In this document: positions 1 through 64,000 of the stretch, piece after piece | How positions within the stretch are numbered: position 1 is the first letter of the stretch | How the letters are laid out: each line of letters starts with the position of its first letter | NCBI GenBank assembly: GCA_035491955.1 | Contig: DATJJU010000015.1 | Span: 30,440-94,439, forward strand | DNA length: 64,000 bases | Source: Minisyncoccota bacterium | Lineage (GTDB): Bacteria; Patescibacteriota; Minisyncoccia; Phycocordibacterales; UBA9973 | Direction: 5' to 3' | Program-made: the position numbers and the translations under genes | The notes under the pieces: model-generated | Told to the model about the DNA's origin: nothing | The model's database searches: none | What the model saw: the letters and a program-made list of their open reading frames with translations, nothing else

Positions 1-2
1 TT

Positions 3-2435
3 AATGCGCTTGATATTTGGGTTCGTGATTCTTTATTCCAAGACTGTTATTTTGGTATTACCAACGGATATGGTGCGGGTAATTTCCGTGCCTACAATAA
101 TATCTTCAGGAATTCTACATATGCCGATATTCAGATTGGTAATACCGGAGAATTTGCCATCCGCGACAATACTTCAACCGATTCCAATATGTTTCTGTTT
201 GCAAGTTTTACAGAAAATCCAGCAAGCATTGTCATGCAAGGCAATACTGTTATTGACTATACCTATACTAATGCCGTAAAAATCGAAGATCAGACAATTC
301 TGACAATGATTGATAATATATTCCGTTCTAGAGCCGATGCATATCCGCCAGTTTTACAGATCACAGGGTATCCAAGTTCCAATGCTACATTGATAGGCAA
401 CAGTTTCAGTCTTCCGAATCCTTACATTGGTCCGAATATTGTGGCATTCCGTAACGAAAGTGTGGATCGAACCAGTTATCCGATGGCAAATCTGCAAGAA
501 CAAATCTTGCCAGGTGTTCGTCCAAATTTTCATCGACAGATTTTCGAAGTACCTACTAATGCGACTACTGCTCAGATCCAGGCAGTTATTAATCAGGCAG
601 TACTAGTATCAGGCAATCGTCCTATCGTTCATATACCAACTGGTACCTATAGTATTAATTCAACCATTTATATTCCGGCTAATACCGATATTCAAGTAGT
701 TGGTGATGGATACGGTCTTGAGAACGGAACCATATTACGATGGACGGGGGCTATCAAAGGACCGATGATCTCTATTGCCGGACCAAGTAAAGCAACCTTA
801 CGCAATCTCACTGTCTGGGGAACAACAGCTACTTCAACTGGTGTCTTTATCGGCAATGCCGACCAGGTCGGAGCTCGAGTCTTTAGTGACCAGCGATTTA
901 GTATTGACTCTACAGGCTTGTTAATGAACCAGGATGATAATGCTGAATATATAGGCGAAGGAGATCAGTTTGCTGGTGAAGCAAAAGCGGTCAGTGTTAT
1001 TGGTGGACCGAAAGCTCAGGCCGGTACTCCTGCGGCTGGAAGAACAGTCATTTATGGAGGTGCAGAATCAGGAAATGCTATTTCTCACGAAGTTACTAAA
1101 AATGGCAACTTGATGATTCGAGATGTGTGGTATGAAGGCAATCCTTCAACTAGTGCTAATCTTATTGATACTGGTACCTATACTTCCGATAATAACCATA
1201 TTGCTCCTGATATTGCGACCAATACACCTTCTGTCGTTATTAATAACTTTAACGGTAGGGCAACATTTGTTGGCGGTGATCTCTCTGATCGTATCTCTCT
1301 CAGTGGTGATGGTACAAATACTAAATTACTCGGTCTCGGCATGTTTGTTGAACAAAAACCTTTCTTAGCCGATGCAAGTAATCCTAGTGCAAATGTAGAA
1401 TTATTGAATGGTCGTTTCCGTGAACAGGATGTGAATACGGGAAGTGGCAGTACTCCCATGCCTGACGTTGGGACGCTCGATCAGTCTTTCGTTACTTCCA
1501 TGTTGACCGACTTCCGAGCAATACATGAGATTACACTCGCTCCATTGGCAGACGGTATTAGCGATGTTCGTATGTTCAGAATAATGACTGTCGGTAATAT
1601 TAGAGGTGTTGATGTGGAGCCTGGCACTAATACGGTGAATAATGTAAAACCTATTCTTGATGCTGGCAGCGACCAAACATTGCAGCTGCCTGACCATCAG
1701 ACCGCTATTCTTGCTGCGACCGCTACGGACCCTGATGGCAAGATTGTTTCGTATAACTGGACTCAGCTAAGTGGACCAACTGACGACACTATTGTTACTC
1801 CGACTACTGCTGCAACAAATGTTATTAACATGAGAACCGATGGTACGTATGTTTTCCAAGTAACAGTAACCGATGATGGCGGTTCACAGACTACTGATAC
1901 AGTAAGTGTTACTGTCAGCGGTACACCTCACGACCTTTCTGGTGGTGGCGGCGGAGGGGGCGGGGGCTCCGGAGGAGGTGGCGGCGGAGGCGGAAGCCAA
2001 GTCCTTAGCACCACTGTTACTCCTTCGGTAGCAAGCGTGCTTACCACTTCTGCAATAGCTACTACTCCTGTTGCTGGCTGTACAGCAACCACTGCATTTA
2101 GTCCGCTGTCTGGTAAGCCTTGTCCAAATTATTCCGCAGGCATTACAGGAACTCTTTCTTCTATCCCAGTCTTTACCAAGACATTAAATCCAGGCGCTCA
2201 TGATCCTGAAGTGATTTTGATCCAACAATATTTGAATGCTCACGGCTTTACTGTAGCAAAAAGCGGTGTCGGTTCTGCTGGTAAAGAAAGCAGCTATTAC
2301 GGTCCGGCCACAAAAGCTGCTATTGCTAAGTACCAAACTGCCCACGCCAAAGACACTCTTGCTCCCGCTGGTCTCAAAAAAGCTACCGGCAACTTCGGCG
2401 CCCTGACCATGGCTGCCTTTAATAGAGGGGAGTAA
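3..2435 (+). CDS. 5'-partial large surface/cell-wall-associated protein: N-terminal parallel beta-helix (pectate-lyase-like) repeats, PKD/Ig-like domain, poly-Gly(Ser) linker, C-terminal peptidoglycan-binding (PG_binding_1-like) domain
   Basis: Reading frame 3 is open from the first base of the window (no stop before the listed Met at 189), so the gene starts upstream of the window. Repetitive N/T/G-rich beta-helix-like segments are present. A PKD-like segment reads 'KIVSYNWTQLSGPTDDTIV...YVFQVTVTDDGGSQTTDTVSVTVS'. A run of 18 Gly (plus 2 Ser) follows. The C-terminus 'VILIQQYLNAHGF...YGPATKAAIAKYQ' resembles PG-binding domains. Confidence 0.6.
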   Translation, partial: NALDIWVRDSLFQDCYFGITNGYGAGNFRAYNNIFRNSTYADIQIGNTGEFAIRDNTSTDSNMFLFASFTENPASIVMQGNTVIDYTYTNAVKIEDQTILTMIDNIFRSRADAYPPVLQITGYPSSNATLIGNSFSLPNPYIGPNIVAFRNESVDRTSYPMANLQEQILPGVRPNFHRQIFEVPTNATTAQIQAVINQAVLVSGNRPIVHIPTGTYSINSTIYIPANTDIQVVGDGYGLENGTILRWTGAIKGPMISIAGPSKATLRNLTVWGTTATSTGVFIGNADQVGARVFSDQRFSIDSTGLLMNQDDNAEYIGEGDQFAGEAKAVSVIGGPKAQAGTPAAGRTVIYGGAESGNAISHEVTKNGNLMIRDVWYEGNPSTSANLIDTGTYTSDNNHIAPDIATNTPSVVINNFNGRATFVGGDLSDRISLSGDGTNTKLLGLGMFVEQKPFLADASNPSANVELLNGRFREQDVNTGSGSTPMPDVGTLDQSFVTSMLTDFRAIHEITLAPLADGISDVRMFRIMTVGNIRGVDVEPGTNTVNNVKPILDAGSDQTLQLPDHQTAILAATATDPDGKIVSYNWTQLSGPTDDTIVTPTTAATNVINMRTDGTYVFQVTVTDDGGSQTTDTVSVTVSGTPHDLSGGGGGGGGGSGGGGGGGGSQVLSTTVTPSVASVLTTSAIATTPVAGCTATTAFSPLSGKPCPNYSAGITGTLSSIPVFTKTLNPGAHDPEVILIQQYLNAHGFTVAKSGVGSAGKESSYYGPATKAAIAKYQTAHAKDTLAPAGLKKATGNFGALTMAAFNRGE

Positions 2436-2436
2436 T

Positions 2437-2465
2437 TTGACAATATTTTACTATTTCTTTATACT
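2437..2465 (+). promoter_or_regulatory. sigma70-type promoter TTGACA-N17-TATACT upstream of rpoB
   Basis: Perfect -35 TTGACA, a 17-nt spacer, then -10 TATACT, about 110 nt upstream of the rpoB ATG. Confidence 0.5.
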
Positions 2466-2575
2466 ATGTGCCTTACAGTGTGAGGAAGGGTTGCGGTAGA
2501 AAACCTGTATATTAGAGCGAAATTTATAGGTAACGCCCACGAGAGGGGACTTCGTGTGGCATTTTTCCATTTTTA

Positions 2576-5500
2576 ATGTCTAAAACAAAAAATACGGACG
2601 TTCGTCCAAAGAAGTACTTTGCGAAGTACAAGAAACCATTTATAGAATTTCCAGATCTTATCCATCACCAGCGTGACTCATTCAATTGGTTGGTAGAAAA
2701 AGGTTTGACTGAAGTATTTAAGGAATTCACTCCTATTCAAGACTATTCTGGCAAGAAATTCCAACTCGACTTCGTATCATTCCATTTGTCTGAGCCGAAA
2801 TTCGATGAACACTATGCCAAGGAAAACAAGCTCTCACTCGAAACACAAATCAAAGCTCGCGTAAAACTCACCAACAAGCAAACTGGTTCTGAAAAGGAGC
2901 AAGAAATTTTCATGGCTGATCTTCCAGTTATGACTCCTCACGGCACCTTCATTATTAACGGTGTTGAGCGCTCAATCATTCCTCAGCTTTCTCGTTCAAG
3001 TGGTATTTTCTTTACTGAGCTTGAAGTGAAAGGCAAGCGCTACTTTGGTGCAAAAATTATTCCAAACCGTGGTGTCTGGATTGAAATCGAATCAGATCCC
3101 GATGGCTCTATATATGTACGTATCGACAAGAAGCGAAAGTTCCCAGCTGTTTCTTTGTTGCGCGCTCTTGGTCTTGAAAATGATGAAGCTATCAAGAAGC
3201 TTTTCAAGAATGAAGCTGCTGCAAAAATGATCGCTCACTCTATCGAAAAAGATCCTGCCAAGAATGCTAGTGATGCATTCGTAGAAATCTACCGTAAGCT
3301 CCGCGATGGCGACCTTGCTACTCCAGACAATGCTCGCGACTTCGTGAACAATCTCTTTTCTGAAGAGCGCTACGACCTTTCTCCAGTAGGACGTTTCCGC
3401 TTCAACAAGCGTTTCGGTCTCGACATGAGCGACAAGGAAATGGAGCGCAAGACTCTTTCTGCTCAGGATATTGCCATCATCCTCAGCAATATCGTTGAAC
3501 TCAACACTACTCCTGGCTCTCATGCTGATGATATCGACAACCTCGCGTCTCGCCGCGTTCGTTTCGTTGGTGAAATGCTTCAGCAGAAGATCTTCACTGG
3601 TTTGACTCAGATCAAGCGTAATGTGCAGGATCGCATGTCTACTATTGATGCATCAAATGCATTGCCTATTCAGGTGGTAAACCAGCGTCCATTGCAGGCT
3701 CGTATCAAAGAGTTCTTCACTACCAACCAGCTTTCACAATTCATGCAGCAGGATAACGTCTTGTCTGAAATTGAAGAATTGCGCATGTTGACCGCATTGG
3801 GTTCAGGCGGTTTGACTCGTGAGCGCGCAACATTGGAAGTGCGTGACGTGCACCCATCTCACTATGGCCGCGTCTGTCCTATTCAGACACCAGAAGGTCC
3901 AAACATTGGTTTGGTATTGCGTCTCTCTATCTACGCTCGCGTGAATGCCTTCGGTATCATCGAAACTCCATACGTCAAAGTAAAGAACGGTAAGATTACC
4001 GGCGAAGTGGAATACTTGAATGCTGCAGAAGAAGAAAAGTGCATTATTGCTCACGCAAGTAATGACTATGATGACAAGGGCAACCTTTCTGAAATGGTAG
4101 AAGCTCGTATTCGTACTAGTCCAGGCATCGTAAAAAAAGAAGAAGTGAACTACATTGACGTTGCTCCAAACCAGGCCTTCTCAGTCGGTACATCAATGAT
4201 TCCATTCGTTGATCACAACGATGCGAACCGTGCCTTGATGGGAAGTAACATGCAGCGACAAGCGGTGCCATTGATTCGTCCAGAAGCACCATTGGTTGGT
4301 ACTGGTGTAGAAGAAGCGGCAGCTCCATATTCAGGACGCCTTATCTTGGCTGAAGAAGCGGGAGAAGTCACTTATGTTGATGCTTCAAAGGTTACTGTCA
4401 AGAATGAAAAAGGGAAGGATAAGACTTATACTCTTGTTTCATTCCAGCGTAACAACAACTTCAATGCATTCCACCAGCGCCCAGTAGTGACACTTGGTCA
4501 GAAATTGAAAAAGGGAGATCTCATTGCTGACATGTCTACTACTGATCGCGGACAAATCGCGCTTGGTCAGAATATGTTCGTAGCATTCATGAGCTGGAAC
4601 GGTGCAAACTTCGAAGACGCTATCATTCTCTCAGAGCGTATTATCAAGGATTCAAAATTCACTTCTATTTATATTGCTGAGTTCGTGTCCGTTGTGCGCG
4701 ACACCAAGCTTGGTCCAGAAGTCACTACTCGTGATATTCCAAACGTTGGCGAAGCTCGCTTGAAGGACCTCGATGAAGACGGCATCATTCGCGTTGGTGC
4801 AGAAGTGAAGGAAGGCGACATCTTGGTAGGTAAGATTACTCCGAAAGGCGAGACAGAACTTACTCCTGAAGAGCGTTTGCTCCGCAGTATCTTCGCCGAA
4901 AAAGCTCGCGATGTGAAAGACACATCATTGAAGATGGATCACGGCAAGCGCGGACGTATTATTCGCGTAAAAGTATTCTCTCGCGATCAAGGACACACCC
5001 TTGAATCAGGTGTGATCAAGAAGATCGTTATTGAAGTCGCTCAGCTTCGAAACATTTCAGTCGGTGACAAGCTGGCTGGCCGCCACGGTAACAAAGGTGT
5101 TATCTCAGTGGTGCTCCCAGAAGAAGACATGCCATACATGGCAGATGGTCGTCCTGTTGATGTTGTGCTGACACCGCTTGGTGTGCCATCACGTATGAAC
5201 CTCGGACAAATTCTCGAATTGCACTTGGGTATGGCTGCAAACGAACTCGGCTATCAGGCCATTGTTCCTCCATTCGCAGGAGCAAGTGATATTGAAATCA
5301 AAGAAGAACTTGTGAAAGCAGGATTGCCAGAAAACGGTCGCGTGCCACTCTTTGATGGACGCACTGGTGAAAAATACGAACAGGATATTGCTGTGGGCTA
5401 CATGTACATCTTGAAGCTGCACCACATGGTCGAAGACAAAATCCACATGCGCTCAATTGGTCCATACTCTCTTATTACTCAGCAGCCATTGGGCGGTAAG

Positions 5501-5779
5501 GCACAAGGCGGTGGTCAGCGTTTCGGAGAAATGGAGGTCTGGGCATTGGAAGGATACGGCGCAGCGCATACGCTTCGCGAAATGCTTACTATTAAGTCCG
5601 ACGATATTCGCGGACGTGCAGCGACATTCGATGCCATTATCAAGAATGAGCCGATAGGTGAACCGAATGTTCCAGCCTCATTCTCGGTCATGTTGAATTA
5701 TCTCCGCGGATTGGCATTGGACGTTGAATTGATCAAGCCAGCACAGGTCGAGGAAGAAGAAGTTAATAACACCAAATAA
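2576..5779 (+). CDS. rpoB: DNA-directed RNA polymerase subunit beta
   Basis: 1067 aa. Conserved RpoB blocks are present throughout (e.g. 'GRHGNKGV', 'PFMxDG', 'NMQRQAVPL'). Confidence 0.97.
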   Translation: MSKTKNTDVRPKKYFAKYKKPFIEFPDLIHHQRDSFNWLVEKGLTEVFKEFTPIQDYSGKKFQLDFVSFHLSEPKFDEHYAKENKLSLETQIKARVKLTNKQTGSEKEQEIFMADLPVMTPHGTFIINGVERSIIPQLSRSSGIFFTELEVKGKRYFGAKIIPNRGVWIEIESDPDGSIYVRIDKKRKFPAVSLLRALGLENDEAIKKLFKNEAAAKMIAHSIEKDPAKNASDAFVEIYRKLRDGDLATPDNARDFVNNLFSEERYDLSPVGRFRFNKRFGLDMSDKEMERKTLSAQDIAIILSNIVELNTTPGSHADDIDNLASRRVRFVGEMLQQKIFTGLTQIKRNVQDRMSTIDASNALPIQVVNQRPLQARIKEFFTTNQLSQFMQQDNVLSEIEELRMLTALGSGGLTRERATLEVRDVHPSHYGRVCPIQTPEGPNIGLVLRLSIYARVNAFGIIETPYVKVKNGKITGEVEYLNAAEEEKCIIAHASNDYDDKGNLSEMVEARIRTSPGIVKKEEVNYIDVAPNQAFSVGTSMIPFVDHNDANRALMGSNMQRQAVPLIRPEAPLVGTGVEEAAAPYSGRLILAEEAGEVTYVDASKVTVKNEKGKDKTYTLVSFQRNNNFNAFHQRPVVTLGQKLKKGDLIADMSTTDRGQIALGQNMFVAFMSWNGANFEDAIILSERIIKDSKFTSIYIAEFVSVVRDTKLGPEVTTRDIPNVGEARLKDLDEDGIIRVGAEVKEGDILVGKITPKGETELTPEERLLRSIFAEKARDVKDTSLKMDHGKRGRIIRVKVFSRDQGHTLESGVIKKIVIEVAQLRNISVGDKLAGRHGNKGVISVVLPEEDMPYMADGRPVDVVLTPLGVPSRMNLGQILELHLGMAANELGYQAIVPPFAGASDIEIKEELVKAGLPENGRVPLFDGRTGEKYEQDIAVGYMYILKLHHMVEDKIHMRSIGPYSLITQQPLGGKAQGGGQRFGEMEVWALEGYGAAHTLREMLTIKSDDIRGRAATFDAIIKNEPIGEPNVPASFSVMLNYLRGLALDVELIKPAQVEEEEVNNTK

Positions 5780-5780
5780 T

Positions 5781-8700
5781 ATGAAAACATTAGACACAAC
5801 AAATTTTGATAAAATCTCTCTCAAGATCGCAAGTCCTGACGCTATTCGCGAATGGTCATATGGAGAAGTAACAAAACCGGAAACAATCAACTATCGTACT
5901 GGACGCAGTGAGCGCGGAGGCCTCTTCGATGAGCGCATCTTCGGTCCTGAAAAAGACTATGAATGTTATTGCGGTAAGTACAAGCGTATTCGTTACGCTG
6001 GTATTATCTGCGAAAAATGTGGCGTGGAAGTAACTATGGCTATCGTTCGCCGCGAACGCATGGGCCATATTGAATTGGCTTCTCCTGTTGCACATATCTG
6101 GTTCTTGCGTGGCGTACCGTCTCGTATGAGCATCTTGCTTAATGTTTCTCTCAGTGACTTGGAAAAGGTTGTCTACTTTGCCGGCTACATCATTACTACT
6201 GTGCATGAAGACGAACGAGAGCGCATCGTAGCTGAACTTGATGCTGAATTTAAGAACAAGCTCAAGAATGCTGCCGATGAAGACACTCGCGAAAAGTTGC
6301 GCACCCTCCTCACTAATACAAAAAAGGAAATTGCAGAAATCCGCGTTGGTAAGGTATTGAATGAAATCTCATATCACCACTACTCATTGAAGTATGGTTC
6401 TGCATTTGAAGCCGGTGTTGGTGCTGAACCAATTTACCAGCTCTTCAAAGAAATGGATCTTCACAAGCTTAAGGAGTCTACAGAAAAGATGCTTGAAAAG
6501 GCTGGCGCAGCAGAACGTGAAAAGCTTCACAAGCGTTTGTCACTCGTGCGCGGCATGATCTATGCAAACATTCGCCCTGAATGGATGTTCCTCACTGTTA
6601 TTCCAGTTATTCCTCCAGCCATCCGTCCGATGGTGGCATTGGAAGGTGGCCGTCATGCTACTTCCGATATCAACGACCTCTATCGTCGCGTGATCAACCG
6701 AAACAATCGTTTGAAGAAATTGAAAGAAATCGGCGCTCCAGATGTGATCTTGCGTAACGAAAAGCGTATTTTGCAAGAAGCAGTAGACGCATTGATCGAC
6801 AACTCTATCGCCGGACAAGACAGTCCTGCTATGAGTCAGGCTCAGCGTCGTGCGTTGAAGTCTTTGTCAGACAACTTGAAGTCAAAACAAGGTCTCTTCC
6901 GTCAGAACTTGCTCGGTAAGCGTGTTGACTACTCAGCCCGCTCTGTGATCGTTGTTGGTCCGACCCTTCGTTTGAATCAATGCGGTCTTCCAAAGCATAT
7001 GGCCTTGGAACTCTTCCGCCCATTCGTAATCTCAAAGATCATTGAACAAGAGCTTGCGTACAACATTCGCGGTGCCAACAAACTCATCGAAGATGGTATT
7101 CCAGAAGTCTGGGCTATCTTGGAAGAAGTGATCAGAGGCAAGTACGTTATGTTGAACCGTGCTCCGACCTTGCACCGTCTTGGTATTCAGGCCTTCATGC
7201 CAGTATTGGTTGAAGGTAATGCGATCAAGGTGCACCCACTCGTTTGTCCTGCGTTCAACGCCGACTTCGACGGTGACCAAATGATGGTGGCATTGCCTCT
7301 CTCTGATCTTGCTCAAAAGGAAGCGCGTGAATTGATTGCCGCTGACAAGAATATCTTGAAGCCTCAAAACGGTGACTCAATCGTGTCATCAAAAATGTTG
7401 GACATTGTCCTCGGCTGTTACTGGATGACTACTGCTATTGATGGTCAAAAAGGCGAAGGCATGTACTTTGCAAGTCCAAATGAAGCGATCACTACGAACG
7501 ACTTTGATGCTGTTTCTCTTCGTGCCAAGATCAAAGTCTTGGGTACTCAGAAAGGCAAGTACGCTGCGTTTGAAAACAAGCCATTCGAAACAACTATCGG
7601 ACGACTGCTCTTCAATGCAGTATTGCCAAGTGACTTCCCATACATGAACGAAGATATGACTGGTAAGAAAATGGCCGGTGTCGTGGATTCATTGATTGCG
7701 AAATACGGAGTAGACCTTGTCGCTCCAATGCTCGACCGCATTAAGGACTTCGGATACAAGTACGCTACTCGTTCAGGTACAACATGGAGTATTGATAATG
7801 TTATTGTGCCAAAAGAAAAGCCAGCTATCATTGCCAAGTACAAACAGCTTGAAGCCGACATTCGCTCACAGTTCGAAGAAGGTTTGCTTTCTGAAGACGA
7901 GCGCTATGAAAAGGTTATCTCTAACTGGAATAAGGCAAAGAATGAGATTGAAAAAATCTTGCCTGATACTATCGAGAAGCACGGTTCTGTCTATGATATG
8001 GTCATCTCTGGCGCCCGAGGTTCTATGAGTAACGTTACTCAGATGGCGGGTATGAAAGGTTTGATTCAAAACACAACCGGTCGTACTATTGATTTCCCAA
8101 TCATTCCATCATTCAAGGAAGGTCTTTCACCGCTTGAATACTTCATTACTACTCACGGTTCACGTAAAGGTCTGGCCGACACAGCATTGAACACTGCTCG
8201 TGCTGGTTACCTTACTCGTCGTCTTGTTGATGTCTCTCAGGATATCGTGATCACTGAAGAAGACTGTGGAACAAAAGGCGCAAAGCGCATGACTCCTGAA
8301 GTCATCTCTGGTTTGGAAATTCCATTGAGCAAGAGTATTCGTGGACGCGTTTTGGCCAAGGATCTTGTTACAGAAAGCGGTGAAGTGCTCTTCAAGCGTG
8401 GACACCTGCTCGGCAAAGATGATGTAGCATTGGTGGAAGAAAAAGGTGTGAAGGAAGCATATGTTCGTACTCCAATGATATGTAAGACTATCTACGGTAT
8501 TTGTCGACAGTGTTACGGTCTTGATCTCGGACGTAACCACCTTGTCAATCGCGGTGAAGCGGTTGGTATCGTGGCGGCGCAAGCGATCGGTGAGCCAGGT
8601 ACTCAGTTGACTCTTCGTACATTCCACGCCGGCGGTTTGGCAGGTGTCGACATTACATCAGGTCTTCCTCGTGTTGAAGAAGTCTTTGAATGTCGCATTG

Positions 8701-9404
8701 TTAAGAATCCTGCAGCCGTCAACAAGTATGCCGGTACTGTTTCAGAAATTAAAGACAATGCAGGTGAGAAGACTATCGTTGTACTCTCAAACAAAGACAG
8801 TGATGCTAAGAAAGATTCTGTTGAATACACTGCAGGTCCTCGTCGTGTGCCAATCGTAAAAGTGGGGCAAGAAGTAGCGAAGGGCGAATTGCTCACAGAC
8901 GGTTCTGCAAACGTTGAAGAAGTGTATGAATACGGCGGACGTGAAGCAGCGGAAGATTACATTATTCGTGAAATTATCAAAGTGTATGAATTGCAGGGTG
9001 CATCTATTGCCCGCAAGCACTTGGAAATCATCGTTCGTCAGATGTTCTCACGCCGCAAAGTGAAGGATGCTGGAGATACTTCATTCTCACCAGGAGATGT
9101 TATTGAGGCAACCGAGCTCATGGAAGAAAATGCTCGCATGCGTGCAACCGGCCTCAAGGAAGCAAAGGGCGCGCTCATTATCTTGGGTATTACTCAGACT
9201 GCATTGAATGCCAAGAGTTGGATCTCTGCCGCTTCATTCCAGAACACAAACCGTGTCCTCATCACCAACGCTGTGAAGGGCGGTACTGACACACTTCGCG
9301 GTCTTAAGGAAAACGTAACTGTCGGACGATTGATCCCGGCTGGTACAGGCTTCCGCGAGCGCAGTGCTCTCGACATCAACAATATTAAGTTTGACGAGGA
9401 ATAA
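5781..9404 (+). CDS. rpoC: DNA-directed RNA polymerase subunit beta'
   Basis: 1207 aa. A Zn-finger '[23 protein letters not shown]' and the catalytic 'NADFDGDQM' motif are present. The start is 1 nt after the rpoB stop. Confidence 0.97.
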
Positions 9405-9406
9405 GA

Positions 9407-11143
9407 ATGGATAACAGGCTGTTCGAACAAATAAAGAATCGCCTGCCTATCACCGAAGTCCTGTCTACCTATATCACGCTGGAACCATCTGGATCTCAGT
9501 ATAAGGCTCGATGTCCCTTTCACAATGAAAAGACTGCGTCGTTTTCGGTCTCACCGGAACGCGGTCTTTACTATTGCTTCGGCTGTGGAGCAAAAGGAGA
9601 CATCTTTAACTTTGTTGAACAATTCGAAGGTGTAGATAGAAAAGGTGCGCTGAAGATATTAGCCGATAGGGCAGGTATTCCACTTACCGCATATCGTACT
9701 ACTGATGACTCATCAGATAGTCTATATGATGCAATGGAAAGTGCTACAAAAAAATATACCACTATCTTGCAAAGTAATACTGAGGCAGTGAACTATCTCA
9801 AGCAGAGAGGGGTAAACGATCAAACTATTGAAGAATTTCGCTTAGGCTATGCTCCGACTGAATGGCGCACACTCTCTTCGAGTCTTGATCAAAAAAGCGC
9901 AGGATTCTATGAACAAGCTGGCCTTGTAAAGAAAACGGAGAAAGGATATTACGACAGATTTCGTGGACGCATTATCTTTCCTATGGCAGACAGCAGTGGC
10001 CGTATCGTGGCATTTTCAGGAAGAATTTTTCCTGAAACGCCCAAAGGAGTCCAAGAGGGGCCGAAATATCTTAATAGTCCAGAAACGGAACTATTCCAAA
10101 AGTCTCGCATACTCTTTGGTTTTGATAAAGCCAAAGCTGCTATTAAAAAACATAACTTTGTCATCTTAGTGGAAGGACAGATGGATCTTATTCTCAGTCA
10201 TCAAGCCGGATTTAAAAATACTGTTGCCACATCTGGTACTGCTGTATCCGAAACCGTTATCGGTGATACAGGTGCGCAGCTCTCGGTGATTGCGCGCCTC
10301 ACACCAAATATCTTCTTAGCATTCGATGGAGACAGTGCCGGACAAAAAGCCCTTGAACGTGCAGCTCTTGTCACATTGTCGCTCGGTATGAATCCAAAAG
10401 TGGTAGCGCTACCGGAAGGTATGGATCCAGCAGATTTTATTGGTGTCGGAGGTCCTGAGCAAAGCGAAGCGTGGAAAGAATTATTGAAAAAAGCTGAACA
10501 CTTTATTCCGCATGTTTTGCATAGTATTCAGCAGGCTAGCACGTCTGCTCATCAATTGAAGCACGCTATTCGTACCAGACTTTTTCCATTTCTCTTGCGC
10601 GTTCAATCAGCAATCGAAAGAAATGTGTATCTTAATCTCATTGCTTCTGAATCAAGCCTTGGTATTAAGGAGGTGAATGATGACTTTTCTAGCTTTATGC
10701 AAGAGAATCAAAAAGAGAAGCAAAATGAATATAATCAAAAAGAAGCAATCGCCATACCTGATGCATTCATCCGCAAGCCCATTAGTCATAGCGAGCGCTT
10801 CATGTCTATCGTGGAAGTGTATCCGGATGAAATGGCAAAAAGCTATCACACAAACCTCGCAAACTATCGCTTCAATAATACACCGATTGATCTTCCTTTG
10901 TTTGAGGGAGATCACAAGGATCGGGCAATCGCTATCATTGAAAGAGAGCTTGCAGGCCTTGATGAAAACCAAAGAGAGGAAATTTTGAAGGAATTGCACG
11001 ATACTATTATTGCGCAATTCTTGGAGCAATTGCGTTTTGAATACGCCATGAAGATGAGCGAGGCGAAACGACAGGGGAATGAGGAAGAAGAACTACAGTA
11101 TCTAGCGCTTCTTCAGAAGATTCACCAGCAATTGAAGATTTGA
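9407..11143 (+). CDS. dnaG: DNA primase
   Basis: 578 aa. A CHC2 zinc finger ('[13 protein letters not shown]...[11 protein letters not shown]') and a Toprim region ('ILVEGQMDL', 'DGDSAGQKA') are present. The gene starts 2 nt after the rpoC stop. Confidence 0.9.
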
Positions 11144-11189
11144 CTTTTTCCATTATTTAAAGGATGATACGAAAAGCATTTTAAAAAGT

Positions 11190-12503
11190 ATGCCAAAAAA
11201 ACCCGTTAAGAAATCACAACCAAAGAAAGCAGTAAAGAAGGCGACCGCCTCAAAAAAGACCCAGCTGGCAAAGGGTAAAAAGCCAGCAAAGAAAACAGTC
11301 GTTAAGAAGACTGTAAAAAAAGCAAAAGTTGTGAAGCCAGTAAAAAAGGCTGCTACTCCTCCTAAGAACAAACCAAAACCAATCACGATTCGTCATGCCG
11401 GTACTGCTCCGCGTCGCGAAAACAATAGTGAGAAGAAAATAAAAGAAATGGAAGTAAAGTCCCAAGAGCTTATTGTCAAAGGCAAGAAGCGCGGCTTTAT
11501 TACGTATGATGAAATTTTAAAAACATTCCCGGATATTGAAAACAATATCATGTTCCTCGATGAACTGTACGAAAAGTTCAGCGTAGCAGGCATTGATATT
11601 TTGGAAGGTGGAAATCTGCTCGATATCGATAGCAATGAAGACCTTTCAAAATATGTCAAAGACAGCCACAGTTTCAGTTCGGTGCAAATGTATTTGAAGG
11701 ATATCGGACAGTACCCATTGATCAATGCGGCTCAAGAAAAAGAGTTTGCGAAGCGTATCGCAGCCGGAGACTTGGAAGCAAAGAATCTGCTTGCTCGTTC
11801 AAACTTGCGCTTGGTAGTGTCCATTGCCAAGAAGTACGCTAACCGTACCGCTGACCTGACATTGCTTGATCTTATTCAAGAAGGAAACATCGGGCTCTTT
11901 AAGGCAGTTGAAAAGTTTGACTATACCAAAGGCTTTAAGTTCTCAACCTATGCGACATGGTGGATCAGACAATCAATCACTCGTGCACTGGCTGACCAGT
12001 CACGTACCATTCGTATCCCTGTGCACATGGTAGAAACTATTTCTAAGTATAAACAGGTCATGCGTCGTTTGGCACAAGACTTAGGCCGTGATCCAATGCC
12101 GGAAGAAATTGCAAATGAAATGGGTATCGAAGTTGAGAAAGTTCATGTTATTGAGCAGATCAACCAAGAGACTCGTTCATTAGAGTCTCCGATCGGTGAC
12201 GATGAAGACAAGTCTACATTTGGTGAGTTCATTGCCGATGATAAGATTCTTCGTCCTGACCAGGAAGCCAGTCGTCGCATGCTGCAGGATGCTATCCGCG
12301 CCGTGCTTGAAGAGCTTTCTCCAAAAGAGAAGCGTATCCTTGAAATGCGCTACGGTTTGATTGACGGTGTACAGCACACCCTCGAAGAAGTCGGTAAAGA
12401 GTTTGGTGTCACTCGCGAACGTATTCGTCAAATCGAAGCCAAAGTTCATGAAAAGCTTCGCCAAAACGACCGCATCCAACGCCTCCGCAACTATTTCGAC
12501 TAA
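11190..12503 (+). CDS. rpoD: RNA polymerase primary sigma-70 factor with a ~70-aa lysine-rich (histone H1-like) N-terminal tail
   Basis: Regions 2-4 are conserved ('[10 protein letters not shown]', 'TYATWWIRQ', region 4 HTH '[19 protein letters not shown]'). The N-terminus '[23 protein letters not shown]...' consists of KKxx repeats instead of an acidic region 1.1. Confidence 0.9.
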
Positions 12504-12542
12504 AATCCCATAGGAAATTCCTATGGAGTTTCAACATAAAAA

Positions 12543-12572
12543 CAAAAGCCGTCCAATCAGGGACGGCTTTTG
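12543..12572. terminator. bidirectional intrinsic terminator between convergent rpoD and dsbA-like genes
   Basis: Hairpin AAAAGCCGTCC-aatcag-GGACGGCTTTT with a U-tract on both strands. A second perfect palindrome, CCATAGG-aaatt-CCTATGG, lies at about 12506-12524. Confidence 0.6.
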
Positions 12573-12589
12573 ACCTTTTTATTTCACGA

Positions 12590-13360
12590 TTACTTCAAAA
12601 GGGAATCGATATCCTTCTCAACCGCATCAAGAGGGTATGAACCAGGAATAATGATTTGTTTGCCGGTCTTGGTATTTACGATAATGCTGAATGGCGTACC
12701 TTGCGCGCCGATTGATTCAGATTCTTTTATACTTGCGTCAATTGTTGCACTAGTTGCTGGATTAGCAACACAAGTATTGAAGGCATTCTTATCAACACCT
12801 TGTTCAGATGCGAATGTTGCTAATGTGTTGAAAGTGTCTTTCGTAGGAGAAAGGGTAACATTCATAATGGCATCAAGAAAACCGTTAAATGCTTTTGCTC
12901 CGCCAAGCTGACCGACACAATCTAGGGCCTCTGCTTCATTATGAGAGTCCGGGTGAATATCAAGAGGGAAGTAGCGATACACCCATGCCACTTTTCCTTT
13001 GTAGTCTTTCACCACCTGTTGAAGGACGGGGTGAAATTGCTGACAGAACGGACAGTCACTGTCAGAGTATTCGAAGATCAAAATTTGCGCATTTGCATCC
13101 CCGCGGATATGCGCCATATCGCTCGCGCGAAGAGTGGTAACGCTGGCCGGAATACTTGTCGGGGTCGTAGGTGCTGAGCCTGCCGTATTGCCTGTAGCGC
13201 TAGTACTTCCTGATGGATGTAAAGCGATAATAAGCGCTAATGCGATCATTGCTGCGCCCGTTACTATTGCAGCCGCAATAGTAAGAGGGGCTTTGCTCTT
13301 TATTTGTGTCTCTTGCTGCTGAATTTCAACAGGCTGTTCTTGATTTTCTTGTGGTTCCAT
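12590..13360 (-). CDS. membrane-anchored DsbA-family thiol:disulfide oxidoreductase (thioredoxin fold)
   Basis: An N-terminal TM helix is followed by a thioredoxin-like domain carrying the CPFC active site ('DSDCPFCQQFHPV'). Confidence 0.7.
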   Translation of the reverse strand: MEPQENQEQPVEIQQQETQIKSKAPLTIAAAIVTGAAMIALALIIALHPSGSTSATGNTAGSAPTTPTSIPASVTTLRASDMAHIRGDANAQILIFEYSDSDCPFCQQFHPVLQQVVKDYKGKVAWVYRYFPLDIHPDSHNEAEALDCVGQLGGAKAFNGFLDAIMNVTLSPTKDTFNTLATFASEQGVDKNAFNTCVANPATSATIDASIKESESIGAQGTPFSIIVNTKTGKQIIIPGSYPLDAVEKDIDSLLK

Positions 13361-13398
13361 ACCCGCAGTATATCGTATTTTCTATCTGGAAAAAATAG

Positions 13399-13422
13399 GC
13401 CCTTCATGCTAGTATGAAGGGC
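13399..13422. promoter_or_regulatory. perfect 9-6-9 palindrome GCCCTTCAT-gctagt-ATGAAGGGC in the divergent dsbA-like / GT2 promoter region
   Basis: Read directly. It ends 2 nt before the GT2 start codon. It could be an operator or an RBS-sequestering hairpin. Confidence 0.3.
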
Positions 13423-13423
13423 A

Positions 13424-14674
13424 ATGACCGTAGGGGAAATAATAACGTATGCAGTCATATTTTTGGCTGTCTATGTGCAGGTATTCCTTTTTGTGACCTA
13501 TCTCGAGCATCGCAAAAAGCTGCCACAATTGATGAGTCAGGACGTACCGGAGATCCATAATCCTCCAAAGGTGGCTATTATCGTGCCTTGTTGGAACGAA
13601 GAAAAGACTGTCCATGGCACCATCGCTTCCATCCTAGCGCTTGATTATCCACAGGACAGACTAGAAGTAATTGCTGTTGATGATGGGAGCACGGATACCA
13701 CATGGCAAGAGCTGCAATATTACAAGGACAATCCGCGCGTGCGCATCTTCCAAAAAGAGAATGGCGGCAAGCACACTGCTATTAACTTTGGTATTGATAA
13801 TACGGATGCAGAAATTATTGGAGGACTTGATGCAGACTCATTCGTAGCCCCTGATGCTTTGAAGCGTATGGTCGCCATGTTTCAAGCGGACCCCGCTGTT
13901 ATGGCCGTCACGCCATCGCTGATTGTTCACAATCCTAAAAATCTTCTTCAGTATGCTCAGCGCGTAGAGTACAACATGAGTACTTATAATAAGAAGATGC
14001 TGTCATTCCTTGGCGCTATTCACGTAACACCAGGACCTTTTTCTCTTTTTCGAAAGTCACTCTTTGATCAGATTGGCAAATTCCGCAAAGCTCACAATAC
14101 TGAAGATCAGGAACTTGCATATCGCATGCAGAAAAATCACATGAAGATTGAGCACTGCGTCAACGCATATGTGTATACATCTTCTCCTAATACTGTGAAG
14201 AAATTATATAAACAACGCTTGCGCTGGATCTACGGCTTCATTCAAAATACTATCGACTATCGCCAGCTTGTATTCAATCGGGAGTATCTCAATTTCTCTT
14301 TCTTTACCTTGCCGTCAGGCATTATTTCTATCATTGCTGTCGTTTTCCTGTCAGGAACATTCTTATACGATCTTATCGTCTTTATCATAAAGAAGATTAC
14401 CCAATACTCTACGATCGGCTTTACAACAACACGCTTTCATTTTAACTTCAGCCTTTTCTATATCAATACTCAGACGGTGTTCTTCATTACCATCATTCTG
14501 TATGTTCTCCTTATTTTTTCTATTGTCATGGGCACTCGGCTCAACCAACAGGGTAAGGGGTTTGATTGGCATATCATTCTCTATATAGTCGTGTACAGCA
14601 TCATTGCACCATTCTGGCTTTTGAAAGCAGTATGGAATACAATTACAGGACGACGACAGCCGGCGTGGCGATAA
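13424..14674 (+). CDS. family-2 processive beta-glycosyltransferase (cellulose/chitin/PNAG-synthase-like), membrane-integrated
   Basis: GT2 core 'IVPCWNEE...AVDDGSTD', the 'DADSF' DxD motif, a QxxRW motif 'QRLRW', and multiple C-terminal TM helices. Confidence 0.8.
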   Translation: MTVGEIITYAVIFLAVYVQVFLFVTYLEHRKKLPQLMSQDVPEIHNPPKVAIIVPCWNEEKTVHGTIASILALDYPQDRLEVIAVDDGSTDTTWQELQYYKDNPRVRIFQKENGGKHTAINFGIDNTDAEIIGGLDADSFVAPDALKRMVAMFQADPAVMAVTPSLIVHNPKNLLQYAQRVEYNMSTYNKKMLSFLGAIHVTPGPFSLFRKSLFDQIGKFRKAHNTEDQELAYRMQKNHMKIEHCVNAYVYTSSPNTVKKLYKQRLRWIYGFIQNTIDYRQLVFNREYLNFSFFTLPSGIISIIAVVFLSGTFLYDLIVFIIKKITQYSTIGFTTTRFHFNFSLFYINTQTVFFITIILYVLLIFSIVMGTRLNQQGKGFDWHIILYIVVYSIIAPFWLLKAVWNTITGRRQPAWR

Positions 14675-14678
14675 TACT

Positions 14679-15398
14679 ATGAAGGATTTTAAAAAATATT
14701 TTATCGTACTTCTTATTACGGCCGGACTCTTTGCGGTTGCATGGTCTGCCAGTGAATACTTTAACGACCAGAAGATTGCTGAAATTCAAAAGGCTCAAGA
14801 TCAGGCAACGGTAGATGTTATGTCCTCTGAGACGCAGTTTGACTTGCTTGAAGAGCAGTCATGCCAGGATATTGGCAACAATTACTTGGCGCAGGAAATT
14901 TCTGATCTTGCAGATAAGATCTCATATGCTGAGCAAAATATTAACGACCAAACGCAGATTGCACTGTTGAAACAGCAATATTCAGTGCTAGAAGTAAAAG
15001 ATTTTCTTTTGAACAAGCAGATCAGTGCTCGCTGCAAGACACCGATTGCTACTATTTTATATTTCTACAAAACGGACAATACCTGTGCAGATTGTACCAA
15101 GCAAGGGTATGTTCTTGATGCGCTCCGTCAAAACTATCCTCAGATTCGCGTGTACTCATTTGATGCAGGTCTCGACAGCTCTACTATTAGAGCATTGCTC
15201 ACTATTTATAAAGTTCCGGACAATCTACCAGCACTGATTATTAATGGCAAAACAAAAAGTGGTTTTATGAGTATGGATGATATTACAAAGCTTCTCCCAA
15301 AAACTGTTATCAATCCGGTGACCCCCAAGGCAACAACTTCTACTCCGGCCGTAACTTCAAAAAAGCAGGTTATTCCTACTAGTCAGACCAGTCAATAA
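14679..15398 (+). CDS. membrane-anchored hypothetical protein, possible thioredoxin-like fold (CADC), Thr/Ser-rich C-terminal tail
   Basis: An N-terminal TM helix is present. 'YFYKTDNTCADCTKQG...LPALIINGK' resembles a thioredoxin/glutaredoxin-like CxxC fold. The gene is translationally coupled to both neighbours. Confidence 0.4.
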   Translation: MKDFKKYFIVLLITAGLFAVAWSASEYFNDQKIAEIQKAQDQATVDVMSSETQFDLLEEQSCQDIGNNYLAQEISDLADKISYAEQNINDQTQIALLKQQYSVLEVKDFLLNKQISARCKTPIATILYFYKTDNTCADCTKQGYVLDALRQNYPQIRVYSFDAGLDSSTIRALLTIYKVPDNLPALIINGKTKSGFMSMDDITKLLPKTVINPVTPKATTSTPAVTSKKQVIPTSQTSQ

Positions 15399-16837
15399 TG
15401 AAAGGGTTTTTAAAATCGCATTGGATACTGATCACTACCATTGCAGCGTTTGCGCTGGTTCGTATTGTCACCTTGACCTATCATGGTGTGCCGTACTGGG
15501 ATGCTGCTATTTATATAGGCATGGGAAAGTATCTCTTTTCTCACGGCATTATTGGTACATGGGAAATTCTTCGCCCGGTTGCATTGCCAATCGTTTTGGG
15601 ATCTTTTTGGAAGCTGGGCATTAGTCCGTATCTTGCCGGCACAATCATTAGCTTGCTCATTAGCTGCGCCACTATTGTCTTGGTCTATTTTTTTGCAGAA
15701 GATATTCGCACAGGAGCAGGAGATATTGCAGCTGTAGTTCTGGCTGGTTGCGGAGTCTTTTTTACATATAGTGCTGTTCCTATCACCGATATTATTTCCA
15801 CATTCTTTTCATTGCTGGCGTTATGGCTTACGTACAAAGCTGATAAAAACAGGCAGTATTTTCTTGCCGGCATTACCGTAGCAATAGCATTTATGTTTCG
15901 TTTCCCGCAAGGACTACTTTTGCCATCTACGATGCTTGTGACATTCATAAAAATGTTTCAAGAAAAAGGAAAATGGAATGACAAAATCGTTCGCATGTTG
16001 GAAAGAGTATTTTTGATTGGTGCGGGCTTTTGTATCATAGTTGTACCGTTTCTTGTAGTAAACTATTCTTTTTATCACAATGCTTTCTTGCCATTCATTG
16101 AAGGCACGGCAAGTATTAAAAGTTATCCGAGTTTATACGGCAAAGGCGTATGGTTCTATCCGCTACAGCTATTGAAAGAAGATTTTCTATTGATACTTGG
16201 CATTCTGCCTATCGCTTTATTTTATAAGAAGCAGTATCGATCAAAGGCTGTTATTGCTGTCACAGTGGCGATAGTGATTGTTGGAGGATATTTCGGTATC
16301 TATCAATGGCATAAGGAACTTCGCTATGCATTAGCGTTTCTGCCGTACCTCGCTATTCTTGCTGGTGCAGGCATTGTGTATGTATTGGAGTGGACAAAAA
16401 TGCCGCGCATGCTTTTTTTTGGATTGTTTCTCATTGCCGCATTTATGGTAGCTGCACCACTCTTTGTTTATCGAAATATTGATTCAGATGCGCCGATGTT
16501 CTACAAGTTTGATACATACTTCACGCAAACGCCCGGTGCCCATATCCTGACCACCTCTCCATATACACTCGCATATAGTAGCGTCTATATCACTCACAAC
16601 TTATATGCTGATTGGAATGCTGCATACAGCGATTACAATTCGTTCAAATCTACTAATGACTACATCGCGCTTAACAGTTGCAGTCTTGAGCTTAACTGTC
16701 CCGATGATGGGGGACACTGCACTGACGACAAGCAAAAACTCCTCGCTGAACTAAATAAAGAAGACACTCTCGTCCTCACAACCAAAACCCCTGCACCGAA
16801 TAATTGCGTACTCTCAATATACAAAATAAACCACTAG
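15398..16837 (+). CDS. GT-C fold glycosyltransferase, PMT_2/ArnT-like (GT39/GT83 family)
   Basis: About 11 predicted TM helices. An N-terminal luminal loop 'HGVPYWDAAIYIGMGKY' resembles the D/E motif loop of PMT/ArnT family enzymes. A Cys-rich C-terminal soluble domain is present. TAATG start overlaps the upstream stop. Confidence 0.55.
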   Translation: MKGFLKSHWILITTIAAFALVRIVTLTYHGVPYWDAAIYIGMGKYLFSHGIIGTWEILRPVALPIVLGSFWKLGISPYLAGTIISLLISCATIVLVYFFAEDIRTGAGDIAAVVLAGCGVFFTYSAVPITDIISTFFSLLALWLTYKADKNRQYFLAGITVAIAFMFRFPQGLLLPSTMLVTFIKMFQEKGKWNDKIVRMLERVFLIGAGFCIIVVPFLVVNYSFYHNAFLPFIEGTASIKSYPSLYGKGVWFYPLQLLKEDFLLILGILPIALFYKKQYRSKAVIAVTVAIVIVGGYFGIYQWHKELRYALAFLPYLAILAGAGIVYVLEWTKMPRMLFFGLFLIAAFMVAAPLFVYRNIDSDAPMFYKFDTYFTQTPGAHILTTSPYTLAYSSVYITHNLYADWNAAYSDYNSFKSTNDYIALNSCSLELNCPDDGGHCTDDKQKLLAELNKEDTLVLTTKTPAPNNCVLSIYKINH

Positions 16838-16861
16838 AAAAATCCCCTTTTGGGGATTTTT
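16838..16861. terminator. bidirectional intrinsic terminator AAAAATCCCC-tttt-GGGGATTTTT
   Basis: A perfect 10-bp stem with A/T tracts on both sides. It terminates the GT-C operon on + and the tRNA operon on -. Confidence 0.7.
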
Positions 16862-16863
16862 CT

Positions 16864-16940
16864 GTGGAGCCGGAAGACAGGTTGGGCTGACGAGATCCTT
16901 CGCTTTATACAAAAGGTCACTACAACTGAACTATTCCTCT
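16864..16940 (-). pseudogene. degenerate tandem copy of tRNA-Thr (tRNA relic)
   Basis: The minus-strand sequence aligns along its length with the adjacent tRNA-Thr (shared TAGxTCAGTTG, TTTTGTAxAAAGCGAAGG, GTCAG...CTGTCTTCCGGCTCCA). It has indels, an unpaired acceptor 5' arm and a CCCAACC in place of the T-loop. Confidence 0.5.
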
Positions 16941-16944
16941 AATG

Positions 16945-17017
16945 AGCCGGAAGACAGACTTGAACTGACGACCTTCGCTTTACAAAAGCGTTGCTCTACC
17001 AACTGAGCTATTCCGGC
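16945..17017 (-). tRNA. tRNA-Thr (anticodon UGU)
   Basis: Minus-strand read GCCGGAATAGCTCAGTTGGTAGAGCAACGCTTTTGTAAAGCGAAGGTCGTCAGTTCAAGTCTGTCTTCCGGCT. It folds as a cloverleaf with a 7-bp acceptor stem and an anticodon loop TTTGTAA. Confidence 0.8.
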
Positions 17018-17031
17018 ATACTGATATTCAG

Positions 17032-17454
17032 CTAAGCTACAATATCAGGTTTTTGTTCTTCTTGCAAACCTTCTGAAGGTTTTTTTCTTCTCGCATACAC
17101 CCTTCTCGGCTTCTCTCTTTTGGAGAGGCTCGCCAAGAAATATGAGGATGGTCCGTGTTCAAGGCCGGTCAAAAGGTCTTGTTCGGCAAAAGCTGCTTTA
17201 GCGCGAGGAAAGACTGTAGTAAATACTGTCTTGGCTTTTTTATTGCCCCACACGGCAGCTTTCTTGCTATAGCGAATGCTTTCGTACCAGCTTCGACGGG
17301 CAAGGCGGGCGGTTTTGTTCCAGTGACGTACAACATCGCCGCGCTTCAATGTCTTGCGCTCTAGGCCTTCTTCAGTCTGCCACCACAGCGCCATAGTAGA
17401 AAGCCATAGCGCGATGAGCAGTACTGCCAAAATGCATACTAAGATAAGTATCAT
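17032..17454 (-). CDS. hypothetical small basic membrane-anchored protein
   Basis: An N-terminal TM helix with a Lys/Arg-rich remainder. ATGA overlap with the tsf stop. Confidence 0.4.
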   Translation of the reverse strand: MILILVCILAVLLIALWLSTMALWWQTEEGLERKTLKRGDVVRHWNKTARLARRSWYESIRYSKKAAVWGNKKAKTVFTTVFPRAKAAFAEQDLLTGLEHGPSSYFLASLSKREKPRRVYARRKKPSEGLQEEQKPDIVA

Positions 17455-18236
17455 GCACCTACAGTATACAATACGAAGGTATCAACAGTAGCACCGTTTT
17501 CTTTGGCGTACTGTTCAATGGTCTTTTCTGGGGCCTTGAAAAATGGCTGATTAAGAAGTGTCTGTTCTGCAAAGAAGCTATTGATCTTGCCTTCAAGCAT
17601 CTTGTCTTTGATTTCTTGAGGCTTGTCGCTCTGAGCAACCTCTTCCTCCATCACTGCTTTCACTTTATCCTTTTGCTCTGCTGAGATATCAGCACTACTA
17701 AGGAATGAAGGCTTCATAGCAGCCACATGCATAGCGATATCTTTTGCTACTTCTGGAGTGCCACCTTTCAATACCACTGCAGCAGCAGATTTCTTGTCGA
17801 AGTGAGTGTAGTTGCCAACGACTTCACCTTTAAGATCTTCTGCGCCGCCGAGCTGAATGTTTTCACCAGTCTTCAACACAACCGCATTGATCATTTCTGG
17901 CGCAGCTTCCTGCATTTTTTCTACACCTTGTTCCCATGCGAGAGCGAGAAGTGCATCTGCAAGATTAACGAAGTCGTCGTTCTTTGCTACGAAGTCGGTT
18001 TCGCAGTTCAATACGAGTGTTACAACGCGTGAGCCATCAGTACGCATAACAACAATGCCGTCAGCTGCTGAACGGTCTGATTTCTTTTGTGCTGCTTCGC
18101 CGCCCTTCTTCTGAAGAATGATTAAAGCTTTTTCCATGTCGCCATTGGCTTCTTCCAATGCTTTGCGGCACTGCATGATAGAAATGCCTGTCTTGTCGCG
18201 AAGTTCTTTTACTTGTTCTGTGGTGATTGTACTCAT
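17451..18236 (-). CDS. tsf: elongation factor Ts
   Basis: The N-terminal UBA-like motif 'VKELRDKTGISIMQCRKALEEANGDMEKA' is typical of EF-Ts. Confidence 0.93.
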   Translation of the reverse strand: MSTITTEQVKELRDKTGISIMQCRKALEEANGDMEKALIILQKKGGEAAQKKSDRSAADGIVVMRTDGSRVVTLVLNCETDFVAKNDDFVNLADALLALAWEQGVEKMQEAAPEMINAVVLKTGENIQLGGAEDLKGEVVGNYTHFDKKSAAAVVLKGGTPEVAKDIAMHVAAMKPSFLSSADISAEQKDKVKAVMEEEVAQSDKPQEIKDKMLEGKINSFFAEQTLLNQPFFKAPEKTIEQYAKENGATVDTFVLYTVGA

Positions 18237-18390
18237 TGTTTTTATAATTTATCTAATTAATCTAGTGTTCTAGTGAAGCGGAAATAGAAATACCTTGAGA
18301 AATGCATTGCGCAAGGCTGACTGAGCCGAGCATAGCAAAATTTCAGCAGAAATTTATGCGCGTATTTCGAAAGGTGATTTCTATGAGAGC

Positions 18391-19062
18391 TTACCTTTGA
18401 AATGCGTCTTTTAGTATACCAAGAATTGCAGAAATAGAAGAAGCAGAACTGTCGTTTGCAATGATAGGATATTGGACAGCGCGAGTAGAACAGTCAGTGT
18501 TGCCGATAGCGATCACTGGAATATTAGACTTGCGAGCTTCTGCTACTGCAATGTGCTCTTTCTTTGAGTCGATAACAACTACTGCATCAGGAAGCTTCGT
18601 CATACCAACAAGACCGTTGAAGTATTTGTTCAAACGATCAAGTTCGCGAGTCAAAAGAAGCTGCTCTTTCTTGGTGAACTTTTCGTATTCGCCAGATGCG
18701 CGCTTTTCTTTCATTTCTTCAAGCTTGTTGATACGGCGCTTGATTTCACCGAAGTTGGTAAGCATGCCGCCGATCCAACGTTCAGTAACATATGGCTGAT
18801 GAAGAACGCCCGCTGTTTCTTGAATAGCATTGCGAGATTCTGGCTTCACACCAATAAACAATACTGTCTTGCCGGCAGCACTGAGTTCAGCCAGGAATTT
18901 ACCAGCGGCTTCCATCTGAGGAATAGTCTTTTCAAGATCAATAATGTCGATCTTGTCTTTTGTTCCATAGAGGAACTTGGTCACGGTTGGGTGACGGCGA
19001 GTACGTGAGTATCCATAGTGGACACCTGCCTCCATGAGGGCTTTAGGGTCTATATTTTTCAT
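18391..19062 (-). CDS. rpsB: 30S ribosomal protein S2
   Basis: 'GVHYGYSRTRRHP...' is the conserved S2 N-terminus. rpsB-tsf synteny is present. Confidence 0.95.
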   Translation of the reverse strand: MKNIDPKALMEAGVHYGYSRTRRHPTVTKFLYGTKDKIDIIDLEKTIPQMEAAGKFLAELSAAGKTVLFIGVKPESRNAIQETAGVLHQPYVTERWIGGMLTNFGEIKRRINKLEEMKEKRASGEYEKFTKKEQLLLTRELDRLNKYFNGLVGMTKLPDAVVVIDSKKEHIAVAEARKSNIPVIAIGNTDCSTRAVQYPIIANDSSASSISAILGILKDAFQR

Positions 19063-19240
19063 ACAATCTGTAGCAGGAAGGGAACTAGCCCGACCTTAAT
19101 TACTGAATAATTTCATCAAAAGATGAGCCGTAAATATAGCATCCACAGGCGTTTTTGACAAGAAGCTATACTTGACTTTTTTATAAAATAGTGTTATTAT
19201 TTAATCAAGTAAAAATCGTTTTAAAATTTAAAAAATCAAT

Positions 19241-19387
19241 ATGAAAAATCTTCATGCACTAGGAATCATTTTTGCTCTCCAGTCCATAACTCTTGCAATA
19301 ATCCATGCTCCAGGAGCAGCAACAGTCGTGGGCTCATTAGGAGTAATCTGTGTTATTTGCCAAGCATTTTTAAAATCAAAAGAATAA
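19241..19387 (+). CDS. small hydrophobic protein (48 aa), possible membrane peptide
   Basis: ATG...TAA read by hand. Not in the ORF track because it is under 60 aa. Preceded by TTGACT-N17-TATTAT. Confidence 0.3.
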   Translation: MKNLHALGIIFALQSITLAIIHAPGAATVVGSLGVICVICQAFLKSKE

Positions 19388-19501
19388 AACCCGTAATTAA
19401 GAACTAAACTCCTCGATTAAGAATCGAGGAGTCTTTAGTTCTTATTGACTTTTGAGTAAATGTGTTATAATATAGACAGGAATCCAAAACAAATAAATAC
19501 C

Positions 19502-19702
19502 ATGATTAAAAAATCCTTCTGTATTCTTTTTGCCATTGTTGGCATTGTAGTAATCTATGTAGCGTGTTTTACGCTTACTTTCAATGATAATCGTGCCTAT
19601 ACCGCAATGATCGGTATTGTCACAGCTATGATTGGAGTATATTGGTTTCCCTGGGAAACCTTGTCGAAGCCTGGATCAGCAGCAGCTATCCGCCGTTTTT
19701 AA
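19502..19702 (+). CDS. small 2-TM membrane protein (66 aa)
   Basis: I chose the internal Met start because the listed ATG at 19460 lies inside a TTGACT...TGTGTTATAAT promoter. A hairpin terminator follows at about 19727-19756. Confidence 0.35.
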   Translation: MIKKSFCILFAIVGIVVIYVACFTLTFNDNRAYTAMIGIVTAMIGVYWFPWETLSKPGSAAAIRRF

Positions 19703-19810
19703 AGAAGGGAAGATAATCGTGAAGAGGCCTGCCTACCTAATTGGCAGGCTTTTTTATTTGCTTTTTAAGGTAAATATGGTAAAAGTCATACAGATTTAAA
19801 TCTTCGAAAA

Positions 19811-20029
19811 ATGGCAAAGTTAAAGAAATCTACGAAATGGCTGATAGTGGCAATCATGATGATGGTAGTCGGTATGGGTTTAATGATGTATTGCTACACA
19901 CAAGAAAAACGCTTTATTCCAGTGTATGGACCCCTTTACGGATCAATCGGATGGGGGATGATGCTGATAGGAATGATTATGGCTGCTGCTATAGTCGCTA
20001 CTACAAATAGACCGTCGCGATATCACTAG
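19811..20029 (+). CDS. small 2-TM membrane protein (72 aa), Met-rich
   Basis: The ORF has two hydrophobic helices. Confidence 0.4.
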   Translation: MAKLKKSTKWLIVAIMMMVVGMGLMMYCYTQEKRFIPVYGPLYGSIGWGMMLIGMIMAAAIVATTNRPSRYH

Positions 20030-20109
20030 GTAATAAAGTGAAGATATATAAAGTCTCAATAAAACGAGGCTTTTTTTATTTGGTTTTTTATGCCAATATA
20101 TAAGGACAT

Positions 20110-21555
20110 ATGAGCGAACAGCATGAAAAGGCTATCACGCCTCGCGGGGAAGATTATTCACAGTGGTATTTGGACGTTATTGCGGCAGCAGACTTGGCAG
20201 AATACGCCCCAGTAAAGGGGTGTATGATCATTAAGCCAAATGGCTATGCTATTTGGGAGCGTGTACAAGCTATTCTTGATGCTCGATTTAAGGAACTTGG
20301 AGTACAGAATGCATATTTCCCATTACTTATTCCAGAACGATTGCTTAAGCGTGAAGCTCAGCACGTGGAAGGTTTTGCTCCTGAAGTAGCTGTTGTTACT
20401 CATGCAGGGGGAGAAAAACTTGAAGAACCGCTTATTGTTCGTCCTACATCTGAAACAATTATGTACGAGGTGTTCTCCGGATGGATTCATTCATACCGAG
20501 ACCTTCCTCTACTGATAAACCAATGGGCAAACGTTGTGCGTTGGGAAATGAAAACCAAGCCATTCCTCCGTACTACAGAATTTTTGTGGCAAGAGGGTCA
20601 CACCGTGCATGCTACAGAAGCAGAAGCTGATGCATATGCGCGACAAATGCTCGGAGTATATGAATGGTTCTCTCGCGAATACATGGCTATTCCTGTTATT
20701 ACAGGTCCGAAGTCTGACAATGAGCGTTTTGCCGGCGCACTCCGTACTTATAGCTGTGAAGCAATGATGCAGGATGGCAAAGCTCTGCAGTATGCAACGT
20801 CACACAATCTCGGTGATAATTTTGCCAAAGCGTTTAATATTCAATTTCTTGATGATCAAAATACTCCGCAGTACGGCTGGCAAACAAGCTGGGGCCTTTC
20901 TACTCGTTCAATTGGCGGATTGATTATGACCCATAGTGATGACAAAGGTTTAGTGATCCCTCCACGTATGACAAATACACCAGTTGTTCTTGTTCCTGTA
21001 TTTACTGCTGACAATAAAGAAGAAGTTATGACGAAAGCCACTGAGCTTGCTGATATGATTTCTAAAGGCACAGGTCGTCTTGTAAAGATAGATGATCGTG
21101 ATCACTTGCGCGTAGGGGAAAAGTTTTTTGAATGGGAAAAAAGAGGTGTACCGCTCCGTATTGAATACGGGCCAAAGGATATTGCCGCAGGTCATTGTGT
21201 AGCGGTGCGCCGTGATACAGGAGAAAAACAAACACTCAGTGTGGGCGATGATATAGGTGGAGAAGTAAAAAACATTTTGGAGAACATTCAGTCTTCACTC
21301 TATGAAGTAGCGGAAAAACGTTTGAAAGAAAATACTATTAAGGTAGACGGTTGGGATGATTTTGTTAGTGCAATTGAAAACGGAAAATTTGTTTTAGCAC
21401 ACTGGGACGGTACAACTGAAACTGAAAAGAAAATTAAAGAAGAAATTGGCGCAACTATTCGTTGTATTCCATTTACTCAAGAACAAGAAGATGGGGTATG
21501 TGTGAAGACAGGTCAGCCATCACAAGGTCGTGTCTTGTTTGCTAAGGCCTATTAA
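20110..21555 (+). CDS. proS: prolyl-tRNA synthetase, archaeal/eukaryotic type
   Basis: 481 aa class II aaRS with motifs typical of archaeal-type ProRS and no bacterial INS editing domain. Confidence 0.9.
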   Translation: MSEQHEKAITPRGEDYSQWYLDVIAAADLAEYAPVKGCMIIKPNGYAIWERVQAILDARFKELGVQNAYFPLLIPERLLKREAQHVEGFAPEVAVVTHAGGEKLEEPLIVRPTSETIMYEVFSGWIHSYRDLPLLINQWANVVRWEMKTKPFLRTTEFLWQEGHTVHATEAEADAYARQMLGVYEWFSREYMAIPVITGPKSDNERFAGALRTYSCEAMMQDGKALQYATSHNLGDNFAKAFNIQFLDDQNTPQYGWQTSWGLSTRSIGGLIMTHSDDKGLVIPPRMTNTPVVLVPVFTADNKEEVMTKATELADMISKGTGRLVKIDDRDHLRVGEKFFEWEKRGVPLRIEYGPKDIAAGHCVAVRRDTGEKQTLSVGDDIGGEVKNILENIQSSLYEVAEKRLKENTIKVDGWDDFVSAIENGKFVLAHWDGTTETEKKIKEEIGATIRCIPFTQEQEDGVCVKTGQPSQGRVLFAKAY

Positions 21556-21557
21556 TC

Positions 21558-22601
21558 ATGTTCAAAAAACTCTACCAACGCTTCTCAAATGATATCGGTA
21601 TCGATCTTGGTACTGCTAATACGCTCGTCTATGTCAAAGGCCATGGCATTGTCATTAATGAACCAAGTATTGTAGCGGTCAATCAAAAGACGGGACAAAT
21701 TGTTGCTATCGGACGTGAAGCAAAAGAAATGTGGGGCAAGGCGCCGGAGCATATTAAGATTGTGCGACCGCTTTCAGAAGGCGTTGTCTCAGACTTCGAA
21801 ATGACAGAAGAAATGCTGACATACTTCATTCGCAAAGTAGAAAAGATGTCTAATAAATTTTTCCGTCCACGCGTTGTTATTGGCGTACCTTCAGGTATTA
21901 CGAATGTGGAAATGCGCGCTGTGTATGATGCGACGATTGATGCTGGTGCGCGCGAAGTATATCTCGTAGAAGAAGCTATGGCTGCGGCTATCGGCGTACG
22001 ATTGCCGGTATTAGGATCAAATGCCAGTTTCATTGTAGACATTGGCGGAGGCACAACAGATATTGCGCTGATTGCTCTAGGAGGCATTGTACGTTCGATG
22101 AATTTGCGTGTAGCAGGAGATCATTTTGATGCTCGTGTTGTGGACTATTTGCGCGATGAATTTAAGCTCTTGGTGGGTGAGCGAACAGCGGAGTCTGTAA
22201 AGCTTTCACTCGGCTCTGCTATTGAAACTGACTATATGGAAATAGAAGTGCGTGGCCGTGATCTCGTTACAGGTTTGCCAAAAGCCTTGATGATCACTGA
22301 TGGCGATGTGCGCGAAGCATTTGCGCGTACCGTTGCATTGCTTATCGCAGGTATAAAAGAAGTGCTTGAAACAGCTCCGCCAGAAATGGTCTCAGATATT
22401 TTACAAACAGGCATTGTTCTTACTGGCGGAGGCGCAAACCTTCGCGGCTTGCCAATGCTTCTCGAACAAGAATTGCGTTTACCTGTACACATTGCAGAAG
22501 ATCCATTATCAGCAGTGGCGCGTGGTACCGGCATTATTCTTGAGCAATTTGATGAATATAAGAGTACACTATTATCACTAGAGGATCATGCCGCGTTATA
22601 A
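21558..22601 (+). CDS. mreB: rod shape-determining protein MreB
   Basis: Actin-fold motifs 'GIDLGTANT', 'DIGGGTTD'. Confidence 0.9.
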   Translation: MFKKLYQRFSNDIGIDLGTANTLVYVKGHGIVINEPSIVAVNQKTGQIVAIGREAKEMWGKAPEHIKIVRPLSEGVVSDFEMTEEMLTYFIRKVEKMSNKFFRPRVVIGVPSGITNVEMRAVYDATIDAGAREVYLVEEAMAAAIGVRLPVLGSNASFIVDIGGGTTDIALIALGGIVRSMNLRVAGDHFDARVVDYLRDEFKLLVGERTAESVKLSLGSAIETDYMEIEVRGRDLVTGLPKALMITDGDVREAFARTVALLIAGIKEVLETAPPEMVSDILQTGIVLTGGGANLRGLPMLLEQELRLPVHIAEDPLSAVARGTGIILEQFDEYKSTLLSLEDHAAL

Positions 22602-23352
22602 AAAACCAACTCAAAAAGTAAGACCGTTGCGCACCTGGCATCCATTATTGAAATGGGGTCTTATTATCGGTGGAGCAGTTATTTTAATTGCACTCGCAGC
22701 ATTTTTTGTAAAAAGAATTGCCAGTCACGTACCGCCTATCTACGGCAGCACGGTCAGTGGAGAGTTTTCATCAAAGCGCGCACTTATTAGCAAAGTGAAT
22801 GCATTAGAGTCACAAATCAATAGCGATCAGGCGCGGCTCAGCACGCTTGCTCAGCTACAAAATGAAAATGATACGTTGAAAGCAGAGCTTGGACGCGTAC
22901 CTCCACCAAAAGGTATCTTGGCAAATGTGCTGTCTCTGCCCAACAGAAGTTTTTATGACACAATGAATATTGATGCTGGCAGCGCAGAGGGCGTGCGAAA
23001 AGATATGATTGCCTATGCCTTCGGTTCTGTGGCACTTGGCACTGTTTCTTCTGTTACTGCTCATACCTCTACGGTAGTGCTCTATAGTGCGCCAGCCAGA
23101 CAAACTACCGGTACAGCAGTCGGCAGCAATGTAGCAGTGACTTTGCTCGGACGCGGCGGAGGAGAATATGAAGTGCGGCTTCCTCGCGATGTACCCTTTG
23201 ACATAGGCGGTACCGTTGCTCTCCAGTCGACCGACGCCGCGACGCTTGCTACTGTTCAAAAAATCATTACCGATCCTCGCGATCCTTTCCAGCGTCTCCT
23301 CGCCAAAGCTCCTGTAAATCTTCAGGCATTGAAGTGGGTGATAGTGCGTTAG
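22588..23352 (+). CDS. mreC: rod shape-determining protein MreC
   Basis: N-terminal TM helix, coiled coil and a beta-rich C-terminus. It overlaps the mreB stop. Confidence 0.6.
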   Translation: MPRYKKPTQKVRPLRTWHPLLKWGLIIGGAVILIALAAFFVKRIASHVPPIYGSTVSGEFSSKRALISKVNALESQINSDQARLSTLAQLQNENDTLKAELGRVPPPKGILANVLSLPNRSFYDTMNIDAGSAEGVRKDMIAYAFGSVALGTVSSVTAHTSTVVLYSAPARQTTGTAVGSNVAVTLLGRGGGEYEVRLPRDVPFDIGGTVALQSTDAATLATVQKIITDPRDPFQRLLAKAPVNLQALKWVIVR

Positions 23353-23410
23353 TGATCAGGCATATTGACGAAGAACTGAAATACTGTAGAGTAAGAAAAA
23401 ACTAAATAGT

Positions 23411-23812
23411 ATGAAAATAGATCTTGAAAGATTTCGTCACGGTACGGGATCATTATCCTTTATAGGACAGAAACAAGGACAAGACGCTCGGACAATATTA
23501 AACCTTGATACGTTTGATACTAACGAGGACGTATGTACCTTTACTATCCCTCCTGACACAGTATCCTTTAATCCAAGTTTTTACTTAGGGCTGCTGCGCA
23601 AAAGTCTGGAAGTATTGGGTGAAGAAGCATTCAAGAAGAAATACTTGTTTGAAATTCAAAGGAAGATTGTTATTGTTGTTATTCCTCAGGATAAAAAAGA
23701 AGAAGATAAAGAAACTAAAAGGTATGACACAGTTTCAAAGAACCTTGTAGACGGATTTAGAAATATGCAGAATATGATTGCTCTCAAGGGTCCCCTCTGG
23801 CTTTTAAATTAA
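23411..23812 (+). CDS. hypothetical protein (possibly STAS-like / DUF4325-like)
   Basis: 133-aa cytoplasmic ORF. It is followed by the terminator hairpin AGCCTTCAT-ggt-ATGAAGGCT at 23834-23863. Confidence 0.35.
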   Translation: MKIDLERFRHGTGSLSFIGQKQGQDARTILNLDTFDTNEDVCTFTIPPDTVSFNPSFYLGLLRKSLEVLGEEAFKKKYLFEIQRKIVIVVIPQDKKEEDKETKRYDTVSKNLVDGFRNMQNMIALKGPLWLLN

Positions 23813-23833
23813 ACAATAAGCTATCTAACAACT

Positions 23834-23863
23834 AGCCTTCATGGTATGAAGGCTTTTTATTTT
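23834..23863 (+). terminator. intrinsic terminator
   Basis: A 9-bp stem followed by a U-tract. Confidence 0.6.
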
Positions 23864-23908
23864 ATAAAAAAGCAGTATCTAGGGGTTACCATCGATACTG
23901 CGAAACTC

Positions 23909-24549
23909 TTACTGGGGCAATAGAACTTTTTCACCAGGAAGAAATAATTGGTGACACACTTTTTGTTGCATGTCTTTCCAAACAACTAATCTGTTCTGTG
24001 TACCGTCTCCTTTATTGTGACCCATTCGCCAACTTGCTAAAGGAGGACAGTGTTCAGCCGTGGAACGGTCGTCAATTGAAAAAGGAATTCCTTGTAATTC
24101 TTCAAGAACTGCTTCCTTGACTTGAAATGAAAAATTATTTTGCCTGAAGTGTATTCAAAATACTTGTTACCATATTTCTGAACGATACTTTCATAGCAAC
24201 TATCTCTTTGGATTTCAAACGAGTGTAAAAATGGCCCGATGTGGCAGGCTACTTTCTCTGTTTCAAAATGTTTAAGCATCTGCTCAAGTATTCCGTTTAA
24301 GAAACCTCTCCATCCTGCATGGCAAATGCCAATATTTTTTTCATCCCAGAAAGCAATAATGCAGCAATCTGCGCCGTATGCACCAAGTGCGATATTTTTC
24401 TTTTCAGTAATTAAACCATCAGCATTTTGTACCCACTGTATATCAGGATCTTCTGTGATATTGGCATCCATAATCACGACGTTCGTGCTATGAATTTGCT
24501 TCATGACTATTAATTTGTACATAGTATATTGATTTCCACCACCATACAA
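23909..24549 (-). pseudogene. YfiH/PgeF (DUF152, purine-nucleoside phosphorylase / peptidoglycan-editing) family gene, N-terminally short and frameshifted
   Basis: The listed ORF (24037-24549) carries 'QIHS', 'GADCC' and 'CHAGWRG' (the His/Cys/His site). The conserved C-terminus ('...IPFSIDDRSTAEHCPPLASWRMGHNKGDGTQNRLVVW', matching E. coli '...FGGDRCTYTENETFFSYRRDKTTGRMASFIWL') continues in the +1 frame down to a TAA at about 23909. The shift lies near an A5 run at about 24125-24133. A TTG start is used. Confidence 0.5.
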
Positions 24550-24601
24550 CCTGTTTTCGATTTTAGCAATAGTTCAATAAGTGTGTTATAAAAGGTGAGC
24601 A

Positions 24602-25804
24602 ATGCTGAAGTTTACGATTGAGAAAAAACTTGAAGGAACGCTTGCGAGAGCAGGGGAGATTGAGACCAAGAACGGTGTTATCAAGACACCGGCTTTTGTA
24701 GTGGTGGGAACGAAGGCAACAGTGAAAGCACTGACAGCGGAGCAAATCAGAAGTTTAGATGCGCAGGTAGTGTTGGCGAATACGTATCATTTATATTTGC
24801 AGCCAGGTCCTGAGATTGTCGAGAAGGCCGGAGGCTTTCCAAAGTTTATGGACTGGCATGGTCCGACTATGACAGACTCGGGCGGCTTTCAGGCATTTTC
24901 ATTGGGAGCGGCGTTTGGCAAGGCTGTCAGCAAAGTGGCGGCAGCAGATGCAGCGAAAGAAGAAACGGATGAAGAGTATCAAAGCGATATGCCCGACGAA
25001 CGCCTGGCAAAGGTGACAGATGAAGGTGTGACATTCAAATCACATCTTGATGGTAGCAAACATTTGTTTACTCCAGAGTCTTCGATGGAAGTACAGTGGA
25101 AGCTCGGTGCGGATATGATTTTTGCATTTGATGAATGCACCAGCCCGACTGCGCCATATGAATACCAAAAGAAATCTCTTGCTCGCACATACGAATGGGC
25201 CAAGCGCAGTCTGGCTCGTCATGAGGAGTTGGATACTGAGAAAAAGCAATCGCTCTTCGGTGTTGTGCAAGGTGGGCGACACCAAGATCTTCGCGAAGAA
25301 GCTGCGCGCACTATCGGTGCATTAGATTTTGATGGATTTGGTATTGGCGGTTCATTTACCAAAGACGATATCGGTACTGCTGTCAGTTGGGTAAACAAGC
25401 TGTTGCCTGAAGACAAGCCGCGCCATCTTCTTGGCATCGGTGAACCATCAGATCTTTTTGATGCTGTAGAAGCCGGGTGTGATCTTTTTGACTGTATTGC
25501 TCCAACTCGCATGGCGCGCCACGGCACAGTACACACTACTACCGGTCGTTTGAATATGAAGAATGCACAATACGTCGATCAATTTATTCCGCTTGATGAA
25601 GGCTGTACCTGTTATACCTGTCAGCATCACACTCGCGCATATATTGCTCACCTTTTCCGTGCAGAAGAAATGACTGCTGCCACACTAGCGTCCATCCATA
25701 ACCTTCACTTTATTCTTCGTCTTGTTGAAAATATTCGCGAAAGCATTTTGAATGATACCTTTCACCAATACAAGAAGGATTTTTTAGCAAAATACTATAA
25801 ATAG
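24602..25804 (+). CDS. tgt: queuine tRNA-ribosyltransferase
   Basis: A TGT barrel with the Zn site 'CTCYTCQHH...H'. The RBS 'AAGGTGA' is preceded by TGtTATAAA. Confidence 0.9.
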   Translation: MLKFTIEKKLEGTLARAGEIETKNGVIKTPAFVVVGTKATVKALTAEQIRSLDAQVVLANTYHLYLQPGPEIVEKAGGFPKFMDWHGPTMTDSGGFQAFSLGAAFGKAVSKVAAADAAKEETDEEYQSDMPDERLAKVTDEGVTFKSHLDGSKHLFTPESSMEVQWKLGADMIFAFDECTSPTAPYEYQKKSLARTYEWAKRSLARHEELDTEKKQSLFGVVQGGRHQDLREEAARTIGALDFDGFGIGGSFTKDDIGTAVSWVNKLLPEDKPRHLLGIGEPSDLFDAVEAGCDLFDCIAPTRMARHGTVHTTTGRLNMKNAQYVDQFIPLDEGCTCYTCQHHTRAYIAHLFRAEEMTAATLASIHNLHFILRLVENIRESILNDTFHQYKKDFLAKYYK

Positions 25805-25836
25805 GCAACACTTGACGCCTTCTATATAATAGAAGT

Positions 25837-27894
25837 ATGAAGTTCGAAATTTCTGACCATTTTAAGCCAGCAGGTGACCAGCCTAAGGCCATTGAAAGCC
25901 TTCTAAAAGGCTTAAAAGATGGCGAGCAGCTTCAGACATTATTGGGCGGTACAGCGACTGGTAAGACATTTACTATGGCCAATATTATTCAGGCAGTGCA
26001 GAAGCCGACACTGGTTATTGCTCACAACAAGACATTGGCAGCACAGCTAGCCAGTGAGTTCAAAGAATTCTTTCCAAACAATGCTGTGCACTACTTCGTA
26101 TCGTACTACGACTACTACCAGCCTGAGGCCTATATGCCGGTGACGGATACCTATATTGAAAAGGATGCACAGATCAACAAAGAAATTGATCGTCTTCGCC
26201 ACGCTACCACGCAGTCCTTGCTGACACGCAAGGATGTCATTATTGTGGCTTCTGTTTCTTGTATCTACGGGTTGGGTTCTCCTGTTGAATACGAAAAAGT
26301 AAATTTCAAAATTGAAAAAGGTATGAGCCTTTCTCGTACTGATGCCATGCAGCGTCTCATCAGTATCCATTTCTCACGAACTAATGCAGACCTAGATTCT
26401 GGTCAGTTCAGAGCGCTTGGTAACAAAATCGAAGTCATGCCAGTGTCAGGTACTGAGCAATACATGATCGAATTCACAGGCAATACTGTTAGCAGTATCC
26501 TAAAGATCGATCCGGTGTCTTCTCGTATTCTGGCAGAAGAAGAAACAGTCTTTATCTTCCCAGCCAAGCACTTCATTACTAATGAGGATGAAAAGGATCG
26601 CGCCATTAAAGACATCAAGCATGAGCTGGATGAGCAATTGAAGCATTTTGAATTGGAAGGAAAGCTTCTCGAAGCTGAGCGCATCAAGCGTCGTACAAAC
26701 TATGACTTGGCCATGATCAAAGAGATTGGCTATTGTTCTGGTATTGAAAACTATTCTCGACACATGTCGGGCAAGATGGCAGGCGAACCACCAGAAACAC
26801 TATTGTCCTACTTCCCGCACAAAGCCGACGGTTCTGCTGACTTCATGCTCTTCATCGATGAAAGTCATGTGACAATTCCACAATTGCAGGGCATGTATGC
26901 CGGCGATGCGTCTCGCAAGCAAACGCTCGTAGACTTCGGCTTTCGTTTGCCAAGCGCTAAAGACAATAGGCCATTGAAGTTTGAAGAATTCAAGGAGCGT
27001 ATTGGTCAGACCATATTTGTCTCTGCCACACCAGGTAAATATGAGCAGGAACATTCTACAAAAGTAGTTCAGCAAATTATTCGTCCGACTGGTCTGGTTG
27101 ATCCAATGGTAGATGTTCGTCCTATTTTGGAAAATGGCGATTATCATGGACAGGTTCATGACTTCATTAATGAAGCAGAAAAAGAAATCGCTAAGGGTGG
27201 TCGTGTACTTGCTACGACGCTGACAAAGAGAATGGCAGAAGACCTAACGGATTATTTGAAAGAAAAGAAAATCAAAGCTGGCTATTTGCACAGCGATGTG
27301 AAGACTATTGATCGTATCAAGATTATTACTAACTTCCGAAAAGGGGAGTTTGATATTCTGGTTGGCGTGAACCTGCTTCGTGAAGGTCTTGATATGCCGG
27401 AAGTATCATTGATTGGTATTCTTGATGCCGATAAGGAAGGCTTCTTGCGCAGTGAAGTTTCACTCATTCAAACTATTGGTCGTGCAGCTCGTAACGCTAA
27501 CGGCCGCGTTATACTATACGCCGACAACATGACCGGCTCTATGGATCGTGCGATCAAGGAAACGACGCGTCGTCGCGATATTCAGCTGGCCTACAACAAA
27601 GAGCATGGCATTACGCCGAAGACTATTGAAAAGAAAATTCTTGATATTACGCAGGGTATGGAAAGCGATCATGCTAAGGCGGTGAACGCAGAGCTAGCGC
27701 TTGATATTGAACTCTTTGCACAATTGGAAAAAGACAATAAAGGCAAGCGCGGCAAAAAGAATCCTATTGAAAAACTGATCGCCATGAAAGAACAGGAAAT
27801 GAAAGAGTCTGTAAAGCTCTTGGATTTCGAAACTGCCGCCATCTTGCGTGATGAGATTAAAGTGCTGAGAGAAAGAACATATATTAATCCGTAA
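25837..27894 (+). CDS. uvrB: excinuclease ABC subunit B
   Basis: Helicase motifs 'GGTATGKT', 'DESH', and a C-terminal UVR domain. Confidence 0.95.
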   Translation: MKFEISDHFKPAGDQPKAIESLLKGLKDGEQLQTLLGGTATGKTFTMANIIQAVQKPTLVIAHNKTLAAQLASEFKEFFPNNAVHYFVSYYDYYQPEAYMPVTDTYIEKDAQINKEIDRLRHATTQSLLTRKDVIIVASVSCIYGLGSPVEYEKVNFKIEKGMSLSRTDAMQRLISIHFSRTNADLDSGQFRALGNKIEVMPVSGTEQYMIEFTGNTVSSILKIDPVSSRILAEEETVFIFPAKHFITNEDEKDRAIKDIKHELDEQLKHFELEGKLLEAERIKRRTNYDLAMIKEIGYCSGIENYSRHMSGKMAGEPPETLLSYFPHKADGSADFMLFIDESHVTIPQLQGMYAGDASRKQTLVDFGFRLPSAKDNRPLKFEEFKERIGQTIFVSATPGKYEQEHSTKVVQQIIRPTGLVDPMVDVRPILENGDYHGQVHDFINEAEKEIAKGGRVLATTLTKRMAEDLTDYLKEKKIKAGYLHSDVKTIDRIKIITNFRKGEFDILVGVNLLREGLDMPEVSLIGILDADKEGFLRSEVSLIQTIGRAARNANGRVILYADNMTGSMDRAIKETTRRRDIQLAYNKEHGITPKTIEKKILDITQGMESDHAKAVNAELALDIELFAQLEKDNKGKRGKKNPIEKLIAMKEQEMKESVKLLDFETAAILRDEIKVLRERTYINP

Positions 27895-27895
27895 A

Positions 27896-27921
27896 TAAAA
27901 AAAGCCGGGAAGTATCCCGGC
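27896..27921. terminator. hairpin GCCGGGA-agta-TCCCGGC between convergent genes (U-tract on the minus strand)
   Basis: Read directly. Confidence 0.5.
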
Positions 27922-27928
27922 TCCAAGT

Positions 27929-28267
27929 CTATTTCTTGTGAACTGTTAGTGTGGCTCTTGGCCTGTTCTCGCGATACATTTCAAGACCGTGTGTTTCAGG
28001 TATTTCTAAGTCTAGATCAGAAAACGCATCGATTATCTTTTTAAATCTCAGCACCTTTCTTTGAAATGCGTTAATATTTTTAACTCTTCGAAAGTCCTTA
28101 AGAAATTCTTCAAAGTAATCTTTCAAGGCTTCTTTAGCGTACAATAACTTTATAGTTTTTCTCCAAAAGGTAATAGTAGCTTTTCTGGTAGTTAAGTTCA
28201 TTTGGATACGTATAGTATCGCCCTCTTGTAATGTAGTTTCCTGATCTTTAATCTTAAGCTGTATCAT
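27929..28267 (-). CDS. hypothetical protein
   Basis: 112-aa ORF with no family I recognise. Confidence 0.35.
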   Translation of the reverse strand: MIQLKIKDQETTLQEGDTIRIQMNLTTRKATITFWRKTIKLLYAKEALKDYFEEFLKDFRRVKNINAFQRKVLRFKKIIDAFSDLDLEIPETHGLEMYRENRPRATLTVHKK

Positions 28268-28365
28268 TATTCTATTGTTTTGTATTCCTATTGTTTATAG
28301 CACAGTATTAGAAAAAAGTTGACTTTTGTGGTATAATGGGTGCCGTGGAAAAAGGAAGGAGAAAA

Positions 28366-30984
28366 GTGGAGAGTGCGGCTGAGACCATTGTAGTTAAAGG
28401 TGCCCGTACTCATAACCTTAAAAATATTAGTGTAGAAATGCCTCGTAATGCCATGGTGGCTATTACGGGAATGTCAGGTTCAGGCAAGAGTTCCTTAGCA
28501 TTTGATACTATTTTTGCAGAAGGCCAACGTCGATACGTTGAGTCGCTCTCTTCTTATGCGCGGCAATTCTTGAACCAAATGCCAAAGCCTGATGTTGATG
28601 AGATCACCGGTCTCTCACCAGCCATCTCTATCGACCAAAAATCTCGCTCAAACAACCCCCGCTCAACAGTTGCGACTATTACCGAGATCTATGACTATCT
28701 TCGCGTGTTGTATGCTCGTGTTGGTAAGGCATACTGTCCTGTTTGTGGCACTCTGATTCAGAAGCTTTCGATGGAAGAAATTAATGGATTCATTCTGGAC
28801 AAGATCAAGGATCTTTCTAAAGCAAAGAATAAAGAAGTCATGGGTGTTGCATGGAACGATACTCGCATTCAGATTTATGCGCCTGTTGTTCGCGGACGAA
28901 AAGGTGAGTACTACCAGTTGCTTTACGATTTGCTCGGACGTGGCTTTTCTACCGTACGTGTTGATGGGCAGCTCAAGAGTCTCCGTGAGCGCATTGAAAT
29001 GAATAAGACTACTCCGCACACTATTGAAGTATTGGTGGACGAACTTGCTGTGCACGAATTCAAAGATACTCCTCGTGATGCAGAGCTTCGCTTATCAGAA
29101 GCGGTAGAACGTGCTCTCTTGGAAGCTGATGGTTTGGTGCAAGTAACATTTGGCACGTCGCCAGATTTCTCAATGGATACAGACTTGCTACAAGAATTTC
29201 TTCTTTCAAGTAAATTTGCTTGTCCAAATGACGGCTTCTCATTTCCAGAAATTGAACCGCGACTCTTTTCATTCAACAGTCCGTATGGCGCATGTCCTAC
29301 CTGTAATGGTATCGGTACAAAGTTTTTTGGCGGCACAGAACCGTGTGAGACCTGTCACGGCAAGCGCTTGCGCCCTGAGGCATTGAATGTTTTTCTCGGA
29401 GAGCATTCTGCTACAAAGCACGGTCAGAATATTGTTGATGTAACAAGTATGTCTGTAGAAGAAGCGTTTGATTTCTTCGTATCATTGAAACTCTCTTCAA
29501 AAGATAAGGAGGTTGCTCGAGCAGTATTGAAGGAAATCGAAGACCGCCTGAATTTCTTGCTGAATGTTGGTCTGGAATACTTGGCGCTCAGTCGTACCGC
29601 AAATACTCTTTCTGGCGGAGAAGCACAGCGTATTCGTTTAGCTTCACAGCTTGGTTCACGTCTCGTGGGGGCAATGTACGTCTTGGATGAGCCAACCATT
29701 GGTCTGCACCAGCGCGACAATGAACGCTTGATCCGTACGCTCGAAGACTTGCGCGATATCGGCAACACTATTCTTGTTGTCGAGCACGATGAGGATACTA
29801 TTTTTGCATCAGACTATATTGTTGATATCGGTCCAAAAGCTGGAGTGCATGGCGGAGAAGTGGTGGTGTCAGGCTATCTCGATAAATTGCTTGCAGCGAA
29901 AACTAATCCTTCTGGTTCGCGAACGCTCGCATATCTCCGAAAGGAAGAGCAGATAGAAGTGCCGGAGAAGCGGCGAGATGATGACAAGGGCACTATTAAA
30001 GTCGTCGGAGCAAATCTTCACAATATTCATAATCAAAACATTGATGTACCGCTCGGACGCATGGTAGCAATCACTGGCGTGTCAGGTTCAGGGAAAAGTA
30101 CATTCTTGTACGATATTTTGTATAGCAATCTTCAGGCTCGCTTTGAACGTAAAATGCGCAGTGCGAAGACATTTAATTGCGCGTCATTTACAGGCAGTGA
30201 ATACTTAGCGCGCGCTATTCTTATTGATCAATCGCCGATCGGCCGTACGCCGCGTTCAAACATTGCTACATACACTGGAGCGTTTACCCATATTCGCGAG
30301 CTCTTTGCTTCCACCGAAGAAGCGCGCTTGCGCGGCTGGAAAGTAAACCGCTTCTCCTTCAATGTTAAAGGCGGACGCTGTGAAGCGTGTGAAGGCAATG
30401 GTGAAATTGCCGTAGAGATGCACTTCTTGCCGACTGTCTATGTGACGTGCGATGTCTGCGGAGGAAAGCGCTTCGATAAAGAAACCCTAACAGTGAAATA
30501 CAAGCGCAAGAGCATTTACGATGTCTTGCAATTGACCGTAGAAGAAGCTATGGAATTCTTCCAGGATATTCCAGCTATTTCAGATCGCCTTACAACACTG
30601 AATGACGTTGGTCTTGGCTATGTGAAGCTTGGACAAAGTGCTACCACGCTTTCTGGTGGCGAAGCGCAGCGCGTAAAGATTGCCTCAGAACTGTATCGCC
30701 CATACCTTGAAAAGACTATTTACCTGCTCGATGAGCCAACTGTTGGCTTGCACTACGATGATGTGAAGAATCTTATCGGTGTTTTGAATCGTCTTGTTGC
30801 CAAAGGAAACACTGTTGTTGTGATCGAACACAATCTTGATCTGATCAAAGCTGCCGACTGGCTGATCGACTTCGGCCCCGAAGGTGGAGTTCACGGTGGT
30901 AAAATCGTTGCTAAAGGCACACCTGAAGCTGTCGCCAACAACAAAAACTCCTTCACTGGCCATTATCTAAAGAAAATTTTATAA
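28366..30984 (+). CDS. uvrA: excinuclease ABC subunit A
   Basis: Two ABC ATPase modules and Zn fingers are present. I chose the GTG start at about 28366 (RBS AGGAAGGAG 5 nt upstream; N-terminus 'MESAAETIVVKGARTHNLKN'). The track's ATG at 28336 sits inside a TGgTATAAT extended -10 box. Confidence 0.92.
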   Translation: MESAAETIVVKGARTHNLKNISVEMPRNAMVAITGMSGSGKSSLAFDTIFAEGQRRYVESLSSYARQFLNQMPKPDVDEITGLSPAISIDQKSRSNNPRSTVATITEIYDYLRVLYARVGKAYCPVCGTLIQKLSMEEINGFILDKIKDLSKAKNKEVMGVAWNDTRIQIYAPVVRGRKGEYYQLLYDLLGRGFSTVRVDGQLKSLRERIEMNKTTPHTIEVLVDELAVHEFKDTPRDAELRLSEAVERALLEADGLVQVTFGTSPDFSMDTDLLQEFLLSSKFACPNDGFSFPEIEPRLFSFNSPYGACPTCNGIGTKFFGGTEPCETCHGKRLRPEALNVFLGEHSATKHGQNIVDVTSMSVEEAFDFFVSLKLSSKDKEVARAVLKEIEDRLNFLLNVGLEYLALSRTANTLSGGEAQRIRLASQLGSRLVGAMYVLDEPTIGLHQRDNERLIRTLEDLRDIGNTILVVEHDEDTIFASDYIVDIGPKAGVHGGEVVVSGYLDKLLAAKTNPSGSRTLAYLRKEEQIEVPEKRRDDDKGTIKVVGANLHNIHNQNIDVPLGRMVAITGVSGSGKSTFLYDILYSNLQARFERKMRSAKTFNCASFTGSEYLARAILIDQSPIGRTPRSNIATYTGAFTHIRELFASTEEARLRGWKVNRFSFNVKGGRCEACEGNGEIAVEMHFLPTVYVTCDVCGGKRFDKETLTVKYKRKSIYDVLQLTVEEAMEFFQDIPAISDRLTTLNDVGLGYVKLGQSATTLSGGEAQRVKIASELYRPYLEKTIYLLDEPTVGLHYDDVKNLIGVLNRLVAKGNTVVVIEHNLDLIKAADWLIDFGPEGGVHGGKIVAKGTPEAVANNKNSFTGHYLKKIL

Positions 30985-31694
30985 AAAACAGCGACCTGGT
31001 CGCTGTTTTAATTTTAATTTATCTACCTTTGCTAGACTCATTTTTAATGAGAAAACAGAAGTTTGGGGTTGGTGAAAAATTTCACGTATTTAATAGAGGT
31101 GTTGATAAAAGACATATTTTTTTAGATAAGAATGATGTCGAAAGATTCCTGCTTTGCATGAAAATCTTTAATGATGTAGAGCTGTCTGGAAGTCTCAAGA
31201 AAGCACTTTCTAAAAAGTATATGAAAAGCGACGCAGTTCCGCTGGTTAATTTTATTGCACATTCACCCGAGATAAATCATTTCCACTTTATCCTTGAAGA
31301 AGCGGTGGAAAATGGAATTAGTAAATTTATAAAAAGAGTAACTGGTGGCTATGCCTGGTACTTTAATAACAAATACAAAAGATCAGGTACTTTATTTGAA
31401 TCTCCTTTTAAAGCAAAACATATTGGATCAAACGAGTACTTATTATATGTAAGTGCCTATGTAAATCTAAATGATCAACAAAAACAATACAGCGACCTGG
31501 TCGCTGGAATATCTAGCTGGGGGGAATATAAGACTAATAAGCCCACATTCTGTACTCATAAACATCTTGTACTTGATCAATTCGAATCGCCGGAAGATTA
31601 TGAAAGGTATGCCTTAGAAGTGCTTGAACAGGTAAAACTTAACAAGCAAAGATATAAACTTTTAGATCTATAAAAAACAGCGACCTGGTCGCTG
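30982..31694 (+). mobile_element. REP/RAYT-like unit: IS200-like HUH Y1 transposase bracketed by three copies of a palindromic repeat
   Basis: TAAAAAACAGCGACCTGGTCGCTG occurs at 30982-31005 and at 31671-31694. A diverged copy (CAGCGACCTGGTCGCTG) lies at 31490-31506 inside the ORF. The TAA of the repeat provides the stop codons of both uvrA and the transposase ORF. Confidence 0.6.
31029..31673 (+). CDS. IS200/IS605-family Y1 (HUH) transposase, REP-associated tyrosine transposase (RayT, COG1943)-like
   Basis: N-terminus 'FHVFNRGVDKRHIFLDKNDVERFL', HUH motif 'NHFHFIL', and a Tyr-containing helix 'WYFNNKYKRSGTLFESPFKAKHI...YLLYVSAYVNLN'. Confidence 0.65.
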   Translation: MLDSFLMRKQKFGVGEKFHVFNRGVDKRHIFLDKNDVERFLLCMKIFNDVELSGSLKKALSKKYMKSDAVPLVNFIAHSPEINHFHFILEEAVENGISKFIKRVTGGYAWYFNNKYKRSGTLFESPFKAKHIGSNEYLLYVSAYVNLNDQQKQYSDLVAGISSWGEYKTNKPTFCTHKHLVLDQFESPEDYERYALEVLEQVKLNKQRYKLLDL

Positions 31695-31733
31695 AGTCTT
31701 TAGAATTTCTTCCATGTTTCTTGAGGGGCTATT

Positions 31734-32633
31734 TTGTATGCTAGGGGCATGATGTCATTCGAAGAATTTAAACAGTGGTTTGATCAGCAATTTTTTGCAT
31801 TATTAGAAGAGAAAGGGAATGAGTTTGCGTCATATAGCAATGAGGCAAGCATAAAAGATATTGTTTCGTATATCTCAGTATTTGCCAAAGGAGGGAAGCG
31901 CTTGCGACCATATATGGCATATGTTGGATATGTTACAGAAGGCGGAGAGCATGATCTGTTTGAGTTGTTCGCAAGCATTGAGCTCCTTCATTTATTCTGT
32001 CTTGTGCATGACGATATCATGGACAATGCCTTTGCTCGTCATAACACCAAAACTATTCACGAGAAGTTTGATAGATCGATTGCTATTCTTGCCGGAGATT
32101 TGCTCTTAGCCTGGTCATTTGAATGCATGCAGGTCGTGGCAGAGTATGAGCCATACACGAGCGATGATGCAATGAAAGAATATAATCTTTTATTGAAAGA
32201 AGTGATACACGGTCAAATGCTTGATGTATTGCCTACGAGCACTACTCCCACAAAAGAACTCTTGGAAAAAGTTATTGAATTGAAAACAGCTCGCTATTCT
32301 TTTTACCGTCCACTTGCACTCGGCATGATATTGGCTGGCGGCGATGAAGAAGCGCTTGATTTCGCTAAGAGCTTTGGCGTTCAGATCGGTATAGCATTTC
32401 AGCTTATTGATGATCTCTATGACTGGCAGGATGATAAGAAAAATGGCCAGCACACCATGGTGACATGGTATGAAAATGCCCACCCTGATGATTCGCCTCA
32501 AGATATTCGTCATCATATCCAAGCGCTTATTGCCAACGCTGTAGAAGAGGCTCAAGAAGCCATATATGCTGCTAATAAAGACTCAGATCCGGTCTGGGAG
32601 GAAATTGTTGATCGATTTGGTATACTGAGGTAA
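31734..32633 (+). CDS. trans-polyprenyl diphosphate synthase (FPP/GGPP/long-chain type)
   Basis: First Asp-rich motif 'LVHDDIMD' and second 'FQLIDDLYD'. The start may be the internal ATGATG at about 31749. Confidence 0.85.
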   Translation: MYARGMMSFEEFKQWFDQQFFALLEEKGNEFASYSNEASIKDIVSYISVFAKGGKRLRPYMAYVGYVTEGGEHDLFELFASIELLHLFCLVHDDIMDNAFARHNTKTIHEKFDRSIAILAGDLLLAWSFECMQVVAEYEPYTSDDAMKEYNLLLKEVIHGQMLDVLPTSTTPTKELLEKVIELKTARYSFYRPLALGMILAGGDEEALDFAKSFGVQIGIAFQLIDDLYDWQDDKKNGQHTMVTWYENAHPDDSPQDIRHHIQALIANAVEEAQEAIYAANKDSDPVWEEIVDRFGILR

Positions 32634-33592
32634 TGAAAAAGGAGCAATTACCGACATTAGAAAATGAAGAAAATAATGAGCCTATTATAGAACAGGATCC
32701 GATGAAGGACCCTCAGTACAGTGAGATGTACAATGAGGCTCAAGAAAGTTTTTATAAACAACAAGAACAAGAAGATAGCGAGAAAGCCAAGGCACTCCAT
32801 GCTGATATTCTTGAACATACAAAGGATCGCCAACTTTCTGATACTGTCGTAACTCCTGAAGGAAAGCTCGAAGGAACTTCCTTTAATGCATCGGTAAAAG
32901 AAAAAAAGCCAAAGGCATATTCAATGAAAGGCATGCGACTTCTTGCAGTGGCAGCATTGGCGCCGATCTTGAGCATGCTACCTCTTCATTCAAAAGCAGG
33001 TGGTACAGAAAAGGGTGGAGATAAGGATAAAGATGTTGCCAAGGTTGAAAATGTTGCTCCTACTCCGGAACCTGTTTTTCATGGAGTAACTGATGAGAAT
33101 AAAAGACATTGGAATAAATATATTGATTATCTGGATTCAATCGGTCTAAAAGGGAGTCCAGAATTGAACCATCGCGCAGTATCTGAAAAAACGATGAAGG
33201 ATTTTATTAAAAAGAATCCTGGCACAACCTTCAGTAAAGATTTAGTCGTAAAAATTCAAACGGCATTGAAAGATTACCAAACAAAGTTGAATGAATTAGA
33301 AAAGAAGGCTGAAGCAAAAGGTAAGACTATTGCATTGCGAGCGGACAATGGCGTAAAAGGGTACACATTCATGGACGATCTTAATAAGACCGACACAGAC
33401 GGTTTCGCTGGGCAATTTACGACCAGATTTAAGTTTCCAGGTGAAAGACATACCTTTAAAAAAGAAGAGTATATGACTGGAAAAATTCCCGGTAGAGACC
33501 TTAATGTAGATAGATTAATTAATGACCCTAAACGTACTATAAAGAACACTTACAAAGAATTTGCTGAGCCAACTGACGAGTCCACTAATTAA
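32633..33592 (+). CDS. hypothetical protein with acidic N-terminal region, internal TM/signal-like helix and extracytoplasmic C-terminal domain
   Basis: TAATG coupling to the upstream gene. The hydrophobic stretch 'LLAVAALAPILSMLPL' sits near residues 104-119. Confidence 0.4.
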   Translation: MKKEQLPTLENEENNEPIIEQDPMKDPQYSEMYNEAQESFYKQQEQEDSEKAKALHADILEHTKDRQLSDTVVTPEGKLEGTSFNASVKEKKPKAYSMKGMRLLAVAALAPILSMLPLHSKAGGTEKGGDKDKDVAKVENVAPTPEPVFHGVTDENKRHWNKYIDYLDSIGLKGSPELNHRAVSEKTMKDFIKKNPGTTFSKDLVVKIQTALKDYQTKLNELEKKAEAKGKTIALRADNGVKGYTFMDDLNKTDTDGFAGQFTTRFKFPGERHTFKKEEYMTGKIPGRDLNVDRLINDPKRTIKNTYKEFAEPTDESTN

Positions 33593-33600
33593 TACTATCT

Positions 33601-34866
33601 ATGATCCGGCAAGAGTTAGACAAATTAGCATTGCCGAATGAGCCGGGAGTATATTTCTGGAGAGACGGTAATGATCATATCCTCTATATAGGAAAAGCGA
33701 CATCATTGCGCGATCGCGTGCGCTCTTATTTTGCGCCTGATGTTATCAAGACTCGCGGTGCGCATATTGTGGACATGGTCTTCAAGGCTACGACCGTGAC
33801 CTATGAAGTGACACATACTGTCTTGGAAGCACTTATCTTGGAAGCTAATCTCATTAAAAAATACAAGCCGCACTACAATACCAAGGAAAAGGACGATAAG
33901 AGTTTCAATTGCGTAGTTATCACCAAAGAAGATTATCCACGCGTTATTTTGGTACGACAAAAAGATATCGATAGCCGAACAAAGACTGTGACATTGCCGC
34001 GCCTGGGTTTGAATAAGACAAAATATGATGTTGTTTTCGGTCCATTTCCGAGCGGTCCTAGCATACGCGAAGCATTGAAAATTATTCGTCATATTTTCCC
34101 GTTTCGTGATCGGGCAAGTGCTCAAAAAGACAAGGAAGCATTTTATCGGCAAATTGAGCTTTCACCGGATGTTTCAAATAAAGAAGTAGGAAAAGAATAT
34201 AGAAAAAATGTTGGCCGTATCAAAATGATACTGCAAGGCAAGATGCAATCATTGATCAAAGGATTGAAAAAAGAAATGATGATGGCTGCCAAGAAAGAAG
34301 ATTTCGAGGAGGCGGAAATTTTAAAGCAAAAAGTATTTGCCCTTGAGCACATTCAGGATATTTCATTGATCAAGCGCGACTTGGAACGGGCGAGCGGAGA
34401 ATCAGTCTTTCGATTGGAGGCGTATGATATTGCGCACTTGTCCGGCAAGCAGATGGTGGGCGTGATGACGGTAGTGGAGAACTCCACAACGAACAAAAAT
34501 GAATATCGAAAATTCATCATTCGGGGTTTTGATAAAGCTAATGACGCCGGTGCGCTTCGCGAAGTACTAGTGCGTCGCTTAGCTCATACTGAATGGCCAT
34601 ACCCGAACGCTATTGTAGTAGATGGAAATGTCATTCAAGTAAATGTTGCCAAAGATGTATTAGGAGAACTGCAACTTGAGATACCTATTATTGCAGTGAC
34701 AAAAGATGAGCGCCATCGCCCGAAGTCTATCTCTGGTCCGCAGGAAATCGTTGAAGCGCATAAGTTCGCCATTCTTCTTTCTAACTCTGAAGCGCACCGT
34801 TTCGCCATTACTTTTCATAAGCAAAAGCGTTCAAAGGCTCAGTTTGGAGATACAGTAAAAAAGTAA
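33601..34866 (+). CDS. uvrC: excinuclease ABC subunit C, short form lacking C-terminal (HhH)2
   Basis: GIY-YIG domain 'GVYFWRDGNDHILYIGKATSLRDRVRSYF', a UVR domain and an RNase H-like endonuclease domain are present. The 421-aa ORF ends before any HhH motif. Confidence 0.8.
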   Translation: MIRQELDKLALPNEPGVYFWRDGNDHILYIGKATSLRDRVRSYFAPDVIKTRGAHIVDMVFKATTVTYEVTHTVLEALILEANLIKKYKPHYNTKEKDDKSFNCVVITKEDYPRVILVRQKDIDSRTKTVTLPRLGLNKTKYDVVFGPFPSGPSIREALKIIRHIFPFRDRASAQKDKEAFYRQIELSPDVSNKEVGKEYRKNVGRIKMILQGKMQSLIKGLKKEMMMAAKKEDFEEAEILKQKVFALEHIQDISLIKRDLERASGESVFRLEAYDIAHLSGKQMVGVMTVVENSTTNKNEYRKFIIRGFDKANDAGALREVLVRRLAHTEWPYPNAIVVDGNVIQVNVAKDVLGELQLEIPIIAVTKDERHRPKSISGPQEIVEAHKFAILLSNSEAHRFAITFHKQKRSKAQFGDTVKK

Positions 34867-34890
34867 AAGGGCGCAAGTGCGCCCTTTTTG
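34867..34890. terminator. intrinsic terminator AAGGGCGCA-agt-TGCGCCCTTTTT
   Basis: Read directly. Confidence 0.7.
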
Positions 34891-34891
34891 C

Positions 34892-35077
34892 TTAGTACGG
34901 ATCTTCGCCGAAAATGGTTATGGTCGGTTTATCATCGTCCGGCTTATCTTCTTTTTCCTTCTCTAGCTCGCTGATTTCTTCAGCTTGCTCATGAGTCTCC
35001 TCCTGAAGCTCTTCTACTCTCTGCTGAAGATCTTCATTGCTTGGAGTAGTCTCCTCGTCATCGCCTGGTGTTGCCAT
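34892..35077 (-). CDS. possible small highly acidic protein (61 aa)
   Basis: Glu/Asp-rich ORF. Whether it is translated is uncertain. Confidence 0.2.
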   Translation of the reverse strand: MATPGDDEETTPSNEDLQQRVEELQEETHEQAEEISELEKEKEDKPDDDKPTITIFGEDPY

Positions 35078-35182
35078 AATTTTCTATATTAAATGTTAAT
35101 ACATAGTATTCATATGTATATACGTAATAGTACGCCCATATTTTACATCGTCAAGAATATGAGCTCCTGCTATACTATATGC

Positions 35183-36142
35183 ATGCAACGAGTCGGCATC
35201 CTCCGCGGAGGGGTCAGTCCTGAATACGACATATCGCTTAAGACAGGAGCGACTGTTCAACGCGCCTTGCATGAAGCAGGACTGGAAGCGGTAGATATGC
35301 TGCTTGATAAGGATGGCGTGCTCCACATCAAAGGCATACCGGCTGACATGTCCCGAGCAAAAGATTCTGTCGATATGGTATGGAATGCTTTGCACGGAGA
35401 ATTTGGCGAAGACGGCCAAGTGCAGGCCTTGTTTGAAAGCTACGGTATTCCGTATACAGGATCGTCCGCGGAAGTAGCACAGCTAGCCTACAATAAGCAG
35501 TCAGCTAAAGAGCACGCTAAGGCTCTTGGTATCAACACCCCGCAGTCTCTCTTGATTTTACCCGAAGGTACTGAGTCAGTGTCGGAGGTAACGCAGCGCA
35601 TCTATAAAACAATGGCACCGCCATGGGTCCTGAAGCCGTTGAAAGGAGGAGGGTCAGTTAACACATACTTTGCATTTACTCCGCTTGAATTAGCGCAGTT
35701 CGTTGAAGAAAGTATTTCTGATGCACAGCCATTTTTGGCTGAACAATATATAGTCGGAAGGGAAGCGTCAGTTGGTGTGATCGATAATTTTCGCAATCAA
35801 GATCCATACGTACTGCCTGTCATAGAAGTAGCGTCGCCTTCTCGTGACATTTTGAAAAACGAAACACGCAGAAATGTTGAAGAACAGTATGCGCGGCTTC
35901 ATGGAGGATTTACTAAACAAGAGCGCGATGTATTGAGCGAGCTTGCAAAAAAACTTCACCAGCACTTTGGTGCTAAAGATTATTCCCAAAGTGAATTCAT
36001 TGTTGATCGCCGCGGCAAGCCATGGTTTATCGAGCTTGATACTCATCCGCACCTCACCAATAACTCGCCATTCCTCGCCGCTCTCGAATCAGTCGGCATA
36101 TCGCTCCAGGAGTTTGTAAGATCTATTGTAAATAAGAAATAA
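35183..36142 (+). CDS. ddl: D-alanine--D-alanine ligase (ATP-grasp)
   Basis: 'RVGILRGGVSPEYDISLKTG' is a Ddl N-terminus and the remainder is an ATP-grasp fold. I chose the internal ATG because the first 30 codons of the track ORF look non-coding. TATACT lies 6 nt upstream, so the transcript may be leaderless. Confidence 0.75.
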   Translation: MQRVGILRGGVSPEYDISLKTGATVQRALHEAGLEAVDMLLDKDGVLHIKGIPADMSRAKDSVDMVWNALHGEFGEDGQVQALFESYGIPYTGSSAEVAQLAYNKQSAKEHAKALGINTPQSLLILPEGTESVSEVTQRIYKTMAPPWVLKPLKGGGSVNTYFAFTPLELAQFVEESISDAQPFLAEQYIVGREASVGVIDNFRNQDPYVLPVIEVASPSRDILKNETRRNVEEQYARLHGGFTKQERDVLSELAKKLHQHFGAKDYSQSEFIVDRRGKPWFIELDTHPHLTNNSPFLAALESVGISLQEFVRSIVNKK

Positions 36143-36192
36143 AAATACCGCAGAGATGGGGTATTTTACATTCATTTACTTTCTCACTTTTT

Positions 36193-37347
36193 ATGGTAAA
36201 GTCGAGGAAATTGAACTTAAACAATAGCATTATGGAAACAGTAGAAAAAGAAACTATTTCTCTCGAAGAATTTCGCAAGACTCCAGTACAGGCACCCCTT
36301 ATGGAAGAGCTCAGAAAACTATATCCCGGAGCATATGACTTAAAGAATACTGTTAAAAATCCCATACCTGTTTTTCATGAAAAAGAGGATGGCGTCATAT
36401 ACGTTATAAAGGCCGATGATCTTGAATGGAGAGCTTCCTGCTACATCTATGTGTTATGGGACGGATCCGTTTTCCATGAAATTTACAAGGACGAATATCC
36501 GCTAAGATATATAGGTAATAATATGTTTGTTAGCGTAGATGAAAAAAACCTTTGGAAAACCGTGACAATAACCTGCGAGAATATTTTTCCCATTAAGAAA
36601 AAAGGAAGTTATCGTTCCGCAAGTCACTACTTTTCGAAAGATACCCAGGCCTTTCATCATCTTACTGACCTAAGGGTCACTAATGCCGGTATATATATTT
36701 CCGGTACAGATAGAAAGTCTGAATCCGCGAAAATAGGATTCTTTCCTTTCGGCGGATATCATGAACTTCATATTATTCAATTTCCTGAATGGGCAGATGT
36801 CAGCACTTGGCAGCCAGCATATGATGGAGAGGAAATATTTTTTTCGGATGAATTCACCATTTACACACTTTCATTCTCAGAAAAGAAAGACAATGTAAAA
36901 GTGATTGTCCATCCAAAAGATGTGGATGTCCGTTTAGGTAAAAAACATAGATGGATGCAGTTGCCCAAAGTAGGCACTCAACTGGATGTGTTTGGACCGG
37001 TACACAAATTCATTTTCATTCAAGATAATTATCAACATTATAATTATCTTTCAGATGGAAGAGAGGTCTCGGGTATAATGATGTCTACTTATCGCAAGCA
37101 CTGGATACCATTCAACGATGGGTTCATATGTGCTGAGGAGCATGGAAATAACCCGATTACTCTTCGATATTATTTCTGGATAGATGGTTCCTGGCAAAAC
37201 GTTACCATCCTTAGAGATAAAAAATATAAAGATGATTTTCAAAAAATCATGCTTTTAGAAAAGGATGAGGAATCGTTCTATTTTGGATTTAAGGAAGAAT
37301 GGTATCTTATCAATCAAAAAATGATTAAAGCTGCTGTTTCTAAGTAA
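36193..37347 (+). CDS. hypothetical cytoplasmic protein (384 aa, aromatic-rich), no recognisable family
   Basis: Long clean ORF, followed by a strong terminator at 37367-37399. Confidence 0.5.
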   Translation: MVKSRKLNLNNSIMETVEKETISLEEFRKTPVQAPLMEELRKLYPGAYDLKNTVKNPIPVFHEKEDGVIYVIKADDLEWRASCYIYVLWDGSVFHEIYKDEYPLRYIGNNMFVSVDEKNLWKTVTITCENIFPIKKKGSYRSASHYFSKDTQAFHHLTDLRVTNAGIYISGTDRKSESAKIGFFPFGGYHELHIIQFPEWADVSTWQPAYDGEEIFFSDEFTIYTLSFSEKKDNVKVIVHPKDVDVRLGKKHRWMQLPKVGTQLDVFGPVHKFIFIQDNYQHYNYLSDGREVSGIMMSTYRKHWIPFNDGFICAEEHGNNPITLRYYFWIDGSWQNVTILRDKKYKDDFQKIMLLEKDEESFYFGFKEEWYLINQKMIKAAVSK

Positions 37348-37366
37348 GGATAGTGCACTACAATGT

Positions 37367-37399
37367 AAGGCGCTCAGCAAAATGCTGAGCGCCTTTTTA
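37367..37399 (+). terminator. intrinsic terminator
   Basis: AAGGCGCTCAGC-aaaat-GCTGAGCGCCTTTTT. Confidence 0.7.
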
Positions 37400-37416
37400 A
37401 TTGCTATACTAGATAC

Positions 37417-37941
37417 ATGGAAAAAGCAAAATCACCAGTTATGAAATGGTCTCTCATTATAGGCATCGTTATTGTCCTTAATCTCTTTTTCAATTACGCA
37501 TTGTCGTTGGTGTATAAAATGCCAGACTATAATCAGTATTTCCCACAGCAGCAAGTGGTACCGTCGATCACTACTGAAGAACAGTGCGTAGTAGTAGGAG
37601 GGCAGTGGAACTCTAATGTAGTATCTGGACCAAACGGAGAGACAAAACCTCAAGGCTACTGCAATCCTGATTTCAAGAAACAGCAGCAGTTTGATCTGGC
37701 GCAGAAGCATTATGATCGTACCGTGTTCATCGTACTGGTTATACTTGGCGCGCTGAGCCTCATCGTTGGTATGGTTTTCGAAAACACTGTCCTCTCACTT
37801 TCATTTTCATGGGGTGGAGTCCTCTCTCTTGTCATTGCCTCAATGCGGTATTGGTCAGATGCCAATAACCTTCTGAAGGTTGTTATTTTGGCTGTAGCTC
37901 TCGGGGGTCTTATCTATACTGCTATAAAGAAGTTTGCGTAG
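37417..37941 (+). CDS. hypothetical membrane protein (3 TM)
   Basis: Hydrophobic helices are present. Confidence 0.45.
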   Translation: MEKAKSPVMKWSLIIGIVIVLNLFFNYALSLVYKMPDYNQYFPQQQVVPSITTEEQCVVVGGQWNSNVVSGPNGETKPQGYCNPDFKKQQQFDLAQKHYDRTVFIVLVILGALSLIVGMVFENTVLSLSFSWGGVLSLVIASMRYWSDANNLLKVVILAVALGGLIYTAIKKFA

Positions 37942-37979
37942 TTTGCTGAAAAGGGTTTTTTGTGGAAAAATGATTATAT

Positions 37980-40900
37980 ATGAAGCCAAAACAGGCAAAA
38001 CCTGCCCATTATGATCACGCCAAGGTAGAAAAGAAGTGGCAGAAGGCTTGGGAAGAAAAGGGGACCTATAAAACTGAGGATCCCACCAAAAATAATAAAA
38101 AGCAAAAGAAAAAGATGTATGTCCTGGATATGTTCCCATATCCGTCTGGAGCAGGACTTCACGTTGGTCACCCTCGCGGCTATATCGGCAGCGACGTCTA
38201 TGCTCGCATGAAGCGCATGAATGGCTTCAATGTTTTGCATCCTATGGGCTTTGACTCATTCGGTTTGCCAGCCGAACAGTATGCTATTGCCACAGGTAAG
38301 CACCCTGGTCCTTTTACTGACAGTTTGGTGAAGCAATACAAAAAGCAGTTGGAAATCATCGGCTTCTCTTATGATTGGTCACGCGAAGTAGATACTCATC
38401 GTCCTGAGTATTACAAGTGGACGCAATGGATTTTCCTACAACTCTATGATGCTTGGTATGACAAAAAGAAAAACAAGGCCCGTACTATTGCTGAGCTTAT
38501 TGCTCTCTTTGAAAAAAGCGGTAACAGATCTGTGGATGCTGTAACCGATATAGAAGAAACATTTTCTGCAAAAGAGTGGAGGACATTTTCTCAGTTAGAA
38601 AAGCAAGAAATACTGATGCACTATCGCTTGGCATACGAAGGCTTCGGTGAAGTGAACTGGTCTGAAGATCTTGGTACAGTGCTAGCGAACGATGAGATTG
38701 TTGATGGTCCGAATGGTCCTGTGTCAGAACGCGGAGGATTTCCTGTTATCAAAAAAGCTATGCGTCAATGGTTCATGCGCATCACTGCCTATGCTGATCG
38801 TTTGCTTGAAGGCCTGGAAGATATTAATTGGCCAAACAATATAAAAGAGATTCAGAGAAATTGGATAGGAAGAAGTGAGGGGTCAGAGATAGAGTTTCAA
38901 TTAGTGGCTGCGCCGAAAGAACCTTTGGCTGGCCAGACCCCGCCCACACCCCATCCAAAGGTTCTTTCGTCTTCGCCACTAGGCTCAGTAGGAGTTTTTA
39001 CTACTCGACCAGATACATTGTTTGGTGTGACGTATATTGTCTTAGCTCCGGAACATGCTTTAGTAGAGGATTTGAAAAACGCTATTACAAACTGGTCTGA
39101 AGTAGAGAAATATATTAAAGATATTTCTAAGAAAGATGAAGCAGAGCGAACAAGTGCTGAAAAAGTAAAAACTGGCATCCAATTGAAAGGTATTACTGCG
39201 ATCAATCCAGCTAATGGCGAAGAGGTACCAGTATGGATTGCTGACTATGTCTTAGCTGGGTACGGCACTGGTGCAGTCATGGCTGTGCCGGCACACGATG
39301 AGCGCGACTTCGCATTTGCTACGAAATACAAGCTGCCGATCAAAGAAGTTATTCGCCCGGTTATTATTGATGACAAAAATCCCCATCAAAAAGGCAAGCC
39401 GCTTGTTAGCAGGAATGTAGTACATGCTCTTGTCTTTGATCCGAAGCAGAAAAAATATCTCATCATTCGAAATAAGAAATTCGGCTGGGATACTACTATC
39501 ATTGGAGGTATTGAAGGTGATGAAAATCCTGTTGATGCAGCATTGCGCGAATTGCGCGAAGAGACTGGATATATTGATCTCACTTTTAAACGACTGCTAG
39601 GAGGCACCACTAAGGCTGCATATTATACAAAGCACAAAGGAGAGAATCGTATTGCCGTTGCGCAGCCGGTGTATTTTGAACTAGCGAGTGATAAACGTGT
39701 TGCTATCGGTAATGATGAAGACGAAGCTAATGAAATTTTGTGGGTCAGTGCAAAAGATTTTGTGCCGGAAAAAATGGTTAATTCAGAATTTGCTATTTGG
39801 CTCGCCAGACTTTCAAATGAGCACGGGGCTGCATATACAGGTGAAGGTGAATTAATTAACTCGGATGACTTCAACGAGCTTTCTTCAGAAGAAGCAAAAA
39901 AAGCTATCACTGTATTTGTAAAAGGAAAGATTGTTACCAAATATAGAATGCGCGATGCCATCTTTGCTCGTCAGCGCTATTGGGGTGAGCCGATACCATT
40001 GCGCCACCAAACAAATGGATTGATCGCGCCTTTGAAAGAAAAAGAATTGCCACTCGAATTACCAAATGTGAAATCGTATCAGCCTGCAGGGACAGGAGAG
40101 AGCCCTTTAGCTTCAGTGAAGTCGTGGGTGAAGGAAGGATACGAAACCAATACTATGCCAGGCTGGGCAGGCTCCTCGTGGTATTTTTTGCGCTACATGG
40201 ATCCAGCAAACGCCAAGGCGTTTGCTGGTGAGAAAGCCTTGAACTACTGGAAAGATGTCGACATGTATGTCGGTGGAGCAGAACATGCCACAGGACACTT
40301 ACTCTATAGTCGTTTTTGGCACAAGTTCCTTTTTGATATGGGCTATGTACCGACCAAGGAACCATTTAAGACATTAAAAAATCAGGGACTTATTGGCGGA
40401 GCAGACGGCCGAAAAATGAGTAAGCGGTGGGGGAATGTTATAAATCCTGACGATGTTGTCAAAACATACGGTGCCGACTCTTTGCGTGTGTTTGAAATGT
40501 TTCTTGGTCCGTTTGAATCACATCTGCCATGGAGTACAGAAGGCATTATCGGATCGCGCCGTTTTATCGAGCGTGTTTGGCGCTTGGCGACGAGTGTTCG
40601 AATAGCGAATGAAGGTTCTACTCGTATCCTTCATAAAACTATCAAAAAAGTCACCGACGACATAGAAAATTTTGCGTTCAATACAGCAGTGTCATCGCTA
40701 ATGATTTGTTTAAATGAATTTGAAAAGTCAGGAGTGTCTGAAAAGGATTTTGTAATCTTTTTGCAGTTGCTTGCACCATTTGCTCCCCATGTTGCTGATG
40801 AGTTATGGAATGAGCTTGGCGGAAAAGGAAGTATCCATACTTCTGCATGGCCAAAACACAATCCGAAATACCTCGTTGAAAAAGAGGTAAGCATCGGCGT

Positions 40901-41072
40901 GCAGATCAATGGCAAGGTCAGAGGCGAGCTGACGATAGCGGCAGATGCTGACCAAAAATCAATTGAATCTGCCGCGCTGGCACTCCCTCGCATCCAAGAA
41001 TATCTGGCTGGAAAAACTGTCAAAAAGGTCATAGTTATCCCCGCCAAAATTGTTAGCATTGTGGTAGAATAA
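37980..41072 (+). CDS. leuS: leucyl-tRNA synthetase with an inserted complete Nudix hydrolase domain
   Basis: HIGH-type 'HVGHPRGY', the CP1 editing domain ('TTRPDTLFG', 'AVPAHDERDF') and 'KMSKRWGN' are present. Between the CP1 exit ('PIKEVIRP') and the 'NSDDFNEL' block lies a ~150-aa insert with a perfect Nudix box 'GGIEGDENPVDAALRELREETGY'. Confidence 0.93.
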   Translation: MKPKQAKPAHYDHAKVEKKWQKAWEEKGTYKTEDPTKNNKKQKKKMYVLDMFPYPSGAGLHVGHPRGYIGSDVYARMKRMNGFNVLHPMGFDSFGLPAEQYAIATGKHPGPFTDSLVKQYKKQLEIIGFSYDWSREVDTHRPEYYKWTQWIFLQLYDAWYDKKKNKARTIAELIALFEKSGNRSVDAVTDIEETFSAKEWRTFSQLEKQEILMHYRLAYEGFGEVNWSEDLGTVLANDEIVDGPNGPVSERGGFPVIKKAMRQWFMRITAYADRLLEGLEDINWPNNIKEIQRNWIGRSEGSEIEFQLVAAPKEPLAGQTPPTPHPKVLSSSPLGSVGVFTTRPDTLFGVTYIVLAPEHALVEDLKNAITNWSEVEKYIKDISKKDEAERTSAEKVKTGIQLKGITAINPANGEEVPVWIADYVLAGYGTGAVMAVPAHDERDFAFATKYKLPIKEVIRPVIIDDKNPHQKGKPLVSRNVVHALVFDPKQKKYLIIRNKKFGWDTTIIGGIEGDENPVDAALRELREETGYIDLTFKRLLGGTTKAAYYTKHKGENRIAVAQPVYFELASDKRVAIGNDEDEANEILWVSAKDFVPEKMVNSEFAIWLARLSNEHGAAYTGEGELINSDDFNELSSEEAKKAITVFVKGKIVTKYRMRDAIFARQRYWGEPIPLRHQTNGLIAPLKEKELPLELPNVKSYQPAGTGESPLASVKSWVKEGYETNTMPGWAGSSWYFLRYMDPANAKAFAGEKALNYWKDVDMYVGGAEHATGHLLYSRFWHKFLFDMGYVPTKEPFKTLKNQGLIGGADGRKMSKRWGNVINPDDVVKTYGADSLRVFEMFLGPFESHLPWSTEGIIGSRRFIERVWRLATSVRIANEGSTRILHKTIKKVTDDIENFAFNTAVSSLMICLNEFEKSGVSEKDFVIFLQLLAPFAPHVADELWNELGGKGSIHTSAWPKHNPKYLVEKEVSIGVQINGKVRGELTIAADADQKSIESAALALPRIQEYLAGKTVKKVIVIPAKIVSIVVE

Positions 41073-41077
41073 GCATT

Positions 41078-43462
41078 ATGTATCAGAATACCATTCGCAA
41101 ATTTAACATTATTTCTTTTAGTATTATCACTGGTCTTTGCATACTTTTGCCGTTCTTTTTTCTTCCCGCAACCTTGAGCGGTCTTGGAGCGACTAAGGCC
41201 GTCCTCTTATATGTTGCAGTATTCTTGGCATTCTCATTTTGGCTTATCGCGCAATTTCTAGAAGGAACATTCAAAGTTCCAAAACACAAAGCGTTGCTTG
41301 CTCTCGGTATTTGGGTAGTGCTCGCATTTGTTGGAGCGCTGACATCAAAGAACGTAAACGTGTCACTGTGGGGCAGAGGCTTTGCGCTGGATTCATTTGC
41401 AACCGTTCTTGTGATCGGACTCTTTACTTTTCTTGTTGCATCCTTTGCTCGCGATCAGCGTCGCTTAGTTCAGCTTTTCCTCGCCGCCTTTGGCGGTTCT
41501 GTTATTACAGTATTTCTTCAGGTTATTCTGTATGCTTGTCGGAATATCTCGTTTGTTTCAAAATATCTTGCTCATGTTACGACGCAAGGCACATTGGTCG
41601 GTTCTTGGATAGATTTTGCATACTTTGTCATCTTCACATTCCTTCTGGCCTTGATGATGTTTGAAGTGCTTGCTCCAAAAGGCCTCTTTAAAAAGCTGTC
41701 ACTTTTTGCCATCATTCTTTCGTTGGTTGTATTGGTATTCTTGAATTTCTCATTGGCATGGGTCATTACGATCGCTTCTGCATTGCTTGTCTTCGTGTAT
41801 AAGTCTTCTGTCGAGCGCTCACTTTCGAAAATGTTTGCTGCTAAGCGCGGTACTGACCAAGAGCTTGAAGGGGATCCCTCACAGCGTTTTCCTCTAATGT
41901 CTTTCATCTCGTTATTGGTGGGACTATTCTTCTTCTTGAGCAATGGTTCAATCGGTGCAAGTATCGCTCGTTCCGTTGGCATTTCATTTACTGATATCCG
42001 TCCTTCATTTGGCACTACTATGCATGTCATGCGCGCTTCATTAGCTCACAATCCTATCTTTGGAGCAGGCGCTGGCCGTTTTGCTGATGCATGGAATTTG
42101 TACCACCCGCTCACTATCAATAGCACCGTCTTCTGGAATACATCATTTGATACAGGGTACAGCTTCTTGCAGTCTATCTTCACTACCAACGGTATCTTGC
42201 CAACCCTCTTTCTTTTGGCTGCGTTGGTGCTTGTTATCATGCACGGTTTTAAGCTTTTCAATTATCAGTTTCCAGATCGCTTCAGCCGTTTCATTGGTGT
42301 AGCATCGGTGATCACTGTTGTAGCATTCCTATGCTTGATCATCTTTGCTTCTCCTGGCCTGGTTCTTGTCACTATCGGCTTCCTTTACTTCGGCCTACTG
42401 CTCGGTGTTTCAACATTGGTAGGCAAGACTAAACTTACCTCGTTTAACTACCTCCAAGATCCTCGCGCAAGCTTCTTCGCTATCCTGGCTATCGTGGTAG
42501 CTGCTATGGCAGGGTTCTCAGCGGTCTATTTCAGCGGCAATCGTTTCGCTAGTGTTATCTATTACAACCGTGCTCTTGCGGCACAAGATCAAGCCACTGC
42601 TCTCGATCGTTTGAACAAATCTATTTCTCTTTCCCCGAACGATATTTATTGGCGTACACGCACTCAGCTCTTTACCGGTGAATTTAATACGGCAGCACAT
42701 CAGACGAGTCCTGATAAAAGCCAGCTTCAATCACTCTTTAGTGGTGCAGAACAAAGTGCTCAAGGAGCAGTAGCGTGGGATCAGCACACGGCTGATAACT
42801 GGCTTGCACTTAGTCAGGTCTATCAATTGGTAGCAAATGCTCAAAACGCCGATGCATATACGCAAGGCAAAGCTGCTGCGGATCAAGCCATTGCTCTTAA
42901 TCCTAGCAACCCTGTCTACACGTTGAACGAGGCACAGCTCGCGCTGACAAAGCAGGATACAAGTAGCGCACTAAGCTATATTTCAAAAGCTTTGTCTTTG
43001 AAGCGAGATTATCTCGATGCATATGTTTTGAAGGCTCAGATTGAACTATCACAAGGGGATACCAATGCAGGCGTACGTGAAATGACTGCATACACACAAG
43101 TTGCGCCATATGATGATCAAGGATACCTATTGCTCGGCCAAGTACAGTTGCAGCAAAAAGATTATAACGATGCTCTGTTCGCATTTGCACGCGCTCGCGA
43201 TCTTGCTCCAACCAATCCAAACGACTACATCCAATACATCAGCGCCCTGGAAACTGCAGGACAAAATGCACAAGCTATCAGCGCTCTCCAAGACTTCCAT
43301 AAGCGCTTCCCAAATATTAACGGTGTTGATCAACAAATACAGCGACTACAGAATATGCCTACGCAGTCTAATCCTCTTGTTGCTCCTACTGCAGCAAACA
43401 CTGTTCCCTCTATCACTACCAACGCTTCTTCTGACGCTGCTACAGCGAAAAAGAAGAAGTAG
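41078..43462 (+). CDS. O-antigen ligase (Wzy_C)-like polytopic membrane protein with C-terminal TPR repeats
   Basis: About 12 TM helices. A Wzy_C-like loop 'HNPIFGAGAGRFADAW' and C-terminal TPR-like repeats are present. Confidence 0.55.
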   Translation: MYQNTIRKFNIISFSIITGLCILLPFFFLPATLSGLGATKAVLLYVAVFLAFSFWLIAQFLEGTFKVPKHKALLALGIWVVLAFVGALTSKNVNVSLWGRGFALDSFATVLVIGLFTFLVASFARDQRRLVQLFLAAFGGSVITVFLQVILYACRNISFVSKYLAHVTTQGTLVGSWIDFAYFVIFTFLLALMMFEVLAPKGLFKKLSLFAIILSLVVLVFLNFSLAWVITIASALLVFVYKSSVERSLSKMFAAKRGTDQELEGDPSQRFPLMSFISLLVGLFFFLSNGSIGASIARSVGISFTDIRPSFGTTMHVMRASLAHNPIFGAGAGRFADAWNLYHPLTINSTVFWNTSFDTGYSFLQSIFTTNGILPTLFLLAALVLVIMHGFKLFNYQFPDRFSRFIGVASVITVVAFLCLIIFASPGLVLVTIGFLYFGLLLGVSTLVGKTKLTSFNYLQDPRASFFAILAIVVAAMAGFSAVYFSGNRFASVIYYNRALAAQDQATALDRLNKSISLSPNDIYWRTRTQLFTGEFNTAAHQTSPDKSQLQSLFSGAEQSAQGAVAWDQHTADNWLALSQVYQLVANAQNADAYTQGKAAADQAIALNPSNPVYTLNEAQLALTKQDTSSALSYISKALSLKRDYLDAYVLKAQIELSQGDTNAGVREMTAYTQVAPYDDQGYLLLGQVQLQQKDYNDALFAFARARDLAPTNPNDYIQYISALETAGQNAQAISALQDFHKRFPNINGVDQQIQRLQNMPTQSNPLVAPTAANTVPSITTNASSDAATAKKKK

Positions 43463-43465
43463 TAC

Positions 43466-45172
43466 ATGGTCTCCAAGATAATAAAATTTTTAAACCGCGA
43501 TCTTTTTACTATGAACCAGGCTGCCCTGGTTCTTGCGGTTTTTTCTTTTCTTTCTCAAGTTTTCGGCCTCTTGCGCGATCACTTACTGGCTTCTCTCGTC
43601 GGTCCTGGTACTAGCCTTGATACATACTATGCGGCCTTTCGTATTCCTGACCTGGTATACAACTCATTCGGCATGTTCTTTTCTGTGACCGTCTTGATTC
43701 CTTTTATCGCACAGTATGTAGAACAGGAAAAAATAGATGGGCACAATGGCGCTATGAAGCGTTTCCTCAATAGCATTTTCAGTGTCTTTATGATCGGCAT
43801 GGTCGCACTATCATTGATATTGATCATACTGATGCCATGGCTTACTCGTGTCATAGCACCAGGATTTAATGGTGCTGAACATATGCACCTTGTCTTCTAT
43901 TCTCGCATCATGCTGATCTCGCCGTTACTTTTTGGTCTTGCAAGCTTGCTTAGTTCCTTCTCTCAGGTACAGAAAAAATTCTTTGCCTTTGCTATTGCGC
44001 CAGTCATGTATAATTTCGGTATCTTGCTTGGCATTGTGGCATTACGACCAATCTTCGGAATAACCGGCGTGGTTTTCGGCGTAGTGATTGGCGCTATTTT
44101 GTACTTTGGCGTACAGGTGCCGACATTGATCAAATTGGGGAAAATACCAAAATTTACATTCGGTATTGATTGGCCAACGATCAAGAGGGTCATCCTTTTA
44201 TCATTGCCGCGAACACTGAGTTCTTCTCTAAACTACATCACCTTCATTATCATCGGCGCTTTTGCTTCATTGCTTGCAGCCGGCTCTATTTCTATTTTTC
44301 AATTTTCATACAATATAGAAAACACTCCGTTGCTTATTATTGGCGTATCGTATGCTGTCGCAGCATTTCCTGCTATGACCAAAGTCTATGCAGCAGGGGA
44401 TAAGAAAGAGCTGATGAATATTTTGTATCGTACAACGCGAAATATTTTCTTTCTCTGCATTCCTGTATCACTGCTCATGATTATCTTGCGCGCTCATATC
44501 GTACGACTATTGCTCGGTGCAGGGGTATTCTCATGGAACGATACGCGCTTGGTAGCGGCAGCTGTGGCATTATTCGCACTGTCTATCGTGGCGCAGTCTC
44601 TGGAACTCCTTCTCATCAGAGCATTCTTTGCCATAGGAGACACCAAGACACCGCTTATCATTAACAGCTGGTCTACTGTCCTGACTATTGGCTCTGCTGT
44701 CGGATTGGTATTTTTTTATCACTACAATTTCTTCTTTAATGCTTTTATAAACAGCCTGATGCGCATTGACGGTACGGTAGGGGCGAGCGTTATATTGCTG
44801 CCGCTCGGATTTTCAATAGGAGAAAGTATTAATGCCTGGGCACTGTGGGTGGCATTCAAGAAGAAGCTACAAGTATCAAAAAGCGAAGATAGGACATTTA
44901 CGCGCAATATCATGTATATGATAGAAGCAAGTATTCTGGCTGCCGCAGCAGCATACGGCATGCTTATGGTGACAGGGGGCAATACGGTAGTGCAAACGCG
45001 CTTCTTCGGAGTACTTCTTCAGGCAGTTATTGCAACGGCAGTGGGCGCAGCAGTCTACGGTATCGTACTGAAAGCACTGCGCAATGAAGATCTTGCACTG
45101 TTTATGGAAACTGCAAAATCCCGCTTCTGGAAGCAGAAACCTGTCGTTGTTCAAGAACAGCAGGAACTATAA
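43466..45172 (+). CDS. murJ: lipid II flippase MurJ (MviN)
   Basis: A 14-TM MOP-family protein with the N-terminus 'LLRDHLLASLVGPGTSLDTYYAAFRIPD'. Confidence 0.85.
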   Translation: MVSKIIKFLNRDLFTMNQAALVLAVFSFLSQVFGLLRDHLLASLVGPGTSLDTYYAAFRIPDLVYNSFGMFFSVTVLIPFIAQYVEQEKIDGHNGAMKRFLNSIFSVFMIGMVALSLILIILMPWLTRVIAPGFNGAEHMHLVFYSRIMLISPLLFGLASLLSSFSQVQKKFFAFAIAPVMYNFGILLGIVALRPIFGITGVVFGVVIGAILYFGVQVPTLIKLGKIPKFTFGIDWPTIKRVILLSLPRTLSSSLNYITFIIIGAFASLLAAGSISIFQFSYNIENTPLLIIGVSYAVAAFPAMTKVYAAGDKKELMNILYRTTRNIFFLCIPVSLLMIILRAHIVRLLLGAGVFSWNDTRLVAAAVALFALSIVAQSLELLLIRAFFAIGDTKTPLIINSWSTVLTIGSAVGLVFFYHYNFFFNAFINSLMRIDGTVGASVILLPLGFSIGESINAWALWVAFKKKLQVSKSEDRTFTRNIMYMIEASILAAAAAYGMLMVTGGNTVVQTRFFGVLLQAVIATAVGAAVYGIVLKALRNEDLALFMETAKSRFWKQKPVVVQEQQEL

Positions 45173-45194
45173 AAGTATGGTATAGTCAGGCCAC

Positions 45195-46985
45195 ATGAAG
45201 CTCAAAAACATTAGAAATTTCAGCATTATTGCGCATATTGATCACGGCAAGTCCACTCTGGCAGACCGCATGCTTGAGGTCACAGGAACCATTGAGGCAC
45301 GCAAAATGCGCGATCAAGTTCTCGACAATATGGAGCTTGAACGGGAACGCGGCATTACTATCAAGATGCAGCCTGTTCGTATGCTTTGGAATTCATACAT
45401 GCTCAATCTTATTGATACTCCCGGCCACATCGACTTTTCATACGAGGTTTCCCGTGCCCTGAAAGCTGTTGAGGGTTCATTGCTTTTAGTGGACTCAACG
45501 CAGGGCGTGCAGGCTCAAACGCTTACCACGCTGGCTATGGCTCGTGAGTCAGGTCTAGTTATTATTCCATGTCTTACAAAAGTTGATTCACCATTGGCGC
45601 GCATTGAAGAAACAACATTGGAAATCTGCAAGCTTATCGGTTGTGATATTGATGATGTATTAAAAGTTTCCGGAAAAACAGGCGAGGGTGTGAAAGAGTT
45701 GCTGCAAGCGATTGTTGATCGCATCCCTGCTCCTGCCGAGCCAACCGAAGAGATTGGTACAAAAACCCAAGCACTCGTCTTTGATTTTAGTTATTCGAAC
45801 CATAAAGGAGTTATCGTCTTTGTGCGAATGTTTGGTGGGCGAGTGGCAAAAGGCGACACATTACTCTTCGCTGCAAGTAAACAGCAGTTTCAAGCGCTGG
45901 AGGTAGGAGTCTTTACTCCCGATGCAACAGCTCAAGATACAATTGAGTCCGGTACTATTGGCTACATTGTGACAGGTATCAAGCAGCCGGGTATTGCTTC
46001 TGTCGGTGATACGATTGTTTCTTCAAAGAACAGCGCCGTTGCATTGCCAGGTTATAGCCAACCTCGTCCTGTAGTATGGGCTTCTATTTATCCTGAGAGT
46101 CAGGACGACTTTGATGAGCTTCGCATGGCATTGGGCCGCCTTCGCTTATCTGACTCGGCGTTTTCTTTTGAAGAAGAAGTATCAGGAGCATTGGGTCGCG
46201 GCTACCGCTGTGGCTTCTTGGGTATGTTGCACTTGGAGATTATCACTGAGCGTCTTCGTCGTGAGTTCAATCTGGAGCTGATTGTGACCATGCCATCTAT
46301 TACGTATGAAATTGAAACACGCAAACACGAGCGCATCATTGTGTACTCTCCGCACCTTTTCCCGGACGACGGCACTATCACCACTGTTTATGAACCCTGG
46401 GTAAATGTCTCTATTATTACTCCTGAGAGCTATGTAGGGGTGCTCATGCCGTTTCTCTATGAGCACGAAGCAACGGTGGAAGACATGGAACAATTTGGTG
46501 ATGACCGTGCTAAGATCGCAGCGGTCATGCCGCTCCGTGAATTGATGCGCAATTTCTTTGACGGGATGAAGAGCCTTACCTCTGGGTATGCATCTATTGC
46601 CTATGAGCAGGGAGCATTACGCGAGGCTGATGTGGTGCGCATGGATATCATTATTGGCGATGAAGAACAGCATGCATTTACTCGCATTGTTTCTCGTCGT
46701 CGCCTGCAAGACGAAGCCGAAGAGTTTGTTGAGCGTCTCGAAAGGATCATGCCTCGCCAGCAGGTGGTGATGAAGATTCAAGCAAGAGCCTTGGGAAAAA
46801 TCATTGCCTCACGCACGCTAAAAGCTTTTCGAAAGGATGTTACCGCTCATTTATATGGCGGAGACTACTCTCGAAAACTCAAGCTTTTGGAAAAACAAAA
46901 GAAAGGAAAGAAGAAGATGCGGGAGAACATGAATGTTAACATTCCGCACGACGTCTTTATTAAAGTAATGAAGCAAACTGACTAG
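45195..46985 (+). CDS. lepA: elongation factor 4
   Basis: GTPase motifs 'AHIDHGKST', 'DTPGH', and a LepA C-terminal domain. Confidence 0.95.
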   Translation: MKLKNIRNFSIIAHIDHGKSTLADRMLEVTGTIEARKMRDQVLDNMELERERGITIKMQPVRMLWNSYMLNLIDTPGHIDFSYEVSRALKAVEGSLLLVDSTQGVQAQTLTTLAMARESGLVIIPCLTKVDSPLARIEETTLEICKLIGCDIDDVLKVSGKTGEGVKELLQAIVDRIPAPAEPTEEIGTKTQALVFDFSYSNHKGVIVFVRMFGGRVAKGDTLLFAASKQQFQALEVGVFTPDATAQDTIESGTIGYIVTGIKQPGIASVGDTIVSSKNSAVALPGYSQPRPVVWASIYPESQDDFDELRMALGRLRLSDSAFSFEEEVSGALGRGYRCGFLGMLHLEIITERLRREFNLELIVTMPSITYEIETRKHERIIVYSPHLFPDDGTITTVYEPWVNVSIITPESYVGVLMPFLYEHEATVEDMEQFGDDRAKIAAVMPLRELMRNFFDGMKSLTSGYASIAYEQGALREADVVRMDIIIGDEEQHAFTRIVSRRRLQDEAEEFVERLERIMPRQQVVMKIQARALGKIIASRTLKAFRKDVTAHLYGGDYSRKLKLLEKQKKGKKKMRENMNVNIPHDVFIKVMKQTD

Positions 46986-47112
46986 TGAGTCAGGAGAGGA
47001 ATAATGGTAAACAGAAGCATCCCGACAATCATGATGACGGAAAATATTTTCCATGCCAAATCTACCTTTTTTCTGTTATGATTGAATAGCATAACCCTCA
47101 TGCTACCACGCT

Positions 47113-47517
47113 ATGGCAAAAAAGCAATTTCAGCAAACAATCCATGAACCAGTCTCATCCAAGCGCCTTTTAGGGGCTGCGGTAGCGCTCATAATCTTCT
47201 TTTTATTGTTGATGTCAGTTATTCGTTTGGCGGATAAATTTTTCACCATCAAAGCTCGAAGCAAGGAATTGAAAGAAGAGCAGGCTACTCTGACCTCCAA
47301 TCAAAATGAGCTGGTGGCTACCAATTCTTTCTTATCCACGCCAGAAGGCACAGAGGAGTCTCTGAGAGAGCGGTATGACTACTTGAAGCCAGGGGAGGAA
47401 ATGATCATTGTCAGCCCTAATACTGAGGCTACACCACCTCCAGCGCCTCAGCAGACAGGGGTAGCCTATTGGTGGGATGAATTATTAAGAGGCTTAGGCC
47501 TGCGAAAGTCCCCGTAG
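47113..47517 (+). CDS. FtsB/DivIC-like septum formation initiator
   Basis: One TM helix, a coiled coil and the motif 'EESLRERYDYLKPGEEMIIV'. Confidence 0.5.
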   Translation: MAKKQFQQTIHEPVSSKRLLGAAVALIIFFLLLMSVIRLADKFFTIKARSKELKEEQATLTSNQNELVATNSFLSTPEGTEESLRERYDYLKPGEEMIIVSPNTEATPPPAPQQTGVAYWWDELLRGLGLRKSP

Positions 47518-47598
47518 GCCCTGAGCAAACCGAAGGGTTGACGACAATGCTATACTATAAGTATAGAAGATGAATTAATAGGAAAAAGAGTTATTACT

Positions 47599-47856
47599 AT
47601 GAAAGATGTAACAATCTATACAACCAATACCTGCCATTTCTGCAACTTAGCAAAGGCTTTCTTCAAGGAGCACAATGTTGCGTATACTGAATACAATGTC
47701 GGTACTGACGTCGAAAAGCGCCAGGAAATGATCAATATGACTCATCAGCTCGGTGTACCTGTTATCGTAGTGGGCGACACAGCAATGGTTGGATTTCAAG
47801 AAAATAAGGTAGCAGAATTGCTCGGCATCAATCAAACAATGCCAATGGCGGCTTAA
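47599..47856 (+). CDS. glutaredoxin-like protein (NrdH/YruB type)
   Basis: 'TCHFC' CxxC motif in an 85-aa thioredoxin fold. Confidence 0.7.
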   Translation: MKDVTIYTTNTCHFCNLAKAFFKEHNVAYTEYNVGTDVEKRQEMINMTHQLGVPVIVVGDTAMVGFQENKVAELLGINQTMPMAA

Positions 47857-47891
47857 TGGTCATCAGACCCTGAGGGGCGTAGTCCCGAAGG

Positions 47892-47963
47892 GCTCTTGTA
47901 GTTAAATGGATATAACTGCTCCGTCCTAAGGAGTAATTGTCAGTTCGATTCTGGCCAAGAGCA
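47892..47963 (+). tRNA. tRNA-Arg (anticodon CCU)
   Basis: GCTCTTGTAGTTAAATGGATATAACTGCTCCGTCCTAAGGAGTAATTGTCAGTTCGATTCTGGCCAAGAGCA. Its D-arm and anticodon arm closely resemble E. coli tRNA-Arg(CCU). Confidence 0.85.
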
Positions 47964-47964
47964 C

Positions 47965-47998
47965 AAAGAAAATACCCTTAACGGGGTATTTTCTTTGT
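47965..47998 (+). terminator. intrinsic terminator
   Basis: AAAGAAAATACCC-ttaacg-GGGTATTTTCTTT. Confidence 0.65.
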
Positions 47999-48046
47999 GC
48001 TCTTAAATTAAATAGCCACATGTAGCTGATTTGTTATAATTAGGGC

Positions 48047-48334
48047 ATGGATCCCGATTTAGAAGCACGTCTCGATAACATAGAAAAAATGGTTAGCGAT
48101 AACAACAAGATGCTTACTCGCATGCGTCAGGTTCAGCGCAGAGCGGCATATGTGAGAATCTTGTACTGGGTTATTGGTATCATTTTGGCTATTGCCGCCT
48201 GGTACTACGTACAGCCGTATTTCGAGTCCGTAACGAACGAATATAACACTCTGACAGGAAAAAATACCTCTGGTACCACTACACCTCCGGGCGAGATTAT
48301 GAACCTTATAAATCAGTATACGGGGACGAAGTAG
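48047..48334 (+). CDS. hypothetical small membrane protein (1 TM)
   Basis: The plus-strand ORF contains a predicted TM helix, whereas the overlapping 48059..48430 minus-strand ORF is Cys/Arg-rich low-complexity sequence. Confidence 0.35.
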   Translation: MDPDLEARLDNIEKMVSDNNKMLTRMRQVQRRAAYVRILYWVIGIILAIAAWYYVQPYFESVTNEYNTLTGKNTSGTTTPPGEIMNLINQYTGTK

Positions 48335-48463
48335 CGTTGCTTTTCGGGGGTTTTTGCGGTATATTTGGGTCTGCTCATGTAAGATCTGTACCGGTATACA
48401 GATCTTTCCTGAGCTTCGTTCGGACGTCACAGAAATATAAATATTTCTGTGCGCTCCTCATTC

Positions 48464-48536
48464 GCTCAGGTAGCTCAGTTGGTAGAGCGCTCCCCTGAAG
48501 AGGGATAGGTCACCAGTTCGACCCTGGTCCTGAGCA
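48464..48536 (+). tRNA. tRNA-Phe (anticodon GAA)
   Basis: GCTCAGGTAGCTCAGTTGGTAGAGCGCTCCCCTGAAGAGGGATAGGTCACCAGTTCGACCCTGGTCCTGAGCA. An 11-bp palindrome CACAGAAATAT-aa-ATATTTCTGTG lies immediately upstream (48427-48450). Confidence 0.85.
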
Positions 48537-48560
48537 CAGAAGAATCAGAGTAAAATACAC

Positions 48561-48592
48561 AAAAGGGCGCGCCGTCGGCGCGCCCTTTTGTG
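48561..48592. terminator. bidirectional terminator AAAAGGGCGCGCC-gtc-GGCGCGCCCTTTT
   Basis: A GC-rich 13-bp stem between tRNA-Phe (+) and hsp20 (-). Confidence 0.75.
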
Positions 48593-48612
48593 TTAAATAC
48601 TCAGTGTTTAAC

Positions 48613-49176
48613 CTATATGGACTTGATCTTGAGAGCGGCTTTGCGGCCTTTGTCGAGCTTAGGAAGCTTGATCATGAGGAGCCCGTGGCGTTCGATCGCC
48701 TCGGCATTATCGATGTCTACTTCGATAGGAAGATTGATGACACGTTCAAATGAACCCCAGTAGAGTTCCTGAACATGGTAGCTGTCTTGAGAGATAGCCT
48801 TGTTTTCTTCGCGCTTGCCAGAGATGGCAATAACATCGCGAGTAATATCGATCTTAAGGTGCTCAGGGAGTACGCCCGCTATAAGTGTCTGAATGATAAC
48901 TTCATGAGGGGTCTCGTACACATCGACAGGGAGTTGTCCGATTTCTTCCTCCTCTTGTAAATGTATAGCAGCAGGACCTTCCTCGTCTTCATCCTCTTCT
49001 TCACGCAAAAAGTTACTTACAGGCAACTCGCGTCGCTTCTCAGGTTCAGGTGCGCGTTCTGTTAAAACGGCTTTGCGCACAGGACGCACGTCTTCTACTT
49101 GCTCGTCCATCTCATCTTCAACGTCATTGAAGCGGAGATTGCCGGCTAGTCGTTCAAAAAATGATCTCTTTTTCAT
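48613..49176 (-). CDS. Hsp20/alpha-crystallin family small heat-shock protein
   Basis: An ACD domain 'VDVYETPHEVIIQTLIAGV...ISGKREEN...GSFERVINLP', with an acidic N-terminal extension. Confidence 0.85.
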   Translation of the reverse strand: MKKRSFFERLAGNLRFNDVEDEMDEQVEDVRPVRKAVLTERAPEPEKRRELPVSNFLREEEDEDEEGPAAIHLQEEEEIGQLPVDVYETPHEVIIQTLIAGVLPEHLKIDITRDVIAISGKREENKAISQDSYHVQELYWGSFERVINLPIEVDIDNAEAIERHGLLMIKLPKLDKGRKAALKIKSI

Positions 49177-49883
49177 GTTGTTTTCAGAATTTCAGCTTGC
49201 TGCATAGGTATGCGTCGAAGCTTTTCAAGAATTATGTGACTAATAATAGCGGCGATCCACAAAAAGCCGTATATCTGGAGCATGCTTGCGGTATCGTTGT
49301 TAAGTATAAAGAAGTTAAACGTTGCATGCAAGAAAATTGCGCCTGCAATACCGACAATAATTGCAAAACCGCGAATAGATTTTGGAAGTATGCTGATACT
49401 AATGCCGATAAAACAGCTTGCAATGGTGTGGAGTAAGGTAGAACCGAAGAATCGCAAGCCTCCTGTCAGTACAATAGCAGTAACATTGCCAACAAGATTC
49501 GGTTGGAAGACATAAAAAATATTTTCTAATGCTGCAAAGCCGAGTGCTACAGCAATAAGGTAGATCGGAGGTTCAATCGGCTTATCATCAAATGCGCTTT
49601 TGTATGCCACGAAATAAAATACGCCAAATTTCACAATCTCTTCTACCGCTGCCCAGGCAATGACCTGATTGTGAGGGTCGGTAATGAGGCCTTTTAAGGA
49701 TTGCTGAACGAATGTTGCTACCAATACGCCTGCTCCCCCTAAAACAAAACATGTTAAAAGCAATCCGAAGGGTTCAGGATGTTCTTTATCAACGTTTAGC
49801 CAAAATAGTAGCCAAATAATAGAAGGAATAAATCCTACCAAGAGGGGAATAAGTAGTGAAGAATTGGCTAGTTGATTGGCCAT
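49173..49883 (-). CDS. polytopic membrane protein, PrsW/CPBP-like intramembrane metalloprotease
   Basis: Seven TM helices with motifs 'VEEIVKFG', 'FAALENIFY', 'FLHATFN' (EExxK / HxxxN-like). Confidence 0.45.
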   Translation of the reverse strand: MANQLANSSLLIPLLVGFIPSIIWLLFWLNVDKEHPEPFGLLLTCFVLGGAGVLVATFVQQSLKGLITDPHNQVIAWAAVEEIVKFGVFYFVAYKSAFDDKPIEPPIYLIAVALGFAALENIFYVFQPNLVGNVTAIVLTGGLRFFGSTLLHTIASCFIGISISILPKSIRGFAIIVGIAGAIFLHATFNFFILNNDTASMLQIYGFLWIAAIISHIILEKLRRIPMQQAEILKTT

Positions 49884-52060
49884 ACTTCCGTCATCAATAA
49901 ATTATCTTTGCCCAATAATTGCCAGATAGCTTCGGTTACGAATGGCATGAAGGGGTGGAGAACGGTAAGATTTTCACAGAGAATAGTAAACAGTAATTTC
50001 TGGCGCGATTGTTTAACAGCTATATCTTCACTTGCCAGCAACGGCTTACTTTCTTCCAGGATCTTATCAGCAAAAGTGGTCCAGATGTATTGGTAAATAT
50101 CTTCTGCAGCAACATGAAGACGATATGCATCGATATCGGCAGTGATTTTCTTTGCAGTTTCGTGCCACTGTGCAGCAATAACAGTATCATCAGGAGTAAA
50201 TGCTGCATTCACTGATGTGCTGTCGAAGTTGCTTAGGACGAAGCGAGTAATATTCCAAATTTTGTTTGCAAAATGTTTCTGTCCCTTGATCTTCTCTTCG
50301 GAAATCTTGCTATCAGTTCCTGGTGCTGTGCCAATGATGAGCGCCATACGTCCTGCATCTGCTCCGTATTTTGCTGCAATATCAAGAGGGTCCATAGCAT
50401 TGCCAAGAGACTTGGACATTTTTTTGCCCTGCGCATCTCGCACTAAGCCATGGAGGTATACTTTTTTGAAAGGAATATCGCCGAGAGTGTATCCTGTCAT
50501 CAATATCATGCGGGCAATCCAGAAGAATAAAATATCGTACCCAGTCTCGAGAACGCTCGTCGGGTGATATATTTTTAGATCTTCAGTCTGTTCCGGCCAG
50601 CCCATGGTTGAGAAGGTCCATAGTCCTGATGAGAACCATGTATCCAATGTATCTTCATCCTGTGTCCATCCTGCGCCTTCTGGTGCCTCAATACCGCAAT
50701 AGATTTCATTTTCCTTGTACCAGACAGGGATGCGATGCCCATACCAAATCTGACGGCTAATACACCAATCTCGAAGATTATCGATCCAGTGAAAATAGGT
50801 CTTGCTGAAATAGTCAGGAATAATATCTATTTGCCCGGTACCAACAGTAGTACGCATGATTTCCTTTAATGTGGTTTGTGAGCCTGATGCAATATCGTTA
50901 ATATTGGAATCGGCAAGCGTGAATGGCTTATTAACGTCAATAAACCATTGCAATTTTGGCAAAGGTTCAATAATGCCGCTAGTACGTTCGGCGGTTGCAA
51001 CGTTTTGATCAATAGCTTCTTCTTTTTCGACCAAGCCCTCTTCTTTCAGCCAGTTCACGATTATGTCGCGAGCTTCAGCAACTTTTTTACCCATGAGGCG
51101 CTCATCGCCAACCATCATCTTGGCATATTCATTAATAACCTGTGGACGAGGGAGATCGTGACGATCAGCAATTTCCCAGTCGATCATAGAGTGCGCAGGA
51201 GTGACGCCAAGTGCTCCAGTACCAAATTCTTTTTCCACTGCTTCATCAGCAATAATTTTTATATGAATAGGAACACCGCAGAATACGACATCGTATTCTT
51301 TGCCAACATATTCCTTGTATCGTTCATCATCAGGATGCACTGCTACGGCCACATCACCGACTTTTGTTTCCGGGCGAGTAGTAGAAATAGCGATAGGGAA
51401 ACCTTTCGAGTATTTAAATGTGTACAATGTTGCTTTGCGAGCTTCATATACTATTTCATCATCTGAAATAGTAGTCTGACCCTTCGGGTCCCAGTTGATG
51501 ATTTTGTTCGATCGATAGATCAATCCGTCATCGTACATTTTTTTGAAAACAGTACGAACAGCCAGGGTGCGCTTTTCATCCAAGGTGAATGCTTCGCGGC
51601 TCCAGTCCAATGATGCCCCCATGACTTTCATTTGGTTTACGATAGTGTCGTGACTATCCTGTGCAAATGCGTTTACACGATTGAGCATTTCTTCTCGTCC
51701 AAGATCATGACGGCTTTTGCCTTCGGCTTTTTGGACCTCTTTTTCAACTTTTGATTGTGTAGCGATAGCAGCATGGTCGGTGCCGGGAAGCCAGAGCGTG
51801 CGAAAACCGCGCATGCGCTTATGGCGAATGAGAATATCTTGGACAGTCAGCATCATGGCGTGGCCCATGTGAAGGATACCAGTAACGTTGGGCGGGGGAA
51901 GGATAATAGTAAAAGGCTCAGCATCAGCTTTTGTCAGACCGTCCTTAATCATATTTTCAGGAGTGAAATATCCTGACTCCTCCCATTTCTTATATATAAG
52001 ATTTTCCTCTTCAACAGGGTTATAGGGCTTCAAAAGCTTTTCAGGGATTTCTGAATTCAT
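49868..52060 (-). CDS. valS: valyl-tRNA synthetase (compact, no C-terminal coiled coil)
   Basis: 'PPPNVTGILHMGHA' HIGH-type, 'GTDHAAIATQ', 'KMSKSLGN'. 730 aa. Its 3' end overlaps the downstream gene by 16 nt. Confidence 0.93.
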   Translation of the reverse strand: MNSEIPEKLLKPYNPVEEENLIYKKWEESGYFTPENMIKDGLTKADAEPFTIILPPPNVTGILHMGHAMMLTVQDILIRHKRMRGFRTLWLPGTDHAAIATQSKVEKEVQKAEGKSRHDLGREEMLNRVNAFAQDSHDTIVNQMKVMGASLDWSREAFTLDEKRTLAVRTVFKKMYDDGLIYRSNKIINWDPKGQTTISDDEIVYEARKATLYTFKYSKGFPIAISTTRPETKVGDVAVAVHPDDERYKEYVGKEYDVVFCGVPIHIKIIADEAVEKEFGTGALGVTPAHSMIDWEIADRHDLPRPQVINEYAKMMVGDERLMGKKVAEARDIIVNWLKEEGLVEKEEAIDQNVATAERTSGIIEPLPKLQWFIDVNKPFTLADSNINDIASGSQTTLKEIMRTTVGTGQIDIIPDYFSKTYFHWIDNLRDWCISRQIWYGHRIPVWYKENEIYCGIEAPEGAGWTQDEDTLDTWFSSGLWTFSTMGWPEQTEDLKIYHPTSVLETGYDILFFWIARMILMTGYTLGDIPFKKVYLHGLVRDAQGKKMSKSLGNAMDPLDIAAKYGADAGRMALIIGTAPGTDSKISEEKIKGQKHFANKIWNITRFVLSNFDSTSVNAAFTPDDTVIAAQWHETAKKITADIDAYRLHVAAEDIYQYIWTTFADKILEESKPLLASEDIAVKQSRQKLLFTILCENLTVLHPFMPFVTEAIWQLLGKDNLLMTEVWPIN

Positions 52061-52099
52061 AACAAAATAATACCAATTTGTAAGGGATTTTGGTAGTTA

Positions 52100-52127
52100 T
52101 TGACGTTTTAATTAAAAATGATATAAA
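52100..52127 (+). promoter_or_regulatory. TTGACG-N16-TATAAA promoter in the valS/52221 divergent region
   Basis: Read directly. Confidence 0.4.
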
Positions 52128-52220
52128 TTCAGACAAATAGGGTGAATAGAGAAACTCCCATATGCCGCTAAGGAAAAAAATGATCTCGGATTCGCACGGT
52201 GCGATTAAACCTTTAAAAAA

Positions 52221-52724
52221 ATGAATAGCATAACTAAAATCGGCAAAATTGCCCTTTTAAAAATCTATGAAAAGAAACCATGGTCTTCTGGAGGAAAGAA
52301 ATACACTACCACAGTTATATTTTCTACGAAGCCAATTGACTTAACAACAAAAGAGGATGAGTATAGAGAGCCGAATGTAATCGGTTTCATACACTGTGAA
52401 GCATGGTCAATTGCACTGGGACAGATTTCAGTAGGGTGTAGAGACAATCAGACTCTACTGAGAGGAATGGTTAAGAAACTATTGAGCTTGAAAAAACCAA
52501 GCGCACCTTCTCATTACATAATCCGAAAAACAATTGAAATAAGTAAAACCGAGTACAACTTTGTGGTAACAATATTTCGCCTCACAAGAGAACAGGAAGA
52601 TGAAATATATTACGACTATCTGACACCTGCAGCGCAGAAAAAAGAAAAAGCTTTAAACTATGAAAGAGTAGAAAAAGTAAAACGTCTTCAAGGAGAAATA
52701 AAAGAAATTAAAGAGCAAATGTGA
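52221..52724 (+). CDS. hypothetical protein (possibly OB-fold/DUF3127-like N-terminus, Lys/Glu-rich C-terminus)
   Basis: 167-aa ORF with no family I recognise with certainty. Confidence 0.35.
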   Translation: MNSITKIGKIALLKIYEKKPWSSGGKKYTTTVIFSTKPIDLTTKEDEYREPNVIGFIHCEAWSIALGQISVGCRDNQTLLRGMVKKLLSLKKPSAPSHYIIRKTIEISKTEYNFVVTIFRLTREQEDEIYYDYLTPAAQKKEKALNYERVEKVKRLQGEIKEIKEQM

Positions 52725-52762
52725 ATAGTTCCCCAAATAACCCCCAATTAGTTTGCGGGGTT

Positions 52763-54064
52763 TTATTCTGTCTCAATCGAAAGGTTGCCGTTGGCTTTGA
52801 GATCGGAGGCGGGAGTGGTGGAAATAGTGCCGGTCATGCCGCGAGCAAACGCAGCGAGGCCGATCATGACAGCGTTATCGGTAGCGAGCCATGGTTCAGG
52901 AAATAGCACGGTAACACCAGAGAGTTTATTTTGCACTGCAAGAGAGAGCTGTTCGCGAAGAAATGAATTGCCTGCGACGCCTCCGCCAACGACGATAGTC
53001 TGAATATGAAATTCTTCGGCAGCGCGAAGTGTCTTCTTTATAATGACATCCACAACAGCATCTTCGAAGGCGCAAGCTAATGCCATTTTTTCATCATCAG
53101 TAACTTCGTGGCCGAGATCGCGAATGGTATAGAGCATCGCTGTTTTAATTCCGGAAAATGAGAAGTCATAATCACCTGAATGAATCATTGGACGAGGCAT
53201 TTCAAATTGCTGAGATTTTCCTGTTGTTCTGAATTCCTTTGCTAGTCTTGAAACAGCTGGTCCTCCTGGATATGGCAATCCAAGCATGCGCGCTACTTTA
53301 TCAAATGCTTCGCCAACGGCGTCGTCGCGAGTCTGCCCGATTTTTTTATAGTCACCGTAACTATCAGTAAGAACTAATTCGGTGTGCCCGCCTGAAACGA
53401 GCAATGCAAGGAGAGGGAATTGTAGTTCACGGAATTCGTATGTTTTTTGAATTTCCGACGCAGACGGAACAATATTCCCATTTTTCTGATCCTCCCGTGC
53501 AGTCCGCTGGGAGGTGCTGCCAGCAGACAAATGGGAATGTTGTGCAGTCTGGAAGGAGGAAATACCATTTTTTTCTACGACTGCAGCCGTTACTACATGT
53601 CCCTCCATATGATTAACAGCAATAATCGGAATACCCCACACAGCATTAAGAACTTTTGCAGCATTAATGCCTACCCATAATGCCGGCTCAAGACCTGGAC
53701 CTACTGTTACAGCGATGTAGTCGATATCAGGTTTTTCGTATGTATTAAAAAGATCGACAAAATCGTTTACCATTTCGTCTTCACGGGTGCAGATAGAGAG
53801 AATAGTCTCTCGCGCATCTGTACCAGATGCGCTGAGGGTAGTACCAAGCAACCCAGCCTGTCCCAAAGCCTCCTTCATAAGAGCCACAATCTTCTGTGCA
53901 TGCGCCCGTTTAGCCATAGCAGGGAAGACACCTCCATACTGGGCGTGGAGCTCTATCTGAGAAGCCAAAGCGTTGCCAAGAAGGGCAATAGCACCCTGAT
54001 CGGTATCTGCCAAGACGGCAATACCAGTCTCATCGCAGCTGGTTTCTATACTAAGAATTTTCAT
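52763..54064 (-). CDS. tsaD: tRNA N6-adenosine threonylcarbamoyltransferase TsaD (Kae1/YgjD) with a ~50-aa low-complexity insertion
   Basis: 'MKILSIETSCDETGIAVL', 'HMEGH', 'SGGHTEL', 'GGVAGN'. The insert 'QTAQHSHLSAGSTSQRTAREDQKNGNIVPSASEIQ' lies between the HxEGH and GGHT blocks. Confidence 0.88.
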   Translation of the reverse strand: MKILSIETSCDETGIAVLADTDQGAIALLGNALASQIELHAQYGGVFPAMAKRAHAQKIVALMKEALGQAGLLGTTLSASGTDARETILSICTREDEMVNDFVDLFNTYEKPDIDYIAVTVGPGLEPALWVGINAAKVLNAVWGIPIIAVNHMEGHVVTAAVVEKNGISSFQTAQHSHLSAGSTSQRTAREDQKNGNIVPSASEIQKTYEFRELQFPLLALLVSGGHTELVLTDSYGDYKKIGQTRDDAVGEAFDKVARMLGLPYPGGPAVSRLAKEFRTTGKSQQFEMPRPMIHSGDYDFSFSGIKTAMLYTIRDLGHEVTDDEKMALACAFEDAVVDVIIKKTLRAAEEFHIQTIVVGGGVAGNSFLREQLSLAVQNKLSGVTVLFPEPWLATDNAVMIGLAAFARGMTGTISTTPASDLKANGNLSIETE

Positions 54065-54136
54065 GGTCTAATGATAGCACATATTGACCAAGTGTAAAAT
54101 TGTGTTATTATATTAAAAAATTAATTTAATAAAACT

Positions 54137-54370
54137 ATGAGTACACAATTAGAATCATCGCCTGAATTGGAAAACATCTTAGCGCATATGGAAACAGATA
54201 AGCATTCCATCGCACCGTATCTCAATGGGTATGTTATTGCTCCAAACAGTAAAAAAGCTAAAAAAGCCGCCACGCTTAAACCAGAATCAAGACGCTCTAT
54301 TGCTGGGCATTCCGGCCACATTTTTGTCGAAAAGTCTGATTGGGAAAAAGTAAAAGATGTTCGAGTTTAA
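54137..54370 (+). CDS. hypothetical small protein (77 aa)
   Basis: ORF followed by a terminator at 54392-54420. Confidence 0.3.
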   Translation: MSTQLESSPELENILAHMETDKHSIAPYLNGYVIAPNSKKAKKAATLKPESRRSIAGHSGHIFVEKSDWEKVKDVRV

Positions 54371-54391
54371 AATTAAACTTAAACTAAAATG

Positions 54392-54420
54392 GTCCCCTTT
54401 ACCAAAAGGGGACTTTTTTC
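54392..54420 (+). terminator. intrinsic terminator
   Basis: GTCCCCTTT-acc-AAAAGGGGAC followed by TTTTTT. Confidence 0.7.
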
Positions 54421-54468
54421 TTGCCAAATTCTGAAATCGTGGTAATGTTTTGAAAAATTAACAACCAG

Positions 54469-55089
54469 ATGGAAAACAACAAACTCGCCCTTCACGGCCT
54501 GGCTGGGACTGGCAAGTCTCACACCGTTACAAATCTATTGGGGTATCATAAGGATCATACGCATTATTCCACAGGCGATACTGCTCGAGAGATTGCTAGG
54601 TGCCACGGCATGACAGTTGATGTCTATATGGTATACGCAAGAGATAACGGCATACCAATCGATAAAATATTGGATGATTCGCTCTGCGCGCTTAATGACA
54701 ATCCGACTCCTCATATTATTGATTCTCGTTTAGGGTTTTTCTTTCTCAAGCATGCCTACAAGGTGTATCTATTTGGAGAGCCGAGAGTGCTCGCCAAACG
54801 ACGTTGGAAGCAGTTACGAAAAGAAAACTATAAAGAGCATAAGCATCTTACTATTGCTGAAACTGAAAAGAAGATGGCAGAGAGGAATAAAAACGATATT
54901 ACAAAGTATCGGACCTTATACGGAGTAACCTGCAATGATTTCGTACACTACGATCTGATCATAGACACCACCAATCTTACTGTCGAACAGGTAACAACAA
55001 TCATTGATAGTAACTATTCGGCCTGGTGCAAAGGAGAAGCTCCTCGTCGCGCATTATATAAAAGAGTTGCTGATCCGGAATTCATATAA
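54469..55089 (+). CDS. cytidylate kinase-like (family 2) P-loop NMP kinase
   Basis: 'HGLAGTGKSH' P-loop and 'HYDLIIDTTNLTVEQV', characteristic of the cytidylate_kin2 family. Confidence 0.5.
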   Translation: MENNKLALHGLAGTGKSHTVTNLLGYHKDHTHYSTGDTAREIARCHGMTVDVYMVYARDNGIPIDKILDDSLCALNDNPTPHIIDSRLGFFFLKHAYKVYLFGEPRVLAKRRWKQLRKENYKEHKHLTIAETEKKMAERNKNDITKYRTLYGVTCNDFVHYDLIIDTTNLTVEQVTTIIDSNYSAWCKGEAPRRALYKRVADPEFI

Positions 55090-55147
55090 GTAAGTTGTTT
55101 TTTTGTTTTTTAAAATCCCCAGACGCAGATTGCGGTGGGGATTTTTT

Positions 55148-55753
55148 TTATCGCATGAGATAATCTCTTATCTTGCCGACAGTTTCGTAGAAGTGGCCAT
55201 TAAGATTTTCGAAGTGTCCTTCAGGCGGTACAAGCTCTATGCATTTTTTGATATTCATCTGCCAGGGTTCGGGCTGGTCGTATTCTTCTGCTTCATACAT
55301 CAGGAACTGTCTGTAGCTCTGAGGGGTTTTGAAGTCTTGAGGACGAGCAACCATTCTTCGATAGCGAACTTTTTTTGGTGCATCAATAGCTATTGGTTTG
55401 AAAACTGCATGAGGATATTTTTCGCGCAATTCTTGCAGATACATAAGTTCGCCAGGGCAGCGGATTGATTCAAGGATGTATACTCCCGGAATATTCTTCC
55501 AAAGAATATCGCTGTAGACTTTTTTTACCAACCATTCTGGCCCTTGGTCTTTTCGAATTTCATTGGCAAATTCTCCAAGTTCTGTTTGGCTGAGTGGCTC
55601 TCTTTGGTAGTCAGTGTAGAACAATCCTGTCAAAACCTCTCTGGCAGAAACAGACTTCATGCCAAGCTGTTTGCCGAGCTCAAGAGCAATGCTTGATTTG
55701 CCGGCTGCATTAGTGGCTGTAATGGGGGCGATTATTATACTGTCTTTTTTCAT
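55148..55753 (-). CDS. P-loop deoxynucleoside/nucleotide kinase-like protein
   Basis: 'APITATNAAGKSSIALEL' Walker A. An 'ILESIR' ERS-like motif and an Arg-rich lid 'KKVRYRRMVARPQD' resemble the dNK/dNMP kinase family. Confidence 0.45.
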   Translation of the reverse strand: MKKDSIIIAPITATNAAGKSSIALELGKQLGMKSVSAREVLTGLFYTDYQREPLSQTELGEFANEIRKDQGPEWLVKKVYSDILWKNIPGVYILESIRCPGELMYLQELREKYPHAVFKPIAIDAPKKVRYRRMVARPQDFKTPQSYRQFLMYEAEEYDQPEPWQMNIKKCIELVPPEGHFENLNGHFYETVGKIRDYLMR

Positions 55754-56263
55754 TGTCTCAGGTTTTTGCTTATTTTGCTTTTTTCAGGCAAAAAGTCAAT
55801 TTTGCACTTCACACAAAAATTCTGCTATATTCAATAAAACAAAGAACAAAATAATTATGGAGAAGAAAGTGAAGCAAAATCCATCGGACGAGGTACCAAA
55901 TGGATATGAAGAGATGACATATCTTAAGGAAGAAGGGGACTCATTTCCAATTTTTGAGCCTGCTATTAAAAATGAAAGAAACATACAAGAGTTGGTTAAA
56001 TTTGAACCAACACACTAATTAAGATATAAGGCACTCCCTGCGGGGCGCCTTTTTGTTTACAATCAGGTGTTATTGAACCTCAAGGGTCAGACACTATTGA
56101 CAAATATAAAAAACAGTTTATTATTTTAATATTCCGAAAATGGAATTATAGGGTGAAGAAATACATCCTCAATGGCGAGTTGCAACAAAAATCCGCTTGT
56201 TCCTGTGGCGGTTACTAGGAATAGTCCCGTATGGTGCTGGGACGATAAAATGCACATACAGTA

Positions 56264-57211
56264 ATGAAAATCTTATTTGTTCTTTTAGAAGAAAGCTTTA
56301 CTGACTGGCAGGTAGCAGTTCTTATCGCAGTATTTCTAATTGCTATATTTTGTATTTACAAAATATTCTTTAGCAAAGATAAAAAAGAAGATTCTACACC
56401 CTCTGATCTCGCTCTGTATTTAGCAGATGAAACGGGATGGGATGATGGTGAAAATAAGACTTCGGAACAAAAGCAGGAAGAAGTAAAAGAAACTATTCCA
56501 GAGCCGGATGAATACGTTGTAGATGAAAACGATGCGAATCTATTTCACAACAAACGCTACAGCGACTTCAGTCTTAGAATGGTTTTTGCAATATCTACTG
56601 TCAATAAAAAGGATGTGATGATATTGACTTCCTCATTACCTTTACAGTTCAACAAGAGTACCTTCAATATTGAAAAAAAGGAGTTACTCGCGACCATTCC
56701 TCAAATTGTTAATGTAACTAAGAGCGAAGATCACGGTATTGCTCTTCAAAAATCGCCCGCAAGTAAATGGGACGATATCAAGGATGCTATCCTTAGATTT
56801 TTCTTTATTCATATGCATCATGTATATGCGTGGAAATTTGAAAAGCAAATCGTACTCATTTCGACGGTTCCAAATCCCGATATGCTTAATTTTGAGATGC
56901 GTCTCGAAACGAAGTATCATCTTGAACTTGGCCGAAAGCTTTGCGCTATAAAAGGGATGGGTGGAAGCAGTAGTTTGCATGATGGACTTCCTATATGTAT
57001 GGATCATGATAAGCATTATGATTTTGGATTAGGAAAAGCAACGGCATATACCTGGAAAGAATTGCTTCCTAAAATTAAAAAGGTCTTTGAAGATTACTTT
57101 CCTGCAGGGGTTGAATTTAAAAGTGCTCCAAGTCAATACTCGGACGAAGATTTTCAGAGGATTCATCGTTCTCGTCATCACGACGATTTCTTTATGGAAT
57201 CACTTCGATAA
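56264..57211 (+). CDS. hypothetical membrane-anchored protein (N-terminal TM; His/Cys-containing C-terminal region)
   Basis: 315 aa. 'CMDHDKHYDF', 'HRSRHHDD'. Confidence 0.4.
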   Translation: MKILFVLLEESFTDWQVAVLIAVFLIAIFCIYKIFFSKDKKEDSTPSDLALYLADETGWDDGENKTSEQKQEEVKETIPEPDEYVVDENDANLFHNKRYSDFSLRMVFAISTVNKKDVMILTSSLPLQFNKSTFNIEKKELLATIPQIVNVTKSEDHGIALQKSPASKWDDIKDAILRFFFIHMHHVYAWKFEKQIVLISTVPNPDMLNFEMRLETKYHLELGRKLCAIKGMGGSSSLHDGLPICMDHDKHYDFGLGKATAYTWKELLPKIKKVFEDYFPAGVEFKSAPSQYSDEDFQRIHRSRHHDDFFMESLR

Positions 57212-57333
57212 ATCTAATTATTTAAATATGGCCATCTCTTTTATAAGAGATGGCTTTTTATTTTGAACAATAGGGTCAGGCACCATTGACTTTTATTGAT
57301 AATAAGGCAATATGATGGAAACTCATTTAAATT

Positions 57334-57786
57334 ATGGAACAAAAAGAAATAACTTTGAGATGCCTGCTTATGCCGGCTCAGACTCTCCACCTTTCTTTTT
57401 CACAAGAAAAGATCGACCCCGAACAAGATCGTTTTCAGGCAAAAAATCACCTTATGACTCAGTCTTGTTTTTTAAGAATTCTACCGTTCACAAAAGAGTC
57501 TGCATTTCAGATTGAACAGAAATGGATGAAAACGATATTCGAAGAAGGTCTCAAATGTCCAACATTCGGATACAATCTCTATGACTACATTTGGATATCA
57601 CCTGCGGCGAAGCAACAATATGGAAACCTTATGTTCCATTACAATGAAGCTGGGGGAATATTCCTTTCCCTTGTAGGGGAACTACTCCGTCGTCAGCAGA
57701 AAAATGGATTGATCGATGCTGCCGAAAACTCTGCCTGGTTTCTCGAAAACTATTCATCACTTCTACCGAAACAGGAAAGTGTTTGA
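57334..57786 (+). CDS. hypothetical protein
   Basis: 150-aa ORF. Confidence 0.35.
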   Translation: MEQKEITLRCLLMPAQTLHLSFSQEKIDPEQDRFQAKNHLMTQSCFLRILPFTKESAFQIEQKWMKTIFEEGLKCPTFGYNLYDYIWISPAAKQQYGNLMFHYNEAGGIFLSLVGELLRRQQKNGLIDAAENSAWFLENYSSLLPKQESV

Positions 57787-57826
57787 AGAAATTGAACTGA
57801 GGAATATAAAATTAAATCATTAAAAG

Positions 57827-58204
57827 ATGGGAAAGGTACTAGTAATTGCAATCGTTCTATTTTTTGTGATAAAGGAAATCCTTATTAGAAAAAGTAACAA
57901 GTTGGCAAAAGAGAATCTCGAGTTAAGAAGTGAGCTTCTACTAAAAGAAGCTAAATTAGAATTAGAGCACGAAGCAGGTGAAGATCCTTTCGAATTATTA
58001 TTAAAGGATCTCGAAGACAAGAATTTCACCAAAACTCAAAGTTCTGATTTTATTCAGAAGACACATGCAAAGATATTAAAGGCTATCGACTTAACACAAA
58101 GACTTTTAAAAATCTACAAAAAGGAGAAAAACATTTCTGGTATAGAAGAAGAAACTATGTATCTGAACCGATTACTGGAAATAAAGAAAAATCTTGAATC
58201 TTAA
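57827..58204 (+). CDS. hypothetical TM + coiled-coil protein
   Basis: An N-terminal TM helix with a Leu/Glu/Lys heptad-like remainder. A terminator lies at 58227-58262. Confidence 0.4.
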   Translation: MGKVLVIAIVLFFVIKEILIRKSNKLAKENLELRSELLLKEAKLELEHEAGEDPFELLLKDLEDKNFTKTQSSDFIQKTHAKILKAIDLTQRLLKIYKKEKNISGIEEETMYLNRLLEIKKNLES

Positions 58205-58226
58205 TAGCGACGCCTTTGCTATTATG

Positions 58227-58262
58227 ACCCTTACATTTTTATGATGTAAGGGTTTTTATTTT
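58227..58262 (+). terminator. intrinsic terminator
   Basis: ACCCTTACAT-ttttatg-ATGTAAGGGT followed by TTTTATTTT. Confidence 0.7.
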
Positions 58263-58276
58263 ATCAAAATATTCTT

Positions 58277-58352
58277 GGTGCGCGATACAGGAATCGAACC
58301 TGTGACCTCAGCAATGTCAATGCTGCGCTCTAACCATCTGAGCTAACCGCGC
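58277..58352 (-). tRNA. tRNA-Val (anticodon GAC), CCA encoded
   Basis: Minus-strand read GCGCGGTTAGCTCAGATGGTTAGAGCGCAGCATTGACATTGCTGAGGTCACAGGTTCGATTCCTGTATCGCGCACCA. Confidence 0.85.
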
Positions 58353-58391
58353 GAACGGTTGGTACCAGGCAAGACCTAGTACGGCAATCAG

Positions 58392-58421
58392 TTTGACAAA
58401 AAAAGTTGATTTAGGCAAACT
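58392..58421 (+). promoter_or_regulatory. conserved 30-nt upstream motif TTTGACAAAAAAaGttgATTTAGGCAaACT (copy 1)
   Basis: Near-identical to the copy at 59012-59041. It contains a perfect -35 TTGACA. Confidence 0.45.
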
Positions 58422-58444
58422 TAGGTAGAAAGGAACTTTATCAT

Positions 58445-58990
58445 ATGAACGAAACGGATTATTTCCGCAAAGATCCGCCAGAGGTAACTTTTGTAGAATA
58501 CCACCCAAGTAGGTTGCCTTACTGCACAAGCCCGCTTCTTCTTCATCGCAAGCCAAAGCCAAAATCGTATTGGATCGCTCCACACCCTGACATACTTCGC
58601 TGTATCAAGGAAAAGAATGACTTCTATCATTACGAAGTTTGGACATTGGAATACCTTAAGGAAGAATTCAAAAACGCAGGATTTTCTCAAAAGCTTAAAA
58701 ATCCAAAAAGCTTTGTCAGGTCCTGTCGGCTTCTTATTAGTAAAAGAATCGCACAAACACAAAAGCCTCTTGTAATTATTACATGGGGAGCAGTCATCAG
58801 ACTCGTGGCTCCGTCACTTGGGCAGGAGTTACCACGCGAGATTCTTTTTGAAAAAAATTTCTTTAAAGATTCTATTTTTGAAAAAACATTCATTTATTTT
58901 CAGGGAGGCAAACCTTTCCAAAAAGACGCCAACCCGATCTTAAATGACATCTCAAAACTTATCGTAAAAACAGAACTCGTATCCAATTAG
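58445..58990 (+). CDS. hypothetical protein
   Basis: 181-aa cytoplasmic ORF preceded by the shared motif. Confidence 0.4.
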   Translation: MNETDYFRKDPPEVTFVEYHPSRLPYCTSPLLLHRKPKPKSYWIAPHPDILRCIKEKNDFYHYEVWTLEYLKEEFKNAGFSQKLKNPKSFVRSCRLLISKRIAQTQKPLVIITWGAVIRLVAPSLGQELPREILFEKNFFKDSIFEKTFIYFQGGKPFQKDANPILNDISKLIVKTELVSN

Positions 58991-59011
58991 GGTACGGGTT
59001 TATTTTTATAA

Positions 59012-59041
59012 TTTGACAAAAAATGCGCATTTAGGCAGACT
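59012..59041 (+). promoter_or_regulatory. conserved 30-nt upstream motif (copy 2)
   Basis: TTTGACAAAAAAtGcgcATTTAGGCAgACT. Confidence 0.45.
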
Positions 59042-59058
59042 GAAAAAAATACATTGAT

Positions 59059-59520
59059 ATGGAGCAGTATGAATTTTCAGCAGTGTTTATTCCTTGGGAG
59101 AGGTTAAAATTCCCAGGAAAGTTAAATGGGCGCGGTATCGACTTCAGTCTTCCTGTTTATTGGGCGCATATCCCTGTCAGCATTGATCCTTTTCAGACTG
59201 TTGCTTTTGTTTTAGAGGAAGATGACTTCAATAATATTCCAGTATTACTGACCGAATTAACTCAAAGTATTATAAGAAATCAGGGCAAGGTGATAGTCTT
59301 TGGAACGAACGACCAGATCAAGTTAACCCTCTTTTTGTTTGACAAGGCATGTATGTCTACTAAAAAAGAGATGTCAGTTAAACTACAGCTGCATTACGGC
59401 AAAAAAGACAAAAGAGAAAGAGTTAGTCGCTACTATATTCAATGCGATGAACAAAGGGAAAGATCACAAATGGCTTATTTACTTGATGGAGAGTTTGAGA
59501 GCTTTTCTTCAACTAGCTAA
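59059..59520 (+). CDS. hypothetical protein
   Basis: 153-aa ORF preceded by the shared motif. Confidence 0.4.
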   Translation: MEQYEFSAVFIPWERLKFPGKLNGRGIDFSLPVYWAHIPVSIDPFQTVAFVLEEDDFNNIPVLLTELTQSIIRNQGKVIVFGTNDQIKLTLFLFDKACMSTKKEMSVKLQLHYGKKDKRERVSRYYIQCDEQRERSQMAYLLDGEFESFSSTS

Positions 59521-59616
59521 AATTACAGCCTCTAACCGTCTAGAAATTTCTAGACGGTTTACTTTTTTCATTTTTTATTTATAATACTGTCACATTACTT
59601 ACTCCAAGTAATAAAT

Positions 59617-59688
59617 GGCCCTATCGTCTAACGGTTAGGACGCCGGCTTTTCAAGCCGTTAATCGGGGTTCGATTCCCCGTAGGGTCA
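59617..59688 (+). tRNA. tRNA-Glu (anticodon UUC)
   Basis: GGCCCTATCGTCTAACGGTTAGGACGCCGGCTTTTCAAGCCGTTAATCGGGGTTCGATTCCCCGTAGGGTCA. Confidence 0.85.
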
Positions 59689-59693
59689 CACGC

Positions 59694-59726
59694 AAAAAAC
59701 CACCGCTCCTGTATTGGTGGTTTTTT
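59694..59726 (+). terminator. intrinsic terminator
   Basis: AAAAAACCACC...GGTGGTTTTTT. Confidence 0.6.
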
Positions 59727-59808
59727 GCATGGAGATCTAGGGGGTGACAATATAGCTCGTGACCGATTGCGTCCTTTACTATACAATCAAGCTATATAAA
59801 TTGATTGA

Positions 59809-60510
59809 GTGCTAACATTTATGAGTAAGCTTGAGGAAAATTTTAATAAATTTAAGGAGATTACCAGAGAGGAATTTTTTATTGCTGAGGAAATTAAAAA
59901 GCATGTAGAGATTACAGGTACCAGTACAATTCTCGATGTTGGGTGCGCTAGTGGAGACCTCTCAAGATCATTGGTAGGGGATTCAAGAAATATCACTTTC
60001 TTAGATGTAGATGAATTTAATTTTTCTCCTCAAGAAAAATTTATTCACTCTTCATTTGAAGATGCAGAAATTGATGAAAAGTATGATTTCATTTTAACTT
60101 CGCATGTCTGGGGTCATTTTTACAGAAACAATACTTTTGATTTTTGTTACAAGAAATGTCATGACTTGCTCAAAGACAGTGGGAAGTTAATCGTAGTCCA
60201 TAATTCAAACAATGATTTTATAGGGAAATTAATTGAATTCTCAAAAACCCTATTTAAGGAAATAGAATTCGATGTTTTCCTTGATCAATTTTTAGAAAAC
60301 GAAAACTATACTCAGCATTACTTTGATGTGCACTTTAAAGCAGAATCATTTGCAGAATTGGCAGAGCTTGTTCAAGTATTATTAGTTGTTCCTGACTCAC
60401 TGTATTACGAAAGAATTCAAGAGGTCGCTGACTTTTTGGAGAAGAATTTAGAGAAACCAGAGTTTCCAATCAATCAAAGACTTTTGGTTATAGAAAAGGG
60501 AGCTCACTAA
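59809..60510 (+). CDS. class I SAM-dependent methyltransferase
   Basis: Motif I 'ILDVGCASGDL'. Confidence 0.6.
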   Translation: MLTFMSKLEENFNKFKEITREEFFIAEEIKKHVEITGTSTILDVGCASGDLSRSLVGDSRNITFLDVDEFNFSPQEKFIHSSFEDAEIDEKYDFILTSHVWGHFYRNNTFDFCYKKCHDLLKDSGKLIVVHNSNNDFIGKLIEFSKTLFKEIEFDVFLDQFLENENYTQHYFDVHFKAESFAELAELVQVLLVVPDSLYYERIQEVADFLEKNLEKPEFPINQRLLVIEKGAH

Positions 60511-60625
60511 TAATGTACTTCCAGTGCTGACTATAATCATCAAATAAAAAACCGCCTTCATACAAAAGCGGTTCGGGGTATTTTTTCTAACTTTCCATTC
60601 AGTGATGGTCAATTATGTAACCATT

Positions 60626-61045
60626 TTATTTTTCTCTATACAGTATGGTCAGTCTGTTATCCTCATCAGGGTCGGCAGGAAGATCTGTTTTCTGCACAGG
60701 TTCGATTGATGCATCGTAGGGGCCGAACGACAATAAAAATAATGTTGTTTCGATTCTATCGGTGCTTAGAAAAGCAATATAGCTGTGCTTATACGGTGCT
60801 TCTTGCAGTCTTTCTCTTGTGCCATAAAAGACACGCAATGAGTCCTTAGCAGGGTCACCTTTTTTCAAGCGCAATACAACATAGTACAGTTCATCGTCAT
60901 CTCTTTGAGCGATGTACTGCTGGCAGTATCCCTTTGGGAGATTGTCCACCAACGGGATATGATCATCAAATCTAAGACGAAGATCTTGAGCATTTGTCGC
61001 CAATACTATAAAGGCCACAAAGAAGGTGGTAAGGAACTTTTTCAT
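60626..61045 (-). CDS. hypothetical secreted protein (signal peptide)
   Basis: 'MKKFLTTFFVAFIVLATNAQ' signal-like N-terminus. Confidence 0.4.
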   Translation of the reverse strand: MKKFLTTFFVAFIVLATNAQDLRLRFDDHIPLVDNLPKGYCQQYIAQRDDDELYYVVLRLKKGDPAKDSLRVFYGTRERLQEAPYKHSYIAFLSTDRIETTLFLLSFGPYDASIEPVQKTDLPADPDEDNRLTILYREK

Positions 61046-61149
61046 CGCATACAGTTTTTCTTACCATAGCGGAAAAATGGCCTCAGTGTCAAACAAATAA
61101 AAAACCCGCTATCGGATGTAATAGAGGGTCCTTATTCGTATACGGCAAA

Positions 61150-61278
61150 TTATCGTTGTATTTTGCCAATGATGCAGGCAATGGCTACTAGGAAGCCAAC
61201 GGCTACAAGGATGCGGAAGAAAATCATCGAAGCTTTTCCTATTCGCCCAAGAGGTTTTTCAAGTTCTTCAGTTTCCAT
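61150..61278 (-). CDS. possible small single-TM peptide (42 aa)
   Basis: Hand-read METEELEKPLGRIGKASMIFFRILVAVGFLVAIACIIGKIQR. Not in the ORF track. Confidence 0.25.
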   Translation of the reverse strand: METEELEKPLGRIGKASMIFFRILVAVGFLVAIACIIGKIQR

Positions 61279-61337
61279 GTCGATCTTTTTAAGTTCAGTA
61301 GTACTATATCATATATAAGTGTAAAAGTCAATGAATA

Positions 61338-62270
61338 ATGACTGATTCCTTTGTAAATAGAGCATATTATGGTACATTAGAACGCATGAAAAAATATCGT
61401 ATCCTCCGTTGGATCGGAGAAAAGTGGAATATCCCTCGCTTTGTGGTCATTATAGGATCACTTTTTGCTGCTATAGGACTTGTCTTTACGCTCGTCTTTT
61501 TCGGCATGCAATTCGGCGTATTTAATGTCAAAGGCTCTAGTGCCAGTAGAAATGCATCGCTAGGGACAGTACCAAAGTCTGTCATGACTAGTACATGCTT
61601 GCCATTGAGTACCGGTACGCCAAAAGCCTGTGATTGGGACAAAACTCAGGAATGGGCAGTGCTCAATAGCGCGCTTCAAAAAGACAGCAGCACTCTTGAT
61701 CAAGTTTCTAATCAAACGGGAGTGCCTGCGCGCATAATCGTTTCTGCTGTTGTCCCTGAACAGCTGCGTTACTTCACTTCTAATCGTGAAAGCTTCAAGA
61801 AATATTTTGAACCACTAGAAATTCTTTCTTCTTTGACGAAATTCTCACTCGGCGTATCTGGTATCAAGCAAGACACTGCTACTCAGATCGAGCAGTATGC
61901 CAATGATCCAACCAGTCCGTTTTATCCAGGACCAGAGATTGCACCGCTTATCGCGTATCCAGCAGGCGTTGATCATGACACAGAGCTCTACAATCGCCTG
62001 ACAGCCAAAGATCACTACTACTCATATTTGTACACTGCTATCTTTCTTAAAGAAATCGAAGCGCAGTGGTCAAAGTCTGGTTTCGATGTCAGTCAGCGTC
62101 CTGATGTTTTGGTGACGCTCTTCAATATTGGCTTCGGCGCATCACACCCTAATGCCAATCCGCAAGTGGCTGGCTCAGTCATTACGATCGGAGGACACGA
62201 CTATTCTTTCGGCGAGCTTGGCGTGATGTTCTATCAGTCCAATGATTTGCTCGACGTTTTCCCTCGCTAA
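61338..62270 (+). CDS. hypothetical membrane-anchored extracytoplasmic protein
   Basis: An N-terminal TM helix with a 250-aa soluble domain. Confidence 0.4.
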   Translation: MTDSFVNRAYYGTLERMKKYRILRWIGEKWNIPRFVVIIGSLFAAIGLVFTLVFFGMQFGVFNVKGSSASRNASLGTVPKSVMTSTCLPLSTGTPKACDWDKTQEWAVLNSALQKDSSTLDQVSNQTGVPARIIVSAVVPEQLRYFTSNRESFKKYFEPLEILSSLTKFSLGVSGIKQDTATQIEQYANDPTSPFYPGPEIAPLIAYPAGVDHDTELYNRLTAKDHYYSYLYTAIFLKEIEAQWSKSGFDVSQRPDVLVTLFNIGFGASHPNANPQVAGSVITIGGHDYSFGELGVMFYQSNDLLDVFPR

Positions 62271-62291
62271 TAGAGGTGATATAGTACTGCT

Positions 62292-63467
62292 ATGAATGAT
62301 CGAGAGGTTGAACAATTACTCGAAGCAGAAGCAAAAAGACAGCAGGATGTTGTTAATCTTATTGCTTCAGAAAACTATGCATCAGAGGATGTTCTAAAAG
62401 CGCTCGGCAGCACTCTTACCAATAAATACGCTGAAGGCTATCCAGGAGCTCGCTACTATGGCGGCAATGTTCATATTGATGCCATTGAAAATTTAGCTCA
62501 ACAGCGCGCATTAGAGCTGTTCAATCTTTCTCCTGCAGAATGGTCTGTAAATGTTCAAGCCCTTTCTGGTACTCCTGCCAATATGGCGGTCTATAGTGCA
62601 TTGCTACCGCACGACGGCGGTTCTATTATGGCGCTTTCGCTTGATCAGGGCGGGCATCTTAGTCATGGCCATGCCGTATCAATGACAGGGAAGCTGTGGA
62701 AGCAAATTCCATATACGCTTGATCCTGAAACAGAAATTATCAACCACGACATCGTGCGTGATATCGCTCTTAAAGAGAAGCCAAATATGATTGTGGCAGG
62801 ATACACCGCATACTCTCGTATTGTGGACTGGGACGCTTTCAGAGCCATTGCAGACGAATGTGACGCACTGCTGCACGTCGATGCTTCCCATATTGCCGGT
62901 CTGATTGCTGGCGGTGTCTATCCAAGCCCTTTTGCCTATGCTGATACGGTAGTGATGACTACGCACAAGACTTTGCGGGGCCCGAGAGGAGCATTGATTT
63001 TTTCACGCAAGCAGTTGTCAGACAAAATCAATAAGGCCGTATTTCCAGGCTTACAAGGCGGTCCGCATATGAACACTATTGCCGGTATTGCTGTAGCGCT
63101 ACACGAAGCTATGCAGCCGGAATTTCAGGCGCATGCACGACAGGTCATAGATAATGCAAAAGCCCTTGCTACTGCGCTAGAAGAAAAAGGCTGGCGTATT
63201 GTTTCTGGAGGTACTGACACGCACCTTTTCTTAGTTGATACATTCATACGAGGCATAGGCGGACAAGCGGCCAGCGATGCATTGGAGAAAGAGGGTATTA
63301 TTGTAAACAAAAATGCTATTCCATTCGATACGCGTTCGCCAATGGATCCATCAGGTATCCGCATCGGTACGCCGGCTGAAACAACGCGAGGGAAGAATGA
63401 AGAAGATATGCGCGCGATTGCAGAACGCATTGATAGTATTTTAAAGGTATTGGAACATGATAATTAA
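62292..63467 (+). CDS. glyA: serine hydroxymethyltransferase
   Basis: 'TNKYAEGYPGARYYGG', PLP-lysine 'THKTLRGPRG'. Confidence 0.93.
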   Translation: MNDREVEQLLEAEAKRQQDVVNLIASENYASEDVLKALGSTLTNKYAEGYPGARYYGGNVHIDAIENLAQQRALELFNLSPAEWSVNVQALSGTPANMAVYSALLPHDGGSIMALSLDQGGHLSHGHAVSMTGKLWKQIPYTLDPETEIINHDIVRDIALKEKPNMIVAGYTAYSRIVDWDAFRAIADECDALLHVDASHIAGLIAGGVYPSPFAYADTVVMTTHKTLRGPRGALIFSRKQLSDKINKAVFPGLQGGPHMNTIAGIAVALHEAMQPEFQAHARQVIDNAKALATALEEKGWRIVSGGTDTHLFLVDTFIRGIGGQAASDALEKEGIIVNKNAIPFDTRSPMDPSGIRIGTPAETTRGKNEEDMRAIAERIDSILKVLEHDN

Positions 63468-64000
63468 CGGCAATGAAATAAAAGAAAAAGTTCTCGATGA
63501 CGTCAGGTCATTAGCGCAAGGAACTGCTAAGCGGGTGTGTTTCGTGCAGTTCGGCAGTGATGAGGCAAGTGCCGCATTTATCAAAATGAAGTTGCGAGTG
63601 GCAGATGGCCTTGGTATTCAGGCTGATGTTATTCACAAAGATCCTGCAGATACTGCCGAAGCCCTGCTACTTATGGGAGAGATTATAGAAAAAAACTATG
63701 ACGGTATCGTAGTGCAGCTGCCATTGCCTCAGCATCTCGATACCGACCTTATTATCGACAGTATTCCGACTGAAATGGATATCGATATACTGAGCGAAGA
63801 TGCTAAGGCGCACTATCGTGCTGCTACCACTGAACGCGTAGCCCCTGTAGCAGGAGCAGTGCAGGAAATATTATGGGAAAACAAAATTATTCTTATTGGT
63901 AAAAAGATTGCTGTTCTCGGAAGAGGGAAGTTGGTTGGCGAACCGATCATAATGCTGCTTGATCGCCAAGAACTCCCGTACACTGTCATTGATATCACTA
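63457..64000 (+). CDS. folD: bifunctional methylenetetrahydrofolate dehydrogenase/cyclohydrolase, 3'-partial (runs off the window)
   Basis: Hand-translated: MIINGNEIKEKVLDDV...KMKLRVADGLGIQADV...DGIVVQLPLPQHLD...IAVLGRGKLVGEPI. The frame is open to the window end. It overlaps the glyA stop by 11 nt. It is absent from the ORF track because it has no stop. Confidence 0.8.
   Translation, partial: MIINGNEIKEKVLDDVRSLAQGTAKRVCFVQFGSDEASAAFIKMKLRVADGLGIQADVIHKDPADTAEALLLMGEIIEKNYDGIVVQLPLPQHLDTDLIIDSIPTEMDIDILSEDAKAHYRAATTERVAPVAGAVQEILWENKIILIGKKIAVLGRGKLVGEPIIMLLDRQELPYTVIDIT

Follow-up and report, generated by a model that had tools for sequence, protein, structure and literature searches.

A lysine-rich N-terminal tail ahead of an intact region 1.1 in the primary sigma factor of an uncultivated Patescibacterium

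The N-terminus of primary sigma factors and the adjoining region 1.1 control promoter loading, and a disordered extension may occur at this position, as in Mycobacterium tuberculosis. Region 1.1 is the feature that distinguishes the group 1 sigma-70 factors. An rpoD gene that begins with a long run of lysine codons therefore raises the question of whether the basic segment has displaced this domain, or whether it has been added to it, and what it might do in either case. The initial annotation of the locus favoured displacement: a histone H1-like tail was said to stand in place of acidic region 1.1, with the implication that auto-inhibition of the free sigma factor is inverted or lost. Here we report an analysis of this gene and its relatives, carried out on a stretch of 64,000 nucleotides (64 kb; hereafter the window). 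The open reading frame from 11190 to 12503 on the plus strand encodes the primary sigma factor RpoD/SigA of an uncultivated Patescibacterium of the Paceibacteria/Nomurabacteria type, and it closes an rpoB-rpoC-dnaG-rpoD cluster with the following features (window coordinates, residues numbered from the first methionine of the sigma factor).

2576..5779, rpoB, which together with rpoC lies directly upstream of dnaG
5781..9404, rpoC, which together with rpoB lies directly upstream of dnaG
9407..11143, plus strand, dnaG primase (Pfam Zn_ribbon_DnaG, DNAG_N and Toprim), the upstream neighbour of rpoD
11140..11168, plus strand, promoter-like site found by consensus scan: TTGACT, 17-nt spacer, GATGAT
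11190..11372, plus strand, lysine-rich tail, residues 1–61, defined by composition and predicted by AlphaFold2 to be disordered
11373..11462, plus strand, clade-specific conserved junction, residues 62–91, defined by homologue alignment
11463..11615, plus strand, region 1.1, residues 92–142 (Pfam PF03979, Sigma70_r1_1)
11616..11678, plus strand, acidic linker between regions 1.1 and 1.2, residues 143–163, net charge -3, predicted to be disordered (AlphaFold2 pLDDT below 50 at residues 140–162)
11679..12503, plus strand, regions 1.2, 2, 3 and 4 and the stop codon (Pfam r1_2 164–195, r2 201–273, r3 282–358, r4 372–425)
11153..11386 and 11250..11465, minus strand, mirror-image open reading frames with low-complexity translations rich in Phe, Leu and Thr
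12543..12572, both strands, terminator-like hairpin of 12 bp between rpoD and a convergent DsbA-like gene

The product of rpoD is organised like its Firmicute counterparts, with regions 1.1, 1.2, 2, 3 and 4 all present. The corresponding Pfam models occur in the order r1_1, r1_2, r2, r3 and r4, all above their cut-offs (49.5 bits for r1_2, 76.1 for r2, 77.8 for r3 and 60.5 for r4), and Pfam detected no domain other than those of sigma-70 in the full-length protein. The top NCBIfam models are likewise RpoD/SigA, yet they remain under their cut-offs (PRK09210, 418 against 572; TIGR02393 RpoD_Cterm, 342.9 against 354), a shortfall that fits divergence of the phylum better than membership of another family. 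Positions 4–370 of the Firmicute SigA model PRK09210 (length 370) align to residues 79–437, and the first 78 residues are thus extra to it; another sigma factor model, NF004564 (PRK05901.2-2; NCBIfam), aligns to residues 16–434 but, at 258 bits, stays well short of its cut-off of 617. The dnaG-rpoD order recurs in a Lloydbacteria locus (L082), and the window holds only five tRNAs.

Region 1.1 is not missing from this protein. PF03979 matches with an E-value of 1e-11 and 45.1 bits against a cut-off of 22.5, and residues 86–140 align to the solved regions 1.1 of T. maritima (2K6X, E 3e-5) and B. subtilis (5MWW, E 3e-4), with further matches to 7L7B and 7CKQ. The AlphaFold2 model predicts a folded unit at residues 78–138 (pLDDT about 80), composed of helices at 78–101, 106–112 and 120–132 and strands at 103–105 and 136–138. 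The second half of the junction forms the start of the first helix of region 1.1, which in the model begins at residue 78; the junction itself is kept in the nearest 110 or so homologues and in loci L001–L020, while more distant loci carry other sequence at this place. Region 1.1 and the linker together (residues 92–163) have a net charge of -7, and the domain is the same, mildly acidic one that is known from the canonical factors (E. coli sigma-70, 2K6X and 5MWW). The tail is consequently an addition ahead of an intact region 1.1 and not a replacement for it, and the suggestion of inverted or lost auto-inhibition loses its basis. The canonical chains make the difference in layout clear: in the two solved region 1.1 structures (72 and 76 residues long) the alignment begins at residue 6 or 14, and in 7L7B_F and 7CKQ_F, which are full-length SigA, at residue 4 or 15. 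Region 1.1 thus stands at or near the N-terminus of each deposited chain, whereas in the present protein it is preceded by some 75 additional cationic residues.

The added segment is extreme in its composition. Residues 1–61 hold 25 lysines, no arginine and no aspartic or glutamic acid, giving a net charge of +25 and a lysine content of 41%, an enrichment with a binomial P of 7e-14 over the background of 6.9% lysine in the long open reading frames of the window; ten KK doublets are spaced 4–9 residues apart. The calculated pI of the protein is 9.6 with the tail and 5.7 without it. Among the open reading frames of at least 80 amino acids in the window, the tail is the sole stretch of 40 residues with a net charge of +13 or more, which excludes a proteome-wide bias. 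AlphaFold2 returns pLDDT values below 50 for residues 1–76 and assigns no secondary structure to the tail, and this whole portion is accordingly predicted to be disordered, in agreement with the expectation that had been put forward for it. Searches with the tail alone identified no Pfam family at E-values up to 10, and phmmer against the PDB retrieved no sigma chain, only a chance match to a restriction endonuclease (E 0.88).

Is this segment translated at all? The peptide quoted in the initial annotation is the exact translation from 11190, and the ATG at this position is the first ATG, GTG or TTG downstream of the in-frame stop at 11133–11135; an upstream start that would make the tail internal to a longer protein does not exist. 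The opposite case, in which translation begins no earlier than Met87 (11448) and the frame before it is a 5' leader, had been named by the same annotation as the one that would overturn it. It draws on two observations, namely that no Shine–Dalgarno motif is found within 20 nt of ATG 11190 and that NCBI starts the Lloydbacteria homologue after the basic tail (360 instead of 454 amino acids). However, the motif is also absent from most genes of the window and is therefore uninformative for the start, and in more distant species a GGAG motif does lie 6–7 nt (L029, L031, L033 and L039) or 13 nt (L025) before the ATG of the lysine tail. The position of Met87 is occupied by Met in 56 and by Leu in 60 of 118 homologues, in 52 of the 118 the 30 residues preceding region 1.1 contain no Met, and the next Met, Met121, is situated within region 1.1 itself. 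The extreme N-terminus, on the other hand, shows a conserved 'MP(N/T/K)KK' or 'MKKK' start among homologues, and the frame stays open and lysine-rich, with indels that preserve it, across 77 species. The promoter-like box precedes ATG 11190 and not Met87: its -10 element finishes 21 nt before the ATG, its -35 element contains the dnaG stop codon, and of the 20 nearest species loci, 16 have a similar box of the form TTGAC[AT]-N17-(A/G)ATGAT 11–21 nt before the ATG of the tail. The site is a putative promoter. An untranslated leader is largely refuted by this comparison and appears highly improbable; the tail is almost certainly translated and forms the true N-terminus of the protein.

The same relatives reveal how the tail is maintained. 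An open, lysine-rich N-terminus is present in 77 of the 80 related species genomes that were fetched, the 77 being all those in which the frame was readable, with 26–54% lysine and net charges of +18 to +41; nearly all of the 120 closest proteins have it as well, and no sampled species has lost it. The basic tail is therefore lineage-wide, as a comparison with relatives had been expected to decide. One candidate for a near relative without the tail, P0124 (364 amino acids), was rejected since the end of its contig cuts the gene and the upstream frame is open and basic. The mean composition over the 77 species is 40% Lys, 12% Val, 11% Ala and 8% Pro, and Asp and Glu together account for 1.6% of tail residues as compared to 12% in the proteins of the window. 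Between the nearest species, the sigma cores are 99% identical while the tails are 52–73% identical with 9–25 gap positions and 29–53% Lys. The tail is conserved as a composition and not as a sequence.

Such drift might also be read as tolerance, in which case the tail would be a functionless low-complexity expansion, produced by slippage during replication or by A-rich drift where an unstructured N-terminus permits it. The poor conservation of sequence and length with its many indels, the lack of a Pfam family, the fact that some gene callers ignore the tail, and the occurrence of basic N-termini in 31 of 150 diverse primary-sigma clusters, many of them unrelated, are all what a permissive site might give. 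Yet no tandem repeat was found in the DNA beneath the tail, so it is not a recent slippage array, and its lysine codons (AAA:AAG 13:13) match the ratio of the genome as a whole (300:299), which rules out a product of poly-A slippage. A preference for AAG as a means of avoiding such slippage was considered too and rejected on the same 13:13 count. The GC content of the window is 37–47%, and no other reading frame in its 64 kb has acquired a comparable segment. Acidic residues are almost entirely excluded, and lysine has stayed at 26–54%, in 77 species between which core identity has dropped to about 70–80%; no sampled species is without the tail. We regard a neutral expansion as rather improbable.

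What, then, is the tail likely to do? The explanation that accounts best for these data, and that we hold with somewhat better than even confidence, is that this RpoD/SigA carries a translated, polycationic, disordered tail of about 60–75 residues that holds nucleic acid electrostatically and without specificity, as a tether attached at the N-terminus of region 1.1. In general, as known from E. coli structures, region 1.1 fills the downstream-DNA channel of the holoenzyme and must exit when the open complex forms. A flexible polycation at this site would keep the free sigma factor and the holoenzyme on or near DNA, and retention of this kind may accelerate both promoter search and sigma recycling; the tail could in addition make it easier for DNA to push region 1.1 aside, and lend stability to the complex once loaded. 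Auto-inhibition by region 1.1 would be kept and not reversed. We infer this mechanism from charge, position and analogy, and the DNA binding by the tail that the initial annotation had envisaged is plausible on these grounds.

A functional precedent is sigma-A of M. tuberculosis, where deletion of residues 1–205 reduces the Vmax of steady-state transcription about 100-fold, which the authors tentatively ascribe to holoenzyme recycling (PMC11888270); in earlier work cited there a deletion of residues 1–179 failed to complement in vivo. Because the deletion removes the basic and the acidic half together, its effect is not assignable to the basic part. Like the tail described here, the sigma-A N-terminus (PDB 5UH5 chain F) comprises a disordered basic segment followed by an acidic segment ahead of region 1.2, and the order of charges is the same: +25 (residues 1–61) and then -7 (residues 92–163) here, +19 and then -46 in M. 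tuberculosis. The two differ in detail. Residues 1–103 of sigma-A include 15 Lys and 8 Arg, and that tail is rich in Ala, Thr, Ser, Pro and Arg with 15% lysine as opposed to 41% in the present one; the acidic part that follows spans about 120 disordered residues and is considered by the authors to be non-homologous to E. coli region 1.1 (PMC11888270), in contrast to the folded region 1.1 of the present protein. A phmmer search of the PDB detected no sequence similarity between the two extensions.

The recurrence of a basic segment next to an acidic one could also suggest that the tail is an electrostatic regulator acting within the protein or the holoenzyme, and not a DNA binder. It might fold onto acidic region 1.1 and its linker or onto acidic surfaces of sigma, beta or beta-prime, and thereby tune the masking of DNA-binding regions by region 1.1, the occupancy of the channel or the binding of sigma to core. 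The juxtaposition of charges, in this protein and likewise in sigma-A, fits such a role, as does the location of the most acidic window of 40 amino acids in the operon (net -11) in sigma region 3/4; sigma N-terminal regions are moreover known to affect core binding and the response to factors (PMC11888270). Against this, the charge of the tail (+18 to +41) is far larger than region 1.1 and linker could neutralise (-4 to -11), and over 51 species it does not co-vary with the charge of region 1.1 or of the core (rho -0.15, p 0.28), giving no hint of a partner. A search of beta and beta-prime for acidic insertions that could serve as docking sites found none, their most acidic windows reaching only -7, and the free drift of the tail in sequence and length is easier to reconcile with a diffuse polyanionic partner, for instance nucleic acid, than with a defined surface on a protein. 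We therefore consider a regulator of this kind unlikely and return to the nucleic-acid tether.

The analogy with DNA-binding tails draws on Streptomyces, in which lysine repeats are over-represented in DNA-binding proteins including the housekeeping sigma factor HrdB and confer DNA binding on TopA (PMC5714199); the lysine-rich tails of Ku and of mycobacterial HupB are likewise needed for interaction with DNA (PMC7398561). The present tail conforms to the pattern shared by TopA, HupS/HupB, Ku and HrdB, that is, clustered short repeats rich in lysine with few or no acidic residues. HrdB is thus similar in being a primary sigma factor with lysine repeats (21 Lys and a net charge of +19 in residues 75–162), and the parallel with TopA, HupS and Ku led to the proposal that its repeat aids the interaction with DNA (Strzalka et al. 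2017, PMC5714199). Pfam finds a weak r1_1 match in HrdB at residues 18–78, an HC2-like match at 77–161 (PF07382, 34 bits) and region 1.2 at 213; the repeat follows the region 1.1-like domain and hence sits in the 1.1–1.2 linker, unlike the tail here, which occupies the extreme N-terminus. The HrdB repeats are also regular (A/T)AKK units with a resemblance to HC2, whereas the present tail has no Pfam match. A paper on HrdB acetylation contains no text on the repeats or on region 1.1. Bordetella pertussis RpoD is mentioned as a primary sigma factor with lysine repeats outside Actinobacteria (PMC5714199).

The published precedents for lysine repeats concern DNA, which speaks against the alternative that the tail binds RNA, be it the nascent transcript, rRNA or ribosomes in the service of transcription–translation coupling, or a 6S-like RNA, or that it drives nucleic-acid condensates, and does not engage promoter DNA. 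Disordered polylysine regions bind RNA as readily as DNA, and the genome apparently produces many mRNAs with no leader or a very short one, for which contacts between the early initiation complex and ribosomes could matter. No RNA family was detected near the gene, and Rfam returned no structured RNA beneath the lysine codons. An RNA-directed role of this type strikes us as improbable. The comparison with histones, for its part, holds at most for composition: like linker histone H1, chlamydial Hc1/Hc2 and HupB/HupS, the protein is a nucleic-acid-binding factor with a polycationic, probably disordered tail of about 40% lysine, and the tails of H1 and HupB work as non-specific DNA clamps. It does not extend further. 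Neither the protein nor the tail has a linker-histone or HC2 match in Pfam, a winged-helix H15 or HU domain is absent, and the tail is rich in Val as well as in Ala and Pro, with Val (12%) as common as Ala (11%) and more prominent than in H1; the resemblance is one of composition only and gives no sign of common ancestry.

A bolder extension of the tether, to which we would assign a low probability, is that the housekeeping sigma factor of Paceibacteria-type Patescibacteria, and possibly that of the many other lineages with basic N-termini, has a second role as a nucleoid-associated protein that coats DNA. If so, the polycationic tail would retain sigma on the chromosome and could replace CarD/RbpA-like stabilisers of the open complex, contacts between the alpha-CTD and UP elements, or abundant histone-like proteins, as an adaptation to a minimal genome in which transcription factors are very few; the sigma cycle, from the free cytoplasmic form to the holoenzyme and to release, would then differ across a large part of the bacterial tree.

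The tail is real but only moderately unusual, given that comparable tails are known in the sigma factors of Mycobacterium and Streptomyces; a literature search on sigma tails in Patescibacteria retrieved nothing. The family offers a clean natural case, in organisms whose regulatory repertoires are minimal, of a strongly cationic tail, conserved in composition, on a sigma factor that is otherwise canonical and compact. Lysine repeats have been tied to GC-rich genomes (PMC5714199), an association that does not hold at the GC content of this window; contrary to that earlier suggestion, lysine-rich sigma tails extend beyond such genomes. The practical consequence is modest, namely a correction of annotation and interpretation and not a new kind of system. 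In the public annotation of some relatives the gene starts downstream of the tail, and as gene calls sometimes cut these tails off, the trait is under-counted.

The open reading frames on the minus strand between 11153 and 11465 had been attributed to the repeat, and we concur: they read as mirror images of the AAA and AAG codons of the plus strand, it is the plus-strand frame that is conserved across the 77 species, and on this evidence they are best regarded as artefacts of an AAA/AAG-rich sequence and not as genes.

The rpoD product of the window is a group 1 sigma factor that possesses all regions including region 1.1, follows dnaG as expected from synteny and misses NCBIfam equivalog cut-offs only. 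Its Pfam matches all lie above their gathering scores:

RpoD residues 92-142, Sigma70 r1_1 (PF03979, 45.1 bits against a cut-off of 22.5)
RpoD residues 164-195, Sigma70 r1_2
RpoD residues 201-273, Sigma70 r2
RpoD residues 282-358, Sigma70 r3
RpoD residues 372-425, Sigma70 r4

The top NCBIfam models are RpoD/SigA equivalogs, and positions 4-370 of the Firmicute SigA model PRK09210 (370 residues) align to RpoD residues 79-437; every equivalog score is under its curated cut-off (e.g. 418 versus 572 bits), as expected since the phylum is divergent. Residues 86-140 align with the NMR structure of region 1.1 from T. maritima (2K6X, E 3.2e-5), with region 1.1 of B. subtilis (5MWW) and with the full-length SigA chains of C. 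difficile and B. subtilis. An AlphaFold2 model built from 37 aligned family members has helices and short strands across residues 78-138 (pLDDT ~80), while pLDDT stays below 50 for the linker (140-162) and for residues 1-76, so that the tail is predicted to be disordered. Region 1.1 and its linker (residues 92-163) carry a net charge of -7. The family and structure matches, the predicted fold and the charge therefore establish the order cationic tail, region 1.1, acidic linker and regions 1.2-4. The initial annotation had placed the lysine-rich tail in lieu of an acidic region 1.1; this has to be abandoned, as region 1.1 is canonical, mildly acidic and preceded by the tail.

The tail itself was read correctly: the peptide originally quoted is the exact start of the translation of 11190..12503 (+ strand, 437 aa). 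Residues 1-61 include 25 lysines and no arginine, aspartate or glutamate (net +25), and with lysine at 6.9% in the long ORFs of the window the binomial probability of at least 25 in 61 residues is 7e-14; the lysine-rich tail exists and lies far above chance expectation. The calculated pI is 9.65 for full RpoD versus 5.68 without the first 78 residues. Amongst ORFs of at least 80 aa on both strands of the window, rpoD alone has a 40-residue stretch of net charge at least +13 (peak +18) and the tail is thus gene-specific rather than the product of a proteome-wide bias. Tandem Repeats Finder detected no DNA repeat under the tail, whose lysine codons (13 AAA to 13 AAG) match the ratio in the remaining window (300:299). 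The minus-strand mirror ORFs (11153..11386 and 11250..11465) are indeed present, as Phe/Leu/Thr-rich reflections of the lysine codons.

A sigma factor starting at the internal Met87 (codon 11448) would turn the lysine-rich region into a non-translated leader. The elements surrounding the rpoD start are as follows:

9407..11143, + strand, dnaG, directly before rpoD
11140..11168, + strand, sigma-70-type promoter-like site TTGACT-17 nt-GATGAT, the -10 box ending 21 nt before ATG 11190
11190..12503, + strand, rpoD

ATG 11190 is the first ATG, GTG or TTG past the in-frame stop at 11133-11135, which settles the question of an upstream start. It has no Shine-Dalgarno motif, which is uninformative because most genes of the window are without one; in more distant relatives (loci L025, L029, L031, L033 and L039) GGAG precedes the tail ATG at Shine-Dalgarno distance. 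A TTGAC[AT]-N17-(A/G)ATGAT-like box lies 11-21 nt before the lysine-tail ATG in 16 of the 20 nearest species-level genomes, a count that is descriptive and no independent test since the pattern was written after inspection of the sequences. The comparison across species is decisive. The region 1.1 anchor was recognisable in 78 of 80 loci from species-representative genomes and the frame upstream of it is readable and open in 77, the remaining one being interrupted by masked bases. All 77 N-termini are lysine-rich (26-54%, median 42%), 39-108 residues long (median 78) and of net charge +18 to +41, with acidic residues at only 1.6%; homologues open with a conserved 'MP(N/T/K)KK' or 'MKKK'. The position of Met87 is occupied by methionine in 56 and by leucine in 60 of 118 homologues, 52 of which have no methionine whatsoever within 30 residues before region 1.1, and the following methionine, Met 121, falls within region 1.1. 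Judged by these alignments the tail is lineage-wide and almost certainly translated. The open lysine-rich frames, the unconserved Met87 and the start evidence together make an untranslated leader highly improbable, and the internal start is rejected.

From GKKRGF to the C-terminus, proteins of the nearest species share 99% identity with the window protein; over the tail, identity drops to 52-73% with 9-25 positions gapped, and lysine still accounts for 29-53%. A junction motif, (K)PKPITI(R/K)H.G..PRRE.N.EKK (residues 62-91, window 11373..11462), is strongly conserved within the closest clade, its place being taken by other sequence in more distant tailed relatives; the low AlphaFold2 confidence, which extends through residue 76, covers part of the motif. 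This pattern marks a disordered region in which selection acts on composition, charge and approximate length and not on sequence. It is quite unlikely that the tail is a tolerated low-complexity expansion without function, even though its sequence and length drift freely. The same drift disfavours a defined protein-docking surface, and argues against a docking partner for a tail serving as an intramolecular or core-directed electrostatic regulator, a role that we consider unlikely; tail charge was uncorrelated with that of region 1.1 and of the core (rho -0.15, p 0.28, n=51).

Our literature search found no paper on the sigma tails of Patescibacteria. Lysine-repeat proteins described elsewhere include the Streptomyces principal sigma factor HrdB and B. 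pertussis RpoD (Strzalka et al. 2017, PMC5714199), and a link of such repeats to DNA binding and GC-rich genomes has been suggested (PMC5714199; also PMC7398561); the proposed association with GC-rich genomes is contradicted by the GC content of the window (37-47%). In Streptomyces HrdB (P0285 amongst the homologous proteins) a weak region 1.1 match (18-78) is followed by the repeat (residues 77-161, net +19) and by region 1.2 at 213, whereas the window tail precedes region 1.1. The chlamydial histone-like family HC2 (PF07382) matches HrdB 77-161 with 34 bits, short of its cut-off (40), and most Streptomyces HrdB proteins carry it in their precomputed annotations; the patescibacterial tail matches neither HC2 nor any other Pfam family. 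The M. tuberculosis sigma-A (PDB 5UH5_F) begins with 103 residues of net +19 and continues with a strongly acidic stretch (net -46); in comparison, the window RpoD keeps a recognisable folded region 1.1 and has a far higher tail lysine content. Removal of the first 205 residues of sigma-A is reported to cut the steady-state Vmax roughly 100-fold, with holoenzyme recycling raised as a possible explanation (2025 preprint, PMC11888270, which also cites an earlier finding that sigma-A lacking residues 1-179 does not complement in vivo). In composition the window tail is similar to the histone H1 C-terminal domain and to the lysine-repeat tails found on actinobacterial DNA-binding proteins, and it putatively works like them. 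The initial label 'histone H1-like' is apt for composition and misplaced as family membership, the globular domain and any H1 or HC2 match being absent. The RpoD tail is one of the basic disordered extensions of primary sigma factors, a class already known though poorly understood.

With a tail charge of +18 to +41 and the exclusion of acidic residues, polyanions are the obvious partner, and the tail may act as a non-specific electrostatic tether for nucleic acid. TopA, HupB, Ku, possibly HrdB and the activity loss upon sigma-A deletion point toward such a tether; RNA binding or condensate formation is a distinctly improbable role for the tail. In E. coli holoenzyme structures region 1.1 occupies the downstream-DNA channel, from which it has to be ejected as the open complex forms. 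A DNA-binding leash attached to this channel-occupying module could help to capture DNA, to displace region 1.1 and to retain sigma near DNA between rounds. We have shown a complete primary sigma factor with an extra N-terminal tail: cationic, of constrained composition, disordered by prediction and translated according to the comparison across species. This architecture is near certain and the DNA tether has roughly even odds; the two combined we regard as slightly favoured.

Basic N-termini extend to other sigma factors. The core alone (residues 79-437) was searched against 1.84 billion cluster representatives, the ranking being unbiased by the tail since this was omitted from the query, and 31 of the best 150 clusters contain a 40-residue window of net charge at least +12 upstream of region 1.2. 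Ten such proteins were scanned with Pfam; in nine the basic segment is followed by a region 1.1 match, six of them above the gathering score. Among the named holders are Candidatus Lloydbacteria and MAGs that carry the label Clostridia or Bacilli. The Lloydbacteria RpoD at NCBI (OGZ11819.1) is called with 360 aa and other gene calls of the same cluster with 454 aa; the frame is open and basic from 'MKKKNTHVSKKRKG...' immediately after dnaG. At the Candidatus Lloydbacteria locus L082 (1189..1560, MHLN01000015.1) the 312 nt that the NCBI call leaves as 'intergenic' downstream of dnaG continue the sigma frame, open and Lys/Arg-rich; some public records therefore under-annotate basic sigma tails. 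The lysine-rich sigma tail merits a note on start-codon annotation and is not a new kind of system. The homologous protein P0124 was rejected as a tail-less relative, its sequence merely being cut by a contig end.

The genes from rpoB to rpoD (2576..12503) follow one another head to tail on a single strand, 1-46 nt apart, uniting the catalytic RNA polymerase subunits, both compact, with primase and primary sigma. Further features flank rpoD and dnaG:

2576..5779, + strand, rpoB (1067 aa)
5781..9404, + strand, rpoC (1207 aa)
12543..12572, strong and perfect 12-bp hairpin between the convergent rpoD and DsbA-like genes
12590..13360, - strand, DsbA-like gene, convergent to rpoD

The closest public proteins are labelled Candidatus Nomurabacteria, Paceibacterota or Patescibacteria. 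The dnaG stop TGA (11141..11143) falls within the -35 box TTGACT (11140..11145) of the rpoD promoter-like site, an overlap also found in the nearest relatives. The hairpin has a T-rich run past the stem on either strand, strongest on the minus strand, and looks like a bidirectional terminator. Many long ORFs of the window lack a Shine-Dalgarno motif and have a -10-like or extended -10 box (TGnTAnnnT) ending ~6-10 nt before the ATG (e.g. starts 32633, 45195, 41078 and 31749 on the plus and 13360 and 54064 on the minus strand), which suggests that leaderless or very short-leader mRNAs are common in this genome. An ORF with an IS200-like Y1 transposase domain (31029..31673; PF01797, E 4.6e-6) lies in a uvrB-uvrA...uvrC neighbourhood, flanked by uvrA (28336..30984) and a polyprenyl synthetase gene. 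The 748-aa product of 189..2435 combines a K319L-like PKD domain with a C-terminal peptidoglycan-binding domain and is possibly a surface or cell-wall-associated protein.

Follow-up and report, generated by a model that had tools for sequence, protein, structure and literature searches.

In the bacterial cellulose synthase BcsA-BcsB, the processive GT2 is itself the channel and works with an obligatory partner. BcsB, a large and mostly extracytoplasmic protein with carbohydrate-binding and flavodoxin-like domains and no known CxxC, sits over the channel exit and is anchored by one C-terminal transmembrane (TM) helix. PDB 4HG6, a structure of this synthase, was among the matches of our sequence searches. 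In the poly-beta-1,6-GlcNAc systems of E. coli and Staphylococcus, the synthases PgaC and IcaA each depend on a small membrane protein, PgaD and IcaD respectively, and these partners are not homologous between lineages (PMC7112194). Here we describe a locus from a Minisyncoccota/Paceibacteria genome in which the gene for a PgaC/IcaA-like GT2 is followed by that of a membrane protein of a different kind, predicted to carry a thioredoxin domain and referred to here as MID. The original prediction had joined these two genes with those of a DsbA-like oxidoreductase and a GT-C transferase in one system of a GT2, a GT-C and two redox components. We replace that grouping, because conservation does not extend to the four genes as a unit: the core is the GT2 and MID, with DsbA as a common helper and the GT-C as a lineage-specific add-on.

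Layout and control region of the locus

The window, as we call the entire 64,000-nt stretch of DNA that was analysed, contains all four ORFs (DsbA, GT2, MID and GT-C) exactly as originally delimited, flanked by two hairpins:

12543 to 12572, no strand assigned: hairpin with a perfect 12-bp stem, terminator-like on both strands (12 pairs, 7 GC, T-runs on both strands)
12590 to 13360, minus strand: DsbA-like thiol:disulfide oxidoreductase, 256 aa (Pfam Thioredoxin_4 and DSBA)
13361 to 13423, no strand assigned: divergent DsbA/GT2 control region, 63 nt, intergenic
13424 to 14674, plus strand: predicted processive GT2, 416 aa (Pfam and NCBIfam PgaC_IcaA match)
14679 to 15398, plus strand: MID, 239 aa, predicted thioredoxin fold with CxxC (structure prediction; no curated family)
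15398 to 16837, plus strand: GT-C-fold glycosyltransferase, 479 aa, PMT_2/ArnT-like (PMT_2, GT22, predicted fold)
16836 to 16863, no strand assigned: hairpin with a 12-bp stem, AGAAAAATCCCC-TTTT-GGGGATTTTTCT

The module is bounded on the left by the first hairpin, which separates rpoD (+) from the convergent DsbA gene (-), and on the right by the second, which begins at the GT-C stop codon and is likely the terminator of the GT2-MID-GT-C transcript. The 4-nt and overlapping junctions described at the outset are exact in the sequence. GT2 and MID are joined by TAATACTATG, in the context 'cgaTAATACTATGaag', with the GT2 stop at 14672-14674 and the MID ATG at 14679; MID and GT-C share TAATG, read 'caaTAATGaaa', with a 1-nt overlap at 15398. 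The shared control region, first estimated at about 60 nt, measures 63 nt, and the perfect 9-6-9 palindrome reported within it, GCCCTTCAT-gctagt-ATGAAGGGC, is likewise exact at 13399-13422, where it overlaps a putative extended -10 and is separated from the GT2 ATG by 1 nt. A predicted promoter-like CTGGAAAAAA...TGCTAGTAT lies just 5' of GT2, and most related loci repeat a TTGAAAAA-N~17-TGnTAnAAT pattern 5' of their GT2 gene; the palindrome is not conserved in sequence.

The four proteins

The GT2 matches the Pfam models Glycos_transf_2 (119 bits) and Chitin_synth_2 (56 bits, cut-off 27) and also passes Glyco_transf_21, a model of the ceramide-glucosyltransferase/glycolipid type (46 bits, cut-off 21.7). 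Its best NCBIfam match is PgaC_IcaA (183.3 bits), followed by NodC (92 bits) and CelA (59 bits), and only PgaC_IcaA is matched end to end, with residues 12-409 aligned to model positions 10-393 of 407, C-terminal TM region included. This score is far under the cut-off of the PgaC_IcaA equivalog (TIGR03937, 422.3 bits), as is that of the orthologue at locus L087 (169.5 bits), and the product is accordingly a prediction. The protein carries the motifs DDGSTD, DAD, PGPFS, TED and QRLRW. The DxD/QxxRW assignment made originally is borne out by 31 orthologues, in which D87-G88-S89-x-D91 (the UDP-binding DDG), D136-A-D138 (D-x-D), E227-D228 (the TED catalytic base) and the acceptor-binding Q264-R265-x-R267-W268 of Q264-R-L-R-W268 are all invariant. 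Hydropathy places hydrophobic segments at 6-24, 303-321, 352-370 and 384-402, thus one N-terminal and at least three C-terminal segments flanking the catalytic domain, all spanned by the PgaC_IcaA alignment. From sequence, the GT2 would be a processive, membrane-embedded synthase of the PgaC/IcaA/NodC/chitin-synthase type.

MID is a single-pass, N-in/C-out membrane protein in which a TM helix is followed by a helical stalk (to about residue 119), a thioredoxin fold (125-205) and a disordered Thr/Ser-rich tail. The AF2 model of the domain has the order beta-alpha-beta-alpha-beta-beta-alpha, with C136-A-D-C139 preceding helix 139-152 and the cis-Pro P184 preceding strand 185-188, in keeping with the TM-anchored, CADC-bearing thioredoxin-like protein first proposed, and fold-search matches include the DsbD C-terminal domain and 4evm, a membrane-anchored thioredoxin-family protein. 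Across 42 sequences, C136, C139 and P184 are invariant, as are C62 and C119 of the stalk and T14 and F18 of the TM helix, the last two suggesting helix packing rather than a passive anchor. The CxxC is present in approximately 97% of the 143 representatives of 50%-identity clusters that cover the site, with a variable and often acidic dipeptide (C-x-D/E-C); it is missing in a few homologues, such as P0207, so the redox chemistry may be dispensable. MID has no Pfam match, and in NCBIfam it scores 19 bits against PDO_seleno_TRX (cut-off 185); its homologues reach 17-21 bits against Thioredoxin models, under the cut-off, and neither database yields a match of MID to PgaD or IcaD. MID is thus a previously undescribed family with no Pfam or NCBIfam entry, found in at least 596 species genomes and at least 1,178 clusters at 50% identity.

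Fusions connect MID with both sugar chemistry and the synthase. A PIG-L GlcNAc de-N-acetylase domain occupies the MID C-terminus in 2 of 150 cluster representatives (43-48 bits, cut-off 28.2), and the gene for one of these proteins lies directly 3' of a GT2 of the same type (169.5 bits to PgaC_IcaA), a hint that the product may contain GlcNAc. In one genome, the GT2 and MID form a single 717-aa ORF, a singleton that could be an assembly indel.

The divergently encoded protein is the DsbA-like CPFC oxidoreductase that had been predicted, scoring 71 bits against Thioredoxin_4 (cut-off 23.2) and 54 bits against DSBA (cut-off 25.6). A single N-terminal TM segment (residues 28-46) leads into a Ser/Thr/Pro-rich linker, the CPFC active site and a GTP cis-Pro loop. 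No DsbB, VKOR or CcdA electron donor or acceptor was recognised among the membrane proteins scanned in the 64-kb window.

The GT-C passes PMT_2 (40.4 bits, cut-off 26.1) and Glyco_transf_22 (26.9 bits, cut-off 23.8), and its AF2 model (pLDDT 90.4, pTM 0.89) has a GT-C fold with Foldseek matches to STT3/AglB/PglB, ALG12/9 and ArnT (TM 0.57-0.63) as well as to AftA and Pmt4. All 39 homologues compared keep W34-D35, which sits in the first extracytoplasmic loop, and also C434 and C441. These two cysteines are among four in the last 52 residues, in line with the original description of the C-terminal domain as Cys-rich; this domain (about 380-479) has an alpha/beta structure, lies outside the membrane and carries conserved Cys. 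The Pfam search found no MIR domain, so this is not a true PMT/GT39 enzyme; Pmt structures align over only about 250 columns, and neither NCBIfam nor PDB gave a sequence match. The two annotations on which the original prediction had staked itself, a PMT_2-type GT-C and a thioredoxin fold in the middle protein, were thus both recovered.

Gene linkage and the function of the pair

The anticipated conservation of the cluster in relatives holds for part of it. In related Paceibacteria, GT2 lies directly upstream of MID in 79 of 79 evaluable loci, with a gap of at most 45 nt in all but one, and a divergent DsbA gene is found upstream of GT2 in 55 of 69 loci and is missing from the other 14. In contrast, a GT-C follows MID in just 7 of 62, so that the four-gene unit is not maintained. 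Elsewhere the slot after MID is empty or holds VIT1, pseudouridine synthase, peptidase S51 or HD genes. The surrounding rpoC-dnaG-rpoD ... tsf-rpsB-proS-mreB neighbourhood is strongly syntenic in relatives. GT2 and MID are paired at L087 too, in the unrelated order RecO / GT2-MID / TsaD, with neither DsbA nor the rpoD/tsf synteny; it is here that MID carries a fused PIG-L domain.

The GT-C has companions of its own. GtrA and a small GT2 accompany it at L001, L042, L055, L061, L075 and on one further contig, a GT2::GtrA fusion does so at L051, and GtrA alone at L007, where the contig ends just after the GT-C. The best matches of the small GT2 are the dolichyl/undecaprenyl-phosphate sugar synthases AglJ, PgfS, dolichyl-P-hexose transferase, ArnC and PpgS. 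Because the GT-C travels with GtrA and this polyprenyl-phosphate-sugar-synthase-like GT2 outside the close relatives of the window, it is there a separate, classical lipid-carrier-dependent glycosylation cassette, and such cassettes have been inserted at the same spot in several separate lineages. Both companion genes are missing from the 64-kb window and from the loci of its close relatives, among which the 1-nt MID/GT-C overlap is conserved and may reflect some functional coupling in this subclade.

We propose with moderate confidence that the locus encodes a synthase-dependent, probably GlcNAc-containing exopolysaccharide system in which a PgaD/IcaD-type co-subunit is replaced by a redox-type thioredoxin protein, with DsbA as helper and the GT-C as lineage-specific cargo. 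The GT2 would polymerise a UDP-sugar, most likely UDP-GlcNAc, on the inner side of the membrane, and the beta-glycan would leave through a transmembrane channel within the synthase itself. MID would be its dedicated co-subunit, with the TM helix packed on the synthase, as in PgaD, IcaD or BcsB, and the stalk holding the thioredoxin domain, with its CxxC and cis-Pro, on the outside, over the point where the polymer leaves the membrane. There the thiol or disulfide form of the domain may gate or regulate the release of polymer; alternatively, the domain may work on some partner outside the membrane. The membrane-anchored DsbA would see to the correct oxidation state of the four invariant extracytoplasmic cysteines in MID and, at loci that have a GT-C, of those in the C-terminal domain of that enzyme. 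The GT-C gene fills a variable slot 3' of MID and stems from a cassette of GtrA, GT-C and polyprenyl-phosphate-sugar synthase. Its product would take sugar from a lipid carrier, a donor that in this genome must be made elsewhere, and pass it to an acceptor on the outside, which may be a protein or the polymer. We regard it as cargo because of its rarity (7 of 62 loci), its own GtrA and small GT2 elsewhere, and the unrelated genes found in the same slot. A bolder version, which we consider unlikely, makes MID an obligatory redox switch or a catalytic subunit of the synthase, whose CxxC state, set by DsbA and by the surroundings or host surface, opens and closes polymer secretion. If true, this would add a new principle to the control of synthase-dependent exopolysaccharide systems, one that stands in for c-di-GMP/PgaD-type control across a whole class of host-dependent ultrasmall bacteria.

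The rarity of the GT-C also bears on the idea that all four genes form one dedicated glycosylation system, in which the GT2 and GT-C have a single glycan or glycoprotein as their common target and both redox proteins service its extracytoplasmic part. Three observations are consistent with such a system: in the window and among its close relatives the GT2, MID and GT-C genes run in one direction and meet at 4-nt or overlapping junctions; the C-terminal domain of the GT-C has conserved Cys; and GT-C cassettes have entered at this one spot in several lineages. We nevertheless judge it decidedly unlikely: beyond the 7 of 62 loci and the unrelated genes that fill the slot elsewhere, the GT-C brings its own donor-synthesis and flippase genes (GtrA, small GT2) outside the close relatives, a UDP-sugar-using processive synthase would need no GT-C, and the Ser/Thr content of the MID tail does not track the presence of a GT-C (0.28 vs 0.23).

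We considered two further readings. On the view that these bacteria rely on lipids from their hosts, the GT2 could be, rather than a polymer exporter, a GT21/processive glycosyl-diacylglycerol-type enzyme that makes membrane glycolipids by remodelling scavenged host lipids, with MID an unrelated or regulatory neighbour. The Glyco_transf_21 match is above its cut-off, and no deacetylase, hydrolase or other exopolysaccharide gene was found at the locus or in the 64-kb window; this reading is nonetheless very improbable given that PgaC_IcaA is the best and sole end-to-end match, ahead of NodC and the cellulose synthases, that Chitin_synth_2 passes as well, and that the MID::PIG-L fusion points to a GlcNAc-containing extracytoplasmic substrate. 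Alternatively, MID and DsbA, both membrane-anchored extracytoplasmic Trx-fold CxxC proteins, might constitute a general envelope disulfide system of oxidase and reductase/isomerase, with MID beside GT2 merely through frozen gene order in streamlined genomes, as the strong local synteny would allow. Here the gene linkage makes the proposal highly doubtful: GT2 and MID stay together at L087 despite broken synteny and the absence of DsbA, DsbA has been lost from 14 of 69 loci while MID is never parted from GT2, the GT2-MID gaps are operon-like, and the fusions tie MID to PIG-L sugar chemistry and to GT2 itself.

Comparison with described systems

The peripheral components resemble familiar enzymes. 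Like the transferases of the GtrA/GtrB/Gtr-type GT-C, ArnC/ArnT, PgfS/PgfM and Ppm1/Pmt systems, the window GT-C passes PMT_2, has a GT-C(A) fold and an invariant Asp in the first external loop, and in more distant relatives is flanked by GtrA and a small GT2; it differs in that these companions are missing in the window and close relatives, and in having no MIR domain and no NCBIfam or PDB sequence match. DsbA shares with DsbA/BdbD-type oxidoreductases the DSBA and Thioredoxin_4 matches, the CPFC and the membrane anchor, but it has no DsbB or VKOR partner in the window, its Ser/Thr/Pro-rich linker is long, and it falls far under the cut-off of the nearest NCBIfam equivalog (67 vs 190 bits).

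The closest parallels to the core pair are PgaC-PgaD and IcaA-IcaD. Common to these and the window are a GT2 of about 410-440 aa with flanking TM helices, predicted in the window protein, and DxD/TED/QxxRW motifs, the full-length PgaC_IcaA match, and an adjoining gene for a small membrane protein, which in the known pairs is needed for full activity (PMC7112194). The window GT2 departs from them in its score (183 bits vs a 422-bit cut-off), and the protein encoded beside it is not PgaD or IcaD but the 239-aa MID, which crosses the membrane once and bears a helical stalk and a CxxC thioredoxin domain. The window locus has no PgaA/PgaB or IcaB/IcaC, and the sole deacetylase link is a PIG-L domain, not CE4, fused to MID in rare relatives. 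With BcsA-BcsB the pair would share the combination of a processive GT2 and a mostly extracytoplasmic partner on one TM helix, whereas the window GT2 has no PilZ domain and matches CelA weakly (59 bits).

MID itself is most like the membrane-anchored extracytoplasmic thioredoxin-like proteins ResA, TlpA, CcmG/DsbE, StoA and BdbA and the DsbD gamma domain, having an N-terminal TM anchor and a Trx fold in which helix 1 begins with the CxxC and a cis-Pro loop is present. Unlike this group, MID lies under every curated HMM threshold, carries an extra helical stalk of about 95 residues and a second invariant Cys pair, and has a variable, often acidic CxxC dipeptide. Its strict genetic linkage, too, is with a glycan synthase and not with genes for the maturation of cytochromes or the spore cortex.

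Genomic setting and control region

The window is part of a Candidatus Paceibacterota (Patescibacteria/CPR) metagenome-assembled genome, and the module is set in a housekeeping neighborhood of it, laid out as follows.

5781-9404: rpoC
9407-11143: dnaG
11190-12503: rpoD, which precedes the module
12590-13360, minus strand: DsbA-like oxidoreductase gene
13424-14674, plus strand: GT2 synthase gene
14679-15398, plus strand: gene for the middle protein (MID; 239 aa, single-pass, thioredoxin fold with CxxC)
15398-16837, plus strand: GT-C transferase gene
16944-17017, minus strand: tRNA-Thr(TGT), after the module
17032-17454, minus strand: membrane ORF of 140 aa, without family, with an N-terminal TM helix
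beyond the 140-aa ORF, minus strand: tsf and rpsB
beyond tsf and rpsB: proS, mreB and mreC

All originally predicted ORF coordinates were confirmed, as were the junctions TAATACTATG and TAATG and the 63-nt control region between the divergent DsbA-like and GT2 genes, which contains a perfect 9-6-9 palindrome at 13399-13422. MID is 100% identical to the hypothetical protein VL576_03145 [Candidatus Paceibacterota bacterium]. Upstream of GT2, the promoter-like pattern TTGAAAAA-N~17-TGnTAnAAT is conserved in most related loci (L001-L085) and stops 10-25 nt short of the ATG; the window's palindrome and its putative extended -10 (TGCTAGTAT) overlap. In sequence, this palindrome is not conserved among 77 GT2 upstream regions. 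Any perfect inverted repeat of at least 7 bp is present in 21 of the 77, many of these resembling, by eye, G+C-rich terminator hairpins belonging to the preceding gene, and two of the related loci (L001 and L007) have inverted repeats about the same -10 that are shorter and of different sequence.

Several features of the flanks were also recorded. Two perfect hairpins with 12-bp stems flank the module: the first, in the rpoD/dsbA gap (12543-12572), resembles a terminator on either strand, and the second lies at the stop codon of GT-C (16836-16863). A decayed second tRNA-Thr copy (16864-16943, minus strand), called by neither ARAGORN nor Rfam, adjoins the intact gene and is identical to it at 54 of 74 tRNA positions in a pairwise alignment; as it lies directly after GT-C, on the border of the variable slot downstream of MID, it could be left over from an integration or a duplication. 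The 140-aa ORF overlaps the tsf stop codon by 4 nt (ATGA), and tblastn located relatives in the equivalent place after tsf in ~10 related loci, with a similar-sized ORF there in most of the remaining ones. It appears to encode a small membrane protein, conserved yet unannotated, that belongs to the rpsB-tsf operon. At the other flank, the RpoD N-terminus (11190-11400, plus strand) carries a ~70-residue, histone-H1-like extension rich in Lys, Ala, Pro and Val.

Gene linkage and the GT-C cassette

The four genes had been read as one dedicated system, but linkage counts in 84 loci do not show them conserved as a unit. These counts were obtained by tblastn and with an iterated DsbA profile, the 80 genome loci being those closest to the query (44-68% identity) and the more distant MID members being covered through a representative search only. 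MID is immediately preceded by GT2 in every evaluable locus (79/79), with a gap of no more than 45 nt in all but one, while a DsbA-like gene is divergently upstream of GT2 in 55 of 69 loci and GT-C is the next gene after MID in only 7 of 62. Most loci have MID as the last gene ahead of the convergent tsf operon, and in others the slot after MID is filled by VIT1, pseudouridine synthase, peptidase S51 or HD-domain genes. The GT2-MID pair is the core, and GT-C is part of a mobile, lineage-specific glycosylation cassette outside it.

The pairing is also found in an unrelated neighborhood (L087, with RecO on one side and TsaD, NusA and Alr on the other), where a GT2 of the same type (169.5 bits to PgaC_IcaA) overlaps the MID gene by 10 nt and DsbA is absent from the neighborhood, indicating that it is independent of frozen rpoD/tsf synteny. 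In one MAG, GT2 and MID share a single 717-aa ORF (P0214, L088 3970-6123) with no internal stop found between them in the DNA, which may be a true fusion or the result of an assembly indel; as a singleton among 760 matches, it was counted only as weak evidence for the partnership.

The original assignment of GT-C to the PMT_2/ArnT-like type stands at the profile level, where the protein passes PMT_2 (40.4 versus 26.1 bits) and also Glyco_transf_22, but its fold is generic GT-C(A) rather than PMT-specific. The model is confident (pLDDT 90.4, pTM 0.89) and matches STT3/AglB/PglB, ALG12/ALG9, ArnT (TM 0.57-0.63), AftA and Pmt4, while a PDB sequence search gave no match. Residues W34-D35 of the first external loop and C434 and C441 of the C-terminal alpha/beta domain are invariant. 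Beyond the close relatives of the window, GT-C occurs with GtrA and a small GT2, or with a GT2::GtrA fusion, the best NCBIfam matches of the small GT2 being the dolichyl/undecaprenyl-phosphate sugar synthases AglJ, PgfS, DPhHxTase, ArnC and PpgS. Together these make up the classical three-component, lipid-carrier-dependent glycosylation set. The reduced layout of DsbA and GT2-MID-GT-C is limited to the close relatives (GT-C 63-70% identical), and the 64-kb window was found to contain neither GtrA nor a small GT2, nor PIG-L or DsbB/VKOR. As lineage-specific cargo, GT-C would move a lipid-linked sugar onto an external acceptor. Genes elsewhere must supply its lipid-sugar donor in this genome. 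The idea that GT-C O-glycosylates the Thr/Ser-rich tail of MID was not supported, as the S+T content of the tail is alike in loci with and without GT-C (0.28 versus 0.23).

Elsewhere in the window, a 794-aa protein (41078-43462, plus strand) with ~13 hydrophobic segments, a membrane part lacking a Pfam family and a C-terminal TPR region is encoded directly upstream of the lipid II flippase MurJ (43466-45172, plus strand), and may be a further envelope glycan enzyme, ligase-type or GT-C-like.

The GT2 synthase, MID and the DsbA-like protein

The synthase passes Glycos_transf_2, Glyco_tranf_2_3, Chitin_synth_2 and Glyco_transf_21, confirming its family. Its best NCBIfam match is PgaC_IcaA, which aligns nearly end to end (residues 12-409 against 10-393 of the 407-position model) at 183 bits, below the equivalog cut-off of 422 bits, followed by the XrtG-associated GT (101 bits), NodC (92 bits) and CelA (59 bits). 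Across 31 orthologues the motifs DDGSxD, DxD, PGxFS, ED and QRxRW are invariant, and hydropathy indicates one N-terminal and three C-terminal hydrophobic segments. The protein ends in GRRQPAWR, with W415-R416 invariant in the orthologue alignment, and by the positive-inside rule this points to a C-terminus in the cytoplasm, which is compatible with the GT2::MID fusion of P0214.

MID falls into no Pfam family and its NCBIfam matches are all sub-threshold, while a PDB sequence search gave marginal thioredoxin matches only. The AlphaFold2 model, built on a 42-sequence alignment (pLDDT 79 overall, ~90 in the C-terminal domain), consists of a TM helix leading into a helical stalk (residues 3-119), a domain (125-205) of beta-alpha-beta-alpha-beta-beta-alpha topology and a disordered tail, and bears out the thioredoxin-like reading with a predicted thioredoxin fold and CxxC. 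Invariant among the 42 sequences are C62, C119, C136, C139 and the cis-proline P184, together with T14 and F18 within the TM helix, which fits helix-helix packing. The CxxC is retained in ~97% of the 143 representatives (50%-identity clusters) covering the site, its inner dipeptide being variable and often acidic. An exhaustive profile search placed 1,178 clusters (50% identity) in the family at E<=1e-3, and when each species was represented by one genome, a relative was encoded in at least 596 genomes, all labeled as CPR/Paceibacteria-type, evident mislabels aside.

Two MID homologues, P0169 (L087 5989-7428), directly downstream of the same-type GT2, and P0200, carry a C-terminal PIG-L domain (43-48 bits versus a cut-off of 28.2), a CE14-type GlcNAc de-N-acetylase. 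This fusion would put GlcNAc deacetylation at the partner's extracytoplasmic end, and is the main hint that the polymer may contain GlcNAc; a metagenome scan for further such relatives returned the query's own contig only.

The DsbA-like protein passes Thioredoxin_4 and DSBA, as predicted. Among the window proteins scanned, no DsbB, VKOR or CcdA was found, and a stand-alone 85-aa glutaredoxin with CHFC (47599-47856, plus strand) was the sole further thiol-redox gene recognized.

A proposed synthase and its partner

A single system comprising all four genes is contradicted by the linkage statistics, though it keeps some probability in the window's subclade, where GT-C overlaps MID. Another reading, in which MID and DsbA serve disulfide chemistry in general and keep company with GT2 through synteny alone, is contradicted by the GT2-MID pair in L087, the loss of DsbA from 14 of 69 loci and the operon-like GT2-MID gaps. 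Glycolipid synthesis would fit the Glyco_transf_21 match of GT2, yet the match to PgaC along its whole length and the fusion of PIG-L to MID argue against it.

We propose that MID is a dedicated synthase partner in a synthase-dependent exopolysaccharide system. Its N-in TM helix would bind the GT2 synthase and its stalk would carry the redox-type thioredoxin domain outside, where the DsbA encoded next door would probably oxidize the four external cysteines and likewise, in loci with GT-C, those of the GT-C C-terminal domain. The CxxC may gate secretion by its redox state, act on some other component of the envelope, or form a disulfide with a structural role.

Paceibacteria are abundant, uncultured and genome-reduced, and very little has been learned about their cell surface or the way they attach to hosts. 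A putative surface-glycan synthase kept next to core housekeeping genes in at least 596 species genomes is a good candidate for the maker of a key envelope or attachment polymer, and GT2-MID offers a concrete two-gene system open to heterologous expression tests. The picture of the locus is also corrected, with GT-C moved from the core to a lineage-specific cassette.

In PgaC/IcaA and in NodC, chitin, hyaluronan and cellulose synthases, such motifs and flanking TM helices serve to polymerize a UDP-sugar and export the chain through the enzyme's own channel. PgaC and IcaA each require a small membrane partner, PgaD or IcaD, which are mutually non-homologous (PMC7112194), and MID would be the Paceibacterial counterpart. 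The GT2-MID pair is not described in the literature searched, and MID is likewise without a curated family. The component folds are already known. The apparent novelty lies in the obligate pairing, across a CPR class, between a PgaC-like synthase and a membrane protein with a thioredoxin fold and CxxC; the MID family thereby links an active site of thioredoxin type to polysaccharide synthesis.

Follow-up and report, generated by a model that had tools for sequence, protein, structure and literature searches.

A RAYT-like HUH/Y1 nuclease gene bracketed by, and carrying in frame, copies of its own palindrome: a probable REPtron-like unit between uvrA and ispA in Patescibacteria

What kind of element lies between uvrA and the polyprenyl synthase gene ispA, where an open reading frame is enclosed by two copies of a palindromic repeat and carries a third copy within its coding sequence? 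The window, i.e. the complete 64-kb stretch of DNA that was analysed, contains three exact copies of the 17-nt core CAGCGACCTGGTCGCTG (at 30989, 31490 and 31678), all of which belong to one 208-aa gene (Table 1). No further copy with up to 3 mismatches was found on either strand of the 64 kb, and the count of six strand-wise matches, compared to 0.07 expected, was reached in none of 100 shuffles. As read in the first-pass annotation, the 24-mer TAAAAAACAGCGACCTGGTCGCTG is present twice: in the copy at 30982-31005, TAA serves as stop codon of uvrA (ORF 28336-30984), and in the copy at 31671-31694, it terminates the enclosed ORF; the direct repeat extends to 26 nt, TATAAAAAACAGCGACCTGGTCGCTG, with 100% identity between both ends. 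The internal copy, which had been described as diverged, is indeed located in frame within the ORF and translated as Y-S-D-L-V-A-G, but its 17-nt core is exact and only its flanks differ (85% identity over 26 nt). Folding of the three copies as single-stranded DNA yielded, in their order along the window, -11.5, -7.5 and -7.5 kcal/mol (z of -4.9, -5.4 and -2.9). BIMEs are clusters of REPs in alternating orientation with short linkers between them. The proposed BIME-like array is not present at this locus: the hairpins are 501 and 188 nt apart, have conserved coding sequence between them and share the same loop orientation. As had been proposed, the ORF has its own palindrome on either side.

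Table 1. Features of the unit between uvrA and ispA, with positions in the window.
Feature	Position	Strand	Basis
Left 26-nt direct repeat TATAAAAAACAGCGACCTGGTCGCTG; first bases are the last codons of uvrA and its stop (TTA TAA)	30980-31005	+	Repeat search
Hairpin 1, upstream slot, AAAACAGCGACC-T-GGTCGCTGTTTT with T-rich tail	30985-31009	.	11-pair terminator-like call; DNA fold
TAGACT, a possible -10 hexamer located 8 nt upstream of the ATG	31033-31038	+	Analogy with the family; not called by the consensus scan of the window
208-aa HUH/Y1 (RAYT-like) ssDNA nuclease/transposase gene; stop codon TAA at 31671-31673	31047-31673	+	Pfam, homologues, AF2/Foldseek
Codons N77-H78-F79-H80, HuH metal-binding motif (NHFH)	31275-31286	+	Invariant N77, H78 and H80
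Codons Y138-V-N-L-N-D, Tyr motif	31458-31475	+	Invariant Y138, N140 and N142
Hairpin 2, second in-frame slot (IN2), CAGCGACC-T-GGTCGCTG, translated (Y)SDLVAG	31490-31506	.	Exact 17-mer; DNA fold
Conserved C-terminal domain, residues ~155-208, SSWxEY...C...QF...Y...	31509-31670	+	Invariant residues; predicted helices
Right 26-nt direct repeat; spans the stop codon of the gene as well as hairpin 3 (after-stop slot, 31678-31694)	31669-31694	+	Repeat search

The enclosed ORF had been assigned to the IS200/RayT superfamily, and a search with the Pfam profile Y1_Tnp (PF01797) affirmed this with 27.2 bits against a gathering cut-off of 23 (E value 4.6e-6), aligning residues 73-146 to profile positions 41-119 of 121. 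Most homologues carry PF01797 as well, and N77, H78, H80, Y138, N140 and N142 are invariant among 42 homologues. In the AF2 model (pLDDT 82), Y138, the probable catalytic residue, is part of a helix spanning residues 129-140. Foldseek comparison of this model with the PDB retrieved 4er8 as top match (E value 5e-4, probability 1.0), the E. coli RAYT (yafM/TnpA_REP) bound to a REP; further matches, among them 2a6m, 2vhg, 2vjv and 2xo6, are transposases of IS608 and ISDra2 with probabilities of ~1.0. By profile, motif and fold the ORF encodes a protein of the HUH/Y1 superfamily. It is identical to database protein P0001, whose source name is 'transposase, Candidatus Paceibacterota', and its translation likely starts at the ATG at 31047 rather than at the TTG at 31029 that had been used to derive a product of 214 aa. 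The Tyr motif YVNLND retains the Y---N of the class 2 signature Y---NP (Quentin et al. 2018, Table 1, PMC6006769) with D replacing P; across the family the motif reads Y-V-N-L-N-[D/N/F], Y and N being invariant and P absent.

The first-pass annotation further suggested that the last ~60 codons could be read-through into a second REP-bounded segment. This is contradicted by the invariant C-terminal residues S157, E160, C169, Q178, F179 and Y185, by predicted helices at 157-162, 173-176 and 182-206 with a pLDDT of 90-96 over residues 161-200, and by homologue coverage of 91-100% of the query in all of the at least 120 matches listed. The last ~60 residues are a conserved domain and a real part of the protein, in which Pfam detected no HTH. 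Hairpin 2 is positioned in the linker that joins this domain to the catalytic core, ~10 codons past Tyr138 and directly behind the core, whose end it had correctly been said to mark; residues 141-156 form a low-confidence linker in the AF2 model.

Comparison of 79 homologous Patescibacteria loci and other relatives revealed a family-wide hairpin architecture, conserved in position and co-varying, that had been overlooked in the first-pass annotation. At 50% identity, the family falls into more than 1,100 clusters; it is mainly found in Patescibacteria (Paceibacteria and relatives). Over 82 loci, GC-rich palindromes form four sharp peaks with none between them: slot 1 at approximately -40 upstream of the gene (occupied in 74/82), slot 2 at approximately +175 in frame (41/82), slot 3 or IN2 at approximately +445 in frame, just past the Tyr motif (44/82), and slot 4 just after the stop codon (60/82), compared to an expected background of 0.08 per slot. 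The two in-frame slots correspond to codons ~55-66, a loop before the HuH strand, and to codons ~145-155, the linker behind the Tyr motif, and hairpins at these positions are always translated from CTT GGN ... NCC AAG. The family palindrome is fully two-fold ('double foot') with the foot consensus (C)ACTTGG...CCAAGT(G), which is CAGCG...CGCTG in the window, where slots 1, 3 and 4 are occupied and hairpin 1 is located ~50 nt before the ATG (family mode 26 nt). This multi-slot layout recurs in dozens of loci that share only 40-55% protein identity and have locus-specific stems.

Stems are alike within a locus and differ between loci through compensatory changes. In 83 in-gene hairpins 94.6% of the cells pair, a percentage that is circular as the set was chosen for pairing, so that information comes only from the diversity of pair types and from the slid controls. 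Double-sided changes amounted to 165, whereas shuffles gave 45.7, and covariation scored 0.553 versus at most 0.15 when the partner was slid. About 85-90% of within-locus slot pairs share the same 13-nt core. Loci L018 and L020 share 80-90% of their DNA sequence from the foot of the upstream hairpin to the foot of the after-stop hairpin and unrelated outside, with every inner stem replaced with compensation. In the closest relative, L170, both IN2 and the after-stop slot carry TAGCGACC-A-GGTCGCTA; therefore, the outer pair has changed in concert. Partial copies also occur, namely an orphan N-module in L082 that ends exactly at a hairpin and an additional hairpin-bounded C-module in L002-L004.

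Further side observations concern individual loci and the loops. L018, L010 and L013 contain mixed hairpin types, and in L171 the gene ends two codons past the second in-frame hairpin. The hairpin at the end of the L082 orphan is flipped and includes a TGA. When slots are compared, loops in direct and in inverted orientation are about equally frequent, and the loop provides a sense codon TCA or TTA in 31/83 in-frame hairpins.

The palindrome had also been called REP-like. REPs are defined by their dispersal, with cognate REPs or REPINs at high copy in intergenic regions of the genome, and it is these dispersed copies from which the presumed role of RAYTs derives. A census did not reveal such dispersal: the remaining 63 kb of the window contain no further hairpin copy, and 46 hairpins of the same type were detected in 1.21 Mb of relatives' flanks (0.04 per kb), mostly less than 1.5 kb from the gene. 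Because same-type hairpins are almost absent elsewhere in the window and in these flanks, they do not constitute a dispersed REP population there; a modest genome-wide population may exist.

Altogether, we consider it likely that the locus is a REPtron-like unit consisting of a gene for a RAYT-like HUH/Y1 single-strand DNA nuclease and three cognate copies of its palindrome. By analogy to E. coli TnpA_REP and its REPs and to TnpA and the IS608 ends, the hairpins are probably substrates of the encoded enzyme, which would bind them on single-stranded DNA and cut near their feet. The in-frame copies may descend from ancient REP-type insertions into two permissive surface linkers, and the current hairpin version would be copied, by the enzyme or by recombination and in either orientation, keeping the slots alike. 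This concerted evolution could also stem from ordinary gene conversion without involvement of the enzyme. The outer hairpins would delimit a segment moving between genomes, and at the upstream hairpin, protein binding or hairpin extrusion might throttle the gene's own promoter.

Could the unit instead be an autonomous insertion sequence? IS200/IS605 elements have two hairpins that differ between the ends, are present in many identical copies per genome, often include tnpB, and do not generate direct repeats upon insertion. According to such an interpretation, hairpin-gene-hairpin would excise as a single-stranded circle and re-insert by peel and paste, with the outer hairpins as ends and the 26-nt repeat as junction. 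The locus resembles IS608 and ISDra2 in fold and probably in HuH/Tyr chemistry, in subterminal hairpins that would be recognised single-stranded and in the segment between the hairpins as the presumed mobile unit. Moreover, the outer hairpins bound the unit in different genomic contexts (L018 and L020), several genomes possess two copies, and partial copies end at hairpins. The postulated insertion into a syntenic repair-gene stretch (uvrB-uvrA-ispA-x-uvrC) was corroborated by inspection of this junction in related genomes: in L164, L165 and L166, uvrA directly adjoins ispA. However, L170 harbours the unit at the same uvrA/ispA site, and Y1 has diverged there to about the same extent (66%) as the adjacent ispA (62%), which speaks against a recent mobile insertion. 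Copies within a genome (1-2 per genome, 79 loci) are only 35-83% identical per module, none being near-identical, and the window contains no second copy of the gene. Moreover, tnpB is absent and the hairpins are identical. The gene encodes 208 aa with the motif YVNLN and is flanked by uvrA and ispA, as opposed to the Y---Q motif and the ~150 aa of TnpA in IS200/IS605 (subclass 1.1; PMC6006769), so that membership in this group was rejected. We therefore regard an autonomous insertion sequence as unlikely. Because three relatives have empty sites, yet the closest relative keeps the unit, the latter is an old, vertically kept resident between uvrA and ispA. It had also been claimed that the repeat supplies the uvrA stop codon. 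Element-free relatives end uvrA with ...TTATAA, ...CTATAA or ...CTTTAA, so that the stop is that of uvrA itself, which the repeat abuts or copies.

Another explanation places the function of the hairpins mainly at the level of RNA and transcription, where they would terminate or attenuate transcription, stabilise mRNA or make translation pause, the link to Y1 being regulatory and not enzymatic. Elsewhere, REPs stabilise mRNA and terminate transcription (PMC3733652), and hairpin 1 with its 11 pairs and T-rich tail scores as an intrinsic terminator of uvrA, so that the left hairpin now doubles as a terminator-like site of this gene. In the family, the upstream hairpin often carries a promoter -35 element in its 5' arm: TAnnnT is found at +14 from the centre of the upstream hairpin in 30/70 loci versus 1/57 at the after-stop slot; TTGG precedes this hexamer by 17 nt and the ATG follows it 6-7 nt later, and the overlap of this hairpin with a promoter-like -35/-10 pair extends to ~40% of the loci. 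The window is an exception, as its upstream hairpin, unlike that of most relatives, does not overlap the putative promoter; its candidate -10 hexamer would possibly give rise to a leaderless or near-leaderless mRNA, by analogy to the family. Several points speak against a primary RNA-level role. On the coding strand, a T-run is missing from the copies in frame and from those after the stop codon, as is the case for hairpin 3 on the plus strand, and one palindrome is maintained whether or not its position is transcribed and whichever way its loop is oriented. It is also tied to a family of proteins that bind DNA hairpins in the case of the relatives with solved structures, and the breakage of partial gene copies at a hairpin would be left unexplained. 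We thus judge this role improbable.

Similarly doubtful in our opinion is that the palindromes within the frame function as sites of recombination, with the enzyme cutting and rejoining hairpins of its own gene, which would thereby edit itself by HUH chemistry. Hairpins would then be overwritten in place, resulting in concerted turnover, and hairpin-bounded modules (N, core and C) would be lost, duplicated or exchanged between copies. Flipping of a hairpin would convert TCA or TTA in the loop into the stop codon TGA or TAA and so toggle between full-length and truncated protein. Such activity is hinted at by the mixed hairpin types, the L082 orphan, the C-module of L002, the gene end of L171 and the balance of orientations. 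Finally, an ordinary conserved gene unlinked to the repeats, next to a duplicated terminator and with an in-frame palindrome that arose by chance, would fit three copies only, all of them local, and the terminator-like hairpin 1, but is virtually inconceivable given the chance expectation of 0.07 matches for the 17-mer and is refuted by the recurrent slots in 82 loci and by their covariation.

How does the preferred REPtron-like unit relate to known systems? REPtrons reportedly consist of RAYT/TnpA_REP genes flanked by cognate REPs, as in the case of E. coli yafM/TnpA_REP (Nunvar 2010; Bertels & Rainey 2011; Ton-Hoang 2012). The Patescibacteria family shares with them the HUH/Y1 fold, a gene bracketed by a gene-specific short GC-rich palindrome, low copy number, divergent paralogues, and the co-evolution of gene and hairpin. 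It differs in the foot, with (C)ACTTGG in the family and CAGCG in the window, neither of which contains the 5' guide tetranucleotide GT[AG]G that marks canonical REPs, as well as in its two-fold palindrome, the near absence of dispersed copies, a Tyr motif without the final Pro, an additional C-terminal domain of ~55 aa, and the host phylum Patescibacteria.

In signature motifs, and by motif comparison only, the family is closest to subclass 2.1 (Bertels group 1), the 'TIRYT' proteins of Di Nocera et al. 2013, with NH[YF]H, FQ and Y[IV]HLNP and a median length of 238 aa (Quentin et al. 2018, Table 1, PMC6006769); the window protein matches the first two motifs and the third in part, and similar length class and an extra C-terminal domain are further likenesses. 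Subclass 2.1 is reportedly devoid of REP-like hairpins and has terminal inverted repeats with GGGG[AT][CG]A[CG] and a C-terminal domain resembling HTH/DnaA_C (PMC6006769), whereas in the Patescibacteria family hairpins are the rule and the C-terminal domain is not recognised as HTH by Pfam. In-frame REPs in tnpA_REP genes have been reported for subclass 2.4 (Bertels group 4), mainly from Cyanobacteria and Bacteroidetes, and were called unique to it; they are located between the HuH and Tyr motifs of proteins with NH[IFV]H, WQ and YIxNNP, and long 'double foot' palindromes were described in the same study (Quentin et al. 2018, PMC6006769). Common to both are REP-type palindromes inside the nuclease gene that leave the frame intact and correspond to peripheral loops, in addition to flanking copies. 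Nevertheless, the Patescibacteria family has NH[FY]H, FQ and YVNLN[DNF] and its slots lie before the HuH and after the Tyr motif; with FQ instead of WQ, YVNLND as Tyr motif and different slot positions, the window protein is not a member of subclass 2.4. The locus is a variant of the known REP/RAYT theme, and its in-frame palindromes have their precedent in this subclass. In-frame palindromes translated in functional proteins, whose ends can provide or abut stop codons, are also known from Rickettsia RPEs and intragenic GTAG/CGTC REPs (Di Nocera 2013). These are scattered over many unrelated genes, in contrast to the fixed positions in one family found here, in the gene of the presumed enzyme itself.

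RAYTs are textbook examples of 'domesticated' transposases, whose role and mechanism are disputed, largely because it is difficult to link the enzyme by experiment to its REPs, which are dispersed in the hundreds. The Patescibacteria family represents a stripped-down RAYT system, in which the gene and essentially all hairpins are contained in one 700-bp unit, with two hairpins in the reading frame at fixed positions, one hairpin carrying the promoter, and copies that evolve in concert. This makes hairpin recognition and copying by Y1, self-regulation, and the question whether hairpin turnover is enzymatic directly testable. It also extends in-frame REP insertion, once called unique to subclass 2.4, beyond this subclass. 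For annotation, it implies that such 'transposase' calls in the reduced genomes of CPR bacteria denote long-resident units and not active insertion sequences.

The Y1 gene, which encodes a RAYT-like HUH protein between uvrA and ispA, the polyprenyl synthase gene, is bracketed by two copies of TATAAAAAACAGCGACCTGGTCGCTG that a repeat search found to be 100% identical. The TAA of the left repeat is the uvrA stop codon and that of the right repeat terminates the enclosed ORF; reading of the window DNA thus bore out the first-pass annotation of repeats and stops. The internal copy, regarded there as diverged, is exact over the 17-nt palindromic core CAGCGACC-T-GGTCGCTG. No further core copies were found in the 64-kb window with up to 3 mismatches allowed, where 0.07 matches were expected. 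As ssDNA, the window copies form hairpins with stems of 7-11 bp and 3-nt loops (-7.5 to -11.5 kcal/mol; z-scores -2.9 to -5.4). The hairpin foot CAGCG is of a less common type, also present in three relatives' loci (L015, L027 and L057) with a different inner stem. At approximately 50 nt, hairpin 1 is further from the ATG than is usual in the family; a T-run follows it, and it scores as the terminator of uvrA. TAGACT, 8 nt ahead of the ATG, may serve as a -10 element. The uvrA terminator of the relative L167 (TAAAAACAGCCGAACGGCTGTTTTTT) is similar to the outer part of hairpin 1. The proposal that hairpin 1 is a captured older terminator was rejected, the likeness to the L167 terminator (AAAACAGC...GCTGTTTT) not being separable from chance.

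The enclosed ORF had been assigned 214 aa; translation most likely starts at the ATG given in the table, yielding a 208-aa product identical to a database protein named 'transposase, Candidatus Paceibacterota' by its source. The ORF passed the proposed check against Pfam Y1_Tnp with 27.2 bits (cut-off 23), and N77-H78-x-H80 (HuH) and Y138-x-N-x-N are invariant in 42 homologues. A sequence-profile search against solved-structure sequences returned noise only (RNase A, E ~0.01; ISDra2, E 0.7) and was uninformative, so a fold search was used instead. An AlphaFold model based on the 42-homologue alignment (mean pLDDT 82) matched best the E. coli REP-associated tyrosine transposase with its bound REP hairpin (PDB 4er8), followed by the IS608 and ISDra2 transposases. 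Searches of NCBIfam, PHROGs and PADLOC gave no meaningful match and thus no phage or defence link. It had also been suggested that the last ~60 codons are read-through into a second, BIME-like segment. This idea was wrong: the C-terminal ~55 residues are a genuine domain, as indicated by query coverage of 91-100% in every homologue among the matches listed, by invariant residues in the homologue alignment (S157, E160, C169, Q178, F179 and Y185) and by a predicted helical segment with pLDDT 90-96 over residues 161-200.

When 1.84 billion representative proteins were searched with a profile, 1,123 clusters matched at E <= 1e-30; the Y1 family is therefore large. According to source names and record titles its hosts are almost entirely Patescibacteria, among others Paceibacterota and Giovannoni-, Nomura-, Zambryski- and Moranii-bacteria. 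The proteins of two loci, L001 and L002, are 53-54% identical to the window protein, the best match among GTDB representatives reaching 54%, and both loci have GC-rich palindromes ahead of the gene, at a matching codon position inside it and past its stop, with stems unlike those of the window. GC-rich hairpins were then sought in 82 loci in all, including 79 fetched from GTDB species genomes. Plotted relative to the ATG, their centres form four sharp peaks with none between, against a background of 0.08 hairpins per slot of equal size in 1.13 Mb of flanks. The window has the pattern UP + IN2 + STOP.

Hairpin slots of the Y1 family and coordinates of the features described (window coordinates unless a locus is named)
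Feature	Position	Occupancy or remark
Slot UP	about -40 from ATG; window hairpin 1, 30985-31009	74/82 loci
Slot IN1	about +175	41/82 loci
Slot IN2	about +445; window hairpin 2, 31490-31506	44/82 loci
Slot STOP	first 60 nt past stop; window hairpin 3, 31678-31694	60/82 loci
Left repeat	30980-31005
Right repeat	31669-31694
uvrA ORF	28336-30984
Y1 gene	31047-31673	most likely start
uvrB-uvrA spacer	27929-28267	minus strand
189-aa gene	L167:6640-7300	uvrA-ispA spacer holding the gene; also in L168 and L169
Truncated second copy	L014:1632-2015	minus strand
Hairpin within that copy	L014:1882-1908
Second full-length copies	L071:3743-4396; L020:6390-7082; L022:7281-7952; L045:4605-5297	L045 on minus strand
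Separate Y1_Tnp gene	L003:301-654
21-bp inverted repeat	47957-48004	tRNA 47892-47963
27-nt palindrome	48548-48602	tRNA 48464-48536
30-nt direct repeat	58392-58421; 59012-59041
GGT/GGC/GGA-rich repeats	1941-1993

The hairpins follow the consensus (C)ACTTGG-NNNN(N)-loop-(N)NNNN-CCAAGT(G), in which the foot is conserved family-wide while the inner stem varies between loci and is constant among the slots of one locus, the same 13-nt core being shared by about 85-90% of within-locus slot pairs. Translation of the in-gene palindrome invariably uses the frame CTT GGN ... NCC AAG, giving L-G-x-x-x-[A/S/P]-K (SDLVAG in the window). On the AlphaFold model IN1 maps to residues ~55-66, a loop ahead of the strand preceding the HuH strand, and IN2 to residues 141-156, which link the Tyr helix to the C-terminal domain; the two segments lie at the surface and are modelled with low confidence. 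In a representative family protein, P0326, the hairpin-coded peptide CKGPTFA occurs at IN1 and twice in tandem within the C-terminal domain, which suggests a third permissive in-frame slot.

Empty sites were sought via a UvrA homologue search and contig look-ups, the UvrA proteins of the relatives being 92-93% identical; a scan of metagenomes for the polyprenyl synthase yielded mainly matches to the generic VHDDIMDN motif (best match 38% identity) and was of no use. The relatives share the gene order uvrB-uvrA-ispA-x-uvrC. In agreement with the insertion proposed earlier, uvrA is directly followed by the polyprenyl synthase gene in L164, L165 and L166, with spacers of about 20-100 nt. L164 has an ordinary, unrelated terminator after uvrA and L165 none. 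Each of the three has a recognisable ispA promoter region (TTCTTGAG...ATGATG), as does the window, downstream of hairpin 3. In L167, L168 and L169 the spacer holds a 189-aa gene with its own terminators and no Pfam match, implying that the clade varies at the uvrA-ispA spacer; as a candidate diverged Y1 relative this gene was dismissed as unrelated (hhalign probability 0.3%). The clade also varies at the uvrB-uvrA spacer, which is empty in L165; in the window it contains a 112-aa ORF without family, in L164 a 111-aa ORF unrelated to it and in L167 an ORF of 152 aa. In L170, which carries the closest relative of the window Y1 gene, the unit likewise lies between uvrA and ispA, with Y1 66% and the adjacent ispA 62% identical to those of the window. 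Measured against the gene order of the clade the unit is thus an insertion, albeit an old and vertically inherited one. Paralogues within one genome share only 35-83% identity per module. The unit could alternatively be an autonomous IS-like element, a reading not exclusive of a RAYT-like unit; however, old vertical inheritance is unlike an active insertion sequence and resembles RAYTs instead.

For a covariation test, 83 in-gene hairpins were aligned on their centres and pairs were counted. Although 94.6% of cells pair, this figure is circular because the set was selected for being hairpins; the slid controls and the variety of pair types at inner positions are free of this circularity. Both-side changes occurred at nine of ten stem positions, doubly changed cells numbered 165 versus 45.7 in shuffles (none of 500 shuffles as high), and the covariation score was 0.553 compared to at most 0.15 with the partner column slid. 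The hairpins are maintained as structures. Hairpin turnover outpaces protein divergence: between L018 and L020, with 80-90% DNA identity along the gene, every inner stem has been replaced under full compensation. In L170, the orthologous locus, the hairpin in IN2 as well as that in STOP is TAGCGACC-A-GGTCGCTA, versus CAGCGACC-T-GGTCGCTG in the window; the stems differ at the outermost pair, and the C:G to T:A change has therefore taken place in concert at two sites. Direct and inverted loop orientations between slots are about equally frequent, implying that copying works from either strand, as expected of a two-fold symmetric site. The central codon is TCA or TTA in 31 of the 83 in-frame hairpins, so that a flip would give a stop, and the sense orientation is evidently kept by selection. 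In a rival reading the hairpins would have a purely RNA-level role. A chance origin of the repeats is refuted.

Homology between L018 and L020 extends from the foot of the UP hairpin to the foot of the STOP hairpin, with unrelated flanks; the segment transferred between genomes is therefore probably bounded by the outer hairpins. Partial copies breaking at hairpins are rare (about 3/82 loci). In L082 an orphan N-terminal module is homologous precisely up to the 3' foot of an IN1-type hairpin, the flipped loop of which reads TGA; L002-L004 have a second C-terminal module past the stop, 63% identical and closed by a fourth hairpin; and in L171 the gene ends two codons past IN2, with the contig ending 30 nt further, possibly by an assembly break. 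A self-editing gene, which would use its hairpins to swap, delete or truncate modules, is an improbable reading with anecdotal evidence. Identities of the individual modules are only weakly correlated (r 0.25-0.41), and the modules disagree in a few close pairs, e.g. L040/L044 with 96/86/53%; the C module may simply evolve faster. Module shuffling was rejected as a demonstrated mechanism, as L040/L044 shows a DNA gradient and no break at a hairpin, and was retained solely within the self-editing reading.

The UP hairpin has a built-in putative sigma-70-type promoter: 30 of 70 loci have TAnnnT precisely 14 nt downstream of the hairpin centre (STOP slot, 1 of 57), with the 5'-foot TTGG 17 nt upstream of TAnnnT and the ATG 6-7 nt after it. 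The resulting mRNA is probably leaderless.

While classical REP/REPIN populations are dispersed, the hairpins of the present family are concentrated at the gene. Same-type hairpins outside the unit numbered 46 in 1.21 Mb of flanks (0.04 per kb), most of them within 1.5 kb of the gene or part of second gene copies, and none was found elsewhere in 63 kb of the window. Across this stretch and the relatives' flanks they are not a dispersed REP population. Second full-length copies were observed within 3-7 kb of the first in four loci; that of L071 has its own hairpin type (GGGTGTC versus GGGGGCT), as if, at least there, each paralogue kept a private palindrome. L014 has a convergent, truncated second Y1 copy adjoining the main gene, with a different hairpin type (CTGGACATCGGATGTCCAG) that its ORF reads three times as DIRCP or DIGCP. 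In contig L003 the family member is preceded, 2.3 kb upstream, by a distinct Y1_Tnp gene of 117 aa that L002, a contig matching it in other respects, lacks. Rfam matches in the window were tRNAs only. A perfect 21-bp inverted repeat overlapping the 3' end of one tRNA and a 27-nt GC-rich palindrome (GGGCGCGCCG core) just past another are probably strong terminators; a 30-nt direct repeat, TTGACAAAAAA(A/T)G...ATTTAGGCA(A/G)ACT, near two tRNA genes looks like a repeated promoter, and the GGT/GGC/GGA-rich repeats are probably a glycine-rich coding stretch.

By analogy with 4er8 and IS608, the Y1 enzyme would bind its hairpins on single-stranded DNA and cut near their foot. Its activity, or plain gene conversion, may propagate the prevailing hairpin version to every slot, in either orientation; in-frame copies would persist thanks to permissive linkers, and the UP copy may couple hairpin binding or extrusion to promoter activity.

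Y1 proteins have been split into 12 subclasses (Quentin, Siguier, Chandler and Fichant 2018, PMC6006769). Judged by printed motifs, not phylogeny, the family motifs NH[FY]H, FQ and YVNLN[DNF] fit subclass 2.1 best, which is described as devoid of REPs (PMC6006769) whereas the present family has hairpins; by the same comparison they do not fit subclass 2.4, for which REPs inserted in frame within the nuclease gene have been reported (PMC6006769). REPs inside unrelated genes, and REP ends supplying stop codons, are also on record (Di Nocera et al. 2013, PMC3733652), and given these precedents (PMC6006769, PMC3733652) the principle is already known. Unlike known in-frame REPs, the in-frame slots lie before the HuH and after the Tyr motif, at positions conserved family-wide, and the hairpins are without the GT[AG]G guide of canonical REPs. 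Our literature search found no description of a Patescibacteria hairpin/Y1 family, and the supplement of the 2018 paper (PMC6006769) contains no CPR names and no ACTTGG repeat. The feature is real and its identification as a REP/RAYT-like unit was correct in outline; the unit belongs to a large and apparently undescribed Patescibacteria RAYT/REPtron variant with conserved in-frame hairpins.
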